From a virus, in the IMG/VR virus record IMGVR_UViG_3300049595_004693, positions 1-64,000 of that record: 64,000 nucleotides of DNA; one strand, given 5' to 3'. Positions 1 through 64,000 of this stretch are shown here, in pieces. A program made the position numbers and the translations under genes. The stretch's first letter is position 1, and every line of letters starts with the position of its first letter. The notes under the pieces are model-generated. The model saw only the letters and a program-made list of their open reading frames with translations, ran no database searches and had not been told where the DNA came from.

Positions 1-1347
1 TCTACTTTTAGTCAATTTCTATTTGATGGTACGGCAAAAATACTTTCTCCTGATTCTGCCGCAGTGCTTAATAACCAAATCTATGTTTGGACCAACCAAG
101 GTATTTCTCGTATTGGTGAGGCTGGAGTAGATACTGCTTCACGTGTTATCGAAAATACCATTAATGGAATTACTATTATTCCTGGCTACGAACAAAAATC
201 ATTTGGTGTGGCTTACGAACTAGATAGAGCCTATCTACTTTGGACTATTAGTAAATCGGCAGATACCACCGCCACACAATGTTATCGCTATAATTTTTTT
301 ACTAATACATGGACTAGATGGCCAATTGCTAAAAGTTCTGGTATAGTGACCGAATTTGATAATAAACTTTATGTTGGAGCCGGTGATACTAATAGAGTTG
401 AACAAGAGCGTAAATCGTTTAGTAGAACTGATTATTCTGATCGCTCCTATATTTTACAATTACCATTTAATTCTGTTTTAAATAACGTAATTTCTCTTCC
501 TACTATAGAAAATATTCAAGTACATGACGTTATTGCTCAAAAACAATATCTTACAATAGTAGAATTTAATCGTCTTCTTAAAACTATCGACTTAGACAGT
601 GCTATCGTAACGGCTTTAGATAATAATTATTTTTCAACGTTAGCCGCTTCTAGCGGTGTAGATATGGCGGCTGCTGTGCAGGCTGTAGCAGCAAAACTAG
701 ATGTTGATCTAGGAACGTCGTTTGCTTCTATACCTGCGATAATATCTATGGTAAATACTAATCCACTATCTCTTCAAGTAGGATATAATGCTTTAGTTAA
801 TGCAATGAATGCTTCCTTTGAACTTTCATTTGGAAACTATCCATTAGTAAATGATACTACTATGTATGAATCTTTAGTTCTTTCCGTAGATTCAAATCAA
901 CGTAAAGTTACAGTAGAATATAATACTCCATTTATTACCGGAGAATTAACATTATATAAGCATTATTCTGCAGAATTAGCTTGGGATCCTCATTATATGG
1001 GTGATCCATCGCAAGGTAAACATATTAGAGAAGCTAAACTTATTTTTGAAACTACTGCTTTTAGAGATGCTCGTGTAGCTTATGCCACCGATATACTTCC
1101 TTCATTTCAAGAAATAGAATTTATGGGTAGTGGTGGCGGTACTTTTGGAAATAGTGATTACGGAGATATCTATTTTGGAGGAGGTGGGTACTCTGCTCCA
1201 ATTAGAACCTACATACCACAACAAAAACAACGATGTCGTTTTATTCGTTGTAGATTTGGACACGATAACGCAAGAGAAAAATTTTCGCTATACGGAATGG
1301 TGCTAGTAGGAGAAAGTTTTGCTGTTCAAGATAGAGCGTATCGTTAA
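1..1347 (+). CDS. Tail tubular/nozzle (gp10/gp12-like) protein, C-terminal part; 5' truncated
   Basis: Frame is open from base 1; beta-rich sequence; lies directly before the ejection-protein-like genes, as in podoviruses. Confidence 0.55.
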   Translation, partial: STFSQFLFDGTAKILSPDSAAVLNNQIYVWTNQGISRIGEAGVDTASRVIENTINGITIIPGYEQKSFGVAYELDRAYLLWTISKSADTTATQCYRYNFFTNTWTRWPIAKSSGIVTEFDNKLYVGAGDTNRVEQERKSFSRTDYSDRSYILQLPFNSVLNNVISLPTIENIQVHDVIAQKQYLTIVEFNRLLKTIDLDSAIVTALDNNYFSTLAASSGVDMAAAVQAVAAKLDVDLGTSFASIPAIISMVNTNPLSLQVGYNALVNAMNASFELSFGNYPLVNDTTMYESLVLSVDSNQRKVTVEYNTPFITGELTLYKHYSAELAWDPHYMGDPSQGKHIREAKLIFETTAFRDARVAYATDILPSFQEIEFMGSGGGTFGNSDYGDIYFGGGGYSAPIRTYIPQQKQRCRFIRCRFGHDNAREKFSLYGMVLVGESFAVQDRAYR

Positions 1348-1760
1348 TGGCCAAGCTAAACAACCTAAAAAGATTGGTCAAAGAGGACTTTGCGCAGGAA
1401 GATCAAAACTTTGTGCAGAGATTCTCATCCCTATACAATCCTCTTTTAGATCAACTGCAAATTCTTCTGGATAAGAACGTCACCTTTGATAACTTAAATG
1501 AAGATAAAAAGATACTAACAGTAGTGGTTAACTCTCAAGGCGCGCCACTCAACACACAAGCATTCAGATCTACGCTTAAAAGTAAATGCATTGGAATTCA
1601 ATGTATTAGGGCAGTCAATCTTAATATTCTGACACAGTATGTTACCGGAACCCCTCATGTGTCCTTCTCGGAAAACCAAGGACTATTAACTATTCTTAAT
1701 ATTACCAATCTGTTACCTAACGTGCCGTACGAGCTAACGCTAATTTATAAAGGGAATTAA
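1347..1760 (+). CDS. Hypothetical virion-associated protein
   Basis: TAATG coupling to the upstream gene; structural module context. Confidence 0.6.
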   Translation: MAKLNNLKRLVKEDFAQEDQNFVQRFSSLYNPLLDQLQILLDKNVTFDNLNEDKKILTVVVNSQGAPLNTQAFRSTLKSKCIGIQCIRAVNLNILTQYVTGTPHVSFSENQGLLTILNITNLLPNVPYELTLIYKGN

Positions 1761-1767
1761 CAAGTTA
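1758..1767 (+). promoter_or_regulatory. TAACAAGTTA putative late promoter element
   Basis: Exact 10-mer, one of 8 copies upstream of + strand genes. Confidence 0.7.
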
Positions 1768-1776
1768 TAATAGAGT

Positions 1777-3531
1777 ATGCTCCCTCAAAATCCGCAAGAT
1801 CCGAATAAACCGAATCAGCCTACTACCGGAGCACAGCAGCCTGCTCAGGCACCTGCAGCATCTTCTGGACGTTTTACAAATCTTCAAAAGTATATGAGGG
1901 CCAACGCCCCTGGCGAGTTGGCTGGAAAAGTGAGTGGACGGATTGAGCAGAGTGCTCAACAAGCGGGTCAAAAGATCAACGAAGCCGCGCAAGCGTTTCA
2001 ACAAGCTGCTCAACAAAATCGATTGGCTACGGGTCAAAATAAACAATTTGCCCAGCAGCAAATTCAACAAGCAGGACAAGGAGAAGTCTCAGAACAAGAT
2101 GCTCAGAAATTTCAGGGCATCGCTTCAGGAGGCTATCGTGGTCCTAGCGGTCTTCAGAATGCTCAAAGCCTTGCTGCGCGTGCTCAAAGTGCTGAGTCCC
2201 TTGGTAGGGCTACTGCTACGGAGGGTGGTCGCCAGGCGGTCCTCGGACAACTCTTCGGACGTTCCTCCTACGGAGCCGGACAACAAAAGCTAGACACTCT
2301 TCTTTTAGGTGCTGAGGGAGGTCTTCAGCAGTTACGTCAAGCACGTGCTAGAGCACAGGGTCTTTCTGATCGCGCGACGCAAGAAGCTCAGAAGGCTGAA
2401 CAGCTTGGACAAGCCTATCGCACTGAGGACGAGGGTTTCCGTCAAAAGGTGCAAGAGGATCTTACCGGATCCGCACGATCGTTAGATACTTCCGTCGCTG
2501 AACGAGTAAGAGCCTTGAATGAATCCGCTCCACAAGAGCTTGCTGCAGCTCAGGCAGAGCTTAAGGCGTTCCAAGAATCCGGCGCGCCTATTTCTCAAAA
2601 GACCGCAGACTTATTTGGTCTGTCAGAAGGGACTTCCACGTACGGAGCTGACCTGGCTGGTCTTGTTCGTCAAGGACAACAGGCCACTAAGACTACTGCG
2701 GCCACGGCGGAAGAGGCCCGCAGAGCGCAGGCTCTCGCCAAGCTTGGTGGAAATGTCGTAAATCTTCAGGATCTCAGCGGCACTTACGATCCCACTAAGG
2801 CGGCTTCATATAGAGCCATCGAAGCTGATACGGCTGGTCTTGATCCCTTACTGCAAGATGCACAGTCACAATATCAGCGCGATGCAGAAAAGCGTCGTAG
2901 CGAACTTTTAGGATGGACAGGCACATTCGGAGGTCATGTAGCTTTGCAGGCCGCCAAAGAGCAAAAGGCTAAGGATGCGCTCTTATCTAACTATAATGCA
3001 GCTATTGCCGAAGGCAAAACTCCAGAAGAAGCGGAAGCTATCGCTAATAAAAAATATTCTGAGAATATTTCAAATCTGGCGTGGATTGGTCAGAAACAAC
3101 TTCGAGACGAAACTATTACGGATCGTTCCGGAAGCGTAATTAATCCATTTGCGTATAATGAGCAGATGAATCAGTACGGCCTTTCCGGAGGACTCAACTA
3201 TGGTGGTTGGGAAGGGGAGTATGCTCAGGGAGCAATTCGCGGCATTCTGTCCAACCTTGCTCGTGGAGATGAAGACACGGTACTGGGAGCCGAGAATCTA
3301 GAAGATATATATGCTAGAGAATCTAGACCGAGAGAGTTAGAAAAGCAGTGGCGTGAATCTCAAGTCGGAAAGTCTCTAGCTGATCGAGAAGGCTTCTGGC
3401 AATTTGCCAATAAAAAAGCACAAGAACTTCAAAGCCGCAAACAGGCGGCCTACGATAAGTGGGACACTTCTCGTCAACGTAAAGTGACCATCGGTCCCGC
3501 AATTCAAAATATTATTTCCGGAGGACAGTAA
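1777..3531 (+). CDS. Internal virion/ejection protein
   Basis: Gln/Ala/Gly-rich, helical-looking, no Cys; follows the tail genes. Confidence 0.55.
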   Translation: MLPQNPQDPNKPNQPTTGAQQPAQAPAASSGRFTNLQKYMRANAPGELAGKVSGRIEQSAQQAGQKINEAAQAFQQAAQQNRLATGQNKQFAQQQIQQAGQGEVSEQDAQKFQGIASGGYRGPSGLQNAQSLAARAQSAESLGRATATEGGRQAVLGQLFGRSSYGAGQQKLDTLLLGAEGGLQQLRQARARAQGLSDRATQEAQKAEQLGQAYRTEDEGFRQKVQEDLTGSARSLDTSVAERVRALNESAPQELAAAQAELKAFQESGAPISQKTADLFGLSEGTSTYGADLAGLVRQGQQATKTTAATAEEARRAQALAKLGGNVVNLQDLSGTYDPTKAASYRAIEADTAGLDPLLQDAQSQYQRDAEKRRSELLGWTGTFGGHVALQAAKEQKAKDALLSNYNAAIAEGKTPEEAEAIANKKYSENISNLAWIGQKQLRDETITDRSGSVINPFAYNEQMNQYGLSGGLNYGGWEGEYAQGAIRGILSNLARGDEDTVLGAENLEDIYARESRPRELEKQWRESQVGKSLADREGFWQFANKKAQELQSRKQAAYDKWDTSRQRKVTIGPAIQNIISGGQ

Positions 3532-4535
3532 TGGCTATTCCACTTTTAGGCGCCGCTCTACCAATCGTCGGTGATCTTCTCGGAGGACTATTTGGTTCTA
3601 GTAAAGAGAAAGAAGCGGCAAAGAAGCAGCAACAAGCGTTGCAACAAATTATGGGGCTTTCGGCTCCAGAGCTTCGCGATCTTCAGCTTGAAATGCAAGC
3701 GGAAGCTGGTAGACTTAGTCCTGAAGCCGAGAGCGTAGTTACTCTTGGACCATCTCGTATGGAGCAAGTGTCAGCCGATGCCGCTCTAAAAGCTCAACAA
3801 ATGAAAGCTCTCTCTTCTTTGTCGGAAATGGGCAAAGCTGGTATGACCGCTGAAGAACGAGGCGAACTCAACAAAATGCGCCTTATGGCGGCTCGTGATC
3901 AGAAGGCTCGCCAAGATGCTATTCTACAAAGCCGTCAAGCTCGCGGCATGGCGGGATCTGGGGACGAACTTGCAGCTCAACTTCTGGCCTCTCAAGCCGG
4001 TGCTGAGCTAGCATCGCAAGAAGGTGATCGCTTGGCTGCTCAGGCTCAAAATAGAGCGCTTCAAGCCATTGCTCAATCTGGCAGTCTTGCTGGATCTCTT
4101 CGTAGTCAGGATGTTGGTGAGCAATCTGATGTGGCAAGAGCGGCAGACGCCATTGCTCAATTTAATGCTGCTAATCAGCAATCTGTAGGTAGTCGAAATG
4201 TTGGTGCTAGAAACATAGCACAACAAGCTAACCTTCAGAATCTTCAGAATATCATGAATCAAAATGTTGCTGCTAGAAACAAACAGCAAGAGATTAATCG
4301 TATTGAATTAGCACAAAAAAGATTTGAAAATGAAAAAGAGCTTGCTGCCATGAAGGCCGCTGCGCTTGGCGGCGCCGCTGGACAAGATAAGGAAAGCGCA
4401 AAATCTACTCGTGAGTCTTGGTCTAGTATTGGTAAAGGTGTTGGTGGAGTTATTGGCGCTTTAAATTTAGGTGGAGGATCCTCTCCTATAGGTAGTGGTC
4501 GTGGTAAATCTGGATATGGGGGCTCATTAGCATAA
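3531..4535 (+). CDS. DNA pilot/ejection protein
   Basis: Gly-rich hydrophobic N-terminus (MAIPLLGAALPIVGDLLGGLFG), Q/A-rich coiled coil, Gly-rich C-terminus. Confidence 0.6.
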   Translation: MAIPLLGAALPIVGDLLGGLFGSSKEKEAAKKQQQALQQIMGLSAPELRDLQLEMQAEAGRLSPEAESVVTLGPSRMEQVSADAALKAQQMKALSSLSEMGKAGMTAEERGELNKMRLMAARDQKARQDAILQSRQARGMAGSGDELAAQLLASQAGAELASQEGDRLAAQAQNRALQAIAQSGSLAGSLRSQDVGEQSDVARAADAIAQFNAANQQSVGSRNVGARNIAQQANLQNLQNIMNQNVAARNKQQEINRIELAQKRFENEKELAAMKAAALGGAAGQDKESAKSTRESWSSIGKGVGGVIGALNLGGGSSPIGSGRGKSGYGGSLA

Positions 4536-4541
4536 TAACTT

Positions 4542-5945
4542 ATGGACAATCGCAGGCTAATCGGACTTTATCAGCAATTAATGAACTCTGAGGCATCGGC
4601 CTCTTCTCCTATTGAAGATGTGGACTATAACTCACTACCCTCAGAATCTCCTCAATCTACTATAGACGCTTCAGAGGACCCTAGCTTATTTTCTAAAATT
4701 TCTGCCGCTACAAAAAAACAACAAGAATTAGATAATATGAGGGCGCCAAATCAGCCTTCTATTACTCCTCGTATCAATGCCATTCCTCAGTCTTTGCCTC
4801 CTTTAGAACAAGAAATTGCTCCTCAAGACAAGCCACTATCCGCTCCGCTATTTCAAGCTACTTTAGATCCATATGGTGCTGAACTTAATGATGATGCTCT
4901 TAAACAGGCTTATGCTGATAAGCGTAGAGGCGATCAATACGCTGCTATGCTCAAAGCTGGCTCCTTGATTGGGTCAGGCATTTCTGGTGCCGTGTCTGGT
5001 GGCAAAGGACCCTCCTCTGACGTAGACACTTCAGCCATTGAAAAACTAGCTGCCAGTAAACTTGAAGAAATTCAAGGACGTAGAGTTGGTAAAAAAGATG
5101 AGATCAGTTTTGACAAAGCTCGTACTGAGCTTGGAGATACTAATGCTCTTTCTGATCCTAGTAGCAGCATTTCTAAGCTTACAGGAAAAATGTTAAAAAA
5201 CCTAGGTTTAAATATTCCAGAAGGAATAAGCGCAGCTCAACTTAAAGCTAGTGGCATTGATGTTGATCGCATGATGAATGCTAGGGAGATGGCGGAGCAG
5301 CGTAAAGAAGCTTCTAGGATATCAAGAGAAGAGCGTGCTCTTAGTCGCGAGGGACTGATACAACAAAGAAATATTCAAAACATTGAAAAACTTCAACAAA
5401 ACTATAATAAAGATAAAGTAGTTGCTACTGCCAACGAAGGTATCTCTGCAGCTAATATGGCGGAAAGTTTGTTAGATTCCGACACTCCAATTGCAGATGC
5501 AGCTATTAAGCGTCAACTAGCTAGATTGGCTGGTGAGGTTGGTGTAATGACCGATCAGGACGTAGCATCGTTCGGGGGATCTCAAGCCGTTAAGGATCGC
5601 CTGGCTCAGAGTGTAAAAACGATGTCTGATGGTAAGCTGACCAAAGCCAATAAAGAATTTATGCGACAAGTTATTTCTGTTATGCGTAAACGTAGAGAAG
5701 ATCAATTGAAAGATAGAGCTGAATTTTATTCAAAACAGGGATCTAAACGCTTAGGTATTTCACTAGAAGAGGCTATGGATAATATACTTCCAGGACACGA
5801 CACTATGATAGATAAGCAAAAACAAAGTCCGCCTAGTTCTTCTGGTATGGTTAAGGTTAAAGAAATAGCAACAGGAAAGACAGGAAGTATTCCTGCTGAT
5901 AAATTAGAAAAAGCTTTAAATTCTGGAAAATTTGAGCGGATTTAA
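4542..5945 (+). CDS. Putative ejection protein
   Basis: 467-aa helical/low-complexity ORF in the ejectosome block. Confidence 0.5.
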   Translation: MDNRRLIGLYQQLMNSEASASSPIEDVDYNSLPSESPQSTIDASEDPSLFSKISAATKKQQELDNMRAPNQPSITPRINAIPQSLPPLEQEIAPQDKPLSAPLFQATLDPYGAELNDDALKQAYADKRRGDQYAAMLKAGSLIGSGISGAVSGGKGPSSDVDTSAIEKLAASKLEEIQGRRVGKKDEISFDKARTELGDTNALSDPSSSISKLTGKMLKNLGLNIPEGISAAQLKASGIDVDRMMNAREMAEQRKEASRISREERALSREGLIQQRNIQNIEKLQQNYNKDKVVATANEGISAANMAESLLDSDTPIADAAIKRQLARLAGEVGVMTDQDVASFGGSQAVKDRLAQSVKTMSDGKLTKANKEFMRQVISVMRKRREDQLKDRAEFYSKQGSKRLGISLEEAMDNILPGHDTMIDKQKQSPPSSSGMVKVKEIATGKTGSIPADKLEKALNSGKFERI

Positions 5946-5947
5946 TC

Positions 5948-8056
5948 ATGGTAGATGATAATTTTGGATTTACTCCTGACGAAGATTTAGGCTTTTTAGC
6001 TGATGAGCCAGAAAATCTTAATGTCGATAAATTAAAAGCAGGATTAGCTGGAGCAGCTCAAGGGGCTTCTCTAGGTTTTGTAGACGAGATGGCTGGCGGG
6101 CTTGGTGCCTTATCATATAAACTCGGCGAGCTACTTGGACCAAAGAAAATTGAAGCTACTGAATCGTTGGCTCAGCGTCGTCCAGAGGTCGCGCAAAGAT
6201 TGGAGCAAATCCAATCTAATGTTCCAACATTAGGTGAATCATACAGAGAAGCACGCGACGCTTCTAGAGGCGAGTTTGAAGCTCTTAGAGAAGCTAGTCC
6301 GGGCACGTTTATGCTTGGGGAGATTGCTGGCGGAGTTGCTAACCCTCTGTTGGCTGCGAAGGCGGGGAGCAAAGTCGGCAGCGAAGCTATTAAAACTCTC
6401 GCTAAGCAGGGCGCTAAATTAGGTGCTGTCGGAGCTTTAGGTGTTAGTGAATCCGACCTCACCAAAGGCGACATTACCGGAGCTGCAATGGATGTTGGCA
6501 CTGGAGCTGTTATCGGCTCAATTGCTGGCGGAACTGCTGGAGCACTCGGAGAAAAGCTCAAGCAATATAAAAAGTTTAGAGAATTTGCTAGATCATTTCA
6601 ATTAGGCAAAGAAGGTCAAGGGATTAGTTCCGATGCGGACCAAAGAATAATCTCCGGTCGTGTAGAGGAACAGGCTCAGAAACTGGCTGACTTTATCCAA
6701 GAGCAGATGGGAGCAGCCGGTAAGGCTAAAAAAGCTGCGCTTAAGGGAAAAACTGTAGATCTTACGGACGTTCTCCAGCAAGCTGATGAAAGTTTGGATG
6801 AACTGGGTAGATCTGTTGGAGCCACTGTAGATGAGCTTAAGCGTGCCCGAGAAATCATTCAGCAACAACTCTACTCTCAAGCACCTAAAAAGGTTAAAGA
6901 CAAGTTTCAAGAAATCGTAACTAAACGAATTACAGAAGATCCTGAAACTGGTGAGCTGGTAGGAAAAACTTCTCGCGTACTGAAGGGTAAGGGAGTCGAT
7001 GCTGAGGAACTCCCTGAACTTGTCCCTACTGACATGGATCCTAAGTCTGCTATCTTCCGTACCGGCGAAAAAAGTACCATCGAACAAACTACTCGTGCAG
7101 TAGATGATGAGATTCCAGGAATCCTTCGTGGCGCTGTTCCTGCTGAAGAGGCCGCGCAAGGTGTCCAGGGACTGCAGCGGGCTGCGTTTGGACGCAAGCT
7201 CGACGATCCCCGAGTTTCTCAAATTCTTAAAGGCGTAGCCGCCAAGGCATCCGACGTTGTCGAAGACCTGGCCCCAGAACAAATTGGACCCGCCAATAAA
7301 ATCATGACTGCGGGCTTCGATCTTTTAGAGCAGGTGGGCGAGCCCGAGCTTATTCGTAGTCTTGGAAAAAAACAAGCTTCTAAAGAAACTATTAATTTTG
7401 TAAGACAGCTTCAGGACACTCTAAGCCCTGAAGGTGGTCAACGCGCTCGCACAGTAATCGAACTTTTACAAAAGATGAATCCTGAGAAGGCTCAGAAGAT
7501 CTTCGGCGATCTTATGCGAGCCTCAGAAGATTTTGCTCTTACCAAGGCCGCGGGCTCAGGTGAGCAAATTTCTACCTTAGCGCAATTCACCGGATCTATT
7601 CGCGACTTGGCTCTTAAAGGAGCTAATTTAGCTGGACAAGCTTCTGGCGCTGTAGGTAGAGGGGCGGAACGTACAGGTGTGCCACAAGGTGCACAAGCCG
7701 CTAGATCCGTTATCGAATCTATCTCCCCTACTATCGCCAAGAACTTAGGCATCACTACGCGTGGTGCGGTGGGTCGTGCCCTAGTATCTTCTGTCCTAGG
7801 TAGCCGAGAAGATAATAAAGCGCAAGCAGAGTATCAAAAGCGTTTTGCTAGTCCCGCAACACCCGACGCTCTAAAAATGAGCAACTCTGATTTACAAGCT
7901 ATACAAGTCCGCGCATCTCAGATGGGTGACGAGAGCGCACAAAGATTTTCTCAAGAACTAGAGTCTGCCATGAATGCTCCAGCTTCTCTTCGCAGAAGCA
8001 AGCTTTTCATGATGTCACAAAACCCTCAATATAGAAAGTATTTTTCTGGTAAATAG
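5948..8056 (+). CDS. Large ejection/DNA-transfer protein
   Basis: GAAQGASLGFVDE and GEIAGG Gly/Ala-rich segments typical of podovirus internal virion proteins. Confidence 0.55.
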   Translation: MVDDNFGFTPDEDLGFLADEPENLNVDKLKAGLAGAAQGASLGFVDEMAGGLGALSYKLGELLGPKKIEATESLAQRRPEVAQRLEQIQSNVPTLGESYREARDASRGEFEALREASPGTFMLGEIAGGVANPLLAAKAGSKVGSEAIKTLAKQGAKLGAVGALGVSESDLTKGDITGAAMDVGTGAVIGSIAGGTAGALGEKLKQYKKFREFARSFQLGKEGQGISSDADQRIISGRVEEQAQKLADFIQEQMGAAGKAKKAALKGKTVDLTDVLQQADESLDELGRSVGATVDELKRAREIIQQQLYSQAPKKVKDKFQEIVTKRITEDPETGELVGKTSRVLKGKGVDAEELPELVPTDMDPKSAIFRTGEKSTIEQTTRAVDDEIPGILRGAVPAEEAAQGVQGLQRAAFGRKLDDPRVSQILKGVAAKASDVVEDLAPEQIGPANKIMTAGFDLLEQVGEPELIRSLGKKQASKETINFVRQLQDTLSPEGGQRARTVIELLQKMNPEKAQKIFGDLMRASEDFALTKAAGSGEQISTLAQFTGSIRDLALKGANLAGQASGAVGRGAERTGVPQGAQAARSVIESISPTIAKNLGITTRGAVGRALVSSVLGSREDNKAQAEYQKRFASPATPDALKMSNSDLQAIQVRASQMGDESAQRFSQELESAMNAPASLRRSKLFMMSQNPQYRKYFSGK

Positions 8057-8058
8057 CT

Positions 8059-8361
8059 ATGGCAGATGATACCAAGATAGCAGAAATGCACGAAGATATT
8101 AAGGAAATTAGAGGTGACGTTAAGGAGCTTATTGTGCGCCAAGCGGAGCACAACGTCATTTTAAAGCAGCACGAGCAGCGCTCCACTACTTTAGAAGCTC
8201 AAGTGTCTCTTAAAGAAAAAGAACTGTTCGAGCGGCTTAAGCCCATTGAGAAGCACGTCAACTTAGTTGACGCCACTTTTAAAATTTCGGGCATTTTATT
8301 TGGAGCAGCTAGCGGAGCTTATGTTATTCTTCAGATTCTTCGCTTTTTTTCTCTGCTCTAA
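8059..8361 (+). CDS. Coiled-coil protein with C-terminal TM helix (possible holin-type)
   Basis: Heptad region followed by a hydrophobic C-terminal segment; last late gene before the strand switch. Confidence 0.45.
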   Translation: MADDTKIAEMHEDIKEIRGDVKELIVRQAEHNVILKQHEQRSTTLEAQVSLKEKELFERLKPIEKHVNLVDATFKISGILFGAASGAYVILQILRFFSLL

Positions 8362-8776
8362 AATCGATTAGCTCAATCATAGCATCTTCTATTTCGTCCT
8401 TAGTAGCCTCGAACTTTCTCCACTTAGCCGCTACTTCTTGGGACTCTAATTTCTTATCTCCAACTCGCTCCGTCTTAATCCCACCCAGGCTATAAATACA
8501 ACGATTACTAGCGTTGTTTTTATTATAGATTTCCCTTTTAGCTTTCTTTGTTTTGTTTAGTTTCTTGCCGCTATGGGCGAAGTCCGCAAGAACTTCTTCA
8601 CGAACAAAAGAGGTGAGCCATTCCTTTTCTTTATCAGAGAGCTTGGACACATAGTCCATGTCTAGCTTCCATTTACGAGAGCCTAGCTTACCAAGCCCCT
8701 CCGCTGCTAGGCTTTCTTTCTTTCTTGGAGAAGCCCCACCTTTGCCTTTTTTTTGGCGCTGTGCCTTCTTGGCCAT
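8324..8776 (-). CDS. Basic hypothetical protein
   Basis: 150-aa ORF ending the - strand operon. Confidence 0.6.
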   Translation of the reverse strand: MAKKAQRQKKGKGGASPRKKESLAAEGLGKLGSRKWKLDMDYVSKLSDKEKEWLTSFVREEVLADFAHSGKKLNKTKKAKREIYNKNNASNRCIYSLGGIKTERVGDKKLESQEVAAKWRKFEATKDEIEDAMIELIDFRAEKKSEESEE

Positions 8777-9215
8777 AATATATTGTGTTACCTTTAAGGT
8801 GTAGTGTTCCCTCGCTAAGTCCTTTTAGGAAGGGGTTAAGTTCTAGGTTATAGATATTCCTAGTTTTTTGCCCCAACGCTCTACTCATCAATTTATAGAA
8901 GGTGAGGTCGATCATGGGGTTAGGAGTCCATAGACAATACATCTCATACACTACTTGGCGATGTACTTTATGGTTGCCTGCCTTGATGTCGCTAACGAGC
9001 AAGAAGCGTTCAGCTTCATTAAGTCCAGTATACTGCGTTACGTCCGTCTTGTCAACTTTTTGTACAGCGTATTGTAAAAGAACTTCTTCGTCAAGCTCAA
9101 AAGCTTGTCGCTTGCTCTCTCTGGCTATCTCTTGCTCTTTCTGACGACAGTGAATACACTTAGGTGTGTCATGTAAGTGTTGTTTATTACAAGAGATACA
9201 AATGGGCCTCGACAT
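8688..9215 (-). CDS. Hypothetical protein with N-terminal Zn finger
   Basis: CxxC...CxxC at the N-terminus; GAGG SD upstream. Confidence 0.6.
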   Translation of the reverse strand: MSRPICISCNKQHLHDTPKCIHCRQKEQEIARESKRQAFELDEEVLLQYAVQKVDKTDVTQYTGLNEAERFLLVSDIKAGNHKVHRQVVYEMYCLWTPNPMIDLTFYKLMSRALGQKTRNIYNLELNPFLKGLSEGTLHLKGNTIYYGQEGTAPKKRQRWGFSKKERKPSSGGAW

Positions 9216-9219
9216 AACC

Positions 9220-9738
9220 TCACGAGTTTTTTTCTATATGTTCGGCTAGAGCTTTGAGTTGAGCCGGGGTAAATGTGCCATCCAGCACGACTTCCTTACA
9301 CCCCTTATTCCAACTAATATAATTCTTTGTAGAATATACTTCGGTGTCTGTCACAGATGCTCCGCCTAGAGTTTCGCTAAGCGTTAATGTTCGCACAGTG
9401 GCCTTCATGTTTTCTGGGAATGGTGCGCCGTGTATGAAATATTCTCCTACGCCAGTCCTAGTGTAGTCTTTTAGACTAGAGGACAGGTCGTACTCTAGTG
9501 CGGCTATCTGCTCATCGGTAATATCGAACTGTGTTGCCCATCCCCACTTAAGAACCTTACAAGGACGAATGCCGCGCATGCTTTCGTAGCTAACTGGCCA
9601 AATGTACTCATGAAGCCCATCAGACTCCTGTATAACATAGTGGTTTTGCTTTACCTTATAATTGCCTGTAAATTTCAGCCTATCTGTCATAGCCTCGCGA
9701 AAATACGCTAGTGACGGACACAGTACAAAATAGGTCAT
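9220..9738 (-). CDS. Hypothetical protein
   Basis: Start moved to ATG 9738, one base after the TGA of the upstream small ORF. Confidence 0.55.
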   Translation of the reverse strand: MTYFVLCPSLAYFREAMTDRLKFTGNYKVKQNHYVIQESDGLHEYIWPVSYESMRGIRPCKVLKWGWATQFDITDEQIAALEYDLSSSLKDYTRTGVGEYFIHGAPFPENMKATVRTLTLSETLGGASVTDTEVYSTKNYISWNKGCKEVVLDGTFTPAQLKALAEHIEKNS

Positions 9739-9739
9739 A

Positions 9740-9919
9740 TCAGGCTCCGCTAAGAAGTCCAGTAAGAATCTTGTCAAACTTCTCAGGTCGGAGTTCTAAA
9801 AACTGTCTAGGAGTCATTCCGCCAAAGAACGGACTTTCCGTAGAAAACCACTTTTCAATCTTGTCATCTTCCCATTGAAGCTGACCTTTAATTTTAATCT
9901 TAGCGTATTCTTCTGTCAT
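9740..9919 (-). CDS. Small Xre/MbcA/ParS antitoxin C-terminal-domain-like protein (59 aa, absent from the ORF track)
   Basis: Translated by hand: MTEEYAKIKIKGQLQWEDDKIEKWFSTESPFFGGMTPRQFLELRPEKFDKILTGLLSGA; W-F-x6-FGG-x-TP-xx-FL pattern; ATGA overlap upstream. Confidence 0.55.
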   Translation of the reverse strand: MTEEYAKIKIKGQLQWEDDKIEKWFSTESPFFGGMTPRQFLELRPEKFDKILTGLLSGA

Positions 9920-10302
9920 TTAAGTGCTCTGTCCAGTCCAATAGCGATAGCGCCGGTTACGACAACTCCCGCTGTAAAATATAAAAACTTTTCCCAGTTG
10001 CTAGAGGTTACCGCAGCTTGAGTCTCCTTAGCGAGCTTGTCGTTCTGATCCCTAAGATTGGTGATGCGTTGCTCATATAAACCTTCGTTTTGTTTGTAGA
10101 TGTCTACGACCTTTACTTGACTCTCAAATAGAGCCTTGTAGGCGTCGCGCTCTTGGAGCCCTACTCGGGCCGCACGCTCTGAGTCATGGTCTAAAAGAAC
10201 TCCATCAAAGGGGGTGACATCTCCCTTCTTAAGAATTTTAGCATCAGCCATAGCGGCTGAGCTAAGCATTACTCCAGATAATACCAGGGATACCAACTTC
10301 AT
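9916..10302 (-). CDS. Exported coiled-coil protein with C-terminal TM (spanin-like candidate)
   Basis: Signal peptide ending AMA, coiled coil, C-terminal hydrophobic helix. Confidence 0.45.
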   Translation of the reverse strand: MKLVSLVLSGVMLSSAAMADAKILKKGDVTPFDGVLLDHDSERAARVGLQERDAYKALFESQVKVVDIYKQNEGLYEQRITNLRDQNDKLAKETQAAVTSSNWEKFLYFTAGVVVTGAIAIGLDRALK

Positions 10303-10547
10303 TTTTTACCCTTCCAGAAATCCTCTGGGTTTTCATCTAGAGGTGACTGCAGGGAGCTGAGAATCTGTTTCTGCTTTTCTTCCTCAGCGCTCAGCACACC
10401 TTTATTGATTACTTGAGATTCTTTAATTTCAAGATCCTTTTCTTTAGCTTCTACGTTTTTTAGAAGTCCTTTTGCTCCGATGAACTTCCCGCCAAAGATA
10501 AGGGCCACAATTCCACCAAGCCCTAATAGGATAGTTTCGATACTCAT
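10299..10547 (-). CDS. N-terminal TM protein (i-spanin-like candidate)
   Basis: N-terminal TM helix followed by a charged coiled coil. Confidence 0.4.
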   Translation of the reverse strand: MSIETILLGLGGIVALIFGGKFIGAKGLLKNVEAKEKDLEIKESQVINKGVLSAEEEKQKQILSSLQSPLDENPEDFWKGKK

Positions 10548-10780
10548 TGTTCTAACACCTTAATAGCTTTTTTTATAATTGCGGATAACTTGTCATTTTC
10601 TGAATAGGCGTCGTCAAGTCTCTCTTCAAGGTGCTTGATCTCGTCGTTGAGGGAATTAATGTGGGCTCGTGCCTCCTCCAAGCTATCTTCCATTTTACGC
10701 ATCTCAACGTCCATTTTAATAAGCTCATTCTTTAATACGTCGGGGTCACTAGGATCTACAAACATATCATTCCACTCCAA
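10544..10780 (-). CDS. Coiled-coil hypothetical protein
   Basis: Acidic heptad repeats; overlaps both neighbours. Confidence 0.55.
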   Translation of the reverse strand: MEWNDMFVDPSDPDVLKNELIKMDVEMRKMEDSLEEARAHINSLNDEIKHLEERLDDAYSENDKLSAIIKKAIKVLEQ

Positions 10781-11471
10781 ATGCTGAAAAAATTCCCACT
10801 ACTGGACTAATAATACTCTTATCTGCGTACACCGCAGAATTCACTCCTACCAGTGCGCCAGAAGAGTCTGTCACAGGTCCGCCTGACATGCCAGGAAAAA
10901 GCTGCCCAGTTCCGATGACTTGAAATCCCCACGAAGCCAAAGGAACAAAGGTGACACAATTTTTAGTGCGTGCTCCCATCGGATATCCGCAAGCTTGATA
11001 CTCTTCTGGGTAAGCGACATTGCGAATAGCTAGTTGAGATTGCATTGTGTTTAGCTCTAACTTCTTATGCTTAATCCTAAATTTACGGAAATTAGAAAAG
11101 TCTCCATATATCAAAGCATAGTCTAAGCGATGAACTAGCCCTACCACTTTTACATCACCGTAGTGGGTACTCGTGATATCTGTAACGCTCATGCCCGACT
11201 CCAGGCCAAGTCCAGAGCCGTTTACAACACAGTGGGCCGCCGTTACAGCATAAGCAGCGTCTACCACTGCCGCGGTACACCTAAAGTCTCCTTTGTAGAG
11301 AAGCCTAATGGTAGGGTCATTAGTTTGCGTTTTAAATGCAGTAGCTCCTACTTTGGGCAATCCTCGCGTGATTACCTGAACATCCGGTGGATTTTTAAAG
11401 AGCAGCAAAGCTAATGTAGTAATTTGTACTGCAAGAGCCAATACTACTACAAACTTAAGTAGTCTTAGCAT
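10767..11471 (-). CDS. Membrane-anchored trypsin-like serine protease (S1)
   Basis: TAAHC (His), LDYAL (Asp), GMSGGP (Ser); N-terminal TM. Confidence 0.85.
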   Translation of the reverse strand: MLRLLKFVVVLALAVQITTLALLLFKNPPDVQVITRGLPKVGATAFKTQTNDPTIRLLYKGDFRCTAAVVDAAYAVTAAHCVVNGSGLGLESGMSVTDITSTHYGDVKVVGLVHRLDYALIYGDFSNFRKFRIKHKKLELNTMQSQLAIRNVAYPEEYQACGYPMGARTKNCVTFVPLASWGFQVIGTGQLFPGMSGGPVTDSSGALVGVNSAVYADKSIISPVVGIFSAFGVE

Positions 11472-11706
11472 TTGCGTCTTCGCCTGCGGAGGCCGTCTTG
11501 CCGCCGAAGCTCAAATTACGACGACCGTAATAGAGGGCTGCGCTTGACGCCAAAATTTCAAGGCTCATGCCGCCATTAGCTACCGCGGACGCGGCAACAA
11601 GAATGCTGAGCGTAAATGCCTGAACAAAAGCCAACACCATCATAGTGAAGGTCCACGAAGGCTCTTTAGTTTTCGGGTCAAGTAAAACGAGTTTAGAAAT
11701 GTCCAT
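11455..11706 (-). CDS. Small membrane protein (holin candidate)
   Basis: Two hydrophobic segments and a basic/polar C-terminus. Confidence 0.4.
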   Translation of the reverse strand: MDISKLVLLDPKTKEPSWTFTMMVLAFVQAFTLSILVAASAVANGGMSLEILASSAALYYGRRNLSFGGKTASAGEDANAKTT

Positions 11707-12056
11707 TACTTTTTCCTTTTAATTAGTTTACTAGTTTTTTTCTTCTTTGTCAAGATGCGTTGATTACGCTCCTGTTCCGTCTTCTTAGCGTGATCTTTTT
11801 TACAAAGGATCTGGTAGCCTTCCACGGGACAAAACATACGAGTGATGTAATCATCCCATCCGGTAAATCCCTGAAGTTTTACGACAGGTACAATGTGATC
11901 TATCTGAACGTCTTTGCGGCCAAAGATATTCCCACAGTGAGCGCATTTATACTGATTACGATCTACACGAGCCCGCTTCAACGCCTCGTTTCTAGCGGGG
12001 TATCTATACGAGGCTTTTCTAAGCTGAGAAATCATCCATGATTTAAAATTAAACAT
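11706..12056 (-). CDS. HNH endonuclease
   Basis: CAHC, DHIVP, QILCKKDH. Confidence 0.8.
   Translation of the reverse strand: MFNFKSWMISQLRKASYRYPARNEALKRARVDRNQYKCAHCGNIFGRKDVQIDHIVPVVKLQGFTGWDDYITRMFCPVEGYQILCKKDHAKKTEQERNQRILTKKKKTSKLIKRKK
11725..11753 (-). promoter_or_regulatory. Sigma70-type promoter
   Basis: TTGACA-17-TAAACT. Confidence 0.55.
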
Positions 12057-12057
12057 A

Positions 12058-12348
12058 TTACTTTCGTATGGTTACTCTATGTCCACACTCGTTGCAGGTT
12101 TGAAGCTTTCTAGCTCCTAGATCTACTGTCTGAAGCTCCCCTTTGCTACAAGAAGGACAATTAGAGTTTTTAGAAGGAGGGGTATATTCTTCCTCGAACC
12201 CCGCCTCTTCAGCTATCTCTTCCAGGATGGGCAATCTGTCCTTGCCTTTGGCTAGCTTTCTTACGGCTTTCCTTAGGGCGCGATTTTCATTTTTAAGGCG
12301 TTTATTTTCCCTAATTAATTTAAGAGTGGGGTCGTTATCCTTCGCCAT
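12058..12348 (-). CDS. Zn-ribbon protein
   Basis: CPSC...CNECGH. Confidence 0.6.
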   Translation of the reverse strand: MAKDNDPTLKLIRENKRLKNENRALRKAVRKLAKGKDRLPILEEIAEEAGFEEEYTPPSKNSNCPSCSKGELQTVDLGARKLQTCNECGHRVTIRK

Positions 12349-12790
12349 TAGCTACAGTTCCTCCGGTGGAGCCAAATCCTGATGCTTGTCTTGTAGAGAT
12401 TGAGACTTCCTTAACTTCCTCTATTTCCATTTTATAAACAGGAACTAATACCGCTTGGGCAATACGATCGCCTCTTTGAATCGTAACGGTGTTGGAGCCC
12501 ACATTGTCTAGAATTACTTTAACCTCTCCGCGATATCCACTATCCACCGTACCGGGAGAATTGGCAACTCTAATTTTAGTTTTAGCTGACATTCCTGATC
12601 TAGGTCGCACTTGTATCTCTGTGCCTTCCGGTATTTCAAATGAAAGACCTGTACCAACAAGAGCGGTTCGCCCAGGGTAGATAATTACTTCTTCTATGGA
12701 ATGAAGATCTACTCCACTATCTCCAGGATGCGCGTACTTTGGGATGATAGCTAACTCATTAAGTTTTTTTATTTTCACTTGCATTTTCAA
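12335..12790 (-). CDS. dut: Trimeric dUTPase
   Basis: DSGVDL, RSG, GTVDSGYRGE, RIAQ and GFGSTG motifs. Confidence 0.95.
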   Translation of the reverse strand: MKMQVKIKKLNELAIIPKYAHPGDSGVDLHSIEEVIIYPGRTALVGTGLSFEIPEGTEIQVRPRSGMSAKTKIRVANSPGTVDSGYRGEVKVILDNVGSNTVTIQRGDRIAQAVLVPVYKMEIEEVKEVSISTRQASGFGSTGGTVANGEG

Positions 12791-13088
12791 TATACCTTGT
12801 ATCTGTAAGTCTACCGTGTTTATTTAGATCAATCATAAACATTAGATTAGCGGCGGCGTGCGCCAGATGAGATAATCCTGACTCTTCGTCAACATCCTCT
12901 CCTGAATTGTACTTGTTTAGGTGGCGTAAGGTAGCTGAAATAAGTCGATGACTTTCAAATCCCCTTTTCCAATTCCATCTGCCATATTTTTTTGCTCCAA
13001 ACATAAGCACTTGTGAAAGCTCATTAAGAAATGCGGAAGATACGAGGTCAAGCTCTGGCTTACCGCCGTCGTGTTTTACACCGCTCAC
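12759..13088 (-). CDS. dATP/dGTP diphosphohydrolase-like protein (DUF5664-type)
   Basis: GVKHDGGKP, GAKKYGRWNW, DEESGLSHLAHAAAN. Confidence 0.8.
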   Translation of the reverse strand: MSGVKHDGGKPELDLVSSAFLNELSQVLMFGAKKYGRWNWKRGFESHRLISATLRHLNKYNSGEDVDEESGLSHLAHAAANLMFMIDLNKHGRLTDTRYIENASENKKT

Positions 13089-13408
13089 AGTCGCGCTAGC
13101 TCCTTATATAGTTTTTTAGAGAGGGTCAAAATTTCTTCGCCTTTATGGCCGAATAGCTCAGCGAATATTTCTTCTGTTTGAAGTACTGATAAATTAGAGG
13201 AATCAATGTACTGATATGAGAAATAAGCGTGTACTAGCTCATGAACTACTACGTGCCTTGATAAGTCTTCGTCGTTAAATACTATTTTTTTGTCTTCGAT
13301 GATAGTGATGGCTTCGCAGTCGTCGCCGTGCATTCTCATGAATTTATCATGAGAAAAGAGGTATGCTTTCCAAGTATCCCCATAAACCTTAAAGGATATA
13401 GGCTTCAT
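13085..13408 (-). CDS. Small HExxH metallopeptidase-like protein
   Basis: HELVH plus downstream EE. Confidence 0.55.
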   Translation of the reverse strand: MKPISFKVYGDTWKAYLFSHDKFMRMHGDDCEAITIIEDKKIVFNDEDLSRHVVVHELVHAYFSYQYIDSSNLSVLQTEEIFAELFGHKGEEILTLSKKLYKELARL

Positions 13409-13414
13409 TATTTT

Positions 13415-13443
13415 ATTATACCTCAGATTGAGACGTTTGTAAA
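13415..13443 (-). promoter_or_regulatory. Sigma70-type promoter, leaderless
   Basis: TTTACA-17-TATAAT, then 6 nt, then ATG. Confidence 0.65.
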
Positions 13444-14217
13444 CTAGGAACGCAGAGCTTTTTTCTTTTCGGGGGAGAGTATGTTGATTTTAGACGATAC
13501 CCATGCGCCACAAGAGGTACATTGAAATCTTTGAAACTTGCCTGTATTCGTGTAGTTATAACCACGTTTCTGAAGCTTGGCGCTTCCACAAGCGCACTTG
13601 TTGTTTAGGTCTTCGGAGTATACATTGAAGTTGATAGATTGTGTCCAGGGAGCTAGACAGTTATACAGCTCCTCGGTGGCTAGCACATCGTACATATTGT
13701 ACTTTTGCATTTCTTTCCAGGCAGACTTATTTCCAGAAAGGACTTGTTTCCACATTTCAAAGCCCGAGAACTTTTCGTGTTTAAGCTTTTTGTATTTCTT
13801 ATTAATTTTATCCGTCATGTACTCTAGTTTGTGGCTAGTGAATGCGGCTACTTTACGAGACATTCTAAGAGTGTCGGCTTGACGGAATGGGGAATAGGGC
13901 TTGATGCCGTGAATGATTAGTCGAGCATTAATTTTCTTTATGTCAAAAGAAGTTGAGTTTTGTCCAATTACTATGTCGGCGGAATCCAATAATTCCCATA
14001 ACTTAAGCAAGATCTCTTTGTCGTTACTAATGTCTTTAGTCTTACTTTGATCGGCATGCATCACCTTACTTTCGTGAGCCCACTTAGCGGCCCAAGAAAG
14101 AATAAACCAATCTTCTTTAATTTGACCAAGCCCTACATTTTGATCTATTAATCCCCAAGTGTATGAAACAAGTGGACTAGTCTCGATATCTAAAAAAAGT
14201 ATTTTGGGCGATTTCAC
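13444..14217 (-). CDS. RNase H-fold (DEDD) exonuclease with C-terminal Zn ribbon
   Basis: LDIET, QNSTSFD, YNMYDV; CACG...CTSCG. Confidence 0.8.
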   Translation of the reverse strand: MKSPKILFLDIETSPLVSYTWGLIDQNVGLGQIKEDWFILSWAAKWAHESKVMHADQSKTKDISNDKEILLKLWELLDSADIVIGQNSTSFDIKKINARLIIHGIKPYSPFRQADTLRMSRKVAAFTSHKLEYMTDKINKKYKKLKHEKFSGFEMWKQVLSGNKSAWKEMQKYNMYDVLATEELYNCLAPWTQSINFNVYSEDLNNKCACGSAKLQKRGYNYTNTGKFQRFQCTSCGAWVSSKINILSPEKKKALRS

Positions 14218-14438
14218 TTAACTCTCCCTTTATCCTTCAAAACCAGCTCGTAATGTTCTTGGTGCATTTTAATTACGTGGTTGCTCATTTCTAGATGGTT
14301 TAGGAGTTTACGAACTTCTTTGTATTTACGCCATTTGTACAAAATGGCCTCGACTTTTTTAAAGTCATCTTGGATCTCTGCTAGATCTTTTTTGAACACT
14401 TTGGCGAATTTGTATTCTTTAATATCAAAAAGCTTCAT
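14214..14438 (-). CDS. Hypothetical protein
   Basis: 4-nt overlaps with both neighbours. Confidence 0.55.
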   Translation of the reverse strand: MKLFDIKEYKFAKVFKKDLAEIQDDFKKVEAILYKWRKYKEVRKLLNHLEMSNHVIKMHQEHYELVLKDKGRVK

Positions 14439-14641
14439 GATGAGCCGTCAAATTTACGATGGCGTCCGCGAACAGGGGTGGATGCATTATTGTCTCCTTT
14501 GATCTCGTAGAGTCCAATAAATCCTGGGATTTTCTTTACATCCTCAGATCCACATTCCTTACAGATAGCAGACTCTTCTTTGTAAATGAAGGCTTCGAAG
14601 GTAGCGTTACATTGATTACAAATAAAATCAAAACACGGCAT
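14435..14641 (-). CDS. FmdB-family Zn-ribbon protein
   Basis: MP-x-F-x-F-x-CxxC...FE...CxxCGS. Confidence 0.75.
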   Translation of the reverse strand: MPCFDFICNQCNATFEAFIYKEESAICKECGSEDVKKIPGFIGLYEIKGDNNASTPVRGRHRKFDGSS

Positions 14642-14647
14642 AACTAT

Positions 14648-14676
14648 ATATTAACCTGTTAAGTATAAATTGTCAA
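14648..14676 (-). promoter_or_regulatory. Sigma70-type promoter, leaderless
   Basis: TTGACA-17-TAATAT, then 6 nt, then ATG. Confidence 0.6.
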
Positions 14677-16911
14677 TTATTTGGCCTCAGCCCAATTATC
14701 CGCTATCAGCGGATCAGTGGACAAAGGCACCTCAATGAGAGTGGTATTCTCCATACAATACTTAATAATATCAGCGGCTTCTTGAGCCTGATCTTCTCGT
14801 ACAATGGTGGTTATTTCGTCGTGTACTTGAGCACAAATGTAACCGTCAATGCCTCGCTCTGTAAACGTGTCTGCGATGGCGATAGAAGCTCTATTGACGA
14901 TGTGAGCCGCCAGCGATTGAATAGGATGATTACATGCTAGATTTAAATTAGACTTAAATGCTCTACGAATGTCCATAAGTCCATTCTGTCTAGCGTATTT
15001 ATGATCTAGTATTTTATCTCCATATTTCTTATAGATCCCCATGCACGACTCTAGGTGTCTGACTCGGCCGAATCTAGATATCGCACGACCATACTTCTTA
15101 GCTTGCCAATGGCACTCACGAATATACTTCATAAGTCCCGGGTAGGCTGTGAAATACTTATCTAAAATGTCCTGAGCCTCTTCAGGGGAGATGTCTAGAA
15201 TCTGAGCAATGCGGAATGCTTCGGCTCCATACACCGCCGCAAGCGCCACTACTTTATAAACTTGTCTAAGCTCAGGCCGTTTGTTCTTTAAGTAATTAGG
15301 TGACTTCTTGTCAGCGGAAAACTCTTTTTCTAAGTTATTGGATCTAATAGCGATTGCAGAATATAAATCTTGTTTTTTCTTAAAGATGTCTTGAAGGTCG
15401 GCGTCTCCACAGGCTGAAGCGAATCCGCACGGTTCTAGCTGCGAATAGTCAGCATTTACAATTTTGTATCCTTTTGGGGCTACAAAGCCTCGTTTGATCT
15501 CGTTGGTATACTTTAAAACTAGAGGTGATAGGTTAGAATCCTCATCTTTGACTCGTGGTTGATTTTGAAGGTTTGGTCCTGTGCAGCTATATCTCCCAGA
15601 GGTGGTTCCGAATTGTAGCCAGCCTGGGTATAGTATGCCATCAACTTGTCGGCTCAAAATTCCATCAACATATGTGCTTAGTAGTTTGTTGAGCTTCTTG
15701 TAATCTATGATAGTGTCAGCAATTGGGTGTTGGCCCGACAGCTCCTCTAGAACGTCAGCCGACAGTTTGGGCTCACCTGTTTCGGTAAACTCCGTAGGTT
15801 TAACCCCAAGCTTGGTAAAGAATAAATAGCGTAGATGATTATTAGATCCTAGATTGAATACATATTTACTATTTGGATATTTCTTATCCCAAAGAACTCG
15901 TCGTGCTTTGTCTTCATACTCAAGCACTATGGGATCGTTGTGCATTTCTACCTTTGTCCACTCAAGCCATAAAGAAGCGCCATTTTCAATGGCCCACTTT
16001 TCAATCTTATTTTTGGACAAGCTTTCTGGCTCCTGGCCACACATGACTAGTGCCATAGCTTTAGGAAAGTTTCCTTTTTTCTTTGATGGAAATTCTTCTA
16101 AAAGTAAATTGTCTGTGTATTCTTTAACTAAAGGCATTATCTCTTGCTGAATGTTATCTTCTAGTTTTGCGATCTGAAATTCAATCTCCTGTTTGAGATT
16201 TGAGAAGTGGTCTACGTTGACAGGAAATCCTCGTTGCTTCATGGGAATGGTGACTTTACGATAAAGCTCCATTGTCTCTTGAAGGAATAACTCCCACATT
16301 CCCTCAGATTTAATCTTAGCTTCAAATTTATGCCACAGAATTAGAGACAAGCAGCAATCGTGTACACAATACTTTCCAAGCACTTCGGTATCGGCCTTAA
16401 ACATTTCAATAACGTCTTCTGTAACCTTACCTCCATTTTGTCGAATATTGGCATAAAGCTCCTGTTGAGCCGCATCAGAGCCTTCGCCTAAATATTTGAC
16501 AGCCACTTCTTTTAGTCCGTGTGGGCGCTCCTCATCGGAAAGTGCTTTAGCAAGAATACCGTCAGCCCATAAGTGTTTAGTGAGATCTGGAAATCCATTA
16601 TTAATAAATACGTTGATATCGTATGAGATATTCCAGCCAATCAACTGTCTGCCAGCGCAAAGCTTTTTAATAGCTTCCTTAAGCGCCTCTAGTTGCTGTT
16701 CGCTCCAAACAAGCGACCCATCCTTGCGACGAATTGGAATATAGAATCCCTCGTGCTCTTCTAGAGCAATTCCGATTCCATATAGTTTAGCCAACTTTTC
16801 GTTAGAGCTATCCGTTTCAGCATCAATACAAATTTCTTTCAATGGCTGCTCCTTGGCCCACGAAAGAAAATCAATAATTTTATCTCTAGAATCAATTATA
16901 AAATAATTCAA
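14677..16911 (-). CDS. polA: Family A DNA polymerase with 3'-5' exonuclease
   Basis: Exo motifs DAET, NISYD, YCVHD; TTSGRYS..PNLQN, DYSQLE, K..AL..VYG, QVHDE; likely TTG start at 16911 overlapping the upstream TGA. Confidence 0.95.
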   Translation of the reverse strand: MNYFIIDSRDKIIDFLSWAKEQPLKEICIDAETDSSNEKLAKLYGIGIALEEHEGFYIPIRRKDGSLVWSEQQLEALKEAIKKLCAGRQLIGWNISYDINVFINNGFPDLTKHLWADGILAKALSDEERPHGLKEVAVKYLGEGSDAAQQELYANIRQNGGKVTEDVIEMFKADTEVLGKYCVHDCCLSLILWHKFEAKIKSEGMWELFLQETMELYRKVTIPMKQRGFPVNVDHFSNLKQEIEFQIAKLEDNIQQEIMPLVKEYTDNLLLEEFPSKKKGNFPKAMALVMCGQEPESLSKNKIEKWAIENGASLWLEWTKVEMHNDPIVLEYEDKARRVLWDKKYPNSKYVFNLGSNNHLRYLFFTKLGVKPTEFTETGEPKLSADVLEELSGQHPIADTIIDYKKLNKLLSTYVDGILSRQVDGILYPGWLQFGTTSGRYSCTGPNLQNQPRVKDEDSNLSPLVLKYTNEIKRGFVAPKGYKIVNADYSQLEPCGFASACGDADLQDIFKKKQDLYSAIAIRSNNLEKEFSADKKSPNYLKNKRPELRQVYKVVALAAVYGAEAFRIAQILDISPEEAQDILDKYFTAYPGLMKYIRECHWQAKKYGRAISRFGRVRHLESCMGIYKKYGDKILDHKYARQNGLMDIRRAFKSNLNLACNHPIQSLAAHIVNRASIAIADTFTERGIDGYICAQVHDEITTIVREDQAQEAADIIKYCMENTTLIEVPLSTDPLIADNWAEAK

Positions 16912-17261
16912 GGAGAATACCACGGAAAGCTCATTTGTTTTGCATCGAGCACTTCTTTTAGAGCATCGTCCCAAGATTTACCACAATCGATTAAATCTTG
17001 GATTTCTATGGCCTCCTCGAAATTAAAAGTAGGGTAGTTATTAGGAGATTTTGTCCAATAGTGAGTTTTAAAAAAAGTTAGTTTTATCCAACCATTATTA
17101 AGTAATCGTTTTTTTTGTTCATCTTCAGAAAGATGAGAAGAGCCGTCCTTGGCTTTCAGAGCATTAGCTACAATTTCTTCCTTGCAAGTACGACAATAGT
17201 GATATGAAAAGCTAGTAAATTGTTTGAGTTCTCCTAGCGTATGGCACTTAGGGCAGATCAT
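16908..17261 (-). CDS. Zn-finger hypothetical protein
   Basis: CPKC...CRTC. Confidence 0.55.
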   Translation of the reverse strand: MICPKCHTLGELKQFTSFSYHYCRTCKEEIVANALKAKDGSSHLSEDEQKKRLLNNGWIKLTFFKTHYWTKSPNNYPTFNFEEAIEIQDLIDCGKSWDDALKEVLDAKQMSFPWYSP

Positions 17262-17539
17262 CAGTTAAACTCCGAAGGATCGGGCGACTCCTCCGCGGTT
17301 AAGTCGATGGGAGATACAATGTCGCTATCTACGATCGTGACTATGTATTTTTTTGCAATAATGTTGGAAATATGTTCCGGGCTCTGGCCCAAATAAATAA
17401 ACTCATCGTCCTCTTCTAAAAGAATTCCTTCATAGACCATGCTGTGTTTAATCAAACCTTCTTGCGTAGGTATTTGATTAACGCCAGTGGTGAACACTGT
17501 TACATGAGATCCCGCAAGCGATTCTAAAATCTTAGACAT
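17261..17539 (-). CDS. Hypothetical protein (possible Sm/SH3-like fold)
   Basis: YEGILLEEDDEFIYL beta pattern. Confidence 0.5.
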   Translation of the reverse strand: MSKILESLAGSHVTVFTTGVNQIPTQEGLIKHSMVYEGILLEEDDEFIYLGQSPEHISNIIAKKYIVTIVDSDIVSPIDLTAEESPDPSEFN

Positions 17540-17540
17540 A

Positions 17541-17636
17541 TTAAAATACCGCCTTAGTGAATTCAGCGATTACCCATCCTAAGGAATACCCAATAAGTCC
17601 TAAAAGGATAAAAAAGCCCACTAGATGTCTATTCAT
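17541..17636 (-). CDS. 31-aa single-TM peptide
   Basis: MNRHLVGFFILLGLIGYSLGWVIAEFTKAVF; TAATG-coupled to the helicase stop. Confidence 0.45.
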   Translation of the reverse strand: MNRHLVGFFILLGLIGYSLGWVIAEFTKAVF

Positions 17637-19552
17637 TACCACTCACCCTTCTTTTTAGTTTCCTCTTTAACTTGCCTAATCTGAGCTAACTCGGCCTCTC
17701 CTTCGTTGTCGATATCCCAAACTTGCCCCTTAAGTCCATCCCAATACATATCCACAGCGAAGAGAGGACCATTGCGATTTTTAAGTGCGTTGATACTCAA
17801 ATATCTATCTTGCTCTGGTTTCCTAGGATTGAATCCCGGTCTAGATAAGCTTAGCATAAGTGTGAGCGATTGCGCAATAGAACCTGAACCTTTAGCTGCT
17901 TGGTACGTAGTAGCTTCTTCCGCAGGGTTAGAATAAAGCTTAGAAGGTTGTAGCAACGTGACTACACACACTGACAAATCATTGGCAATCTGCCTAAGGC
18001 GTTGCGCCACTTGTGCCGAAGCTTGAGTGGGGTCGCTGGCTCCAGAAATAACAAGCTCGTTATAGTCAATGATAATGAGCTTGATTTTTTCGCCCGTCTT
18101 TTCTTGAGTGTCTACGATGGTTTGTTGAATATCGTCCGGAGTGATTCCAGACTTAAAGCAGAAGTTGACCTTCTCGTATTCCCTTCGAATAAGCTCATGG
18201 AACTGCTTTGATTTCACTGGATCATTTCGAAACACTTTGAAGATGTCTTCTTGAGGCAGTCCTGTGTGGCGCTGCAGCAAGCGAAGATAGATCATCGAAT
18301 GATACACGTCCAAAGAATAGAAGATGCTAGGAATGCCTTGCTTAGAGTTGTGGTTAAGAATCCCCAAGCTTACCGAGGTCTTACCGACACCTGGAGGAGC
18401 AAGAATACCGTTTGAAGTGCCCACCATGAATTTCACTCGCTCGTCTAGAGCAGCGATGCCTGAGGTGAGCGCATTCTTATCGTAATTCTGCGTGTAGTCT
18501 TGGAATAGAGAAAACACCTGATCAGTAGTAACCACCGAGTTGTTGGCTACTGCAGCGCACTTGTGTGGTCCTAGGGCGTCGCAGATTGATGTGAGCCACG
18601 GACTTTTGCCATCTTTGCAGCTATAAGTGCCGCCATTCCAGTTAGGGCTATATACCGCTTCGGCGGCTTTCCAGATGGACTCTTTAGGATACTCTTCTGC
18701 TCCTGTTCTATCAGTGGAAGCCTTCACTGCGGACTTAGCCATATAGTAGGCTGTAACTTGAGGATAGTTCAGTCCTCGTGCGGTAGCTAGAATTGCCATG
18801 ACGGCTTGGTTGCGAATACCATCATTGAAGTTGCCTGAGAGTAGCGAGTATTTACAATTTGACCAGCCTTTAGGAGCACGAGAAAAATCCATAGGATTAA
18901 GCTCAGCTACCTCATACTTTGGCTTTTCTACGGAGTTTACGGCCACGATACCAAGATCCACTTTTTGAAACTTAGGTACTTCTTCGTACGCTTCTTTACC
19001 AATAGCTGCAACTTCTTTAATAGCACTTACAGCCATGCCGCTAAGATCGATAAACTTTAGTGGGATTTTAAATGCCTTGGTCTCTGGATGACGAGTAAAA
19101 GGAACCCGAATAATTCTAGAGGGGTTGCCAATGACACGGTCATTGCTAACCAATCCTTCGGCTAGCTTTGACGTGGTGGCTCTAAATTGATCTACGGTGA
19201 TAAGCTTGTCTCCCGACAGAGCCACCGTAAATCCTTTCTTACCACTAAAATAAATTTGAATCGCTTCTTGAGAAATTCCCTTAGCGATAAGACGCTTAAC
19301 GAGTTCTACGGCGTCTTTTTTAGAAACTTCCAAATCTTTGGAGTCGAAGTCCCACACCAAGTTATTAGTAACGACTTGAGTGATGCCGGAGATAGTGCCT
19401 TTACGCTCAAACTCTTGCTTTTGATCTTCATTATAAAGATAGAGCGATCGGTAATAATCTACATCTTTTCTAATGTGATTATCTAGCTCATCTGTATATG
19501 GGATGAGCTTGCCCTTATCAGATAGTGTTTCACAGAGACGATAGTAAAGCAT
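17636..19552 (-). CDS. Primase (AEP/primpol-like) fused to DnaB-like helicase
   Basis: N-terminal WDFD and SGKKGF; C-terminal Walker A APPGVGKT, IIIDY, GSGSIAQ, KNRNG. Confidence 0.88.
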   Translation of the reverse strand: MLYYRLCETLSDKGKLIPYTDELDNHIRKDVDYYRSLYLYNEDQKQEFERKGTISGITQVVTNNLVWDFDSKDLEVSKKDAVELVKRLIAKGISQEAIQIYFSGKKGFTVALSGDKLITVDQFRATTSKLAEGLVSNDRVIGNPSRIIRVPFTRHPETKAFKIPLKFIDLSGMAVSAIKEVAAIGKEAYEEVPKFQKVDLGIVAVNSVEKPKYEVAELNPMDFSRAPKGWSNCKYSLLSGNFNDGIRNQAVMAILATARGLNYPQVTAYYMAKSAVKASTDRTGAEEYPKESIWKAAEAVYSPNWNGGTYSCKDGKSPWLTSICDALGPHKCAAVANNSVVTTDQVFSLFQDYTQNYDKNALTSGIAALDERVKFMVGTSNGILAPPGVGKTSVSLGILNHNSKQGIPSIFYSLDVYHSMIYLRLLQRHTGLPQEDIFKVFRNDPVKSKQFHELIRREYEKVNFCFKSGITPDDIQQTIVDTQEKTGEKIKLIIIDYNELVISGASDPTQASAQVAQRLRQIANDLSVCVVTLLQPSKLYSNPAEEATTYQAAKGSGSIAQSLTLMLSLSRPGFNPRKPEQDRYLSINALKNRNGPLFAVDMYWDGLKGQVWDIDNEGEAELAQIRQVKEETKKKGEW

Positions 19553-19640
19553 GAGGTTCCTTTGGTTGAAATAGGAGCCTTCCGTGGCTCGTGATGTTGG
19601 ATGGCTGGAACAACAGCTTCATGCTGTGCTTTGGGGGAAA

Positions 19641-19907
19641 CTATTTATTGTTTGGTGGAAGATAGAGTTCCTTAACCGTGTTGGCGTAAATAATCTTGAC
19701 GCGTCCAGCACCGTTAGAGATTTCAATCTTACCCTCGGATTCAAGCTCAGCAATCTGCTCTTCTGAGAGGCGAGCACGAGGATCAACTACCGTTAGCATG
19801 GTGCCTTTTTGCAAATCGCGAAGAACTTTGATATATGTGCCCTCTCCGCTCTTTTTTTTATTGACTACAGCAACCAAGGTCCAATATTTACCGTTATTGT
19901 TATCCAT
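19641..19907 (-). CDS. Hypothetical protein (possible SSB-like)
   Basis: Small beta-rich ORF in the replication module. Confidence 0.45.
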   Translation of the reverse strand: MDNNNGKYWTLVAVVNKKKSGEGTYIKVLRDLQKGTMLTVVDPRARLSEEQIAELESEGKIEISNGAGRVKIIYANTVKELYLPPNNK

Positions 19908-20188
19908 TATTCTTTTTCTTTCTTTCTATTATGAGAGTAGCTCATCACTACCATCTTAGCATTATACAGGCTGGTCGTCAAGGTGAACAATTCAATTTCT
20001 TGGGGGGACGCGTGCTTTACTTCATCCTGCTCCAAAGGAAATAGGATAAGGTTTCGCAAAAGTCTCTCCATTTCACCCTTAGACATGGTGCGCAATTGGA
20101 ATGAGAACGCGGGCGCCTTCTCGCTGTAGAACTTAGCTTCCTGTTCTACAACGTCCTGAATTTCCTGATCTAATTCTTTAGAATCCAT
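19907..20188 (-). CDS. Hypothetical protein
   Basis: Start moved to ATG 20188 (MDSKEL) to reduce overlap with ERF. Confidence 0.5.
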   Translation of the reverse strand: MDSKELDQEIQDVVEQEAKFYSEKAPAFSFQLRTMSKGEMERLLRNLILFPLEQDEVKHASPQEIELFTLTTSLYNAKMVVMSYSHNRKKEKE

Positions 20189-20828
20189 GATTGTCTCGTG
20201 CTGCTCCGTTGGTGCGGGGCTTAAAGCTAGAACGCTTAGTGGCTTCCGCGGTAGAGGCTGCCTCAACAGGAGCCGTAGTCTCTGCAGGCTTGGTTACCGG
20301 AAGCGGCGTGGTGGGAGCCGTGATGCTTGACTTGAGAGGGGCGGTAGTAGTTGGTTTTTCTGGTCCTGGCTTGGCTCGCGCTCCGATCTCGGGAGAATCC
20401 GAATCGGCTTCTGCCATATCTTCCGTAGGAATACTGAAGGTTTGAATGAGAGCATACTTAAGAGCTGCGGAAAGCGCTTTATTCGTAGCTTTGTCGCCGC
20501 TATCCAGTCCTTCCGCAGCAATAGGACCCACCGCCACACTTGATCCATCTTCTGCGTAGAAGGTATATTTTACTAGGATGTGAACATGTTTATCAATACC
20601 GTTCTTTCCGCTAGAGCGAACCACTTCCTGAAGGACATGCTCTTCCTTTACCACCTCCGGAGCCATGAACACACCGTGTTTGACGAGAGCGGGGTACAGC
20701 GCATTTACAAACTGATCAATGCCTCGAAATTTAAACCCTTGAGCTACGTTCTTTTGATCTTTTCCAACGGATTTAATCTCGCTCATCACCAAAGACATTT
20801 TTTTATAAATCAAACCTGTATTAGACAT
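20178..20828 (-). CDS. ERF-family ssDNA annealing protein
   Basis: K..KN..QGFKFRGID; DSGDKATNKALSAALKYAL...F.IPTED. Confidence 0.85.
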   Translation of the reverse strand: MSNTGLIYKKMSLVMSEIKSVGKDQKNVAQGFKFRGIDQFVNALYPALVKHGVFMAPEVVKEEHVLQEVVRSSGKNGIDKHVHILVKYTFYAEDGSSVAVGPIAAEGLDSGDKATNKALSAALKYALIQTFSIPTEDMAEADSDSPEIGARAKPGPEKPTTTAPLKSSITAPTTPLPVTKPAETTAPVEAASTAEATKRSSFKPRTNGAARDNHGF

Positions 20829-20837
20829 CTATACTCC

Positions 20838-21074
20838 TTAAGGCGTATTGTTACGCAGCTCATAGCTACGCACATTATATTTAGAAATGGCGTGAGCTTT
20901 GGTTTCGCCACACGAGATCACACTAGTAATCTTAGCATAATTTTTATCAACATTAAAGTCAATTTCAACTACTTCCCACATTTTAGTTTCTTGGTTATAT
21001 CGTGTAGCCAGCGCCGTACCTTCGCTTTTAGGAGCAACGCTACTAATCTTTTCCCATCCAGTTTCCTTACTCAT
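20838..21074 (-). CDS. Hypothetical protein
   Basis: ORF in operon with SD. Confidence 0.5.
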   Translation of the reverse strand: MSKETGWEKISSVAPKSEGTALATRYNQETKMWEVVEIDFNVDKNYAKITSVISCGETKAHAISKYNVRSYELRNNTP

Positions 21075-22170
21075 TCTGCTCTAATCCCTTCATACTTCCT
21101 TTGTGACATAGATTAATATACGGACAAATTAGATTGCCGTTTTTGCAGGCCGCCAAGTTCTTATAAAAAATTCCTAGCTTAATCATCTGGTTAATATCAA
21201 TGAAGTTATCTAAAATGAGGTTCTCTGATTCTGGAGTAACCTCATTAAGTACTGTTTGAATGTAGCATTCTGGATTTACTTTTACAATCCACTCACCGCC
21301 ACAACGCTTCCCTTCGATCTCATTGTCGCAGGTCTTAGCTCTAGATCCGGTGCCGTCATGACCACATTGAGAACATTTCTTATCTTTATTAAGTTTGATG
21401 TTCTTATTAAGAACGATGAAGCCGACGCCGGCAAGATTATACTTTTCTTTGAGAGTGTGATAATATAGCACTAGCTGCTGAGAGCGGGCTGCGGAATCTT
21501 CGTCGTACGCTCTAGCTGAGGTCTTATTGTCTAGTACGTAATTCTTGCCGTCTTTGTATGTAGCGACAAGATCCACGAATCCCGTAATCTTATCCCCTTC
21601 CTCGTTCTCTAGCGAAATCTCTTCCTGGATAGAAACTACTTCGATGATTTGTGGGAGCACTTTATCAAAATAGCTCTTAATCATCGCGTGACCCTTTCTA
21701 CGCATAGAAAGCCAGTTTAGATGATTATATTTAGCTTGGGTAGCTGGGACAATGTTATCCCATCCGATGCTAGCCTTAAGCTCCTGAATTTCTTTAATGA
21801 AGTCGTCAGGGGAGTTTTGGCAAATATATTTCGCGACTGTCTCTAAATCATCTTCGATGAGAAGGTTTGAATCAAAGTCGGAGGCGCCATATACTAACTT
21901 GGTGTTGTTTATAAGCTCCTCGTAGGAGTTACCTATGCGTCCGTTTTTCCATTTAGCGTCAAATATTTCAATGGCCTTATTGTAATTACGATCAATAAGA
22001 AGATTATTAAGGGCCTCGTCAATAGCGGAGCCAAAAGCAAGAGCGGAATGAAACACTGTTTCGCGAACGCGGTCGATATAGTGATATTTATATCTTTGAC
22101 CGCACTCGCTATAAAGTCTAAGTGAGCTGTGACTTAATTTAGTCGCCACCTGTATAACCGCCCTCGTCAA
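21067..22170 (-). CDS. PD-(D/E)XK (RecB/Cas4-like) exonuclease
   Basis: LSHSS..Y.EC, GFVDL, VLDNKTS, QLVLY, terminal Cys cluster. Confidence 0.85.
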   Translation of the reverse strand: MTRAVIQVATKLSHSSLRLYSECGQRYKYHYIDRVRETVFHSALAFGSAIDEALNNLLIDRNYNKAIEIFDAKWKNGRIGNSYEELINNTKLVYGASDFDSNLLIEDDLETVAKYICQNSPDDFIKEIQELKASIGWDNIVPATQAKYNHLNWLSMRRKGHAMIKSYFDKVLPQIIEVVSIQEEISLENEEGDKITGFVDLVATYKDGKNYVLDNKTSARAYDEDSAARSQQLVLYYHTLKEKYNLAGVGFIVLNKNIKLNKDKKCSQCGHDGTGSRAKTCDNEIEGKRCGGEWIVKVNPECYIQTVLNEVTPESENLILDNFIDINQMIKLGIFYKNLAACKNGNLICPYINLCHKGSMKGLEQNE

Positions 22171-22330
22171 TCATTCGTTCAAACTCTTTAACAAGATCAT
22201 ACTCTACATCTTTAGATTTGTCAAATTTATGGTTGCAGTATTCGCAGACAGAAGCGGAGTCACTCTTCTGAATGACTCCGCAGTATGAACACCTTACTGT
22301 ACGATTGGAGTGTATGTCGCTAGATCGCAT
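22139..22330 (-). CDS. Small Zn-ribbon protein
   Basis: CSYC...CEYC. Confidence 0.45.
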   Translation of the reverse strand: MRSSDIHSNRTVRCSYCGVIQKSDSASVCEYCNHKFDKSKDVEYDLVKEFERMIDEGGYTGGD

Positions 22331-23172
22331 ACATCTCGTACTTCCAAAGGCATACCAGAAGCCATTTTACAATTCTCAACGACTTCTCTAATCTTTCGAT
22401 TTTCTTCTAGAGCGCTGTAGTCAATAGTGTTGTTAGCCTCAGTGTAGAAAACTCCGCCTCGAGCTGAGTCTAAGAATCGGGAAACGGCTTCGTGCGGCAT
22501 AGCCCAAGCATATCCAAGTTCTCCTCTACCAGCAAATACTACGGCGGAAAGCTCATTTTTAGCATTGTATACTGCTGAGCCAGATGATCCTGGCATGATA
22601 GTGGCAGTCACTAGAATGGATTCATAGTTTTTAATAATCGGAATACCTCCAAGGAACAAACACAACATTCCATTAGAGTTCCAATCTTTAGTTTCACATT
22701 TACGAATACCTACCATGATAGGAATAATGCGTAATTCTGAGAAATGTCCTTCACTTACTACTGTTGGATATAAAGCAGGATGACCTACGATAGTGGCCTT
22801 AGAAAGATGCTTTGGTGCTGTGCTCGCTACCTCAGTGTTAATTTCTAAATTCTTATCGACTTGTACAAGACATAGATCATATTCTTCCGAGCTATAATAG
22901 CGTTTAATGGAAAAATCTCCGATATGCGTACTAGCAATCGCTGGACCAGTTTTAGCCAATTTACAAACGTGTGCGTTTGTTAAAATGGTGGATACTGACT
23001 CGGTAGATTCAAGAATAACTCCAGTACCTCCGCTACGCTTATTAGGCCTTGAAATTATTACAGAAGATTTACTAAGCTGTTCCGTAGTTGGAGCGGAAGT
23101 ATTTAACATCCACGTCAAAGCAACAATGCTCAACGCGGCCAAAAGAGTGGGCAATTTAAAAGAACGCTTCAT
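22294..23172 (-). CDS. Exported trypsin-like serine protease
   Basis: GTG, TNAHVC, DLCL, PGSSGS; N-terminal hydrophobic signal. Confidence 0.85.
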   Translation of the reverse strand: MKRSFKLPTLLAALSIVALTWMLNTSAPTTEQLSKSSVIISRPNKRSGGTGVILESTESVSTILTNAHVCKLAKTGPAIASTHIGDFSIKRYYSSEEYDLCLVQVDKNLEINTEVASTAPKHLSKATIVGHPALYPTVVSEGHFSELRIIPIMVGIRKCETKDWNSNGMLCLFLGGIPIIKNYESILVTATIMPGSSGSAVYNAKNELSAVVFAGRGELGYAWAMPHEAVSRFLDSARGGVFYTEANNTIDYSALEENRKIREVVENCKMASGMPLEVRDVCDLATYTPIVQ

Positions 23173-23861
23173 TTAGTGCTCCTATCAATGTCTTGTCTGA
23201 CGGTTTTTCCGGTAAAGATGGCGGTAGAAAAGCTAGTGCCGGACACTCGCTCATCTCCTACGGAAACGTCTACGCCTAATTCATAATGTTTAACTACGGA
23301 ACCATAATTAGAAGAGTCAGATCTATTTCCTCTAGCGTCAATAGATCCTATAACATAGATTCTTTTGTCGTACATAGCAGGATAGTATTTTGGTTCGATA
23401 AGCCAGGACAACTCTATTCCCTCATTACCAGCCGCTACAAATATCTTGGTGCCTTTATTCAAATGCGCTTTGACTAGTACCTCTTCGTAGTTGGTTCTAT
23501 AGGTGCCTGAAGAGCTGTAGTTAATATATTTAACATTCTGATTAAGAAGATAGGAAAGAGCTTTTTCTGAAGCTTCAACATTTTCTTTGCCAGTCTGTCT
23601 ATCGTCAAAATATTTAACAATAAGTAAGCACCATTTATTTTTATCAATAGAAGCTAGCTGTTCGCTAATCAAATATGCTATCGGCGTTCCATGTTTAGAA
23701 CGATCTTCTAACTTGCGGTCTTTAGTAAAGCTGCGATGTCCTGTGGGGCACAAGTTTAACGCCGGCTTATTTGTATGCTCAGTAAGTCCAGTATCCACAA
23801 TGGCTATTTTTAGCGGCTCAGCCAATACTAAAGAAAATGATAATAGCCAATATAACATCAT
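23169..23861 (-). CDS. Exported subtilase (S8 peptidase)
   Basis: IVDTG, HGT, AAGNE, SGTSFS; signal peptide; start placed downstream of the promoter. Confidence 0.88.
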   Translation of the reverse strand: MMLYWLLSFSLVLAEPLKIAIVDTGLTEHTNKPALNLCPTGHRSFTKDRKLEDRSKHGTPIAYLISEQLASIDKNKWCLLIVKYFDDRQTGKENVEASEKALSYLLNQNVKYINYSSSGTYRTNYEEVLVKAHLNKGTKIFVAAGNEGIELSWLIEPKYYPAMYDKRIYVIGSIDARGNRSDSSNYGSVVKHYELGVDVSVGDERVSGTSFSTAIFTGKTVRQDIDRSTK

Positions 23862-23872
23862 ATCTATCAAAT

Positions 23873-23901
23873 AGTATACTATAGTATTATAGCGCTGTCA
23901 A
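23873..23901 (-). promoter_or_regulatory. Sigma70-type promoter
   Basis: TTGACA-17-TATACT. Confidence 0.7.
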
Positions 23902-23902
23902 A

Positions 23903-25771
23903 CTAAATTTCGCATACTCCAGAAACACAAGCTAAATTTTGAGCACCTTCTGTTTGATCTTCTAGCTCATATACTGAAAGCTTTGAGTATTCAATCTCTG
24001 GAAATTTCTTAGACAATTCGGCATATTGCTTGGCAGTAATCTCTTCATATGGAGCTAATTTATAGATGCCTCCGTCGTAAGGGAGAAAGGAAACTCCGTT
24101 GATATATTCCCAGTTAGTATATACCCAATTACCTACTTCAAACCATTCATCATCTTTGACATAGATAGTTGCTGATGCACTATGCTCACACCAGTTGTTT
24201 TGAATTTTTTTATAATGTTCAAGCTGTTTGATAGCCGACATGTCTTTACGAGTAATGCATCCTTCTGGAGCCTTTACAGGAAACTCAACAACCCAAGTAG
24301 TCGCCGTATCCTCCGATTGACCTACTTCTGGTTTCATGGGCGCACCCTGATCTTTTAGAAGTTTACATAACGGGTCGGTGCTAGAAATACGATAACGACG
24401 AATATAGTATTCAGAATATCTAGTATGAAGTCCGCTAGCCGAGTCTACGACCTGCGATACGGTGCCGCTCGGCTTAGTGCAGGTGATCGCGGCCGGCATG
24501 TTGATGCCTAGCTTTTCAGAAGCGTGTTTAGCCACCTTGATAGCTTTCTTTTTCATGGCTCTTAGAGTTTCGGGGGTTAGGATGTCTGGATTATCCATTT
24601 GACCCGTGAGACTCACTCCAAGAAGTCGCTCCTCTTCTGAATTGCTCTTCCAAGAATCTCTAAGGTACGGATGATAAGTGAAAGTCGATTGAATGGCTCC
24701 AAGCCAGGTTGCTGTTTCAACTTTATCGAGTAGCGTGTCTAAATCATCCTCAGCTCGTACCACAACCTCCGAAAGGTTGCAGAATTCATTATTGCGAAGT
24801 AAAATTTCCGAGCAAGGATTTGTTCCTCTGATTAGCTCCGCTTTTCTCCTAGTCGGCGCTTTGTTCCTAGCGCCTTCTAGGTTAAAGATGCCTCGCTCAC
24901 CGCTGCCGCTAGAAGCAAGAGCGGACCACTCCCTAAGAAATTCTACGGCGCTTGGCTTTTTGTAGTATATAGCGCTATTGTTGGCCATGTATCTGTGAGC
25001 TGGAAATGGCGGCATTTTGGCTAGCCGCATAGCCTCATCATCTAAGTCTGACAGGGAAATTTGTGATGATCGACGCACTCCTCCGACTACCACAATTTCA
25101 GCGATTTTATTACAGATATCATGTACTTCTAAAGTAGTTAGTTTTCTACCCTGAGCTTTATCAAATACTTCTTTAATAAACTTATGAAGTCCCATCAGAG
25201 GCTCAGGGCCAGAGGAGCGCCCTCCCATAGTCTTGAGCCTAGCGCCTTTGGGACGCAGAAGGGAATAGTCAAAGTCGAGATTTTTGCCGTCATAGAGAGC
25301 GACTAAAAGCGCCTTTACACTATCAGCCCAACCCTTTCGATCATCCGTTATTACCATCGTGCCGTTACTTTCTGGCTTAGCAATAGCGACGGACGGTAGT
25401 TTATCTACAGACTCTTTTGTAACAGAAAATCCGAACCCTGTACCGCACATCAAAATGTATAAACATTCTGAAAACGCGTCAATAGAGTCCATCTCAGCAA
25501 ATGAGCAGTTGAAGATGGTGGTGTTGTCCGCTTCCGCTGCGGGTCCGGCTGCCCACATTGCTCGCATAGAAGGCATAACATCGAAGTTAAGAATATAGTT
25601 GCGAGCCTTTTTAATCACTTTAGAAGGCAACTTACCTTCTGTATGCTTTTCGATAAACGCTATATAGCGCTCTACAGTTTCGGGCCACGTTTCTCGCCGA
25701 CCAAGCTCGTCAACCCAGCGACTATAAGTACGAGTGTACACGAATTCCGCTGCGCGATTTTTAAAATACAT
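23903..25771 (-). CDS. nrdJ: Class II (B12-dependent) ribonucleotide reductase
   Basis: RTYSR, NCS, GGVRRS, TNPCSEI, KPSGT, C-terminal CxxxxC; no small subunit gene seen. Confidence 0.92.
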   Translation of the reverse strand: MYFKNRAAEFVYTRTYSRWVDELGRRETWPETVERYIAFIEKHTEGKLPSKVIKKARNYILNFDVMPSMRAMWAAGPAAEADNTTIFNCSFAEMDSIDAFSECLYILMCGTGFGFSVTKESVDKLPSVAIAKPESNGTMVITDDRKGWADSVKALLVALYDGKNLDFDYSLLRPKGARLKTMGGRSSGPEPLMGLHKFIKEVFDKAQGRKLTTLEVHDICNKIAEIVVVGGVRRSSQISLSDLDDEAMRLAKMPPFPAHRYMANNSAIYYKKPSAVEFLREWSALASSGSGERGIFNLEGARNKAPTRRKAELIRGTNPCSEILLRNNEFCNLSEVVVRAEDDLDTLLDKVETATWLGAIQSTFTYHPYLRDSWKSNSEEERLLGVSLTGQMDNPDILTPETLRAMKKKAIKVAKHASEKLGINMPAAITCTKPSGTVSQVVDSASGLHTRYSEYYIRRYRISSTDPLCKLLKDQGAPMKPEVGQSEDTATTWVVEFPVKAPEGCITRKDMSAIKQLEHYKKIQNNWCEHSASATIYVKDDEWFEVGNWVYTNWEYINGVSFLPYDGGIYKLAPYEEITAKQYAELSKKFPEIEYSKLSVYELEDQTEGAQNLACVSGVCEI

Positions 25772-25789
25772 GCTGTTTCCTCTCAGGAG

Positions 25790-26197
25790 TTATTTATATT
25801 TTTTAGTTAGTTTGCTTAATTCTTTAAAAAATTTATCTATGAATTTAGGATCGTCTAATCGTTTATCTCCAGCAGAAATATTAGTCAGACGCATAATCAT
25901 TATTTTTTTTGATTTTTTATCAATTTCTTTTTGAGTAGTCTTTATTTTATTAGTGCTGATTTTTTTAGGCATCATTACAAATTCGCTACCATCGAAAAAC
26001 AACGCATATTTAGACTTTAACTGGTTAAAAATAAACCCAGGAAAAATATCTAAATATTTAAAAAAATCACTTATGATATCGTCTTCAATATAAGAGAGAC
26101 TAATTGGCCAATAATTACGCTGACTAAAATGAGTGTCGTCTAACTCTTTAGTTTTAGTCTTAATTAGTTTAGTTAAAATTTTATCGTAGTGCTTCAT
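25790..26197 (-). CDS. AT-rich hypothetical protein (moron-like)
   Basis: Very low GC; has its own promoter. Confidence 0.55.
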   Translation of the reverse strand: MKHYDKILTKLIKTKTKELDDTHFSQRNYWPISLSYIEDDIISDFFKYLDIFPGFIFNQLKSKYALFFDGSEFVMMPKKISTNKIKTTQKEIDKKSKKIMIMRLTNISAGDKRLDDPKFIDKFFKELSKLTKKYK

Positions 26198-26203
26198 TAG
26201 AAT

Positions 26204-26232
26204 AGTATATAAGAGAATAGATTATATGTCAA
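26204..26232 (-). promoter_or_regulatory. Sigma70-type promoter, leaderless
   Basis: TTGACA-17-TATACT, then 6 nt, then ATG. Confidence 0.7.
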
Positions 26233-26233
26233 A

Positions 26234-26446
26234 CTACTCCTCATATAGATTAGTGACATCCAGCCATTGAGACATATCCTTAGGCTTGTCATAAGCCGCG
26301 GATCCAACTACAAATGTTTTACCTAGCGTAGGATGTCCTTCTAGACGATATATAGGAATGAGCCCAACGCACGAATCAGTGACATATAGACATTTAAAAT
26401 CTACGTCTAAGCAGCTAGTGTGTCGGTAGATATGATTAGGTTCCAT
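26234..26446 (-). CDS. Hypothetical protein
   Basis: ATG at 26446 (MEPNH). Confidence 0.5.
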   Translation of the reverse strand: MEPNHIYRHTSCLDVDFKCLYVTDSCVGLIPIYRLEGHPTLGKTFVVGSAAYDKPKDMSQWLDVTNLYEE

Positions 26447-26580
26447 TACTTCCAAATCTCATCAAGCTCATTAAAAAGCTCAGTAACACCTCGGTCCTGC
26501 ATGTTCTCTAATTCCAAACGCACATCCTCCGGCCAATTAGGTGAGCATCCTGTAGTCGCCGTGGCTGCATTTCCTGGCCT

Positions 26581-26829
26581 TCAGTTCCGCAATGGTCGCT
26601 GTCTTAAATTTAAAGAAACAGATGCTTTAGTTTTTATAGAGGAGTTGTTCGATTTTTTTATTTTTTCTAATACTACTCTCGCTAAATTAACATCTCCAGC
26701 TAATGTAACTAAACAGGTTTCTATAGTTTGAGAATTCCAATATTTTTCACCAATAGCTGCATTTTCTTCATAAAATGCAATACTTTCTAAAGCATCTTTC
26801 ATAATTTTAAACTGTTCACTTTTTGTCAT
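26581..26829 (-). CDS. Hypothetical protein
   Basis: 82-aa ORF. Confidence 0.4.
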   Translation of the reverse strand: MTKSEQFKIMKDALESIAFYEENAAIGEKYWNSQTIETCLVTLAGDVNLARVVLEKIKKSNNSSIKTKASVSLNLRQRPLRN

Positions 26830-26851
26830 ATTTATTTATAATTTAAGTTGT

Positions 26852-27388
26852 TTAGGGAAGTTTCCAAATCACATTATTATGTTTAATTTCATCTTTACTC
26901 AAAGATTTTGCGCAAATACCGGGATCTTTAAATAAAATTCTATATTGTGGATATATTAGTAGTTCTCCGCTTGTTGCTTCAATAACATGCATCATTTTCC
27001 AATGCTCGGGGTCTCTGCTTAGATCATTATTACCAACATAATCAATGGAAAATCTATAATAACCATTTATTATTCTATCTTTTGTGGTTTTTACTGTGCA
27101 TGGCATATATCTCAGCAAATCAATAGTAATTATATCTATTTCATTACTTATATTGTCCCACATTACAGATTCAGATAAGCTAATTTTGGGAGCTTCTGAA
27201 CTAAAACAGATAGCATGAGGAGGTAATCCAGTATAAAAAACTCCATTTTCAAGTAATACTTGAAATTGTATAGTTTGATTAGAAAGTGCTCTTACCGAAG
27301 CTAATCTTCCTTCTATAAATTTAAATTTATTGTTATAAATAAATTCTTCTCTTAAAAATATTGTAAGAGGAGGAGTGTTTTTATTCAA
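26852..27388 (-). CDS. AT-rich hypothetical phage protein
   Basis: 178-aa ORF, low GC. Confidence 0.55.
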   Translation of the reverse strand: MNKNTPPLTIFLREEFIYNNKFKFIEGRLASVRALSNQTIQFQVLLENGVFYTGLPPHAICFSSEAPKISLSESVMWDNISNEIDIITIDLLRYMPCTVKTTKDRIINGYYRFSIDYVGNNDLSRDPEHWKMMHVIEATSGELLIYPQYRILFKDPGICAKSLSKDEIKHNNVIWKLP

Positions 27389-27478
27389 ATTTTATTTTCC
27401 TTAACCAATATTATTTTAATTTATTATTTGATCTTATCCTTAATTCTACTAGTCATTTATGTTACTCGTCGCGCTTTA

Positions 27479-27540
27479 TCGTGAGGGCCGGGATTCTTTC
27501 CGGCAGCCTAGGCCCGTCATGTGCTCACGCCGCCTCACGA
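27479..27540 (-). ncRNA. tRNA-like structured element (non-canonical)
   Basis: UCGUGAGG/CCUCACGA closing stem stacked on a GCCGG-AAAGAAUC-CCGGC T-arm-like hairpin; GC island in AT-rich DNA. Confidence 0.3.
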
Positions 27541-27544
27541 AACT

Positions 27545-27751
27545 TTATTCTTTCAGCTCTTTTACGTCAAACCATTTACTATGTTTCAGTGCATCTTCTA
27601 AATGTATATCAAAAGGCCAATGCCGTAAACACGCATATGCTCTACGTCGAATATTTTTAGGCACCTTAGGTGTTTTCTTTGGATCTAAAAGATCTAGCAA
27701 AAACTGCTTTCCATACTGGAGCGCTCGCGTACGCTCGTCAGGCAAGGTCAT
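27545..27751 (-). CDS. Conserved-looking small phage protein
   Basis: MTLPDERTRA...TPKVP..IR..A..CLRHWP. Confidence 0.65.
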   Translation of the reverse strand: MTLPDERTRALQYGKQFLLDLLDPKKTPKVPKNIRRRAYACLRHWPFDIHLEDALKHSKWFDVKELKE

Positions 27752-27970
27752 TTAGCCTCCCAGCAAAGCACCATCTGGCCTTCAATATATTCAAACCAAC
27801 ACACATGTTTATCAGACATGTACAGCAACATGCTGTGTGTAGACTCTTCTGGTGGAAAGCGATTAATCATAAATTTGGGGCCTCGTTGTGGGTGTAGGTG
27901 AGGCTAAACCTACAGTCAATCCGTTATAAATCGGCAACCCTAACTTAATTATATTAAATCACACTACTAA

Positions 27971-28444
27971 CTAGAAGTCAACTCCTAAAAGCACCGATCC
28001 TGTTTTATTAGTCTGCACTTGAGCGCCGATGGACAGAGTGTCATTAAGCATTCTTTGGTATTGGGCTCCTCCCACCACTCCGGTATCAGACTCCACTTCA
28101 ACAGTGCTTCCTGCCTGTGTAGTAGTTAGTCCTCCTTGATTACCGTGTCCTCCGAGTAACGACACGCGATTTTTCTTACTTGTGGAGCAACTGAGCGTTT
28201 TAGAACGCTCTGTTTTAGTTACTACAAACTGCTGTTTCCTTGGCACCACTTTAAACTTCTCGGCTGGTACCGCAGACTCCACTCCATCGGCTCTGCGAAC
28301 AATAATAACCGCTCCTTTAAGGTGACTAGGAACATCCGTACTAATCACTTTCGTTTCTGTCAAAACCTCCTCACTAACCTTTTCAACACAGTCAGAAGCT
28401 AAAGAAGAAACACTAAACAACATGCTAAAAATAATATATTTCAT
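27971..28444 (-). CDS. Exported protein with C-terminal OM beta-strands
   Basis: Signal peptide; amphipathic strands ending in Phe (LGVDF). Confidence 0.55.
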   Translation of the reverse strand: MKYIIFSMLFSVSSLASDCVEKVSEEVLTETKVISTDVPSHLKGAVIIVRRADGVESAVPAEKFKVVPRKQQFVVTKTERSKTLSCSTSKKNRVSLLGGHGNQGGLTTTQAGSTVEVESDTGVVGGAQYQRMLNDTLSIGAQVQTNKTGSVLLGVDF

Positions 28445-28452
28445 ATATTTCC

Positions 28453-29334
28453 TTAGTTATTGAGGGCTTGGCCGGTGGTTGCTGAAGGGGTGGATGATAC
28501 ATCAAGGTTAGCACTTACTGTGACACGACACTGCGCTCCATTGCGATCGGTGGTGACATAGCTACCTGGAGCGAGTAGTGTGAGCCGATCAAGGTGCGGG
28601 CCACCGTCATATAGTGCCAAAATTTTGCCGTCCGTAAGTCGTAGAAAAATTTCATCATTTGCAAACTCTTGTCCACAAGGATAAATATATCCTTTAATAC
28701 CAATTGCATTAGCTAGTGCGTTTTGTCCTGGTTCGCCCTGCGGTCCTTGCGGACCCGTCGGGCCTACCGCACCGTCTTCGCCGTCATAGATCATTTGGCT
28801 AGTGCTTCCGCAAGTAATACGAGCACCTCCAGAGGCATTAGCGATGCTGCAGCTAGTACCATTTTGGCCATTTACTCCATTATAAACATAAGCTACAGAA
28901 TTGCCGCAAGTAATGCGAGCGCCGTTCGACAATTGCTTTACTTTACAATCCTCACCGTCTTCACCGTCATGGATGAATACAGGGAATTGATTTGGGCAGG
29001 CCAGATACACTCCAGAAAAGAAAAGTGAACGATAGGCTTGGCAACTTGCTCCTGCCGGTCCTGTTTGTCCTACAGGCCCTTGAATGCCCTGTGCTCCTTG
29101 TGGGCCTTGAACACCCTGCGGTCCCTGGGCACCGTTTAGAACAACGGAAGATGATCCATCGGTACACGAGATTCGCGCGCCCACCACAGCAAAACTTTCT
29201 TCATCGAGTTCTGCGGAAACCGAGCAGCTTGTGCCGTCTTTTCCTGGCTCCCCTTTAAAAATTTGAACCACTTCTCGGGCAGGAGAACAACTAATAAAAA
29301 CCAAAGAACAAAACAGTAAAATCCAGTTACGCAT
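28453..29334 (-). CDS. Collagen-like repeat lipoprotein
   Basis: Lipobox FISC; G-X-Y runs; repeated GxSC...GARITCG units. Confidence 0.75.
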   Translation of the reverse strand: MRNWILLFCSLVFISCSPAREVVQIFKGEPGKDGTSCSVSAELDEESFAVVGARISCTDGSSSVVLNGAQGPQGVQGPQGAQGIQGPVGQTGPAGASCQAYRSLFFSGVYLACPNQFPVFIHDGEDGEDCKVKQLSNGARITCGNSVAYVYNGVNGQNGTSCSIANASGGARITCGSTSQMIYDGEDGAVGPTGPQGPQGEPGQNALANAIGIKGYIYPCGQEFANDEIFLRLTDGKILALYDGGPHLDRLTLLAPGSYVTTDRNGAQCRVTVSANLDVSSTPSATTGQALNN

Positions 29335-29344
29335 TAATACTCCT

Positions 29345-30446
29345 TTAGTTAAGGTAGGCCCTAACAGAATATCCTAATTTTTCTAAAACGTCAACCTCAA
29401 TTTCACTCTCTTCTATGGAAAATCCACCCAGATGCATCAATATATCGCGCATTACATTTAAAGCATACACTAAGCGAACGCTTTGCGCCTTCTCATAGGA
29501 CAGCCTATCCCGCATCACTCCAATCTGTAAAGCGTCATACCTTCTGAGTCCTTCGGAGAGGTAAAAGCTAACCCGTTCTTTATTCTCAATTAAAAATAAA
29601 AGCACGTCGTCAGTACGTTGTACGTTTGGGTCAATAGACATCATTTGAATCATTTGTGCTTTTTTCATTCTAGTTCCACTTCTTCTAGCAGCTCCATATG
29701 CTCTAGATTGATGGAAGTAATCCGGTGAATTGGCACCAACTCAGCGGTGTCCACCTCAATAAAATTACGGCTCGACATAAGAATTTTTTTAATGCATTCC
29801 GAGCTGTGTTTTACGCGCAGAGTAGACATTAAAAAATAATATTCCCCTTTAACAGTTAGTTTACGGGCTCCTCCTTGATATTCAATAGTGGCAATAGATA
29901 CTCCTAAATTAACCATCTTGGTTTTTTTAGGTTTCTTTTTAAACCACCCCATCATATTGCGCCGCTCCCGTCCGGCTTATTAAAATATTCTAACTCGCTG
30001 ATACGCCAATCATCGAAGCGTTTGATTTGCTCGGCTAGTTCTTTTTGCTTATTCATATTGATAATTTCAAGAGCGAGTTCTCCCGAATTAGAATGCACTT
30101 TGTGGGCAAACACGAAGGCCCACTGTCCCATGCTCATACCATCCCACAATGCGCGACTAGGATACAGCATTTAATCTTCCCTTTCTGTGCGAACATAATT
30201 AGCTGTCGGTGCTTTAAGTAGCTCAGAGGCTTCGAAGATGCGTTCCTTACTTACGGGCAGCTCCGTAGTTTCGTCCACTAACATCTTGGGGTTGCCCGTG
30301 TGAGGATCATTGCGCCAATAGCCAATGAAAGTGGCAAGTCCATCCTTACCGGGACCAAATAAGTTTTTTACGCCGTATTGTTTACCTTTAACTAACTCCA
30401 TTCGTCGTAGCTTCCTTTTTCTGTTCATTTCTCTGAGTGAATTCAT
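29345..30446 (-). CDS. Four small hypothetical genes (29345-29668, 29665-29955, 29952-30170, 30171-30446)
   Basis: Tightly coupled ORFs. Confidence 0.5.
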
Positions 30447-30510
30447 TATTCTAAAGCCTCTCTCACCATATCAAACAATTTATCTGTTAGCGATTGAAAT
30501 TGTGAGTCAT

Positions 30511-30687
30511 TTAAAAGCCTACGATTATTATGCAAGGCCTCCAACAATTCGCGATATTTTTACGCAATAAAAATCGAGCTTGGGACTCTGCGTCGGCATG
30601 ATCGCTTGCCACGACTTCAGTACCCAAAGTCAACATAGGGTCTTTTTGATTTCTAAATACCACCCTGTACTTTTTAGTAAATTTCAT
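30511..30687 (-). CDS. 58-aa hypothetical protein (not in ORF track)
   Basis: MKFTKKYRVVFRNQKDPMLTLGTEVVASDHADAESQARFLL...; fills an apparent gap. Confidence 0.45.
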   Translation of the reverse strand: MKFTKKYRVVFRNQKDPMLTLGTEVVASDHADAESQARFLLRKNIANCWRPCIIIVGF

Positions 30688-31087
30688 TTTGTTTTCCTAC
30701 CGTCCCTTTTATTTTTTCAATAGAAAACCTAGAACGCACCTTTAAATAATAGTCATCTTTGTGTGGTTCCTTTACCTTAGAGCCTCCCGTTCTCCCTCGG
30801 TTATAGCACACAAGCCAAGTGTAATTTTCTTTATGCTGACACACCTCTCGGTATTTTACAAGCAATTTGATACCTTCGGGAATATTTACTGAAATATTTT
30901 TTAGTGCCTTGGGATCTCCCGAATAATTAACCGGCATAACCTGAAGCACTCCCACCGCACCCTTATTAGATACCGCGTGGGGATCGTATCGGCTCTCTAT
31001 TGCCGCCACTGCGCGGACTAGTGCCGGATCTATTCCGGTTAGTCTTGCATGGTATTCTATTAAGGCGTTAATAATAAATTCCATCAT
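30674..31087 (-). CDS. Lytic transglycosylase (SLT domain)
   Basis: AVAAIES (catalytic Glu), AVSNKGAVGVLQV, YNRG. Confidence 0.9.
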   Translation of the reverse strand: MMEFIINALIEYHARLTGIDPALVRAVAAIESRYDPHAVSNKGAVGVLQVMPVNYSGDPKALKNISVNIPEGIKLLVKYREVCQHKENYTWLVCYNRGRTGGSKVKEPHKDDYYLKVRSRFSIEKIKGTVGKQNEIY

Positions 31088-32116
31088 TCACACCTAAGCC
31101 AGCTATGATGCACTATTGACACAATGTTAGCTTCTAACCCCGGTTCTTGCTCCTCTGTTAGCTCGTTGCACTTATGACAATGCCACCATCGGTCCTGAGG
31201 CAACGGTTTAGAGCACGCTCTACACTTGCGCTCCCTGCGTTGATAAAGAGGCTTAGAATAAAGCCTAACACACTCGGGGCACGTGTCCCCGTTCTCCCAA
31301 ACATCACCATTAACGTCAAGCGTTTTTTTTGCCTTTGTGCTTTGATTTGAAACGCCTTTTTTGCGACACACTTGGCAATTAAGCAATACCGTTTTGACTC
31401 GCATGACTAAACTCCTTCCGGTAAATCTCTGAAGCGCCGACGAAAGGCTCTCCATGGTAGGGTCGCCAAAATCCGGCCACGTTAATATAAAATTCCACTA
31501 TCTCGCACCTTCCATCGGCCACTAGACCACGGGCTCGAAACTTAGCTTGAAACAATAGATTGAATTCCCTAATGCGCTCCTCGTAATGTTTTGGCTCTAT
31601 TAGTCGGATCATTTTAATCCTTTCAAAATTAAGCAGTCAATCGCCCGGATAACATTTTGCTTTGGTGTCTTAGGATCATATCCCATTTTTTGAATGGAAG
31701 CAAGGCTAGCCTCCTCAATTTCTGAGATACTTGCGCCTAAGTTAGCGGTAAACTGTACGCGAAACTCAAATAGCTCTCTATACCTATAATCCCCCATTTC
31801 TCGCACTCCAAGCCATCCTAACGCGCTCTTTTTGCGTCCACTCTGGTAGTCCTCAACGGTCCATCGTGTCTCGGGGATACTTTCGAAGTAGCGTCGTGTC
31901 TCAAGTAGTGTCATTTTAAATCGCTCCCTTTTCTAATGCTCGTTTGATTTTCTCTTGATATTCCGTCATGCGAGACAATTGCTCCGCATCAAGCCGGTGA
32001 CCATGCTGCACTAGTCGCAACAATTCTTTAAAATATTTCCCATTGTGGGCATCAAACACCGCACTAGCCTTACCTATTAGATCAATCAATACCTGCGCAT
32101 GATCTTGTATTTTCAT
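31084..32116 (-). CDS. Four small early hypothetical genes (31084-31455 Cys-rich, 31379-31612, 31609-31914, 31916-32116)
   Basis: Coupled ORFs; multiple CxxC in the first. Confidence 0.5.
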
Positions 32117-32184
32117 ATTCGCCTCTCAGTCAAACATTAAATCGTATGTTACAGCGACCACAATAAACAATACTAACAATATCA

Positions 32185-33066
32185 TTATTTTTTACCGTAT
32201 TGTGCCAACATATAGTCAGAATAACCCTCATTAGACTCATAGGAATAGCGGTCATAATCGTCCATCACGTCACGACTGCCAAAGGCACGCGCGGCCAATG
32301 AATCAAGGCTAGTGGTCGCGGTTAAGACTAAAGGTTTAATTTCTTGCTGATACACAATGTCATTACCTTCGAATACCGCGTGTGTGTTATCAAGGATTAG
32401 CTCCGGGTGCTCGACTTTCCACTTCATGTCCTTGGCTACGCGCTCGATGATATCGGTAGTGGTTGCAATAACATATGACCTAATAGTGCGGCACCACGCG
32501 ATATAAAGCGACGCGCGACTATCTCGAATAACGTGCGTCGTGCCTCTCTTGTCTTGAATGATCATCGCATAATAGCCTGTAACATTTTCCTCAATAGCTT
32601 CCATCCCCCCCTTTTCCCAGTACCTAAGAAGAATTTCTGTATCGCAAGTCGTGGTTAGCTTGGACTTTACTTCGTTAGTAAAGTCTTGCACGACTCCGTT
32701 ATGAATTAGCGAAACTTTGTTATTCATGAAGGGGTGGGTGTTCTCGATGGTGACATTATTAGTGCTAAGTCTCCCATGCGCCATGAATGATTTATTGCCT
32801 TTTTGCTTCACCTCTCCGAAGCAATTTCGAGTCTTCTCAATGATTGGTAGCTTGTCGGTGCGCGTATCTTGATTTGTGAATTGCAGAGGTTTCCAGTTGA
32901 AAGGCTTAGTGGTACGCTCACCGCTTATGGTGCCGTCCGATCCTAGAACGGAATAACCAAAACCATCCTTATCACTCAAGGCGCAAACTGCGTCGCGCAC
33001 GCTATTGATAAACTTAGAGTTAACATTCAAATTGCTAGCATCAGTCACCGCGAAAATCTTGCACAT
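32185..33066 (-). CDS. Class II (Ntn) glutamine amidotransferase
   Basis: N-terminal MC, DGFG, HGRLST, NTHPF, HNG, DTE. Confidence 0.9.
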   Translation of the reverse strand: MCKIFAVTDASNLNVNSKFINSVRDAVCALSDKDGFGYSVLGSDGTISGERTTKPFNWKPLQFTNQDTRTDKLPIIEKTRNCFGEVKQKGNKSFMAHGRLSTNNVTIENTHPFMNNKVSLIHNGVVQDFTNEVKSKLTTTCDTEILLRYWEKGGMEAIEENVTGYYAMIIQDKRGTTHVIRDSRASLYIAWCRTIRSYVIATTTDIIERVAKDMKWKVEHPELILDNTHAVFEGNDIVYQQEIKPLVLTATTSLDSLAARAFGSRDVMDDYDRYSYESNEGYSDYMLAQYGKK

Positions 33067-33093
33067 AATAAACTCCTGTTATTGTTATGATTA

Positions 33094-34281
33094 TTAAAAA
33101 GGCATTCCATCGCTACCCGTAGCGTCATATCCGGGCAATGGTCCTCCGTTAATGACCGCGCTAACGCTACCCTGAAGGCTAGGCGACACAATGACTTGCA
33201 TCGGTAGCGTCTGCGTGCTCTCCTCATTGTCGTCTAACACTTGATCAACTTCGGAGGACACCTCGGGGGAGAATTTCGCGACACGTTCGCGGATATATCC
33301 CCTCAAAGTCTCCGATGCGCCGACAAGATGCGCCACAACTTCCATGCTATCAACGCTAGACTTAATAGCCTTGCATTGCATAATGCCCTGAAGCAATTCA
33401 ATCCAAGATGCGATTTTAGACGCATCTGTGCTCCCACTATGGCCGCGAATCTCAAGCGTGCCGTACTTGGAAAGGCTATGCATATTCACAAACGCGTAAC
33501 GCGATCCCCCGCGCCTAGCGTTAATAGTAGTGGCGCAAAATCGGTTATCCCGGCGAGACTTAGGCAACATGCGCTTAAGAGCCGGGACACAATGAGCGAC
33601 ACGGTTAGCCTTGAGAGTCACCATGCGGCTAGACTCCGTGCGCATGTCAAAATGCACATGGAGCCCACAAGTACGGTTAACCCAACACCCTAGCTTATTC
33701 AATTCTGCGCAAACTTTAAATAGCGGCGACATGTCCGACTTTTTAAAGCTAACGCAGATCTCTTTACCATGTGACTCAGTGCCACACTCACACCGACCGT
33801 CATTGTCTTCTGTTTCTTCCATGCTACACGAGGAGTCATGGGGATTGAGTGATCCGTCATTTTTAATGGTGACAAATTTACTTAATCCTAAACCCCTGAT
33901 ATTTTTGGCAAACGCATTTTCCCTAGCCTGAGAAGTGAAAAAACACTCGATTTCTACACTAATCCACTCTCCCTCAAACCCCTCGGGATTTTTGGAGCTA
34001 TAAACTACGCGAGATAGCTCTACGATTTGAGAAACGGACCATTGCCCCTCATTACCATATTGATCAAGCCTATCGGCCAACATGTCGACACCTGCGCTGC
34101 GTAAATGCTTGCGATATGTCTGCAATGAACGCTTTATAACGTCCTTAAGTTCATCGGGCAATTCCCCCTTGTAGTTATCAATCAAAAACTTATAGGCGGG
34201 ATTGAGGTTGGCGATAAAAGCGGCTTTACGAGAATTTGACATATTAGCAAGCCTCCCATGTTTCAACGGTATTAAATTCAT
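33094..34281 (-). CDS. Putative amidoligase (COOH-NH2 ligase-type)
   Basis: VEIEC, DGSL, TCGLHVH, RY..VN, TLEIR; adjacent to the GATase. Confidence 0.8.
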   Translation of the reverse strand: MNLIPLKHGRLANMSNSRKAAFIANLNPAYKFLIDNYKGELPDELKDVIKRSLQTYRKHLRSAGVDMLADRLDQYGNEGQWSVSQIVELSRVVYSSKNPEGFEGEWISVEIECFFTSQARENAFAKNIRGLGLSKFVTIKNDGSLNPHDSSCSMEETEDNDGRCECGTESHGKEICVSFKKSDMSPLFKVCAELNKLGCWVNRTCGLHVHFDMRTESSRMVTLKANRVAHCVPALKRMLPKSRRDNRFCATTINARRGGSRYAFVNMHSLSKYGTLEIRGHSGSTDASKIASWIELLQGIMQCKAIKSSVDSMEVVAHLVGASETLRGYIRERVAKFSPEVSSEVDQVLDDNEESTQTLPMQVIVSPSLQGSVSAVINGGPLPGYDATGSDGMPF

Positions 34282-34432
34282 CCACCAAAGTCAAGGCATA
34301 TTCCAAACTCTCAATGCCTTGAATGCTCCAAAGGATTTTGTCGCGATAGGACGCCCTAGAATTGATTTTCTCAAATTGGCTAGGGGATACGACGGCACAC
34401 TCACCTGTTATCAATTTAAAGACAATATACAT
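34244..34432 (-). CDS. Small early hypothetical protein
   Basis: AAGGA SD upstream. Confidence 0.5.
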   Translation of the reverse strand: MYIVFKLITGECAVVSPSQFEKINSRASYRDKILWSIQGIESLEYALTLVDEFNTVETWEAC

Positions 34433-34477
34433 TTTAAATATCCTTTCATTTCAATAGGTTAATTTTTAGAATTTTGA

Positions 34478-34915
34478 CTAAGTGATCACACAGCACTCCT
34501 TAAAACCCCAAACTGTAAAGCCATAGCGATGAATTTGAATAAAAGCGGGTTTATAGGTCACCGACCCGCCATTGAATGAACCAGGTTTACCGGCGGCATC
34601 TTGGAAGTACTTGTCGCAGTCTCTAAAAGCCTTTAGAGCATCTTCCTGGCATTTATAGGCGTCGTTAGGCATGTAATAAGATCCTCCCACTAGGCTAGTA
34701 AACTTTTCAGGGTTACCAAAGCCCAACACCTTGCGTGGTGCATCATAATCAGAGGCATCATCGGAGACGGACACGATGACCACGCTTCCGTTGTCCGCAG
34801 TGTACCACAAGAGACTAGGAAGCAATGCGGCTAGTGGTCGATACTTCTCACCGCTTAGAGATAATTCGGAAAGGCTTTTAATGGACTCAATGACTGACTT
34901 GACTTGATTATTCAT
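34478..34915 (-). CDS. Early hypothetical protein
   Basis: Start moved to ATG 34915 (MNNQVK). Confidence 0.55.
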   Translation of the reverse strand: MNNQVKSVIESIKSLSELSLSGEKYRPLAALLPSLLWYTADNGSVVIVSVSDDASDYDAPRKVLGFGNPEKFTSLVGGSYYMPNDAYKCQEDALKAFRDCDKYFQDAAGKPGSFNGGSVTYKPAFIQIHRYGFTVWGFKECCVIT

Positions 34916-34929
34916 GATTATAAGGTGTT

Positions 34930-34944
34930 GCATCGAGCGGGCCA
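34930..34944 (-). promoter_or_regulatory. Possible sigma54 promoter
   Basis: TGGCCC-GCTCG-ATGC with GG-N10-GC spacing; predicted +1 about 3 nt before ATG 34915. Confidence 0.4.
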
Positions 34945-35029
34945 ACACAAAACCTTAATGATATCGCGGAATGCTGAGACGGAATGCTGTAAAACTTTCA
35001 GGCAGAGTCTAAGCCTTAGACACCTAGTC

Positions 35030-35325
35030 CCTATATATATATATATATATAAGAATATAATTATAATACATATATTAAGTATTATTAAATAGAATATAAT
35101 ACATATTAAGTATAATATAATAAGTATTAAGTAGATATTAATAGTATATAGTAACTATTATTAGTATATAGTTAACTTAACTAATATAAAGTAACTACTA
35201 GTATATAGTAGCTACTAAGATATATTAAGTATTTATATATAATATGAATCACTTAATAAAAATTAAGTGAACTTAGAGAGAGGCTCTAAGAGGATATAAA
35301 ACACTTGAGCGAAAGCGCAAGTGTG
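35030..35325. repeat. AT-rich low-complexity region with (TA)n, TATTAAGTA repeats and hairpins (candidate origin)
   Basis: ATATTAAGTA at 35072, 35103, 35222 and a variant at 35124; inverted repeats at 35249-35270 and 35301-35324. Confidence 0.55.
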
Positions 35326-35381
35326 TGAAAGGACAGGGGAATGAGAGATGAGAAAAGATGGAGGTACTAGCTCTGCAATTT

Positions 35382-35747
35382 CTATGCCAAGTCCCAATAT
35401 TCCTCACCCAATAAATAACTCGACTTGGTAGGATACTCGGTAACACTCAATGTCCCCAACACTTCGGAGTCACCATTGAGATAAAACCTAGTAACCTTAT
35501 GATTTTCAATATAAATTAAACTTGACAACATAGCTTTCTTAGCAATATCAAGTACTTGATTCTCTTGATAAGAGTCAACACAAATAACTAGAATAACACA
35601 TTGACCATTCTGTGTCAAGTATTGCAAAGGTATATTGCAATCTTTAAGCCAATTATAGGCCCATTGAGTAGCCTCTAAGTTAGTAGAACTAGAACGCTCT
35701 GAACGATTAAGATTTAAAATATATCCTTTATGCTCTAATGCAATCAT
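35382..35747 (-). CDS. Hypothetical protein (start uncertain)
   Basis: Open frame of about 120 aa. Confidence 0.4.
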   Translation of the reverse strand: MIALEHKGYILNLNRSERSSSTNLEATQWAYNWLKDCNIPLQYLTQNGQCVILVICVDSYQENQVLDIAKKAMLSSLIYIENHKVTRFYLNGDSEVLGTLSVTEYPTKSSYLLGEEYWDLA

Positions 35748-35767
35748 ATCATAGCCTTTCGTATAAG

Positions 35768-35920
35768 TCAAGCAGCTATAGACTCATTGTCGACCATGTT
35801 GGCCAACTTGTCAATCTCTAAAGCTAGCAGATTAGCTATCACATAATCGGTAGGACAAGCCTCAAGAGAGTCTCTTAGGGCTTTGATACTTCTGATTAGT
35901 TCTAATACTTCAGGTGTCAT
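35768..35920 (-). CDS. 50-aa hypothetical protein
   Basis: MTPEVLELIRSIKALRDSLEAC...; TTGACT-16-TATCCT upstream. Confidence 0.4.
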   Translation of the reverse strand: MTPEVLELIRSIKALRDSLEACPTDYVIANLLALEIDKLANMVDNESIAA

Positions 35921-36013
35921 ACAATTACCACGATATATCCTTAGGATATCAGGGAATGATATTGAGTCAAGGTTATTTTGTGGACTCTGATAACTCTCAT
36001 GCTATAGGGTATT

Positions 36014-36299
36014 GCATAGGCAATGCCAGAAATAAACTAATGATAATGCTATGTGTCAATGGAGATTAGTGTAGAACTTTTAGGCAGTGTATAGTTCTTA
36101 TGCACTCATAGTTTTTATGCAAGGACTATACCACAATAGCTTGGCATATATCTTGCAATAAAACATTTTGATTGGCAAGGGAATTGCTATAGCAAGAATC
36201 GTGCCAGATTAGAGCTGGCATAGAGCTTGCAGGGGGAATGCTGTGTGCAAGTATAGTGCCAGGCATGGGGATTGCAGGGGGGGTGCAAGAAGTGTGCCA
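36014..36299. promoter_or_regulatory. Array of nine sigma54 (-24/-12) consensus boxes in mixed orientation
   Basis: TGGYAH-N5-TTGC at 36119(-), 36142(+), 36173(+), 36192(-), 36216(+), 36247(-), 36285(-); one-mismatch boxes at 36261(+) and 36014(-). Confidence 0.85.
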
Positions 36300-36389
36300 G
36301 GGGGGGGGTAGGGTACTTTTTACGGGGATTAAATATCGATAGTGATATCCAACAGATAAGTCATTTTTCTCACAAATTACCGTGTTACC

Positions 36390-36399
36390 TAACAAGTTA
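36390..36399 (+). promoter_or_regulatory. TAACAAGTTA putative late promoter element
   Basis: 4 nt before the HNH ATG. Confidence 0.65.
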
Positions 36400-36403
36400 G
36401 TGT

Positions 36404-37318
36404 ATGGCAACATGGATGAAAAAAGAATGTTCTAAGTGTAAGAAATCACTAAGCTATGGCATAGTGAACACCTACTCTAACAGCTCAGTATACGCTATTA
36501 ATAAGCAGCTAAAGCCCTGGAACGGCTCTATATGCCCTCGATGCAATAGAGAAAAGAAAATAGCCGAGAAGAAGCTCGTAGTACTTGAGAACATAAAATG
36601 CCACACCTGTCAATCAGAATTTACCCCTCGCAATCGTCAGGCAAAGTATTGCTCTTCTAGATGTAGAGTGGTCATGACTATGCGGCGTAAAATAAAGCCG
36701 ACTAAGCCAAAAAACGACTGTGTAGTGTGCCTAACACCCAACTCGGCCACGAGATTATATTGCGGCAGCCAGTGTCAGTCAAAAGCTGCATACCTTAGAA
36801 ACAAGGTAGAACGAGTTTGTATCGAGTGTGGCAACTCTCCCGCTAAAAGCAAATACTGCTCCGCTACGTGTAGGTCAAAAGCTAACAGACGGCCCGCGAA
36901 ACCCAGATCGCATAAAGTAAAAAAATGTGTTACCTGCGGGTCGGAGTTCCGCCCTCGCGGAAAGCAGTTATATTGCGATAATCCCTGTCGCCGACCAAAA
37001 CCATCTATAAATCGAGAGAGTCTTAGAAAGTATAAAAAAATAGCTAGGAAGAAAAGAAAGCTGTGGGAACGTAGGGCATGTCCTCGTTGGGTTAAAGGAA
37101 GCGATTTATTAAAAATAGAGGCTTCTAAGCCTGGGCCAGAATATCATCTAGACCACATCATCCCACTAAAGCACCCTTTGGTGTGTGGACTTCACGTACC
37201 CGAAAATCTCCAATGGCTCAAAAAAGAAGAGAATGAGTTTAAGAACAATAAGTGGGACGGCACAGAGACTAACGAAAGTTGGAAGGTGGAGTTTGAGAAG
37301 TCCCGTTCTAAGTCGTAG
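36404..37318 (+). CDS. Free-standing HNH endonuclease with tandem Zn fingers
   Basis: Five paired Cys units; HLDHIIPL..VCGLHVPENLQ...N..K.N. Confidence 0.85.
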   Translation: MATWMKKECSKCKKSLSYGIVNTYSNSSVYAINKQLKPWNGSICPRCNREKKIAEKKLVVLENIKCHTCQSEFTPRNRQAKYCSSRCRVVMTMRRKIKPTKPKNDCVVCLTPNSATRLYCGSQCQSKAAYLRNKVERVCIECGNSPAKSKYCSATCRSKANRRPAKPRSHKVKKCVTCGSEFRPRGKQLYCDNPCRRPKPSINRESLRKYKKIARKKRKLWERRACPRWVKGSDLLKIEASKPGPEYHLDHIIPLKHPLVCGLHVPENLQWLKKEENEFKNNKWDGTETNESWKVEFEKSRSKS

Positions 37319-37344
37319 TCAAATATTCACTCAACTAACTCAGT

Positions 37345-37638
37345 TTACAAATCCACCACAGCGGCCTTGTAGCTCACAAACTCATATGCGGCCACACCCT
37401 GTTCATTAACACCTCTGAGCCGATACTCCACTTGTTTTATGAAGTCCATACTAGGGATTCTATCTGAGCCTACGACGAGCCTAGGCACTATGGGCGCCAG
37501 TATAGGCACAACTAGCGTAGGCCCGCTGAAGTCCTGCACGTAGATAATATGCTTAATGCTCGCCACTTCGCCATCTTCGGTGTAATGTACGGGAGGGCCG
37601 AATAGTATTTTCGTGCTACGTCCACCTCTCATAAGCAT
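37345..37638 (-). CDS. Hypothetical protein
   Basis: Last gene of the operon. Confidence 0.45.
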   Translation of the reverse strand: MLMRGGRSTKILFGPPVHYTEDGEVASIKHIIYVQDFSGPTLVVPILAPIVPRLVVGSDRIPSMDFIKQVEYRLRGVNEQGVAAYEFVSYKAAVVDL

Positions 37639-38608
37639 CTAAAATAATCTCATCAGCCAGCTCAAGGTCTGGCTTCTCCGGTAAGGAGCTTCTCTGTTGA
37701 GCAGACACAACGTCGACCAACCCCTGCTCAATTACCTCGGCCACTTGCTCATAAGGAAGCTGTCCCGTTTTAATCTTCGTAAGAAGCTCCCTGTCAGGAC
37801 GAGGGAATGTAATATGCCCCGTACGCAGAAGCTCAACAGCCTGAGAATTTACGCGTACAGCGTGGGATAGAGCCTTCCAATCCACGCCTCCAGCAAGATG
37901 AGCCTTCTGAGCCCGCTTGCCATATTCGTTTAGCATCTTATTGGTAATCTCTAAAGCATACTTCACCTTGGCGTGAAACGGAATTTTGCGCCCGTTTATG
38001 TGAAGATGAGGGGCGTCAGTAGCGCCTTTAGGTCCACGACACATAATGATCTCAATAAGGGGTGTTTTTTCTAATGAGATGAGATCGGATGATTCCCTAA
38101 TCAGCCCATTAAGCCACGCCACATTCTGCTCTAACGTGGTGTCTAAATCTAGAGTTTCGAGAAGCTCCGCCGTACGCTTTAAAGCGTCCATTCTGGAACC
38201 TTTAATCCCGTATTTGGCGGCTTGCTGCCTAGCATACCCCATAAAGGCCGAGACGTTTTTAGAAATAAGGCGGTGCCTATTGTAGTATATCTCGTGCATT
38301 ACCTCAAAGCTCTTGCCCGCGTCTAGTGTTGTTTGTCGATATCCAAATAGTACATCTAACGCCACAGTTTGACCTTGCGTCAGAAGCTCTAAATAACGCG
38401 CTAGGCTAAAATACTCTTGGTCTACATCTTCCGCTGTGTTCCTTTCCGCGTGCTCTTTTGAGCGGGAAATAGAAATGGTTGGTCGCGAGCGACCTAAGAA
38501 TAGCTCTTTTTTAGATGGGATATATACTCCCTTATAATCTTTGTCAGACTCCGGAGTATTGGTGCCATATAAGTGGCTCCCAAAGAGCATTTTAAAACAC
38601 AGATTCAT
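37616..38608 (-). CDS. Pol-beta-superfamily nucleotidyltransferase (RlaP/NrdC.11-like)
   Basis: GSHLYGTNTPESDKDYKG; K.LSHAVR; LL.IK.G. Confidence 0.85.
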   Translation of the reverse strand: MNLCFKMLFGSHLYGTNTPESDKDYKGVYIPSKKELFLGRSRPTISISRSKEHAERNTAEDVDQEYFSLARYLELLTQGQTVALDVLFGYRQTTLDAGKSFEVMHEIYYNRHRLISKNVSAFMGYARQQAAKYGIKGSRMDALKRTAELLETLDLDTTLEQNVAWLNGLIRESSDLISLEKTPLIEIIMCRGPKGATDAPHLHINGRKIPFHAKVKYALEITNKMLNEYGKRAQKAHLAGGVDWKALSHAVRVNSQAVELLRTGHITFPRPDRELLTKIKTGQLPYEQVAEVIEQGLVDVVSAQQRSSLPEKPDLELADEIILDAYERWT

Positions 38609-38981
38609 TCAAACCCTACGTAGTCTAGGAAAGCTTGATAACCTTTGGTAGAGTCGCAATTTGAATATTCCGCCAAGTCGGCCTCAAATAAAAGCTCAGG
38701 AGTAAACACACTAGGCGCCAGCTTATTTAGCTTTTTAAAGAGGCTACTAACGCAGGCAGGGCACCCGCTGTCCGCAGTAGCACATATTCTGGCGATATTT
38801 AAAGCTTGCTCTCTAGTCATTTATCCCCCACAGGAATTTCAATAGTGAACAATAAAACGAATGGAGATATCACCGCGAGCGCCGCTATACAAATAGCAAC
38901 TGCTAAAAGACCTGCGGGCGCTATCAGCATGAGCCCAATGCGCTCAGGCCATTTTAACTTTCTAGTTTTTCTTAATTTCAT
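38605..38981 (-). CDS. Two small genes (38605-38820 CxxxxxGCxxC; 38817-38981 TM peptide)
   Basis: ATGA-coupled; the second was translated by hand (MKLRKTRKLKWPERIGLMLIAPAGLLAVAI...). Confidence 0.45.
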
Positions 38982-39582
38982 TTAACACTTCCTCTAAGCT
39001 AGCTGGACGCATATACCAAGTGGCGCCTGGCGCGTCAACGCCTACGTTTAACATTAGTGTACCATTAGATGTTCGCTTTGTCAACCAGCGCTCATGAACG
39101 TGCCCGCAGAGGAGCGTCAGCCCTTCATCTTTGGGGCGATGCTTGAGGTAGCGAATTGTTGTCGGCTGATCCTGATAAGTGTCTTCTACATCTTCGTAAG
39201 GGAAATGGCACAAGGCGAAGCGCTCATCTTCTAGAACAAGCTCTAGTTGCGTTTGTACAGAAGCCCACCCTAAGTCGAGATACTTCTGAACCCAGGTATG
39301 ATACTTCTCGGGAGTTTTGCCCTTATTGGAGGAATGAGGCTTATCATGATTTCCTAGGATAAGATGCTTAGTGCCGTTGAGTCTATGTAGCACGGCCTCC
39401 ACCTCACGTTCATGGAAACTAAAGTCTCCTAAATGATACACTAGATCCGTAGGACCCACCTGAGCGTTCCAGCTATTGATGAGTACCTCGCGCATCTCTT
39501 CTACGTTCCGAAAGGGTCTATTGCAGTACTTAATTATATTCGCATGCCCGTAGTGAGTGTCGCTAGTAAAGAATACGCTCAT
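38962..39582 (-). CDS. Calcineurin-like metallophosphoesterase
   Basis: SDTH, LGD, GNHD, GHVH, NVGVD. Confidence 0.92.
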   Translation of the reverse strand: MSVFFTSDTHYGHANIIKYCNRPFRNVEEMREVLINSWNAQVGPTDLVYHLGDFSFHEREVEAVLHRLNGTKHLILGNHDKPHSSNKGKTPEKYHTWVQKYLDLGWASVQTQLELVLEDERFALCHFPYEDVEDTYQDQPTTIRYLKHRPKDEGLTLLCGHVHERWLTKRTSNGTLMLNVGVDAPGATWYMRPASLEEVLNEIKKN

Positions 39583-39875
39583 ACATTTTTTAATGCCATA
39601 TTTATAGCAGCTAACCGCTGCTTAAGCTCCGCATTTTCTTTTTCTAGCTTCTCGATATACTCTTTGTCTTTGAGTACGAGTTGAACATTCCGACTTATTT
39701 CCACCCTATTAACCTCAGGATTGAACCCCAGTCTAAGTTCAGATGTATGCACCTCGATAAGATTTCTAGATATAAAGTCATTAAGCTGACCTAATATCGC
39801 CATTTCGGTTTGTCGAGCTGTTTCTTCAGCAACCTTACTTGCCAATAGATCTATCGCAGTTGTATTGTAAATCAT
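39579..39875 (-). CDS. Hypothetical protein
   Basis: AGGTGG SD; coiled-coil C-terminus. Confidence 0.5.
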   Translation of the reverse strand: MIYNTTAIDLLASKVAEETARQTEMAILGQLNDFISRNLIEVHTSELRLGFNPEVNRVEISRNVQLVLKDKEYIEKLEKENAELKQRLAAINMALKNV

Positions 39876-39982
39876 AAATAAACCACCTTAAAAGCATTCA
39901 CCGCTTGATATATTTTGTCCATCATGGCTGCATTAACTAAAATACTATCGCCCATGCGTGTCAGAAACCACCACGAGTTTTT

Positions 39983-40492
39983 TCATGACCACCACGACCC
40001 AGAATATTTTGTCACCATCGTGTCTGCTAGCCGCCTATCTCGCTGCCGTAGTAGATCAGTACGTTTGGTCATTAGCATTATTTCTTTGTGGTGCTGTGTT
40101 TCTAGCTCTACGCTTTTTACCCAAACACCATCTTTAAGATATTCCCAAGACATTACAAAAAATCCGTCAGAGTTTTCTTTAAGTATCTGTCTATAGTTTA
40201 CATTAAAAACAAATTTTTTGTGATCTTCCAACAGATCATCATAAAAGAAATCTGTCGTAATGCGCTCTAGAAGCTTAATTAAAATGCGTAGTGACTGTAG
40301 TTGGCGCTTTTCATATTGCACAAACTTAGAGTCTTTATGTAATTGCTTGTAGAGCCTTTTATATTTGTATAGGAGAATATTATCTACAAAGGCGTAATCC
40401 CAATCCCTATCTTTCCAGATGACGGGAGCCCACTCGATTACGCGCAGAATATTTTGAAAAAAGCTCCTAAGACTTCGCACGCTCATCCTCAA
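39983..40492 (-). CDS. Conserved-looking phage protein
   Basis: W.PVIWKDRDWD; ends in WW. Confidence 0.6.
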   Translation of the reverse strand: MRMSVRSLRSFFQNILRVIEWAPVIWKDRDWDYAFVDNILLYKYKRLYKQLHKDSKFVQYEKRQLQSLRILIKLLERITTDFFYDDLLEDHKKFVFNVNYRQILKENSDGFFVMSWEYLKDGVWVKSVELETQHHKEIMLMTKRTDLLRQRDRRLADTMVTKYSGSWWS

Positions 40493-40949
40493 GCATCTTT
40501 ATAAAGTTCTCCGTAGACTTTTTAAAAGCTCGCTCAATATCCTTCTTGCTTCGACTTACGCCCAATACCTCAAACCCTTTTTTATATCGCCCAAGGTATA
40601 GAATAATATCTGGCAATAGAGAATGTTCTATCCAGCTACGCACATTCTCCACATCAACTGTCTCGTTAGGTACAACATAAGCTACTAGCTTATCATCCCG
40701 CACCCCGTTATCCATACCTCTAATTAAGGCGACCGCCTGAGCGATCACTCTAGTTTTGGGAGGTATAGACTCACGACTATAAATAAATACGTCTAGAGCG
40801 TCCCCGTCCTCTTCTAGTGTTCCCGGAATATATCCATAATTTGAAGGGGTGCCTACGGGCAATACTCGGTCCAAAAAAAGTTCGCCTGATCTGATCTCAT
40901 ATTTATGAGCAGTGCCGTACGGCATTTCAACTATTGCGGTAAGGAGCAT
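40467..40949 (-). CDS. ppa: Inorganic pyrophosphatase (family I)
   Basis: KYE, LDR, NYGYIPGT..EDGDALDV, DDKL. Confidence 0.9.
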   Translation of the reverse strand: MLLTAIVEMPYGTAHKYEIRSGELFLDRVLPVGTPSNYGYIPGTLEEDGDALDVFIYSRESIPPKTRVIAQAVALIRGMDNGVRDDKLVAYVVPNETVDVENVRSWIEHSLLPDIILYLGRYKKGFEVLGVSRSKKDIERAFKKSTENFIKMLEDERAKS

Positions 40950-42154
40950 ATTTTTTCTTTAGCCTCGAGAGTTTTTTGTTCATGCTGAGCATAAGCACCA
41001 CTGTGAAGCTTCGCTCTTTTTCTCTACTAGAAATAATTTTACGAATACGAGAGAATCTGTGGAATTTAATCAGGCGGGACAACAGTGGAAACTTGCTAAG
41101 TCTCTTCTTACCACTTTCGATGCGATACTGAAGTCGAAAGCTTCGAGCCAAAAGCTTTTCTACAAATTCCTGAAGCTTGTCGATGCCGTCTAGCGTATCG
41201 ATTACGTCTTGATAACTCACACATCTTCCCAATAAATAGTTAAATAATCATCAAATGCACTTCCAACAATAGTATATCCTAAATTAGCTAAACTAATTCT
41301 AACATTTGGCGTAGCTACATTTCTGGATATTTGAAGGTCCGTCGCTGCTCTAAGTCTAGCTGCATTTTCAATTTCATTAAGAATACTATATAAAAATTCT
41401 TTATCACGAAGTGGTTGTGATTCTTTAGCAATCCTTAAAGCTTCTTTAGCACTTAGCACGATTAATCCTCCTGCTTACGCGAGCTATTTTGTTACGCACA
41501 TTACGTTTTGCCTTATCCACACACTTTTGTTTAGGCGCTCGGCGCATTAAAGCCCTTAGACGACGAAACTCCTTACGATTGAGTTTTGGGGCCTTAAGCT
41601 GAGGCGTGCTCGCGTTCGCTTCGGCTGTAGAAAGCTCTCCAAGTTCGGTGATATCAGTGCTCATTCAATAGCTTCTTTCTTTTTTGTTGATTTAAATGGT
41701 TCAGGAGCCTGAATCCACTCAGGCACCATTTCTAATTTTACAACGCCACATTTCTTAGCGCAAGTAGAATATTTTAAAAGCTGAGCTACAGAGGAATATG
41801 CCTCAACATAGTGTTTATCTACACCCTCCGATAGAGTGGTGCCACAAACATACCACACTTGTTTTTTTTCTTTATTTTTCAAAATGGCTCCCTTTCGATG
41901 GCTTGTTGTAATTTCACCTCAAGAAGTTTTAGCAAATTCAAAATATCGGTGGTAATATCGCCATTAAGCATATCATCCATTTCTACTTCTCCATGTACCG
42001 ACAAAAGTACCTGACCGTGGGCAGGGACGCCCACCACCGCAAACATGGTAATGATAAAAATGTCGCGGTCTTCCTCTTCACGAACGACAACTTGATAGCG
42101 TGAGTTGTAGTTTTTGATAGTGTTTTCGAGAGCTTGTTGAAGAGCTTCTACCAT
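40927..42154 (-). CDS. Five small hypothetical genes (40927-41232, 41217-41459, 41446-41664, 41661-41882, 41879-42154)
   Basis: Coupled ORFs. Confidence 0.5.
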
Positions 42155-42161
42155 ATCCTAT

Positions 42162-42190
42162 AGTATATCAGTAAATTTTGCGTTTCGCCA
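42162..42190 (-). promoter_or_regulatory. Sigma70-type (extended -10) promoter
   Basis: TGGCGA-17-TATACT with TG extension; 7 nt to ATG. Confidence 0.45.
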
Positions 42191-42303
42191 GTTAAAAATC
42201 AAAAAGTTTACGCTCAAGCCACGGTCCCCCGCAGACAATTCTTAAAAATCGCAAATAAGGAAAAATGAAAATAGCAAGTGCTTGTAATATTAAGTAATTA
42301 TTT

Positions 42304-42981
42304 TTAGGAATTTTGCCACATCGCAGAGCCTAGCTCAGGATATTGCTCAGATACGACAGATTTGATGGCAAGTGCGATATCTCTATGCTCTTTTTGTGTG
42401 GTAGGATCAGTGCGTACCTCGATATAGTGCAACCAGCTTCTAACGGATCCGGTCATAAATAAGGTGGTTTCTGTGGAAAGAGGAAGCACCATGCGAGCCT
42501 GTTCCTTTGCCACTCCCTTCTGAAGGGCCGTATTGTAAATTTCCATAGATTTTTCAGCTAGTTGCTTCTGAGCCTCTGCAAACCACATCTGGTCTTCGTC
42601 ACTCATGTCGTCGATGCTATTTTGGCGGTTCTTAGAGTCCTGCCTTCTAGCCTTATACGCGATAGTATTAGTAGCTACTTGGTATCTTTGAGAAAATTCT
42701 TGAAAAACAAACGATCGGTGGCGCAAAATCTGAGCGGCTATTGCGCGGCTTGTAGTTATCTTGAAGGTAAGGTAGGCGTGCTCAAACGGACTCCAGTGCT
42801 TGTGCTTAATTAGATATCTAAGTAGCTTGGGCGCCGTCTCGTGGTTCATTTGATTAGTGGGATTACTCACCCGCGCCACATAAGCTATGAACTCATTAGG
42901 GCTCATCCCGTCATGAGCACCCGGCTGTGGGACGGCGGAGGTCTGGGCTACGAGCTGTACGCTAAAAGACGTGTCTTTCAT
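42304..42981 (-). CDS. thyX: Flavin-dependent thymidylate synthase
   Basis: HWSPFEH, QILRHRSF.FQEFSQRY, AR.VLP, TQKEHR. Confidence 0.95.
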   Translation of the reverse strand: MKDTSFSVQLVAQTSAVPQPGAHDGMSPNEFIAYVARVSNPTNQMNHETAPKLLRYLIKHKHWSPFEHAYLTFKITTSRAIAAQILRHRSFVFQEFSQRYQVATNTIAYKARRQDSKNRQNSIDDMSDEDQMWFAEAQKQLAEKSMEIYNTALQKGVAKEQARMVLPLSTETTLFMTGSVRSWLHYIEVRTDPTTQKEHRDIALAIKSVVSEQYPELGSAMWQNS

Positions 42982-44546
42982 GGGCGATCCTCAGTTGCAT
43001 TGATGTCCACTTCAAAGGTTGGATTGCCGGGAGCAGTTTTAGGGCGGCCGACTCGTCGAGCACCACCTGACACTCTTCACCTCTTGCGATGTCCTTACCA
43101 AATTGCTTAGCCGCACTTTGATTATACACTATGAATAGATAAAATCCTGGAGAGTATACAGACACCTCTCCACGTCTACCAACAAGCACAGCCTCTTTAG
43201 TTTTTTTGTGCTCTACACAGGAATAGCCTAGAATTTTTTTAGAACATTCCTTCCAGTTCATGCATCCTCATAATAACGAATCGTATACCATCCTTGAGTG
43301 GTGCGAACAGAGAGTGTTCCTTGCGTATAATCGGTAGCCTCTACTAATCCTAACTGCATTTCTCCAGAGTTGGCCATAAATCTAAAAGATTGCCCTAGAA
43401 TTGGCAAAGATCGTAATGTGCCGAAATCCAAATAGTAATACTGATCGTTTTCGTATTTATAAATATACCCATCAATCATCCGTAACCTCGTCGTATTTGT
43501 AAAAAGCGATCACGCTGTCTGCAATCTTCTTAGCTTCTTCTTTTCCAGTCATCTCATAAATATACAATGCTGCAGCAGCTACCGGAATGCCTGTCATAAT
43601 ACTGGCATTATTTATAGCGTCCATGATTGGAATAGTGTTGCCTCTATGTTCCATATAAGATTTGATAACTGGAAAAGCTACTCGATAGAGTTTTAAGCTA
43701 AGCCTCACTACAAGCCACCATGTCTCGCGCAATTTTATCTAATAGCTCAGAAAAATGCTCATCTTTTTCTTTAGTAAGTGGTCCAAACGACACTTCTTCC
43801 TCAATAGCACGCAGCGCTTCTGTAAAAGTCATTTTTTCTAAAGCATAATCAACACAGATTCTACACATTATGAAGTTACCGCTAAAAATAAAAGAATTAA
43901 ACCTACCGCCACTAGTCCCCAAAGTGCTTTTATTTCTTCTTTGTTCATTGACGAGTCCCCAAACCATCACAACCAGCTATATCAGGATTTTTTTTACAAC
44001 GAGTAGTCACTTCATCTGTGATATCTTTGCCGTTATGATAATATCTTACAGAAACACAACTACTCGTAAATATCGCCATTAGCATCAATAGCATCATCTT
44101 CATATTCCGAAACCTGCCTACGATAAAATTCTAATTTAGCTGACTCAAGTACGCCAATGATTTCATTGAGCGCCGTATAATTAACCTTTCCAACAGTATT
44201 CAGCCTAGCCAAACACAATTGAGAAATAAGGTAATTAAGTTCTCCGGGAGATTCAATCGGACCGTCAAAAAATCCAGCCACCAACGGTTCTAATTCCTGG
44301 CGCAGCTCTTGTTTAATATACGGCATCCTCTAACTCCTTCATAAACTTAGTCATCTTTTTGGTGCATGTGGACCAATCTTTGGTTTGCTCTACACATCCT
44401 AGTCTATACGATTCTGCAGCACTTGTCAAGTGGGCTCTTTTAAGATTCTCTGGATCGTATATGATCGAGTGGGCGTATAAATCTAGCAACACCCCCACAC
44501 TAAATGCCGCGGTCAATCTTACGGATGTCGGAATCGACCATTTCAT
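42962..44546 (-). CDS. Cluster of small hypothetical genes (42962-43261, 43258-43479, 43472-43732, 43698-43970, 44060-44326, 44313-44546)
   Basis: Coupled ORFs; 44060-44326 has the common phage pattern MPYI...PGELNY...[12 protein letters not shown]...YED...NGD. Confidence 0.55.
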
Positions 44547-45483
44547 GTATCATCTCCTCAAATGAAATCAAAGGCTCCCAACCCAACACATTGAGAGCTT
44601 TTGAGGCGTCCCCTAAAAGAACATCTACCTCAGATGGACGCTTTAGCGTTTCGTCAACAACTACGTAATCTCTCCAATTAAGGTCAACTGAGGAAAATGC
44701 TACGTCTAGCAAATACTCTACGGAGTAGGTACACCCGGTGGCTAAAACATAATCATCCGGCCGTTCGTGTTGTAGCATTTTCCACATTCCCGATACATAA
44801 TCTACAGCATGTCCCCAGTCTCTATGGGCGGAAAGATTTCCTAAGTGCAGCTTATCTCTGCGCTTTCTTAAAATCTCCGCCACCGCCTTGGTCACTTTGC
44901 GAGTTACAAACTCTTCACCCCTTCGCGGCGACTCGTGATTAAAAAGGATCCCACTACAAGCAAATAATCCGTAGGACTCTCTATAGTTCTTAGTGATCCA
45001 GTGTGAAAATAACTTAGCACATCCGTATGGAGATCTAGGATAGAACGGCGTGGTCTCATTCTGAGCAGGTTCCTGTACTTTTCCATACATCTCTGAAGAA
45101 GATGCCTGGTAAAATTTAATGTCGGCATTCTTTAGGTCGGTGCCATGAACCGTGCGAATAGCTTCAAGTATACGTAGTGTTCCTACTCCAGTAATGTCTG
45201 CAGTAAGTACCGGGGTATTAAAGGAGGTGCCCACGTGACTTTGCGCGGCCAAGTTGTACACCTCTTGAGCACCTGAAACCTCTAGAGCGTTGGTAAGCGA
45301 GCCGCTGTCAGTGAGGTCGGCTGAAATAAATTTAATATCTTTCTCAATATGTGCAATATTATCTAGATTGGGCCGGGACGCGCGTCGCACAGTACCAAAA
45401 ACTTCATAATTTTTTTGCAAGAGAAGTTCAGCCAGATATGACCCATCCTGACCTGTAATTCCAGTAATCAATGCTTTTTTCAT
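44500..45483 (-). CDS. gmd: GDP-mannose 4,6-dehydratase
   Basis: [49 protein letters not shown]. Confidence 0.95.
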
Positions 45484-46676
45484 TCTGTATATCCTAATAG
45501 TACATCAACATATTCATGAATTGCGTAAGCCGGTAGTTTGTGAGGAGGAAGCCCTATATATAATCCAGCGCTATGCACTCTTTCCGCCCCAGGAAGCGTA
45601 TCCGCTGGAGGGAATACAAAAGTGGTTTCTTGAAGCATGGGCTGTCGTAAGAAGTTGCCGCTCACGATAGGGCGATTATCCATGCCATTCTTAAGAAGAT
45701 AGTCAGAATATTTCTTTCTATCATAATCTGTCATGAAAGGAAATCCAAACCAGGCGGCCGTGACACCGCGAGAAGCCAGAGGAAAGGTGAGCTGTCCCTT
45801 GAATCGGTTGTCGGAAGTGAGAGCTTCGATCAGCGCTTCGCGATTATACACCCTGGCTGCATTCATTTCTTCAATCTTCTTAAGCTGCACCACCCCAATC
45901 GCAGCGTTGATGTCGGTTGGTCGCAAATTAAATCCAGCTTCTAAAAACAAGAATCTAGGGTCTACGTCCGGAGCATATCGTGTATACATTTCTTTTAGAT
46001 CTTGGCGAAGATCACGCACCCACCCGTGACTCCTAAGCATTAAAAGCAACGAATAGATTTGATGGTGATTAGTAACGACGTATCCGCCCTCACCCGTTGT
46101 GATATGGTGAGAAAAGTAAGAGCTAAACGTACCCATAGCCCCAAACGTGCCTAGCTTTTTGTTATTAAACGAAGAGCCCATACTTTCGCAGGTGTCTTCA
46201 ATTAGCAGCAGTTTATTATCACTTACAAATTCCATAACGGAATCCATGCTAGCGCTGTTGCCTAAAATATGTACCGCTAAAAGAGCTTTAGTTTTATCTG
46301 TGAGTTTTGAACGAGCGGAGGCTAAGTCGATGTTTAAAGTTCTATGATCAACGTCTACGAATACAGGTTTAAGACCTAGTTGAATAATAGGAGCGACCGA
46401 GGTGGCCCAAGCGACGGCTGGCACAAGTACCTCGTCTCCGTTTTCTAGCCTACGCTCTTTAGGAAAATAGGAGCTTTTGGTGGCGGCCAAAGCCAGTAAG
46501 TTAGCGGAGGATCCGCTGTTTACCATGATGCAATACTTAGCTCCTACGTATTTCGCAAACGCTTCTTCCATCTCTTTGGTTTTAGGTCCCATAGTAAGCA
46601 TCCCGCTTTTGATGACAGAAATAGCGGCTTCTTTTTCGGCTGCAGTAATCGTATCGAACGCCATTGGGAATTTCAT
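45480..46676 (-). CDS. PLP-dependent DegT-family enzyme of ColD type (GDP-4-keto-6-deoxymannose 3-dehydratase-like)
   Basis: [27 protein letters not shown] with His at the usual Schiff-base Lys position. Confidence 0.8.
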
Positions 46677-47758
46677 TTTAGCAGAATCTCCAGAGATTTG
46701 CCATAAGCTAATCCATTTAGCGGATTAAACCCGACAACATTACCTTCATAACGATTAGAAGGAAAATCATCGAATAAAAACTCATCGCGCATAACCACAC
46801 TCCAATCAATCTTACTAGAGGCAGGGGAAGCGGATTCTGTGATGAGAGAGGCTGAATGCAAATCTGCATGAGCACTAGTATGCAGTACATAATTAAAGAA
46901 CTTTTGATTAACTACTCCGGATTCTTTCATAAGAGCTGCAAACATTGGATTTGCTGAGGAGTAACTCTGTGCAGCTACAAATCGCATACCAAGTTTTGCA
47001 AGTTTACTTTGAAAAGCTTTGATTATGAGTTGATAACCAACCATACAAGTGTATTCAATAAAATAAAGTCGACGATTTTTAGCGTGATATGTAATAGGTG
47101 CTATAAAAAGCAAAAACCAACCTTCTAAAAACAGTTTTTTAGTAAAGATCTTTTTAAAGATTTTGCGGTTGGTAACTAAATAGGCGGCTGCCAACACTCC
47201 GCTAAAAAATACAGCATCCACTCCAGTAGAAATAACTCTTTGTTTACCGTAAGGAGTATTATTATATACAGTATAATTATTACGAATAAGCTTAATTACG
47301 GCTCTAATAAAATGACGTTTTACCTTACGCGATATTGGACCTTGAGTGATACCTAGACATACTCCAAGCACAGCTTCAATTGGAGTAGTAACATCTCCAC
47401 CTCCACTATCGTTGCGTGTAAATACGCCATATTTATCAATAAAATTAGAAGAACCGCTAATAAGTGCTGGAGCAGGGTTGGCCCAAACCATAGCGCCGTG
47501 TCGAATAGCTTGATGGTCTCCTACCCCATGAATATTAGAAAAAGTTCTACGGGTTATATAGGAAGCTCCTATAGTTTTGCCCGGACGAACATAATCAGTA
47601 GCCATAGATCGCAGTTTTAAAATATCTTTATAAATAACAGAAAGATCAGGACGAGCTGTATAGTTGCCAAAAGGAATACGAGCTTGATATATGCGATAAA
47701 AGCCAACTAATGGAATTAAAATAGCCTTGAGTGGTAAAGTTAAATAAAACCAAAACAT
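46673..47758 (-). CDS. Hypothetical low-GC protein within the glycan cassette
   Basis: 361-aa ORF with hydrophobic segments; no motif recognised. Confidence 0.55.
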   Translation of the reverse strand: MFWFYLTLPLKAILIPLVGFYRIYQARIPFGNYTARPDLSVIYKDILKLRSMATDYVRPGKTIGASYITRRTFSNIHGVGDHQAIRHGAMVWANPAPALISGSSNFIDKYGVFTRNDSGGGDVTTPIEAVLGVCLGITQGPISRKVKRHFIRAVIKLIRNNYTVYNNTPYGKQRVISTGVDAVFFSGVLAAAYLVTNRKIFKKIFTKKLFLEGWFLLFIAPITYHAKNRRLYFIEYTCMVGYQLIIKAFQSKLAKLGMRFVAAQSYSSANPMFAALMKESGVVNQKFFNYVLHTSAHADLHSASLITESASPASSKIDWSVVMRDEFLFDDFPSNRYEGNVVGFNPLNGLAYGKSLEILLK

Positions 47759-48189
47759 TAGAAAAAAGTTCCTCTTTTGGAGTCTGAAATAATTTTAATA
47801 CGTAAATTAATACTATTTTGCAAAGGCGCGTTAGGAAATTCTTTGTCTAATACGTGCGATGAAGTATGCGCATAATATACATCAAACTCTTTGAATAAAC
47901 GAATACCTAATTTATAGTTATATTCTACAGTTTGATGACTTCCTTTAGCCATTAGTGTGGTAACGTTATTTTCATATAATAAATATGTGTTAATAGAAAT
48001 GTCTAAATTTAGATCCAGTCTAGATTCTGGTGCAACAGGAGACCACGGATGTCGAGTAACCCCATAGTACCAAAAATGTTCTAAATTAAGATTATCCACT
48101 TTAAAAAGTGGGTCGGCGTTGGCTGGCAGCGACGGTAATAAGATTAAGATAAGAAGAAACAAATTTTTGATACGATCTTTCAGTTTCAT
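47758..48189 (-). CDS. Putative small outer-membrane beta-barrel protein
   Basis: Signal peptide ending ANA; alternating strands; YYAHTSSH; terminal Phe. Confidence 0.45.
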   Translation of the reverse strand: MKLKDRIKNLFLLILILLPSLPANADPLFKVDNLNLEHFWYYGVTRHPWSPVAPESRLDLNLDISINTYLLYENNVTTLMAKGSHQTVEYNYKLGIRLFKEFDVYYAHTSSHVLDKEFPNAPLQNSINLRIKIISDSKRGTFF

Positions 48190-49174
48190 ATAGCCGCTTA
48201 GCCTCTTTCCCAAACGATTCTCGTTTGTCTTTATCAGTATACAACAAATCTAGCTTTTTGGCAAGCTCTTTGTAGTTTTCATTAGGAAATATATACCCAG
48301 TCTTTCCGTCAAGCACCGCCTCATCAAGCGCCCCCACATCAGAGCTAATTACCGGCTTACCTAGAGCCTGCGCCTCAATGACTACAGTAGCAATAAGCTC
48401 GTCTCTAGAAGGCATAATCAGCGCGTCGCAGTGCTGCAGTACGGCGGCTTTGGAAGACTCGTTGAGCACGCCAGTAAATTTTACAGACTTAATACCTCTA
48501 GTGTTAAGAGTTTCATTAAGTTTATTAAAGTAATTTTGATCTAGAGTTCTGCCAGAGATAATAACCTTGACATTAGTTCGCACCTCTTCCATAGCTCGTA
48601 TGAGAACATCCTGCCCCTTACGAGGCTCGATGCTTCCTAGCTGCAAAACGTAGAGCGCTTCGGGGTCTTTCTCAAAAGGAACAACGTAGTTGTCGCTAGG
48701 TTTTATTGTAGTACCTGTATAAATTACATTAGCCTTATCTAAATCTATAAATCTTGCGTAGTTTTTTACGGACCATTTAGAAGGAAATATCGTGAACGTG
48801 GCCATCCTAAGAGCGTTTCTAATAATTGGATTGTTGGTTGTCATCTGAACGCCAAACTCAGGCTCGTGTATTCCCCAAAGTACGGGTGTCCTAGCTGCGT
48901 TAACGCCATAAATACAGTTATACCCAATAAGTGTGTTCACTAATGCAACATCAACTTGTTGGGCTAGGGCGTAGCTGGCCGAAGGGTCGGTGAGAATGCT
49001 TGGAATTACTCTAACCACTACTCCCATCTTTTCGTATAGTTCTTTTTGTGGTCCGTCTGACGCAGACACCACAAATACTTTATAACCTAGCCGGACTAGC
49101 TCAGAGCTTAAATTAAAGCATGCAGCAGGGACGCCACTGAAGGCAAGCTCATTTACGATCATTAAGATTTTCAC
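48101..49174 (-). CDS. GT4 glycosyltransferase
   Basis: GSIEPRKGQ, MPSRDE...EAQALGKPVI, DGKTG. Confidence 0.92.
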   Translation of the reverse strand: MKILMIVNELAFSGVPAACFNLSSELVRLGYKVFVVSASDGPQKELYEKMGVVVRVIPSILTDPSASYALAQQVDVALVNTLIGYNCIYGVNAARTPVLWGIHEPEFGVQMTTNNPIIRNALRMATFTIFPSKWSVKNYARFIDLDKANVIYTGTTIKPSDNYVVPFEKDPEALYVLQLGSIEPRKGQDVLIRAMEEVRTNVKVIISGRTLDQNYFNKLNETLNTRGIKSVKFTGVLNESSKAAVLQHCDALIMPSRDELIATVVIEAQALGKPVISSDVGALDEAVLDGKTGYIFPNENYKELAKKLDLLYTDKDKRESFGKEAKRLYETERSYQKFVSSYLNLITVAASQRRPTF

Positions 49175-50157
49175 TTAATTAAGCTCCTAAAGATTTCTTC
49201 TCGTTGTTTATTAACGATAGTTAAATTAAGATTTGTCTTAATATATTCTAAGCTCTCATTTCTAAGTTTTAGTAGTTGCTTAGGAGAAGTGAGCAACATA
49301 TCAAGCTTTTCTTGAAAGTCGTCCACATCTTTATATCTAGTAGCGCCAGGTACGCTCCACGCTTCCCAGTCAGGGACTAGCGCCGCCGCTCCTGCCATAG
49401 TCCCTTCTAACCAGGCAATGTTTGATTTAGATTTATTAAATTTATTATCCTTGAGCGGTACAAAAATTAGATCTGGTCGAAGCAGTCCCAAGTTTTTATG
49501 ATAGCTGTACCAAGAACGACCTCCGTGAAATGTGGCCGCGGGGAGAGCTTCTTGTAAGAACCACGGTCTATCACCATAAATATGCCAACGCCAATCATCA
49601 TGCTGTGCGGCATTTTCTTTAATAGGGGCCAAATGGCTCATCAAATCAGCTACGTGGCTGGTAGATCCGCGCCACAGCACGTTCTTGTATATTTTATTTT
49701 TTTCGTAAATAGGGATAAATCTCTCGTCCCATGCGTTAGGAACAACCGAAATGTTTTTTGAAAATGGCCGGAGCTGCTCCGCAAGATGGTTGGTGGTCAC
49801 CATCGTGTGATCGGCGAGTTGCAGGCATTTACGATATGATTCTTGAATAGCTGGTTGATTATATGTGCCAGCTACGGGGTTGTCTGGCGTAACGCAGGAA
49901 AGATCGTCATCTAGATCTAACACGATGGGCTTATTCATCTCCTTTACCAAAATCATCGTCTCTAGGTGCTTTGGTGTAAACGGTCGATGCATAAAAATAA
50001 GATCGTGTAAAGAAATATCTACCCAATTGGGTGTAACGCCCTCCGGAATATAGACAATCTCAAATTTATCCTTAAGCGCCGTCAGCGGTCCCAATGCTCG
50101 CCAAGAAGAAACTGGGTCGTGAGGAATAGGTGATATTACTAAAATTTTGGCCAGCAT
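49171..50157 (-). CDS. GT-B glycosyltransferase
   Basis: DLDDD, VVPN, WRGS..H..D, PL.DN.FNKSKSNI..LE. Confidence 0.8.
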   Translation of the reverse strand: MLAKILVISPIPHDPVSSWRALGPLTALKDKFEIVYIPEGVTPNWVDISLHDLIFMHRPFTPKHLETMILVKEMNKPIVLDLDDDLSCVTPDNPVAGTYNQPAIQESYRKCLQLADHTMVTTNHLAEQLRPFSKNISVVPNAWDERFIPIYEKNKIYKNVLWRGSTSHVADLMSHLAPIKENAAQHDDWRWHIYGDRPWFLQEALPAATFHGGRSWYSYHKNLGLLRPDLIFVPLKDNKFNKSKSNIAWLEGTMAGAAALVPDWEAWSVPGATRYKDVDDFQEKLDMLLTSPKQLLKLRNESLEYIKTNLNLTIVNKQREEIFRSLIK

Positions 50158-50163
50158 ATTAAT

Positions 50164-50192
50164 AGGTTATCATAAAATACAACAACAGTCAA
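50164..50192 (-). promoter_or_regulatory. Sigma70-type promoter, leaderless
   Basis: TTGACT-17-TAACCT with TG extension, then 6 nt, then ATG; back-to-back with the late motif. Confidence 0.6.
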
Positions 50193-50204
50193 TATTTAAT
50201 TAGC

Positions 50205-50214
50205 TAACAAGTTA
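50205..50214 (+). promoter_or_regulatory. TAACAAGTTA putative late promoter element
   Basis: Start of the packaging operon. Confidence 0.7.
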
Positions 50215-50315
50215 GAATAGGAGAGTTTAGGCAATACGAACTCCGGCTAGTGCTGGTCAGCTCATAGAGCAATTAATGTCGTTTACGCCAAAGATTCTTT
50301 TACCAAGGAGCGGTT

Positions 50316-50570
50316 ATGAAGATTAATTTAATTAGTATTGCTTTTATAGCGTTTGGCGTAAAACTGATGTTTTCGCCCGGAACTAGTGAAAGCGTGGCTT
50401 TTGTGTCCGTAGCCGCTCTGCTGGGACTGCAAGAGCTTTACATTCAGCGTCTATTTTCTAAAAAACAAACTCAACAGCTTGAAGAAATGCAGAAGTCGGT
50501 GGATCAGCTAAAAACCGAAATGTCCGCTATTAAAATTAGCCAAAGCTGGAAAAATTTAAAGAATGGATGA
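50316..50570 (+). CDS. Small membrane protein
   Basis: Two hydrophobic segments plus coiled coil; AAGGAG SD. Confidence 0.6.
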   Translation: MKINLISIAFIAFGVKLMFSPGTSESVAFVSVAALLGLQELYIQRLFSKKQTQQLEEMQKSVDQLKTEMSAIKISQSWKNLKNG

Positions 50571-50925
50571 CGTAAAGTCCATATCAAAAAAATTTAATAA
50601 GTCTATGGAGATTGTGGAGCTTCGCGCTCAGTTAGCGGAAGCGCACGCCATTATTACCGAATTGCGCAACAAGCTTGCGCTACGACCCGCCGTAGAGGAA
50701 TCTCTAAAGACTCCCGAAGAAGTTCTATGTCAGGTAGAGATTGAAAAGCTCAGGCAGTTAGCTGAGCATCGCCCTCTCTCTCCTCCAGAAACTAAGCAAC
50801 TTGAAGTGTACATCAAGATGCTTTATTTAATCCGCTCTAGCGCTCCTAAAACATTTGACGGCTCTGTAAAAGATCTAGCTTCCATAGAAGAGGCTGAGCT
50901 GCTTAACTTGGCCAAGTTGGACTAG
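50563..50925 (+). CDS. Possible terminase small subunit
   Basis: Helical 120-aa ORF directly upstream of TerL. Confidence 0.4.
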   Translation: MDDVKSISKKFNKSMEIVELRAQLAEAHAIITELRNKLALRPAVEESLKTPEEVLCQVEIEKLRQLAEHRPLSPPETKQLEVYIKMLYLIRSSAPKTFDGSVKDLASIEEAELLNLAKLD

Positions 50926-52367
50926 TGGAACACCCTACGCAAGGACCTAAAGTTTCTCAAAAAGTGGCTAGAGACATTCTCTGGTCTAAGGGAAACATCG
51001 CGTGGAAGCTCGACCCTCTTCAACAAGAAATCCGCCAAGCGTATTATAAATCCTCTAATAAAATTAACGTATGGTTGATGTCGCGCCGCCTAGGGAAATC
51101 ACACCTACTCTGCGCGCTGGCCATTGAGCAATGCATAAAGAAGCCTGGCAGCATTGTAAAGTATCTTGCTCCCGAAGGTAAGCAAGTTAAGACTATTATT
51201 AAGCCCATTATCAGCGACCTGACCTCGGACTGCCCTAACGATATTAGACCTCAATTTAAAACTCAGGAAATGCTCTATCGCTTTCCTAATGGAAGCGAAA
51301 TTCACTTAGCAGGATCCGATGGGGGAGGAGCCGAGAAGCTTCGAGGTACTAAATCAGATCTATGCATTGTTGACGAAGCCGGTTTCTGTAATGAGCTTAA
51401 GTATGCCGTAAGAACCATTTTACTCCCGACCATGCTCACTACTGGAGGGAAGATGATTCTGTCTTCAACTCCCCCTTCCGAGCCTGCTCACGAATTCTTG
51501 GACTTCATTGAAGAGGCTGATGCTAAAGGTACCTTAATTAAAAAAACAGTGGATGAGTGCCCAAGATACACACGGAATTTTATTGAGGCGGAAATCGTGT
51601 CTCAGTATCCTTCTGGTAGACAGGACCCTGAGTTTCGACGAGAATACTTAGTTGAAATTTTAAAGGACGAAAATCTTTCAGTTATCCCAGAATTCACAGA
51701 AGAATTAGAAAAAAAGATCGTTATTGACGCACCGCTACCACCTTATTATGACGCCTATGTGGCAGCTGACTGGGGAGTATCCGATCTTACAGTGGTATTA
51801 TTCGCCTATTTTGACTTTAGAAATTCTAGGGTAGTGATTTTAGATGAACTAATTATGAATGGCGCTAAAATGAACACCTCGGTGTTGGCGGCAGGCATCA
51901 AGGCAAAGGAGGCGGCTCTTTGGCATGATCAATACACCAAAGAACCGAAACCTATATATATGCGCGTTGCAGATAATAATATGCTGCTTATTCAGGATAT
52001 GCAAGCTCTACACAATCTAAATTTTCTAGCTACTGAAAAGACGGATAAGCATGGCGCCCTTAATAATTTAAGAATTTTGCTACAGGGAGAGAGAGTCCAC
52101 ATTCACCCTCGCTGCACCACTCTAAGAACACACCTTAAGTACGCCACTTGGGATAAGAATCGACGCACTTACAAACGTAGTGGACAACACGGTCACTACG
52201 ACGCTATTGACGCACTAAGCTATCTTATTAGAAACATCGTCTGGTCGCATAACCCCTATCCTAAAGAAAGCTTTGGGGAGAACGTCTTTATAAATGAGTC
52301 GAAAAAACCAGAGGTTACGGCTGCAGTGACTCAGATTAAGAACATATTCCGCGTGCGCAGAGGTTAA
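50925..52367 (+). CDS. terL: Terminase large subunit
   Basis: SRRLGKS, LRG, IVDEAG, SSTP, FRREY; nuclease DWG and H.DAIDA..Y. Confidence 0.93.
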   Translation: MEHPTQGPKVSQKVARDILWSKGNIAWKLDPLQQEIRQAYYKSSNKINVWLMSRRLGKSHLLCALAIEQCIKKPGSIVKYLAPEGKQVKTIIKPIISDLTSDCPNDIRPQFKTQEMLYRFPNGSEIHLAGSDGGGAEKLRGTKSDLCIVDEAGFCNELKYAVRTILLPTMLTTGGKMILSSTPPSEPAHEFLDFIEEADAKGTLIKKTVDECPRYTRNFIEAEIVSQYPSGRQDPEFRREYLVEILKDENLSVIPEFTEELEKKIVIDAPLPPYYDAYVAADWGVSDLTVVLFAYFDFRNSRVVILDELIMNGAKMNTSVLAAGIKAKEAALWHDQYTKEPKPIYMRVADNNMLLIQDMQALHNLNFLATEKTDKHGALNNLRILLQGERVHIHPRCTTLRTHLKYATWDKNRRTYKRSGQHGHYDAIDALSYLIRNIVWSHNPYPKESFGENVFINESKKPEVTAAVTQIKNIFRVRRG

Positions 52368-52374
52368 CAAGTTA
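52365..52374 (+). promoter_or_regulatory. TAACAAGTTA putative late promoter element
   Basis: Upstream of the portal gene. Confidence 0.7.
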
Positions 52375-52389
52375 ACTTAGGAGATTGTA

Positions 52390-54399
52390 ATGGCCAAAGA
52401 CCAATATTTTGCAGCCAAGCCTGCTAAAGAGTGCGTTGCTGTTCTTGAAAGCAAAGCTTCTACCCATTACACTATTGTAAACACCTCAAACTATCTTAAC
52501 AAAGTTCGACGTAGTTGGCGATATTATCACGGTGCTTTTAATAGCGACGTAGGTGAGGGGCATCAGATCTCCTTTTCTGGAGAACAAGGCGAAATTGCTC
52601 AACTTTCCATCAATCACTACCGCAATATTGCACAACACATTCTTCAGATGATTACGGCCTCGCGTCCCTCATTAGAGGCGCGCGCAGTCAATACAGACTA
52701 CAAGTCCCTCGTTCAAGCTACTCTTGCAAACGGACTTCTTGATTACTACATGCGAGAAAAAAAGCTAGAGATGTATCTTAAGAGCGCCGTCGAGTACGCG
52801 GTGGTTCTAGGCGCAGGGTACATCAAGATGGAGTGGAACGCTACGGGCGGAGAGGCATTTGAATTCAACGAAGAAACCAATACTCCTATTTACGAAGGGG
52901 ACGTTGAGTTTTCTAATTTAAGTCCCTTTGACGTTTACTACGACGTTAATAAAAATAACGCCAATTTTGATTGGATTATTGTACGCTCGTTTAAGAACAA
53001 GTACGACCTAATGGCTAAGTACCCCGAAATGGCTGACGACATTTCAGCCGTAGGGTCAAATCAAGAATTCTTTAAGTTTAATATTCTTCCTGGTTATGAC
53101 GACACTGACGACGTGCCAGTATATGAGTTTTTCCACAAGCGTACTGAGGCCATGCCGGAAGGTCGTTATGTGTTGTATCTCAGCTCAAACGTGATCCTGG
53201 CTGACGCCCCGATGCCTTATCGAAGACTGCCGGTGTTTATGATCGCTCCCAGCACTATTCTGGGCACCCCGCTCGGCTACACCCCAATGTTTGACCTTCT
53301 CCCTATTCAGGAATCGGTCAATTCGCTATACACCACCATCTTGACTAACCAAAATGCGTTTGGTGTGCAAAACGTGCTCCTTCCTCGTGGATCCGACATC
53401 GTAGTGCAAAATCTTCAAGGTGGCCTAAACGTCATTGAGTATAACTCGCAAGCAGGTCGCCCAGAGCCGCTTAACCTCACAAATACTCCGCAAGAGGTGT
53501 TTGCTTTCTTAGCCACCCTGGAAAAGCAAATGGAAACCGTATCGGGGGTGTCTTCTGTTACTCGCGGAAACCCAGAGTCCTCTTTGAAGTCAGGTAACGC
53601 TCTAGCGCTCGTTCAAAGCATGAGCTTGCAGTTTATGTCCGGACTTCAGCAATCATACGTAATGATGATTGAGAGTGTGGGTACAGCGTTGATTGAGATG
53701 CTTAAGGACTTTGCTGCGGCTCCTCGTGTGGCGGCTATTGTAGGTAAGTCCAATCGTACCGAGCTTCGTCAATTTAAAGGTGACGATCTTTCTCAGATTT
53801 CTCGCGTTGTCGTAGATTTAGGCAATCCTCTGGCTCGCACGACAGCCGGTCGGGTAGAAATGGCGCAACAGCTTCTTCAAATGCAAGCCGTAACTACCCC
53901 TCAACAATATCTCCAAATCCTAAACACAGGCAAGCTAGAAGTTATGACCGAAGACACTACTTCTCAGCTTATGAACATGCGTTCAGAGAATGAGCGGCTT
54001 ACTGAGGGGCTTACTGTTGCGGCCATTGTTACAGACAATCATTCGCTGCACGTAAAAGAGCATTCCGTAATTTTGAATGATCCTATTCTTAGAGAAGACC
54101 CCGAGCTTGTTGCCCGCGTATTAGGACACATTCAAGAACACATTGATCTGCTTAAAAATGCAGATCCTGACGTACTTACTATGACTGGTCAACAACCTCT
54201 TGCTCCACCTTCTGCACCACCAGCACCCAACGCACAGCCTGGTCCTGGCCCCGGAGGTCCGATTGATACGCCTACGGAAATTTTAAACAATCCAGATCTT
54301 GCGGCACCAGAAATGGCGCAGGATGTGCAAGTGCCGGCTCCAGCAACTCCTCCTGGAGAATTTGAAAACCTGCCCACTAACCCAGCAGAGATGATCTAA
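52390..54399 (+). CDS. Portal protein
   Basis: 669 aa after TerL; SGVS.VTRG...SG.A motif; Pro-rich tail. Confidence 0.85.
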   Translation: MAKDQYFAAKPAKECVAVLESKASTHYTIVNTSNYLNKVRRSWRYYHGAFNSDVGEGHQISFSGEQGEIAQLSINHYRNIAQHILQMITASRPSLEARAVNTDYKSLVQATLANGLLDYYMREKKLEMYLKSAVEYAVVLGAGYIKMEWNATGGEAFEFNEETNTPIYEGDVEFSNLSPFDVYYDVNKNNANFDWIIVRSFKNKYDLMAKYPEMADDISAVGSNQEFFKFNILPGYDDTDDVPVYEFFHKRTEAMPEGRYVLYLSSNVILADAPMPYRRLPVFMIAPSTILGTPLGYTPMFDLLPIQESVNSLYTTILTNQNAFGVQNVLLPRGSDIVVQNLQGGLNVIEYNSQAGRPEPLNLTNTPQEVFAFLATLEKQMETVSGVSSVTRGNPESSLKSGNALALVQSMSLQFMSGLQQSYVMMIESVGTALIEMLKDFAAAPRVAAIVGKSNRTELRQFKGDDLSQISRVVVDLGNPLARTTAGRVEMAQQLLQMQAVTTPQQYLQILNTGKLEVMTEDTTSQLMNMRSENERLTEGLTVAAIVTDNHSLHVKEHSVILNDPILREDPELVARVLGHIQEHIDLLKNADPDVLTMTGQQPLAPPSAPPAPNAQPGPGPGGPIDTPTEILNNPDLAAPEMAQDVQVPAPATPPGEFENLPTNPAEMI

Positions 54400-54656
54400 T
54401 GGCTTATGATAAGTTAAAGAAAAAGTTTAACTTAAAGGCCGAGCATAAAAGTGATGCGGGCGGCCTCACCGAAAAAGGACGTAAGGCTTATAATCGAGCC
54501 ACTGGATCTAACTTAAAAGCTCCTCAACCTGAGGGCGGCGCCAGAAGAAACTCTTTTTGTGCTAGAATGGGCGGAGCTAAAAAAGATCACGAGATCGACT
54601 GCAGGAAAGATCCTGAAAAGCGTATATGTAAGGCGCTAAGGCGTTGGAACTGCTAA
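54399..54656 (+). CDS. Small basic virion-module protein (DUF6321-like)
   Basis: GGLT.KGR..YNR.TGSNLK.P...RR.SFCARM...ALRRW.C. Confidence 0.6.
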   Translation: MAYDKLKKKFNLKAEHKSDAGGLTEKGRKAYNRATGSNLKAPQPEGGARRNSFCARMGGAKKDHEIDCRKDPEKRICKALRRWNC

Positions 54657-54657
54657 T

Positions 54658-54667
54658 TAACAAGTTA
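54658..54667 (+). promoter_or_regulatory. TAACAAGTTA putative late promoter element
   Basis: Exact copy. Confidence 0.7.
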
Positions 54668-54680
54668 AACTAGAGGTTAA

Positions 54681-55448
54681 ATGCCGGGCCCTAATGCACC
54701 ATATACAGAATTGGATTCTAATCAAGTCATAAAACAAGTTTATGACGAGGCTGGCGACCGTTTACGAGTTGATGCAGTTGTTTCAGCCACCATTGGCGAC
54801 GTGATCATTGACGCCGAAGAGTCCGATATTGCTATTAAAGATAGAGTTACAGATAACCTTCTTAAGATTAACAATGATGGTTCTATTGATGCCAATGTAG
54901 TTGTTTCTGCTTCTGGAGGCGATAATATCGCTATCTCGGATGGCACGGACACCCTTGAAATTAATTCTGATGGCTCAATAAACGTAAAAATTAGTGATGT
55001 ATTAGCTGTATCTGGCAACGTGTCAGCGGATATTGAAGTATCGGCTTCTGATGGAGATAATATTGCTATCTCCGATGGAATTAATACTCTTCAAATTAAT
55101 TCAGACGGTTCTATTAATGTTCAAATTCCAAATACTGTAGCAGTTTCTGGTAATTTATCTGTAAGTGCTGTATTATCAAATGAACCTATTAAAGCTAGTG
55201 GAACAATTGATGGATCAGTTACGGGGCAGGAATTTGGTTTAGTATATAACTTAAGACAACAAGTACTTGCCTCACATGATAGAATTGATACATACACATA
55301 CGCTGACTTTGGCACCAAAAATCAAAGAATTACAAGAGTTGACTACACTAGTGCTACTTTTTCGAGCATTACTGTAAGAAGAGAGTTTAATTACGTTTTA
55401 GACGGTAATAGATATAGGAGAACAACCAGTCCTTGGACTGTTGTGTAA
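54681..55448 (+). CDS. Structural protein with internal tandem repeats
   Basis: About three copies of D.IAI.D..(.)L.IN.DGSI. Confidence 0.6.
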   Translation: MPGPNAPYTELDSNQVIKQVYDEAGDRLRVDAVVSATIGDVIIDAEESDIAIKDRVTDNLLKINNDGSIDANVVVSASGGDNIAISDGTDTLEINSDGSINVKISDVLAVSGNVSADIEVSASDGDNIAISDGINTLQINSDGSINVQIPNTVAVSGNLSVSAVLSNEPIKASGTIDGSVTGQEFGLVYNLRQQVLASHDRIDTYTYADFGTKNQRITRVDYTSATFSSITVRREFNYVLDGNRYRRTTSPWTVV

Positions 55449-55458
55449 GGAGTAGAAA

Positions 55459-57801
55459 ATGAAACTTTTAGATGCACAGTTATTAGCAAACACAGGAACA
55501 TCCTACGACCAAACTCGCACGACTCTTGCGGGCCGCGTAACTCAGCGCACAATTGATTCAAAGCCTGTTCTTGGGCCAAGTCCCACGCGCTTCCTTGACG
55601 TGTTCTCGGATACTGCGGGCGCTTTCACTCCGATCACGACGATGTTCGCAACCGATAACGGACGACTGTTTATGATCGGTGCGATTGCGGGTGGTGCGCT
55701 TCCTGTCGTGCTTTATGAAATCAATCAATCGACTGGTGTTCACACTTACGTTGGCCGTATCAATATTTCGATTCCATCCTCTCCGGCAATCGTACACACG
55801 ATCCGCTCGATCAAGGCGATTGATACTGGAACAACCGGGTGGAAAATTTATGTAATTGCGACTGGTACCGTTCTATTTGGTGGATCTGGCGTGTTGCTTG
55901 CGAATAACATTGCAAAGGCTGACTTCTCGCAAGTTTCTCCACCATTAATTCCTTTCGCTACAGGAAACAACCAGAAAGCAGTGTACCAATTGGGGCGACT
56001 TGCCTCACTCACTTCTCGTTCGTTTACGATCACGCTCGGAACTCCTGTAAAGTTCAATTTCACCTCTCATGGTTTTAGCAACAACGACCAGGTTTATTTC
56101 ACTTCTCAAGTAGGCTCGGCGTGGACTGCCTCGACATTTGCCGTCAACACGAAATACTTCGTGCGTAACGCATCGGCGAACGATTTTGAATTGTCGGCAA
56201 CTTATAACGGCGCATCGATTGGTGCTGCCGCTGGACCGACTTCTGTGGTGCTTCAGCCACTCAATCAAGAAATCGACGCATTCGGCGCAATTATCGACAC
56301 GGCGGCGAACAGACTATATACGCATGTCGGTACTGCTGCGAACCCACAATACTTTGTCCGTGATACAAGCGTAAGCCCAACTTACTCGACGTTAACGGTC
56401 GATGTAACCTCAGGAACTCCCGCAAAGATTGGCTTGGTTGGTCATGGACTGACTGAAAACGAGCCTGTTCAATTCTTGGCTGGATCTCTCCCCGCCGCGT
56501 TTGCGCTCAACACAACGTATTTCGTTCGTAACCCTTCCGCAAACGACTTTGAACTATCGGCAACCGCTGGCGGTGCTTCGATTAACGCAGTTACGACTTC
56601 TCTCGCTGTAACGCTTGGAAAAGCATTCGGATACACAAATAGTCAATGGCTACATAAGACGCAAATCCTTCCAGCTATTGCTGGTACTTTGCTTTCATCA
56701 ACGGACGTAGATGCAATTGCTACACCGACGAATGCGCCACTAAACGGCGGAGTGCTTAACGGACAGAAGTGCGCTTTCTTTGCGACCTCTACCAACCTTT
56801 ACTTGGGCCGATTAGATGAACTGACCTCTGAAACCACAACCTGGCCAAGCCTTACGACCTCAAATATGTTAGGGCTTCCCTCGCAAATTGTTGCGCCAGT
56901 TGTAGTCACCGCATCTTGGTCTGACGCTCTTGATTCTGCAATCGTTCTTATTGGTTCTGCATCAACAAACGCTTTCAGGTTCATGCTTAAGAAAGTTGAA
57001 AATAACAAATTGACCGCGTTGTTCGGTGATTATTGCATGGAGTTTTACGAGACAACCACAAGAGAAGCGTATGAGTTGCGGCCATCAGCGCCTTACCTTA
57101 ACTTCACCAACAATTCTGGTTGGATTTTTGCTCTAGGTTCGGCAATCGGGCAGAGAGGCGTTTTTGCAACTGACGTAAGATCAGATTCTTTATTTGATCA
57201 TAGCTACGTTATTTCCAAAGTTTTAACGCTGCCACAAAATTCTGTCATCAAGTCAGTTCACATTGAAAAGGAACTTGTTAGAACGGGTGGAGAGATCAAA
57301 GTGGAGTATCGGTTGAGCGGATTTGGCTCCATCTCTGGCGGATGGATTGAACTTGATGCAGACCAAGAGCTTACCATCGTAGCTGGAACGCAGGTGCAAT
57401 TTAAACTAAGTTTTAAAACGCACACGTTCGACAGAACGAGTCACGCTCAAGTGGCAGATGTCCTAATAGGATATGAAGCTGGCGAAGAGTTGTCTGACAA
57501 TTGGGAATACAGCTACGATGATTCGTCTAGCGGTTCTCCTACTCGCTCCGCTTTCCGCTTGAAGCAGGCTTATGCGACTAGCGTGCCATTGACCCTAGCA
57601 TTCCGCGCATACGACTTGAGCGGTGTGCTTCTCGTGGATCACGACATTACGAATGAAGCCGCAAACTTCCAGTATTCGACCGATGGCGGAACAACCTGGC
57701 TCGCGCTCGGTACGATTCCAAATACGGTAGGAACTTTGATTCGATACACGTTCCTAAGCCCTCCTGGAGTGGATATCCGCCCAAGCCTAAAGGATAGCTA
57801 A
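55459..57801 (+). CDS. Large beta-rich fibre/decoration-like protein
   Basis: Two HG..N.V.F...FA.NT.YFVRN.SANDFELSAT..GASI repeats; YSTDGGTTW Asp-box. Confidence 0.6.
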   Translation: MKLLDAQLLANTGTSYDQTRTTLAGRVTQRTIDSKPVLGPSPTRFLDVFSDTAGAFTPITTMFATDNGRLFMIGAIAGGALPVVLYEINQSTGVHTYVGRINISIPSSPAIVHTIRSIKAIDTGTTGWKIYVIATGTVLFGGSGVLLANNIAKADFSQVSPPLIPFATGNNQKAVYQLGRLASLTSRSFTITLGTPVKFNFTSHGFSNNDQVYFTSQVGSAWTASTFAVNTKYFVRNASANDFELSATYNGASIGAAAGPTSVVLQPLNQEIDAFGAIIDTAANRLYTHVGTAANPQYFVRDTSVSPTYSTLTVDVTSGTPAKIGLVGHGLTENEPVQFLAGSLPAAFALNTTYFVRNPSANDFELSATAGGASINAVTTSLAVTLGKAFGYTNSQWLHKTQILPAIAGTLLSSTDVDAIATPTNAPLNGGVLNGQKCAFFATSTNLYLGRLDELTSETTTWPSLTTSNMLGLPSQIVAPVVVTASWSDALDSAIVLIGSASTNAFRFMLKKVENNKLTALFGDYCMEFYETTTREAYELRPSAPYLNFTNNSGWIFALGSAIGQRGVFATDVRSDSLFDHSYVISKVLTLPQNSVIKSVHIEKELVRTGGEIKVEYRLSGFGSISGGWIELDADQELTIVAGTQVQFKLSFKTHTFDRTSHAQVADVLIGYEAGEELSDNWEYSYDDSSSGSPTRSAFRLKQAYATSVPLTLAFRAYDLSGVLLVDHDITNEAANFQYSTDGGTTWLALGTIPNTVGTLIRYTFLSPPGVDIRPSLKDS

Positions 57802-58886
57802 TGAGCAATCAACTAACGATTGGTCCTATAATTCAAGGAACCAGCCTGTATGGACCAATCCTCAATCAGCTTGTGACAGGAGGTAGCTTTCAATCAAGCT
57901 CGCAAGCATGTATTGTTGATCTTATACCGCCTACATTTGCTGGAATTAATTTTATTGGTAGAGGAGCGTTGGGACAATTACGAGCATCTTGGTTAGCGGC
58001 TACAGATACAACCGCTCCAATATCTTATGAAGTATATGTAGAAGCTGAGCCAGCAGCTAGTCTGTTTAATACAGCAAATATAGCCTTGGTTACAAAAAGT
58101 TTACAAACAGATATTTTTGTTCTATCTAATGGAACTTTGCTACAATCTGGAGTTAAATACTATGTTGGCGTTAGGGCAGTGGACGGTGTAGGTAATCGAG
58201 ATAGTAATACTATTTCTCAGTTTCAAACTAGCCCTGGAATTACTGGCGCAACAAATGCAAGAATTGATGGCGTTTTTGCGGTAAACACAAACAATCAACT
58301 TATCGCTAGTTTTTGGGTTAATGATAATGATGGCACTATTAGTAATCCCTCTCGTCTTGGTTTAGCTAGCTATGTAATTTATGATCAAAACGGAAATCTT
58401 ATACCAAGCATGAGCGAAAATAATATCGCGTCTGATAGCGAAGGATTTTTTGAAATTACTCCTGTAAATTCAGTGCTTGATTTAGATAATACATATTATA
58501 CTGTTAAGGTTACAATTCTTGTTGATTCTATACCTATAGTATATAATTTACCAATTACGTATCCAGAGTCAGGTCCTCACTATGAACCACGAGCTATTTT
58601 TTCTATTAATGCGGCAAACCAGCTTCAAGCTACTATTTGGTGTGTAAAAGATGGAGAATTAATTACTAATTCTTTAGGCACAGCTAGTTTTACAATCTAT
58701 GATAAAGAAGGAAATAGTATAGGAATTGCTCAATCGGGTCTTACTCCAGATTTAAATGGATATTATGAAATTTCTCCGGTTAGTGCAGTGCCTATTACCG
58801 ATTTAACCCATTATATTGTTAAGATCACGATAAACGCTTCTGGACAAAATAGAGTTGGAACGGTTGGCATCACTTTAGGTGAATAA
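57801..58886 (+). CDS. FN3/Ig-like structural protein
   Basis: D.IPPTF, W.AATD, Y.VY, YYVGVRAVD.VGN; two C-terminal repeats. Confidence 0.65.
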   Translation: MSNQLTIGPIIQGTSLYGPILNQLVTGGSFQSSSQACIVDLIPPTFAGINFIGRGALGQLRASWLAATDTTAPISYEVYVEAEPAASLFNTANIALVTKSLQTDIFVLSNGTLLQSGVKYYVGVRAVDGVGNRDSNTISQFQTSPGITGATNARIDGVFAVNTNNQLIASFWVNDNDGTISNPSRLGLASYVIYDQNGNLIPSMSENNIASDSEGFFEITPVNSVLDLDNTYYTVKVTILVDSIPIVYNLPITYPESGPHYEPRAIFSINAANQLQATIWCVKDGELITNSLGTASFTIYDKEGNSIGIAQSGLTPDLNGYYEISPVSAVPITDLTHYIVKITINASGQNRVGTVGITLGE

Positions 58887-59434
58887 TGGCAACAAGACGG
58901 ACTCGCCTTACAATAAATAATGAGTACGTGCAACCGCTTAAGCTGGGAATGGGAAGAAAGCTTGTTTTAACTCCTTCCGCAAGTTATAACTCAATTCTTT
59001 TTACACAAGAACATAGAGGACATAGTCCTACTTTAAATAATATTAAAGTTTGGGCAAAATTTAATACAAGCACATTTGATGGAATTCAAATGATCGCTTG
59101 GCTAGAAGATAAAGATAAAGAGATAATCACGACAGCTTCTTGTGAATTTAAAGTATATTATATAGATACTACGAATAATTGGGACGAAACTCTTATTTTT
59201 ATAGGATCAGGAACAGCTTCAGGATTACGTTGGATTTCTTCTCCTAGTCAATCTGATCTAGGTTCGAGCAACGAGTTAGATGGAGAACGCACTATTATGA
59301 TACAGGCCACCATGTTAAGGTGGGGACGTACATATAAAAATAAAATTTATATTAACCATCTGGGTGTGTACGACAGTATTGTTCGGCTTAAAAATGATAT
59401 AGAGTTTTTAGACATAAGCAAACAAGATATTTAA
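58886..59434 (+). CDS. Hypothetical structural protein
   Basis: TAATG coupling. Confidence 0.55.
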   Translation: MATRRTRLTINNEYVQPLKLGMGRKLVLTPSASYNSILFTQEHRGHSPTLNNIKVWAKFNTSTFDGIQMIAWLEDKDKEIITTASCEFKVYYIDTTNNWDETLIFIGSGTASGLRWISSPSQSDLGSSNELDGERTIMIQATMLRWGRTYKNKIYINHLGVYDSIVRLKNDIEFLDISKQDI

Positions 59435-59463
59435 ATTATATTTTTTTAAAAAAGGAAATGCTA

Positions 59464-59592
59464 GTGGCTAAACACGAGGGACATAGTAGATTAATATCTA
59501 AGCCTAGACTAACCAAAGATAATAAACTTGGTATTATTTCCGTATTTTTGCACATTGTCACTATAGGTTTACTAATATATAACTTATTGTAG
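59464..59592 (+). CDS. 42-aa C-terminal TM peptide
   Basis: AAGGA SD and GTG start; ends LGIISVFLHIVTIGLLIYNLL. Confidence 0.4.
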   Translation: MAKHEGHSRLISKPRLTKDNKLGIISVFLHIVTIGLLIYNLL

Positions 59593-59604
59593 TTTTTGAA
59601 CAAT

Positions 59605-59614
59605 TAACAAGTTA
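59605..59614 (+). promoter_or_regulatory. TAACAAGTTA putative late promoter element
   Basis: Exact copy. Confidence 0.7.
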
Positions 59615-59628
59615 TAGCAGAGGATAGT

Positions 59629-59985
59629 ATGGATCAAGTAAAAAAACGAACACTTCAACAAGTACTTAATCAACAAAAAAATATTGAAAACTACATTCAA
59701 GGAAAAGATGTAGCTCTTTCAAAACTATCTGAAGCGGAACGAACGAACCCTTTAATTTATAAAGGGGTTACAGAGATGGATCCAGAAATAACTCGCAAAA
59801 CTCAACTAAACGAAAACAATATTAATAGACTTAATATTTTAGCAGATATGGACAGATCTTCGGCATCTCTAGAGGAATTACAAGCCCGAGCCGCTGCTAA
59901 AGCTGAAGCTGAACGTTATCCCGAGCTTCGCAAACGCCTTCGACATCGCGTAGAATCTTTTCCTGCTATCGTAAACGACGAGTAA
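59629..59985 (+). CDS. Hypothetical late protein
   Basis: GAGGA SD. Confidence 0.55.
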   Translation: MDQVKKRTLQQVLNQQKNIENYIQGKDVALSKLSEAERTNPLIYKGVTEMDPEITRKTQLNENNINRLNILADMDRSSASLEELQARAAAKAEAERYPELRKRLRHRVESFPAIVNDE

Positions 59986-60069
59986 AGTTTTGCCTTAAGA
60001 TGAGGCAGAAGCGGCATCCAATAACGGACCCGCAATCCACTATATCCTATAGGACTATTGGAGTATAAC

Positions 60070-61011
60070 ATGAGTGAAATCCTTCCCACCTCGGCTCCCG
60101 CCGAGACTGCGTCCGAATCCGCTAACGAACAAGTAGAACAACAAGAACAAGAATTAGGTCAAGAGACCGCGGCTCCCGCCGCGTCCACAGAGCCCACCAA
60201 AGAAGAAATCAAGGAGCTTAAAAAGCGCCTTAAGATTAAGGTGGACGGCGAAGAGTTTGAAGAAGAAATCGACCTCGCTGACGAAGAAGGGCTCAAGCGC
60301 CACCTTCAGATGTCTAAAGTAGCTCAGAAGCGCATGCAGGAGTTTAGCTCCCTTCGTAAAGAAGTAGAAGATTTCGTGGGTGCCATGAAAGACCCGAAAC
60401 AGGCACGCGCCATTATGCGCGAACTGGGCCTCAATGAGCGAGAACTTGCCGAGTTGATTATCAATGATGCTATTGAGGAGTCGAAGAAGACACCTGAACA
60501 GCTTGCTATGGAGAAGATTGAGCAAGAAAAAGAAAAGCTTCGTAAGGAGCTTGATGCCATTAAGAAAGAAAAAGAAGAGAGTGAACTTCGCGCTAAGCAG
60601 GAGCGTTTCGAGAAGGAACTCGAAAACGAAATGATTACGGCGATTGACAAAGCAGGAGTACCTGTGTCTCCTTACATGATTAAGCGTACGGCAGACTTTA
60701 TGTCTCTAGCTTTGGAAAATAATATCAAGTTGAGCCCAGCAGAGATTCTTCCTTTAGTAATCTCCGAAGTTAAGGGTGATATTAAAAAGCTCGTTGCCGA
60801 CATGCCTGACGAAGTTCTTGAGGAATACCTCACAAAAGATCGCCTTTCTAACTATCGTAAGAAGGCTATCGCTAAGGCTAAGGAAGTGGCACAGGCGGTG
60901 GGTCAATCTCAAGTCAAGGCCACGGGTCAGTCTGAGCTTAAGACCAAAGAAGAAAAAGCTGCGAAAGATGAGCCGAAGAAAATGTCAGTCCGTGACTGGT
61001 TAAAAAGCTAA
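60070..61011 (+). CDS. Capsid scaffolding protein
   Basis: Acidic coiled coil with KIKVDGEE; directly upstream of the MCP; GGAG SD before ATG 60070. Confidence 0.8.
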   Translation: MSEILPTSAPAETASESANEQVEQQEQELGQETAAPAASTEPTKEEIKELKKRLKIKVDGEEFEEEIDLADEEGLKRHLQMSKVAQKRMQEFSSLRKEVEDFVGAMKDPKQARAIMRELGLNERELAELIINDAIEESKKTPEQLAMEKIEQEKEKLRKELDAIKKEKEESELRAKQERFEKELENEMITAIDKAGVPVSPYMIKRTADFMSLALENNIKLSPAEILPLVISEVKGDIKKLVADMPDEVLEEYLTKDRLSNYRKKAIAKAKEVAQAVGQSQVKATGQSELKTKEEKAAKDEPKKMSVRDWLKS

Positions 61012-61034
61012 ATAATTACAAATAGTTATATACT

Positions 61035-61072
61035 AGGGATTACTGTATTTTTGCAGTAATCCCTTTTATTTT
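61035..61072 (+). terminator. Rho-independent terminator
   Basis: AGGGATTACTG/CAGTAATCCCT stem plus T-tract. Confidence 0.8.
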
Positions 61073-61081
61073 AACAAGTTA
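61072..61081 (+). promoter_or_regulatory. TAACAAGTTA putative late promoter element (MCP)
   Basis: Immediately after the terminator. Confidence 0.75.
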
Positions 61082-61211
61082 GATTAGATAAAGACTTCTG
61101 CTTTATTTCCGGGGGACGCGAGAGCTATCCGCTGAGCTTATAAAGGGAATATCTAGTAATCAAATAATCGTATCAATAGAATAATTTCATTTTTACTTTA
61201 AGGAGTAAACA

Positions 61212-61361
61212 ATGGCTACTGCAAATACTATGGATACCCTTAACGGCCTGTTTAAGGAAGTCTACGCTGACAAAGTTGAGCGTTTGATTCCTGAAGGTCT
61301 TAAGCTGTATTCTGCTGTTCCCTTCGTCGGCAAAGAAAAAATGCCAGGAAACAACTACCAT
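61212..61361 (+). CDS. Major capsid protein, exon 1 (50 aa)
   Basis: AAGGAG SD; MATANTMDTLNGLFKEVYADKVERLIPEG...PGNNYH, followed by TAA at the splice site. Confidence 0.85.
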
Positions 61362-62176
61362 TAATGTTGGTGGTAGGTGGGTGAAAATCCCAAAACCAAC
61401 TGGTTTATAAATCTTCTCTAATTGACTTGAAACTCCTGAAAACAGGAAAACAAGGCGGAAGACGAAAGTCACCGTGAGAGACTAAACGAGAAGACGCCGA
61501 AAGGCGATGCGATAGTCCGAACTACTGAAATAAAATAGACGAATCCTCTAGAGGAATAAGTCGTGAAAAATTACAAAGTGTACCTAATACGGGAAAAAGA
61601 ATCCTGCGATATTAAATACGTAGGCTTGACTAGCCAATCTTTATATAAAAGATTTAGTCAGCATAAGTTAAAACGTCGCATAACCGATCAAAAGTATCAA
61701 ATAGAGTTGGTTGCTGAAGAGCTGTCATTAGAAGAGGCTGTTCAGCTAGAAAAGTTGTTGATAAAGCAATATGATCTTTTGATTAAAGGTTGGAACGTCT
61801 CTCCCGGATCAGTCAACGGATACTCTAATCTACACTCGGACCAACTTAAAGAAAAATGGTCTAGAGAAAGAAGAGGGGTTCCTGTGTCCGAGGAGCACGC
61901 CGAAAAAAATAGGCTCGCTCGATTAGGTAGAAAAAACTCGCCCGAGCATAATAAAGCTATTAGCGAAAAAACAGCTAAAGCGGTGATATGTTTGGAAACC
62001 GGAAAAGTATACCCATCAGCCAGAGCGGCTGCTAAAGAGTTGGGAGTATCTTATTGCAAGATAAGCTTGTGCTGCACCGGCAAAAGAAAAACTACGAGGG
62101 GATTACACTTTAAATTTGTGGAAACAGTAGAGACTAGCAGAAATGACTAGTCCCATCTAACGATGAGTAACACATG
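61362..62176 (+). mobile_element. Group I self-splicing intron (815 nt)
   Basis: P1 CUACCAU/GUGGUAG with U-G; P10 GUUG/CAAC; P3 CUUCUC/GAGAAG; P7 GAGACUA/UAGUCC; P8 CGCC-GAAA-GGCG; terminal G. Confidence 0.92.
61563..62150 (+). CDS. Intron-encoded GIY-YIG homing endonuclease with NUMOD3/NUMOD1-like domains
   Basis: VY...YVG.T...KRF..H...E..LI...GWN; SEEH/SPEH repeats; CLETGKVYPS..AA. Confidence 0.88.
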   Translation: MKNYKVYLIREKESCDIKYVGLTSQSLYKRFSQHKLKRRITDQKYQIELVAEELSLEEAVQLEKLLIKQYDLLIKGWNVSPGSVNGYSNLHSDQLKEKWSRERRGVPVSEEHAEKNRLARLGRKNSPEHNKAISEKTAKAVICLETGKVYPSARAAAKELGVSYCKISLCCTGKRKTTRGLHFKFVETVETSRND

Positions 62177-63244
62177 CAACCAGTCGTGCTCGCAAGCGAA
62201 CACGGCTTCTCTCATGGCGGTCAAGACGACGGCGCGTTCACTCTGAACAACGCTGTTGCTGGTCAAGTCAAAGACGCAACGGTTAAGGGCTATCAAATCG
62301 TCCTCCGCACCGTTATGTCTTACTCTGTCCTCTCTCGCGCATCGTCTGCTGGCGCACGCGCTTTCGAAACTGCTACGAAGCATATTCTCGCGAATATGAT
62401 TCGTTCGTTCGGACGCCGCGCTGAAATTCAGTGCATGTATGGACAAGTTGGTTTGGGCGTTATCGCGTCTACTTCGTCCCCTGCTATCGTTATCAGCACT
62501 GCTGAATGGGCTGCTGGTATCTGGTCGGGAATGAAGAATCTTCCAATCGAAATTCGTAGTTCTGCTGGCGTACTTCGCGGAACTGCTGTGGTTTCTTCGA
62601 TTGATCTCGATACTCGCACAATCACTCTTGATGCTCTTCCTGGCGGTACTGTTGCCACCGACGTTGTACATTACCTAGGTGCATACAACAACGAAATGGC
62701 CGGCCTCCACAAGATCATCTCAAACTCCGGATCGCTCTTCGGCATCGACGCAGCTCAGTACGAACTGTGGAAGGGTAACACCTATTCCGCAGGTTCGGCA
62801 GCTCTTTCGTTTGCTAAGATTCAATCGGCAGTCGCTAAGGCTGTTGAGAAGGGTCTTGATAGTGACGTTAAGGTACTCGTCAACGTGAAAACGTGGGCAA
62901 ACCTCCTCAACGAACAAGCAGCTCTCCGCATGTACGATCAATCGTATAAGCTTGCTGAAGCTGAAAACGGAGCACAAAGCATCAAGTTCCACGGTCAAAA
63001 TGGTATCGTGGAAATCGTTCCTTCGATTTACGTCAAGGAAGGGTATGCTTACCTTGCTCCGTTCGAAGATCTTCTCAAAGTCGGTTCGACGGACATGACC
63101 TTCAAGCTCCCTGGCTCTGAAGATCAGTTCTTCCGCCAACTCGAAAACAGCGCTGGCGTAGAACTTAGATGTTATTCCGATATGAGTTTGTTCTCTTGCG
63201 CCCCCGGCAAGATGACGCTCATTAGTAATATAGTAAATAGCTAG
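62177..63244 (+). CDS. Major capsid protein, exon 2 (spliced product 405 aa)
   Basis: In-frame continuation QPVVLASEHG; follows the scaffold; strong codon bias; terminator downstream. Confidence 0.85.
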   Translation, partial: QPVVLASEHGFSHGGQDDGAFTLNNAVAGQVKDATVKGYQIVLRTVMSYSVLSRASSAGARAFETATKHILANMIRSFGRRAEIQCMYGQVGLGVIASTSSPAIVISTAEWAAGIWSGMKNLPIEIRSSAGVLRGTAVVSSIDLDTRTITLDALPGGTVATDVVHYLGAYNNEMAGLHKIISNSGSLFGIDAAQYELWKGNTYSAGSAALSFAKIQSAVAKAVEKGLDSDVKVLVNVKTWANLLNEQAALRMYDQSYKLAEAENGAQSIKFHGQNGIVEIVPSIYVKEGYAYLAPFEDLLKVGSTDMTFKLPGSEDQFFRQLENSAGVELRCYSDMSLFSCAPGKMTLISNIVNS

Positions 63245-63277
63245 TTATTTCAATAACTTAGCTTATTTATCCCCCCT

Positions 63278-63311
63278 GAGCCCCCGGATTTAATTATTTG
63301 GGGGCTCTTTT
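63278..63311 (+). terminator. Rho-independent terminator
   Basis: GAGCCCCC/GGGGGCTC stem plus T-tract. Confidence 0.85.
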
Positions 63312-63344
63312 GTATCATCTTAACCCTGATTTGCGGTATTGTTC

Positions 63345-63354
63345 TAACAAGTTA
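63345..63354 (+). promoter_or_regulatory. TAACAAGTTA putative late promoter element
   Basis: 4 nt before ATG 63359. Confidence 0.7.
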
Positions 63355-63358
63355 ATAT

Positions 63359-64000
63359 ATGAACATAATCTACAAAATCACTAATAAAATAAACGGCAAG
63401 TTATATATCGGATCTACCACAATGTCATTAGAACGTAGGTGGATGATGCATATTAAGTATGGTAAAAACATCCTAAGCAGAGCTATTAAAAAATATGGTG
63501 AGCATAACTTTCTAGTAGAAGAATTATGCTGTGTTTTAGATATTAATGAACTTTATGTTGTTGAGGGTTATTTTATTAATTTGCATAATGCTTTAGTCCC
63601 CTCTGGATATAATATATTAAGCCCCTCAAAAAATGAGGTCCCCTCGTCTCCCAGTTACAGAAAAGAGTGTGCTGCCCGAACAAAAAACAGGCACGCGAAT
63701 TCAGAGCAGCATAAAAAAATGATGAGCGGAATTAGTATTTACGTAGAGAATAAAAAACGAAAGGTTCTGGCTGTAGACATTAGAGATGGTAAAACAATTA
63801 CTAAATTTGACACTGTCCACGCGGCGGAACAAGTGGATCCTTCTCTGCATCCCTGTCTTAAAGGTGATACCACCTATTCTCTTAACTACTGCTGGTTCTA
63901 CGACACCGGCGAATCAGACGAGCACTATATCCAAAAAGCTTTAGAAAGAGTTCGCTTTTGGAGAAAGTACGAAGTGTCTCCGTTCTACGGTATTCATAAA
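63359..64000 (+). CDS. Free-standing GIY-YIG endonuclease (3' truncated; not in ORF track)
   Basis: MNIIYKITNKINGKLYIGST...ERRW..H...AIKKYG..NF...E...I...GYN. Confidence 0.88.
   Translation, partial: MNIIYKITNKINGKLYIGSTTMSLERRWMMHIKYGKNILSRAIKKYGEHNFLVEELCCVLDINELYVVEGYFINLHNALVPSGYNILSPSKNEVPSSPSYRKECAARTKNRHANSEQHKKMMSGISIYVENKKRKVLAVDIRDGKTITKFDTVHAAEQVDPSLHPCLKGDTTYSLNYCWFYDTGESDEHYIQKALERVRFWRKYEVSPFYGIHK

Follow-up and report, generated by a model that had tools for sequence, protein, structure and literature searches.

Nine sigma-54-type boxes, in both orientations, were found in a gene-free gap of about 290 bp (36014-36299) in the genome of an uncultured phage, and a scan of IMG/VR detected face-to-face pairs of such boxes at at least 120 viral loci. 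Judged from the sequence, host sigma-54, with or without the core polymerase, is very probably the protein that binds them and by far the likeliest candidate. The results point to a position-bound element, putatively a docking or promoter element for this host enzyme rather than a free-floating sponge.

The box array and its setting in the phage genome

The window analysed is the first 64 kb of the 78.8-kb IMG/VR virus record IMGVR_UViG_3300049595_004693, which is 93% complete according to CheckV and has no end repeats. The phage gene set comprises a family-A DNA polymerase, a primase-helicase, a ribonucleotide reductase (RNR), terL and a portal protein. Lake and freshwater metagenomes contain the phage DNA: in each of five runs from five separate studies, half or more of the sampled words of the stretch were present, and one of these runs is the probable source sample. 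In INPHARED, the array region and the ORF at 1777-3531 had no match, and terL had distant matches only (at most 31% identity). No RNA run was found to hold the 64-kb stretch among the public sequencing runs. Logan contigs covering the stretch were obtained from four public runs and, being at least 99% identical, they are uninformative on selection. Contigs from three of these four runs ended at 36241-36318, at runs of five, seven and nine G, and one public contig crossed the array and the G runs unbroken (35068-36388). Since homopolymer G runs break assemblies, false 'genome ends' beside such arrays are possible in metagenome assemblies.

The array sits in a 483-bp divergent gap between a 50-aa ORF (35768-35920, minus strand) and its rightward neighbour, an HNH endonuclease ORF of 304 aa (36404-37318, plus strand; phrog_1271, E 9e-18). 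The 50-aa ORF is the first of a leftward gene block that spans from 35920 down to about 8.3 kb; it heads a set of small unknown ORFs, after which come, in leftward order, amidoligase, GATase, RNR, primase-helicase and DNA polymerase. GC skew in this phage follows gene direction only. Between the array and the first leftward ORF lies a sigma-70-like promoter candidate, TTGACT-16-TATCCT with TG (35943-35970, minus strand), recognized by consensus match only. A recurrent phage motif, the exact 10-mer TAACAAGTTA, was found just ahead of the HNH ORF (36390-36399, plus strand), and its second copy (50205-50214) lies ahead of the packaging and structural block, which fits a candidate phage-specific late promoter. 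The amidoligase (PF12224) and glutamine amidotransferase at 32185-34281, left of the array, and an RlaP-type nucleotidyltransferase (PF10127) and metallophosphoesterase at 37616-39582, right of it, are candidate base-modification and RNA-repair modules. Neither side gave useful relatives for synteny: L008, found via the nucleotidyltransferase neighbour, had only that single gene in common with this phage, and the amidoligase relatives were at most 38% identical and none of them had boxes.

The original prediction had listed nine GG-N10-GC boxes here, eight of them within 181 bp. All nine were recovered at the same coordinates and on the same strands, eight of them indeed lying at 36119-36299, and the GG and GC of the boxes are exactly 10 bp apart within TGGCAC-N5-TTGC. 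The outermost leftward box, TGGCATTGCCTATGC (36014-36028, minus strand), is weak (score 12.5) and stands about 80-95 bp before the first minus-strand ORF. Between it and the main array (36068-36118) are the decayed box-like 17-mers TGTAGAACTTTTAGGCA and TGTATAGTTCTTATGCA and an AT-rich stretch. The 17-mers were tried as enhancers upstream of two isolated boxes and rejected, since they are mutually dissimilar and at 36068-36103 resemble decayed boxes. The main array opens with TGGTATAGTCCTTGC (36119-36133, minus strand), back-to-back with TGGCATATATCTTGC (36142-36156, plus strand) across an 8-bp gap. Then come three face-to-face pairs. The first, TGGCAAGGGAATTGC-TATA-GCAAGAATCGTGCCA (36173-36206; boxes 36173 plus and 36192 minus), is a canonical 34-bp pair with the geometry that is dominant in other phages. 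The second (36216-36261; boxes 36216 plus and 36247 minus) has a 16-bp centre holding a G5 run (36232-36236), and the third (36261-36299; boxes AGGCATGGGGATTGC at 36261 plus and TGGCACACTTCTTGC at 36285 minus) has a 9-bp centre formed by a G7 run (36277-36283). A G9 run and then GGG (36300-36313, plus strand) follow immediately after the last box. A tenth, isolated consensus box, TGGCATAGAAATTGC (35375-35389, minus strand), lies at the upper border of the neighbouring non-coding gap (34949-35381).

Taken as consensus boxes, the nine held up in part: six are consensus-grade, and three are weaker, having ATGC instead of TTGC (36014), an initial AGG (36261) or TGGTA (36119). The eight boxes at 36119-36299 are preceded by C, T or G, and an A or T comes after TTGC. 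All N5 spacers differ, as predicted, some of them having TATAG or ATAG in common. The predicted distances between the -12 elements of the face-to-face pairs (4, 16 and 9 bp) were also found. The term 'convergent', used for these pairs, is right for the orientation of the boxes but not for the predicted transcripts, which would diverge from starts about 19 bp apart for the 4-bp gap.

The clustering of the boxes is marked. In the 64-kb window, TGGYA-N6-TTGC was matched 8 times, whereas 100 shuffles gave an expectation of 0.95 and never reached 8; seven of the matches fall inside 181 bp. With the stricter TGGCA-N6-TTGC, 7 matches were obtained in the whole 78.8-kb record, all at 35375-36299, and the reversed control pattern had none across that record. 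A scan with an RpoN weighted matrix, which the original prediction had proposed, likewise had its top-scoring boxes, with one exception, at 35374-36299. The prediction that no credible ORF lies inside was also upheld: only a 95-aa ORF (36126-36413, minus strand) and a 42-aa ORF (36272-36400, plus strand) run across the gap. The former, the sole gap ORF scanned, had no Pfam match and is proline-rich because of the C runs. A structured non-coding RNA was considered and rejected, since the gap had no Rfam match at E up to 1, its fold was no better than that of shuffles (z = -1.3) and the N5 stretches of paired boxes are non-complementary.

The same element in other phages

IMG/VR was scanned with TGGCAY-N5-TTGC, a gap of 1-30 bp, then GCAA-N5-RTGCCA, and the Y, R and W flank positions were left unspecified. 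The at least 120 viral loci detected compare with about 6 expected by chance, which is our own rough estimate for an assumed collection size of ~6e10 bases. Among the matches listed, the gap between the -12 elements was 4 bp in 52 of 152 and 3-7 bp in 120 of 152, and the N5 of the two arms were non-complementary, so that the pairs are not hairpins. The half-sites of other phages (246 among the matches listed) agreed with the extended consensus at -27 (Y), -20 (R) and -11 (W): they had a Y before TGG (T 50%, C 23%), an R after TGGCAY (G 58%, A 38%) and a W after TTGC (A 45%, T 37%). The boxes can thus be called sigma-54-type sites, as had been suggested, with a consensus match that includes unselected flank positions. 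Locus GC ranged from 30 to 68% among the matches listed, the motif being unchanged throughout. The centre between the -12 elements is where melting of sigma-54 promoters begins. This centre lies 17-22 GC points under locus GC in low-, mid- and high-GC phages, unlike the N5 and the outer flanks, which follow locus GC.

Many of the loci among the matches listed had 4-11 boxes within 300 bp, compared with 8 in this window. Their packing was regular (also among the matches listed), with face-to-face gaps of 4-5 bp, back-to-back gaps of 5-10 bp and tandem boxes 26-29 bp apart from start to start. Such overlap and tight packing make it impossible for every box to hold a holoenzyme simultaneously. 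Other layouts were observed as well, namely six co-directional boxes about 55 bp apart (L057:1454-1750) and co-directional doublets about 26 bp apart (one 38 bp), repeated every 0.7-1 kb (L063:2055-4550). The matches of the bacterial-genome scan were set aside, as they were mostly a fixed ~150-bp Leptospira repeat, an unrelated family fitting the pattern by its own sequence. In Leptospira yanagawae and relatives (L144, L170, L192) this conserved, imperfectly palindromic repeat lies between co-directional gene cassettes of ~1 kb. It occurs on many small contigs of saprophytic Leptospira, its core fits the face-to-face pattern with a fixed N5, and the whole resembles an array of attC-type recombination sites.

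Seven related arrays (L025, L031, L040, L049, L058, L064 and L099) were aligned. The majority base accounted for 96% in core box columns, 84% in N6 columns, 66% in flank columns and 51% in between-box columns, and invariant columns made up 74%, 37%, 31% and 22%, respectively. This supports selection acting on the boxes and not on a duplicated sequence, and agrees with the earlier proposal of selection on protein binding.

We also looked at the position of the element. The ORFs of all loci were clustered, and among the matches listed terL was present within 65 loci. The element was upstream of terL in all of these 65, mostly by 0.8-2 kb. Divergent gaps made up 50.6% of the box-bearing gaps and 11.2% of the other gaps of the same loci, among the matches listed. 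Whole-record scans detected one cluster per genome in most records and exactly one pair in several complete genomes. The array of this phage stands 14.6 kb away from terL, the region upstream of terL has no boxes and a contig bridges the array; adjacency to terS and terL and ends at the site, which would mark a cos or pac site, were thus not found here. Consensus sigma-70 promoters that face outward flank the array in the L031 group, which means that both arms can be transcribed without the array. These arrays have 3-4 palindromic units with a period of 41-47 bp, beside G/C runs and conserved non-coding blocks. One such block, AAATAGGTGAAAATTAGGAATATTAC, flanks the arrays of the group together with GTG-rich short repeats (e.g. 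L031:8480-8560).

As an alternative, the original prediction had offered a protein clamp that would help the genome to enter or protect one of its ends. Two near-complete linear records have a single cluster, located 270-530 bp from the right end, and in one of them a TerS-like ORF begins 209 bp from the left end. Among the matches listed, contigs of at least 20 kb had the element within 1.5 kb of an end in 12 of 60 cases against 4.1 expected, a hint that is confounded because the G runs themselves break assemblies, as in three of four runs for this phage. Closeness to contig ends was therefore down-weighted as proof of physical termini. The G/C runs were likewise rejected as a part of the module: the figures of 81% vs 26% had been obtained with mostly coding controls, and G5/C5 runs were only 1.8-fold enriched when compared with other non-coding gaps.

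Candidate binder and possible roles of the array

Sigma-54 stands out as binder because the consensus match is detailed and independent of both GC content and gene content. ORF clustering gave no protein family common to all loci apart from terL, among the matches listed. The same motif at 30-68% GC, with no common phage protein, fits a host factor conserved across phyla, and sigma-54 is described as such in the abstract of PMC12316311. In addition, rpoN was detected in four of five array-bearing bacterial bins, the fifth being a 0.9-Mb fragment. The sigma-54 activator family PF00158 had no match in this phage (G000) or in five other array-bearing records, and the Pfam model of the sigma-54 DNA-binding domain had none in this phage and other array-bearing records (five records). 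The AAA+ activator and upstream sites that characterize a sigma-54 promoter were accordingly not found in the phage; a host activator is possible. In 32 loci, the first gene after the array is an AT-hook ORF of ~135 aa (L025:3869-4276 plus 31 homologues, of which 23 were aligned as A1) that carries two AT-hook-like GRP motifs (PF02178, E 2e-4) and is followed by endolysin and terL. Neither PHROG nor PDB gave a match for it, and it may represent an undescribed type of small terminase; the family is missing from this phage.

The reading that we favour, although tentatively, is that the array consists of overlapping, bidirectional, enhancer-dependent sigma-54 promoters, or of docking sites, that head the leftward early arm. 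Host sigma-54 RNA polymerase would dock on the overlapping -24/-12 sites, in both orientations, in a divergent non-coding hub that heads the leftward early, DNA-metabolism block and faces the HNH gene. The holoenzyme would be parked as closed complexes, one per face-to-face pair at a time, and each pair would be a compact bidirectional enhancer-dependent promoter with starts about 19 bp apart. Since the phage encodes no activator, firing would depend on an active ATPase activator from the host, and the multiple copies would raise the odds that the hub is occupied. With G5 and G7 at the melting site of two of the three pairs here, those pairs may stay closed once bound, or else G-rich transcripts may run rightward from them across the G runs.

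Several results are consistent with this promoter or docking reading. The boxes fit TGGCAC-N5-TTGC, down to the unselected Y, R and W flanks, and the core columns are the best conserved in the seven related arrays. The divergent context (50.6% vs 11.2%) goes well with the palindrome of the pairs, which suits divergent symmetry, and the centre, 17-22 GC points low, looks meltable. There is precedent for sigma-54 in phage YuA, rpoN is present in four of the five bins, and neither an RNA family nor a significant fold was found. Other results speak against promoters. Besides the lack of a PF00158 activator in this phage and in five array-bearing records, sigma-70 promoters already serve both arms in the L031 group, and a sigma-70-like site lies left of the array here. 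Box packing is tighter than the holoenzyme footprint, and the inner boxes face other boxes. The box nearest to terL faces away from it in 21 of 29 arrays among the matches listed, and in some large phages boxes face backwards at gene ends. The flanking genes are distant (medians 450-530 bp), and the G-run centres of two of the three pairs here should resist melting. The original claim that the boxes cannot all be ordinary mRNA promoters is supported.

A strong rival explanation, although less likely than the one favoured, is that the array is a cis anchor without transcription, sigma-54 or its holoenzyme being a host accessory that would mark a unique site for work at the DNA level. This could be the start of replication (e.g. 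with an R-loop or a G-quadruplex as primer at the G runs), the start of packaging, or the holding or protection of the DNA that enters first. In T7, promoters at the genome ends (phiOL, phiOR) and the primary origin serve DNA metabolism. An anchor would account for the single site or cluster per genome in several complete genomes, the location upstream of terS/terL in 65 of 65 loci among the matches listed, and the iteron-like layout of palindromic units at a 41-47-bp period between outward sigma-70 promoters. It would also suit the two near-complete linear records whose single cluster is found 270-530 bp from their right end, with a TerS-like ORF at the left end of one, the 12 of 60 contigs of at least 20 kb with the element within 1.5 kb of an end (4.1 expected; among the matches listed), and the G-run centres here, which should favour closed complexes. 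Against this, the array of this phage is 14.6 kb from a terL that has no boxes upstream, the contig at 35068-36388 bridges the array and the G runs, and assembly breaks at G runs can alone explain the closeness to contig ends. Moreover, G5/C5 enrichment is only 1.8-fold relative to other non-coding gaps, and the G001 contig ends do not coincide with its G/C runs. In its general form, the idea is that many phage lineages keep a landing pad for a silently binding polymerase, the parked holoenzyme being a structural mark and not a source of mRNA; we regard this as conceivable but doubtful. If true, such a pad would establish a new class of cis elements that depend on a host factor.

It is unlikely that the boxes are iterons for a phage DNA-binding protein (a replication initiator, small terminase or repressor) with a superficial likeness to sigma-54 sites. 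The palindromic units, regular periods and hub position do recall lambda ori iterons and cosB R sites. The conserved AT-hook ORF lies directly downstream in 32 loci among the matches listed, and TGGCA and TTGCA also allow a reading as a direct repeat of 11 bp, a layout that OmpR/PhoB-type proteins bind. However, the match spans about 11 positions at the exact sigma-54 spacing, unselected flanks included, and the half-blocks differ systematically (GG vs TG), as they do in sigma-54 sites. The element is also found beside unrelated terS types, in phages sharing almost no genes and at 30-68% GC; the AT-hook family is absent from this phage, and no Sigma54_DBD-like protein was found in five records. 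Of the parts of an iteron-type origin, repeats and an AT-rich stretch (36030-36118) were seen in this window, and no initiator was identified.

The role given first in the original prediction, a decoy acting in trans by which the arrays, multiplied with the genome, would titrate away sigma-54 or its holoenzyme and shut down host functions that depend on sigma-54, is very unlikely. Sigma-54 holoenzyme forms stable closed complexes, and sigma-54 is present at low copy number. Many predicted high-affinity sites in both orientations without a gene to serve, the G runs in the melting region of two pairs, which suit sites that bind and do not open, and the lack of a phage activator would all agree with titration. 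The sponge does not fit the position of the element, since a decoy would work anywhere, yet all 65 loci with a terL have the element on its upstream side, and 51% of the box-bearing gaps are divergent, vs 11% of other gaps. The single pairs of several complete genomes are too few to titrate anything. In the arrays, boxes that overlap or stand 26-29 bp apart cannot all hold holoenzyme at once, so that decoy capacity would be wasted, and the centres, which are AT-rich throughout the class, point to sites made for opening. Finally, a chance cluster or a simple tandem duplication without function is extremely improbable: although some N5 have TATAG or ATAG in common and decayed copies adjoin the array, no shuffle out of 100 reached the observed count, the viral loci number at least 120 against roughly 6 expected (for an assumed ~6e10 bases) with a sharply peaked geometry, and core columns are more conserved than spacers.

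Known systems and significance of the array

The original prediction knew of no characterized precedent, and our full-text literature search agrees, having found no description of sigma-54 box arrays in phages. Bacterial sigma-54 promoters have the same bipartite sequence, spacing and flank preferences as the phage boxes (RpoN -24/-12 consensus YTGGCACG-N4-TTGCW; regulons surveyed in PMC12316311, PMC4591121 and PMC3844500). Binding without opening is known for bacterial sigma-54 sites, and E. coli is known to have intragenic or orphan ones. In bacteria, each site stands alone, points one way and has its enhancer about 100 bp upstream. In contrast, the phage arrays have 4-11 sites in at most 300 bp, in both orientations and frequently paired face-to-face at a distance of 4-5 bp; located in phage hubs, they have no recognizable enhancer and no phage-encoded activator.

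Sigma-54 dependence of promoters has been described for Pseudomonas phage YuA (Ceyssens et al. 2008, as cited in PMC10914365). YuA (NC_010116) is alike in being a lytic phage that relies on host sigma-54 for some promoters, and differs in having three single co-directional promoters in its structural module, with no array and no palindrome. The fragments annotated there as '-24/-12 consensus sequence' (L262; 38392-38570, 40888-41035 and 47152-47312) contained no box scoring at least 12 on our own scale and none close to TGGCAC-N5-TTGC, and YuA was therefore rejected as a look-alike in sequence.

Bidirectional promoters of another sigma family offer a second comparison. Warman et al. (2021) reportedly described sigma-70 promoters in which symmetric -10 elements give divergent starts about 18 bp apart. 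Here too, opposite-strand promoters would be interleaved in divergent gaps, with starts about 19 bp apart, but the symmetry comes from two complete 15-bp sites and not from a shared hexamer. The iterons of lambda-type origins and the R sites of cosB work with the host factor IHF. They resemble the arrays in having several dyad units at a unique non-coding site by packaging or replication genes and a host accessory protein; they are sites for a phage initiator or small terminase, whereas the repeated unit here is a candidate host polymerase site. In T7, the early promoters A1-A3 and the end-proximal phiOL and phiOR have roles beyond mRNA, in DNA entry, replication and concatemer processing. These too are clusters of polymerase sites, in T7 near a genome end and pointing inward, but they are served by sigma-70 or the phage polymerase and need no activator to fire.

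To our knowledge, sigma-54 polymerase is the only form of bacterial polymerase that binds promoters stably and yet stays silent until an ATPase trigger. If phages of many host phyla have their arrays at one fixed control point, a key step of infection may be tied to the signalling state of the host, and the states possibly sensed through sigma-54 are nitrogen status, membrane stress and RNA damage. Alternatively, the parked enzyme may be a structural mark on the phage DNA. Either would be, if true, a new principle of phage-host control, and the array would be a sequence signature by which phage hubs and rpoN-positive hosts may be predicted in metagenomes.

Follow-up and report, generated by a model that had tools for sequence, protein, structure and literature searches.

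A group I intron very probably splits the major capsid gene of a lake-water phage

How a phage makes its major capsid protein from an interrupted gene is the question raised by the window analysed here, a 64,000-nt stretch of a lake-water phage genome of about 79 kb (78.8 kb, estimated to be 93% complete). The single capsid gene match in this genome is broken after 50 codons by an insert of 815 nt that opens with a stop codon in frame. The original prediction took the insert for a group I intron splitting the major capsid gene, with an endonuclease reading frame in the loop of P9. This reading is borne out by the colinear join of the exons, by covariation, and by RNA contigs that contain the joint, and the insert is very probably a group I intron with a P3-P9 core. 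The locus comprises the following features.

61200..61205, + strand: Shine-Dalgarno sequence AAGGAG, 6 nt 5' of the capsid-gene ATG (sequence reading).
61212..61361, + strand: capsid gene exon 1, 50 codons, from ATG 61212 to ...CUACCAU (ORF list; aligns with residues 1-50 of uninterrupted homologues of 402-411 aa).
61362..62176, + strand: very probable group I intron, 815 nt, with an in-frame UAA (61362-61364) at its start and G at its end (RF00028 at 21 bits, model R1, RNA contigs).
61563..62150, + strand: intron ORF of 195 aa with a GTG start and GAGGA (61551-55) upstream, predicted GIY-YIG homing endonuclease (Pfam, PHROGs).
62177..63244, + strand: capsid gene exon 2, 355 codons plus stop (phrog_14242 match, homologues, HK97 fold of P0002).
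62177-62180, + strand: first four bases of exon 2, CAAC, the P10 partner (sequence reading).
63278..63312, + strand: terminator-like hairpin GAGCCCCC...GGGGGCUC followed by a U run, 3' of the capsid gene (from the sequence alone).

Joining the two exons reproduces the spliced product that had been proposed (...PGNNYH to QPVVLA...). It is 405 aa long, reads ...MPGNNYH joined to QPVVLASEHG... across the joint, and has the predicted junction peptide MPGNNYHQPVVLASEHG. Alignment with intron-less homologues, suggested at the outset as a check, is colinear and gap-free across the joint for about 100 uninterrupted proteins (402-411 aa), exon 1 corresponding to their residues 1-50. A conserved motif of these homologues, GNxYH followed by QPVxLG, spans the splice joint. 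Exon 2 matches phrog_14242, a major head protein, at 1e-14. Pfam gave no match for either capsid exon, nor did a profile of the capsid family when searched against PDB sequences, and a fold search was therefore needed. The AlphaFold model (pLDDT 83.8) of P0002, an uninterrupted homologue 76% identical to the capsid protein, matched the capsid chains of SPO1, SU10, A-1(L) and HK97 with probability 1.00. As judged from this model, the product is an HK97-fold major capsid protein. When the region was compared with the phage collection, blastn returned no match and tblastn only distant capsid matches.

Gene callers had been expected to truncate this protein, and they do: the database entry P0001 (356 aa, 95% identical) starts at MQPVVL, i.e. 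at the splice junction. Automatic annotation shortens the capsid protein of this phage, and those of many relatives, at the N-terminus to a product of about 350 aa, and such entries distort capsid phylogenies, structure predictions and proteomics searches.

The RNA elements of the intron, all on the + strand, are as follows.

61355..61376: P1, exon CUACCAU (61355-61361) with guide GUGGUAG (61370-61376), including the wobble U61361-G61370 (7 of 7 pairs in all 8 same-site copies).
61366-61369 with 62177-62180: P10, guide GUUG in the P1 loop with CAAC (sequence; 8 of 8 same-site copies).
61379..61405: optional P2 (GGG 61379-81 with CCC 61389-91) and P2.1 (AACC 61394-97 with GGUU 61402-05) (alignment A2; the Rfam alignment puts P2 here).
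61412..61418 with 61488-61494: P3, UCUUCUC with GAGAAGA (RNAalifold and pair counts; double changes in 7 of 7 pairs).
61426-29 with 61451-54: P4, CUUG with CAAG (RNAalifold; invariant or with one-sided changes only).
61434-38 with 61443-47: P5, UCCUG with CAGGA, inside P4 (61426..61454) (Rfam alignment).
61455..61475: P6, GCGG (61455-58) with CCGU (61472-75) (RNAalifold).
61461-63 with 61468-70: P6a, GAC with GUC, GAAA loop (both counted pairs, G61461-C61470 and A61462-U61469, covary).
61480..61517: P7, GACUA (61480-84) with UAGUC (61513-17), forming a pseudoknot with P3 and enclosing the 3' strand of P3 and P8 (invariant in 47 of 47 cores).
61495-98 with 61503-06: P8, CGCC with GGCG (double changes in 5 of 5 pairs).
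61522..61527 with 62125-62130: P9, CUACUG with CAGUAG, strands flanking the ORF (6 of 6 pairs in 8 copies, 4 combinations).
62132-37 with 62147-52: P9.1, GACUAG, loop CAGAAAUGA, CUAGUC (6 of 6 pairs in 8 copies, 7 different stems, conserved loop).
62154-57 with 62162-65: P9.2, CAUC with GAUG (read from same-site copies; P9.1 and P9.2 together span 62132..62165).
62176: terminal (omega) G (G in 8 of 8 same-site copies; RNA joint from 61361 to 62177).

The positions originally given for exons, intron, P1, P3, P7, P8, P9, P10 and the terminal G all hold in the sequence and the ORF list. P2 and P2.1 are missing from most same-site copies.

Conservation of the core as RNA was assessed in an alignment of 47 related intron cores, which served for RNAalifold and for pair counts. 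RNAalifold recovered P3, P4, P6 and P8 unaided. With the pseudoknot included in the pair counts, 99.2% of cells were paired, against 35-48% when partners were slid; the covariation score was 0.462, compared with at most 0.109, and none of 500 shuffles reached 0.462. Double changes occur in 14 of 27 pairs, among them all 7 of P3 and all 5 of P8. P7 is invariant, with consistent pairing, and most of P4 and P6 does not vary either; covariation is silent on these helices because they never change.

Elements outside the core were examined in 8 distinct copies inserted at the same site. All pair perfectly in P1, P10, P9 and P9.1 and end in G, with 4 different sequence combinations in P1, 4 in P9, 7 in P9.1 and a single one in P10, which is invariant and hence offers no covariation to assess. 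Two of these copies, L158 and L107, have no ORF and form P9 as a short hairpin, the ORF-less introns being 204 and 252 nt long; the ORF has therefore been inserted into the P9 loop. It ends with the stop codon UAG (62148-50), which falls in the 3' strand of P9.1. The encoded protein matches PF01541 (GIY-YIG) at residues 4-70 (27.2 bits, cut-off 22.6), PF22083, a NUMOD/I-HmuI-like DNA-binding tail, at residues 148-184 (35.1 bits, cut-off 27), and phrog_314, a homing endonuclease, at 3e-20. From these matches it is apparently an intact endonuclease of the I-TevI type, with an N-terminal catalytic and a C-terminal DNA-binding module.

The same copies bear on a reading without splicing, in which a free-standing endonuclease cassette divides the gene and the pieces of 50 aa and 356 aa are translated separately and assemble, the second from the ATG at 62174. 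This arrangement is reported for NrdA of phage Aeh1, split by mobE, and endonuclease insertions that do not splice are documented in other phages (discussed in PMC7344957). The in-frame ATG does lie 3 nt 5' of exon 2, and a 356-aa product is what gene callers give. However, the triplet before exon 2 reads ATG, GTG, TTG, TAG, ATG, GTG, GGG and TAG in the 8 copies; a start triplet that is not conserved and twice is a stop codon argues against separate translation, and no Shine-Dalgarno sequence precedes 62174. Moreover, the ORF-less copies still keep the ribozyme, the core covaries as RNA, and the exact joint is present in RNA contigs. We regard a split gene without splicing as highly improbable.

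The joint itself was found in two metatranscriptome runs of one study, X8 and X10, among Logan contigs from a relative that is 90-95% similar to the window. These contigs connect 61361 directly to 62177 and skip the 815 nt; in one of them, of 1,283 nt, the shorter side of the joint measures 212 nt. Both runs also contain intron-bearing contigs, whereas the DNA runs X2 and X3 show the intron form only. Intron-less alleles are common in the family, at 60 of 80 capsid-family loci, and the joined contigs could therefore represent carried-over DNA or an intron-less relative. On this account a co-occurring relative contributed DNA or transcripts of an intron-less allele to libraries that can contain DNA, and no precursor was spliced; that the contigs reach a likeness of only 90-95% to the window would fit. 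The details of both runs point the other way. The paths with and without the intron in X8 are identical over the final 30 nt of exon 1 and the initial 30 nt of exon 2, and the body of each exon is a single contig, as would be the case if a single genotype were present in both forms of RNA. In X10 the contig with the joint (depth 9.8) is two to three times deeper than the intron-bearing contigs (2.8-4.1). An origin from an intron-less allele is considered unlikely, and splicing of a precursor is the preferred source of the joint.

That the RNA contigs derive from a relative and not from the window strain could also be taken to mean that the intron is real and splices poorly here; the phage would then be defective or the allele decaying, and the capsid gene in effect a pseudogene. 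Against this, all helices tested pair perfectly in the window copy, the two exons are open and conserved, and the endonuclease is encoded by an intact ORF whose domains score above cut-off. The same sequence recurs at 100% identity in X2, an independent lake sample, and the genome, with its estimated completeness of 93%, has this one capsid gene match only. Impaired splicing is accordingly given very little weight beside a functional intron.

Two other kinds of insert were rejected: an intein, given the in-frame stop at the start of the insert and the presence of the joint in nucleic-acid contigs, and a group II intron, given a core of about 180 nt with covarying P3-P9 group I architecture.

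We are highly confident in the reading as a whole, i.e. that the capsid gene is split by a group I intron and that splicing restores the 405-aa major capsid protein. The gene would be transcribed as a precursor of a 50-codon exon, the 815-nt intron and a 355-codon exon. In P1 the guide would pair with the end of exon 1, the U-G wobble lying at the splice site, and in P10 it would pair with the first bases of exon 2; the compact P3-P9 core would fold, and two transesterifications, presumably autocatalytic and efficient, would excise the intron. Joining ...CCAU to CAACC... would yield the mRNA for the 405-aa HK97-fold protein, while unspliced RNA would give only a 50-residue peptide because the intron starts with an in-frame UAA. 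During co-infection the endonuclease presumably cuts intron-less capsid alleles, upon which the intron would be copied in (homing). A role of capsid self-splicing as a checkpoint, which had been proposed for this gene, is speculation.

A search with Infernal group I models had been named as a check, and its outcome was mixed. In a local search of 961 nt, the full length of RF00028 aligned with 61351-61538 (21 bits, E 0.0076); this score is below the gathering threshold of 50 bits, at which RF00028 has no match in the whole window. Rfam matched none of the ORF-less sister copies, and L158 was missed entirely. In relatives, other introns of this capsid region score 97 and 78 bits with RF00028; therefore it is the lineage of the 815-nt intron that this model covers poorly. 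A lineage model, R1, matches the intron by construction, its sequence being in the R1 training alignment. Across the 78.8-kb genome R1 found no second lineage copy; its sole other match (E 0.68, broken helices) was rejected.

The extent of the lineage was surveyed with two core motifs, which located 186 IMG/VR loci (148 distinct cores). Host-gene tallies are approximate because the choice of upstream exons for sister introns sometimes took endonuclease ORFs. With that proviso, most of the 186 loci lie in major capsid genes or portal genes, and a minority in ribonucleotide reductase genes. Capsid hosts belong to at least four sequence families (phrog_14242, phrog_1357, phrog_267 and a protease-capsid fusion type). 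For the upstream exons of ten sister introns Pfam gave no match; PHROGs was informative on such exons. In each lineage copy the guide is re-matched to its own site. Codons 50-83, approximately, form a hotspot in the capsid family studied here, with at least five insertion positions and at most two lineage copies per gene. We tentatively suggest that the intron may be part of a large, Rfam-invisible lineage whose members are compact group I ribozymes with a preference for phage head genes. Such introns are widespread, and the standard Rfam model fails to recognise their lineage. Should the bias towards head genes prove genuine and not stem from sampling, the lineage may have adapted to mRNAs that are late and heavily translated.

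Among known systems, the td intron of T4 with I-TevI resembles the present one in several respects. This group I intron encodes a GIY-YIG endonuclease that has a DNA-binding module at its C-terminus; the ORF lies in the loop of a peripheral helix, and its 3' end overlaps ribozyme structure. Unlike the intron described here, the T4 introns reside in nucleotide-metabolism genes, carry the ORF in a different loop and have a larger ribozyme.

The original prediction called such dependence of a capsid gene on an intron unusual, which is not supported. Cases are published from mycobacteriophage LittleE, from Tuc2009 and from crAss-like phages, and in IMG/VR about a quarter of the relatives of this capsid protein have an interruption in this N-terminal stretch. 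Capsid-gene introns being already published, the locus by itself opens no new question; it represents an essential late structural gene that very probably depends on a ribozyme, documented by structure, covariation and an RNA joint. Lactococcal phage Tuc2009, as cited in PMC3706429, is likewise a tailed phage with a capsid subunit gene that contains a group I intron. It is temperate and has a Gram-positive host. In the Delta and Zeta groups of crAss-like phages, group I introns are typical of core genes, including the major capsid gene (Yutin et al. 2021, PMC7886860). These too are uncultured phages in which introns complicate gene calling; the crAss-like introns were recognised via endonuclease protein domains, and some genes have several (PMC7886860), whereas here a single intron, in an unrelated freshwater phage of about 79 kb, is supported by RNA structure and RNA contigs.

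The capsid-gene intron of LittleE (Cluster J) was established by RT-PCR and N-terminal sequencing across the junction (Pope et al. 2013, PMC3706429). As in the present case, the phage is tailed and its major capsid subunit gene contains an intron of about 820 nt with a homing-endonuclease ORF; U is the last base of exon 1 and G that of the intron, and the spliced protein is colinear with intron-less relatives (PMC3706429). Host phage, capsid family and insertion position all differ. The LittleE endonuclease is LAGLIDADG-like and encoded on the opposite strand (PMC3706429), whereas the one predicted here is of the GIY-YIG type, on the same strand and in the P9 loop. Finally, the LittleE intron was described as "most likely group I" (PMC3706429), whereas here the core is defined by covariation.

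The virus record from which the window is taken as the first 64 kb is 78.8 kb long (IMG/VR; estimated completeness 93%), and a run search found near-identical DNA in lake-water metagenomes. The capsid region carries the following features, all on the + strand.

61200-61205, + strand: AAGGAG ahead of the capsid ATG (read from the sequence)
61212-61361, + strand: capsid exon 1 frame of 50 codons, ATG at 61212 and last base at 61361 (ORF list, sequence)
61563-62150, + strand: 195-aa ORF (ORF list)
62174-63244, + strand: 356-aa ORF, ATG at 62174 (ORF list)

The 50-codon frame is closed by a UAA stop directly after ...CUACCAU (61361). Among PHROGs, the 356-aa ORF hits family 14242, 'major head protein', at 1e-14; its alignment starts only at about profile position 94, and it thus lacks an N-terminal piece. 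Joining 61212-61361 to 62177-63244 by script gives a product of 405 aa that aligns without a gap to full-length relatives across the N-terminal motif that is best conserved (...GNNYH|QPVVL... in the product, ...GNFYHQPVILG... in the relatives). The comparison with intronless homologues therefore agrees with the original prediction: the alignment runs unbroken through the junction, and the exon 1 sequence is shared by the full-length relatives. Judged from these sequences, the capsid gene is truly interrupted.

A large protein collection contains about 1,500 relatives of the capsid protein; among the best 120, most are 402-411 aa in length and a minority 334-373 aa. Public entries of 334-356 aa starting at or just past the splice junction (P0001, P0003, P0004, P0006-P0010, P0055, P0064, P0065, P0068, P0089, P0097) are probably truncated calls from intron-bearing genes. 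For example, P0001, which is 95% identical, begins MQPVVL. Thus, the capsid protein is truncated by gene callers, as had been anticipated. As a stand-in for the joined protein, its closest uninterrupted homologue (P0002, 76% identical) was folded together with 45 relatives. The model (pLDDT 83.8, pTM 0.83) matched HK97-fold capsid proteins of SPO1, SU10, VP1, A-1(L) and HK97 in the PDB (Foldseek, probability 1.00), and places the insertion point, residues 50/51, within a predicted strand (49-54).

The RNA elements proposed for the insert are all present: P1 (61355-61/61370-76, with U61361-G61370), P10 (61366-69/62177-80), P9 (61522-27/62125-30, its strands enclosing the ORF) and the terminal G (62176). 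The search with group I models was less clear, since a local search aligned RF00028 at full model length to 61351-61538 but with only 21 bits (E 0.0076), and Rfam gave zero matches on the window at gathering score. Independent evidence was therefore sought by scanning IMG/VR with a core motif reaching from P4 to the start of P7. This identified 82 contigs, from which 46 distinct cores were aligned with the window. Unguided RNAalifold recovered P3, P4, P6/P6a and P8 from this alignment, with compensatory changes in 14 of 22 pairs. With P7 entered as a pseudoknot, 99.2% of cells were paired, compared to 35-48% when partners were slid; the covariation score of 0.462 (controls, at most 0.109) was matched by none of 500 shuffles. 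Double changes affect all seven pairs of P3 and all five of P8, and P7 (GACUA/UAGUC) is without variation.

Exactly the same capsid site is occupied by 8 distinct copies, all of which have perfectly paired P1, P10, P9 and P9.1 helices and a final G. Their P1 exon/guide sequences occur in four combinations (CUACCAU/GUGGUAG, UUACCAU/GUGGUAA, GUUCCAU/GUGGAAC and AUACCAU/GUGGUAU), as do those of P9, and there are seven different P9.1 stems with a conserved loop, CAGAAAUGA. Two of the eight (204 and 252 nt) have no ORF and a short loop caps P9, which shows that the loop of P9 is where the ORF has been inserted. With P3 and P8 covarying and every same-site copy perfectly paired, the claim that a group I intron splits the capsid gene is upheld, and we have little doubt that the insert belongs to this class. 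The P9.1 loop CAGAAAUG(A/U) (window 62138-62146) is kept in 7 sister copies despite complete change of the stem, which suggests a tertiary contact. In L158, a related locus, a further group I intron (2728-2944; 37 bits against RF00028, under gathering) lies about 1 kb 5' of the ORF-less capsid intron (L158:3726-3929).

A gene split without splicing, its second piece translated from the ATG at 62174, is unlikely, because the triplet ahead of exon 2 is not kept as a start (TAG in two same-site copies, GGG in one), a ribosome-binding site is absent ahead of this ATG, and the ribozyme is retained in copies that have lost the ORF. That the intron is present but dead in this genome is also unlikely: the window copy has all its helices intact and two conserved exons, and a second lake sample contains exactly this sequence.

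Splicing is further addressed by two metatranscriptome runs from one bioreactor study (X8, X10), each of which contains part of the stretch as assembled contigs 90-95% alike to the window, so that their source is a relative. When these and two DNA runs were compared, a single joint was found, 61361 to 62177 ('skips 815, ends TA..TG'), which coincides exactly with the predicted splice sites, as splicing predicts. It lies in a 60-nt contig of X8 (30 nt per side) and in a 1,283-nt contig of X10 (61150-61361 joined to 62177-63216, depth 9.8). Both runs also contain contigs across both intron borders; in X10 their depth (2.8-4.1) is below that of the joint. The X8 contigs form a bubble, in which the intron and joined paths have in common the final 30 nt of exon 1 and the initial 30 nt of exon 2, with a single contig for each exon body. 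The joined contigs may instead derive from an intron-less allele or DNA carry-over; the DNA runs X2 (100% identical) and X3 contain the intron form only.

Two domains encoded by the 195-aa ORF exceed their Pfam cut-offs, a catalytic one of the GIY-YIG type and a DNA-binding one that is NUMOD/I-HmuI-like; the ORF also matches PHROG 314 'homing endonuclease'. It starts with GTG, 8 nt downstream of GAGGA, and stops at a UAG (62148-50) within the P9.1 3' strand, so that the end of the ORF overlaps the ribozyme structure. A small hairpin at 61543-61556, with UCC...GGA flanking CCUCUAGAGG, overlaps the ribosome-binding site GAGGA of this ORF, and sister copies have a hairpin at the equivalent place with differing stem sequences. 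Hairpin-limited translation of an endonuclease has been described for I-TevI, and by analogy this hairpin may act in the same way.

A second, free-standing GIY-YIG homing endonuclease ORF (63359-64000; PF01541 at 9e-8, phrog_314 at 4e-24) closely follows the capsid terminator and extends past the window end. Directly 5' of it is a 10-mer, TAACAAGTTA (63345-54), that also occurs 5' of the capsid gene (61072-81). Immediately 5' of the capsid gene lies a 317-aa ORF (60058-61011) very rich in Glu and Lys, for which a family search returned zero matches; a scaffolding protein would be consistent with this composition and position. Between the ORF and the promoter-like motif of the capsid gene lies a terminator-like hairpin (61035-61069).

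When the joined capsid protein was mapped on 80 related IMG/VR loci, 60 were uninterrupted and about 20 interrupted, the interruptions being concentrated at codons ~50 to ~83. At several of these loci the insert begins with the same UAAUGUUGGUGG... immediately 3' of ...CCAU. Breaks fall after roughly residues 50, 53, 56-60, 66, 72-76 and 83 (about 20 of 80 genes, L003-L082); L082, L055, L056 and L078 have two insertions each, and L055 and L015 have two copies of the window's ribozyme lineage in one gene. Neighbouring capsid positions hold other intron types recognised by Rfam (L072, 97 bits; L080, 78 bits).

Host genes were tallied as loci, not independent insertions, with an exon-picking heuristic that sometimes chose endonuclease ORFs. 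Counted in this way, the 82 contigs have ~69 copies in genes for major head proteins, which belong to four sequence families (phrog_14242, phrog_1357, phrog_267 and a protease-capsid type), 9 in portal genes and 4 unassigned. A second, independent motif (P7/J8-7 only) widened the set to at least 186 loci and at least 148 distinct cores; a capsid family was again the largest host cluster (at least 69 loci, phrog_1357 at 4e-79), and at least 10 loci were in ribonucleotide reductase genes. By number of loci, this compact lineage is strikingly associated with head genes, which host most of those sampled (L083-L269). The P1 guide differs copy by copy, each matched to its own site.

The practical value of these results is a corrected annotation of the capsid gene. 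The view that such an intron is unusual was overstated, since capsid-gene group I introns have already been published and the present one is a further example; a checkpoint role for it is speculative. The capsid gene of mycobacteriophage LittleE contains an intron of ~820 nt with an endonuclease ORF, demonstrated by RT-PCR and N-terminal sequencing (PMC3706429), and that of Tuc2009 is also intron-bearing, as cited in the same paper.
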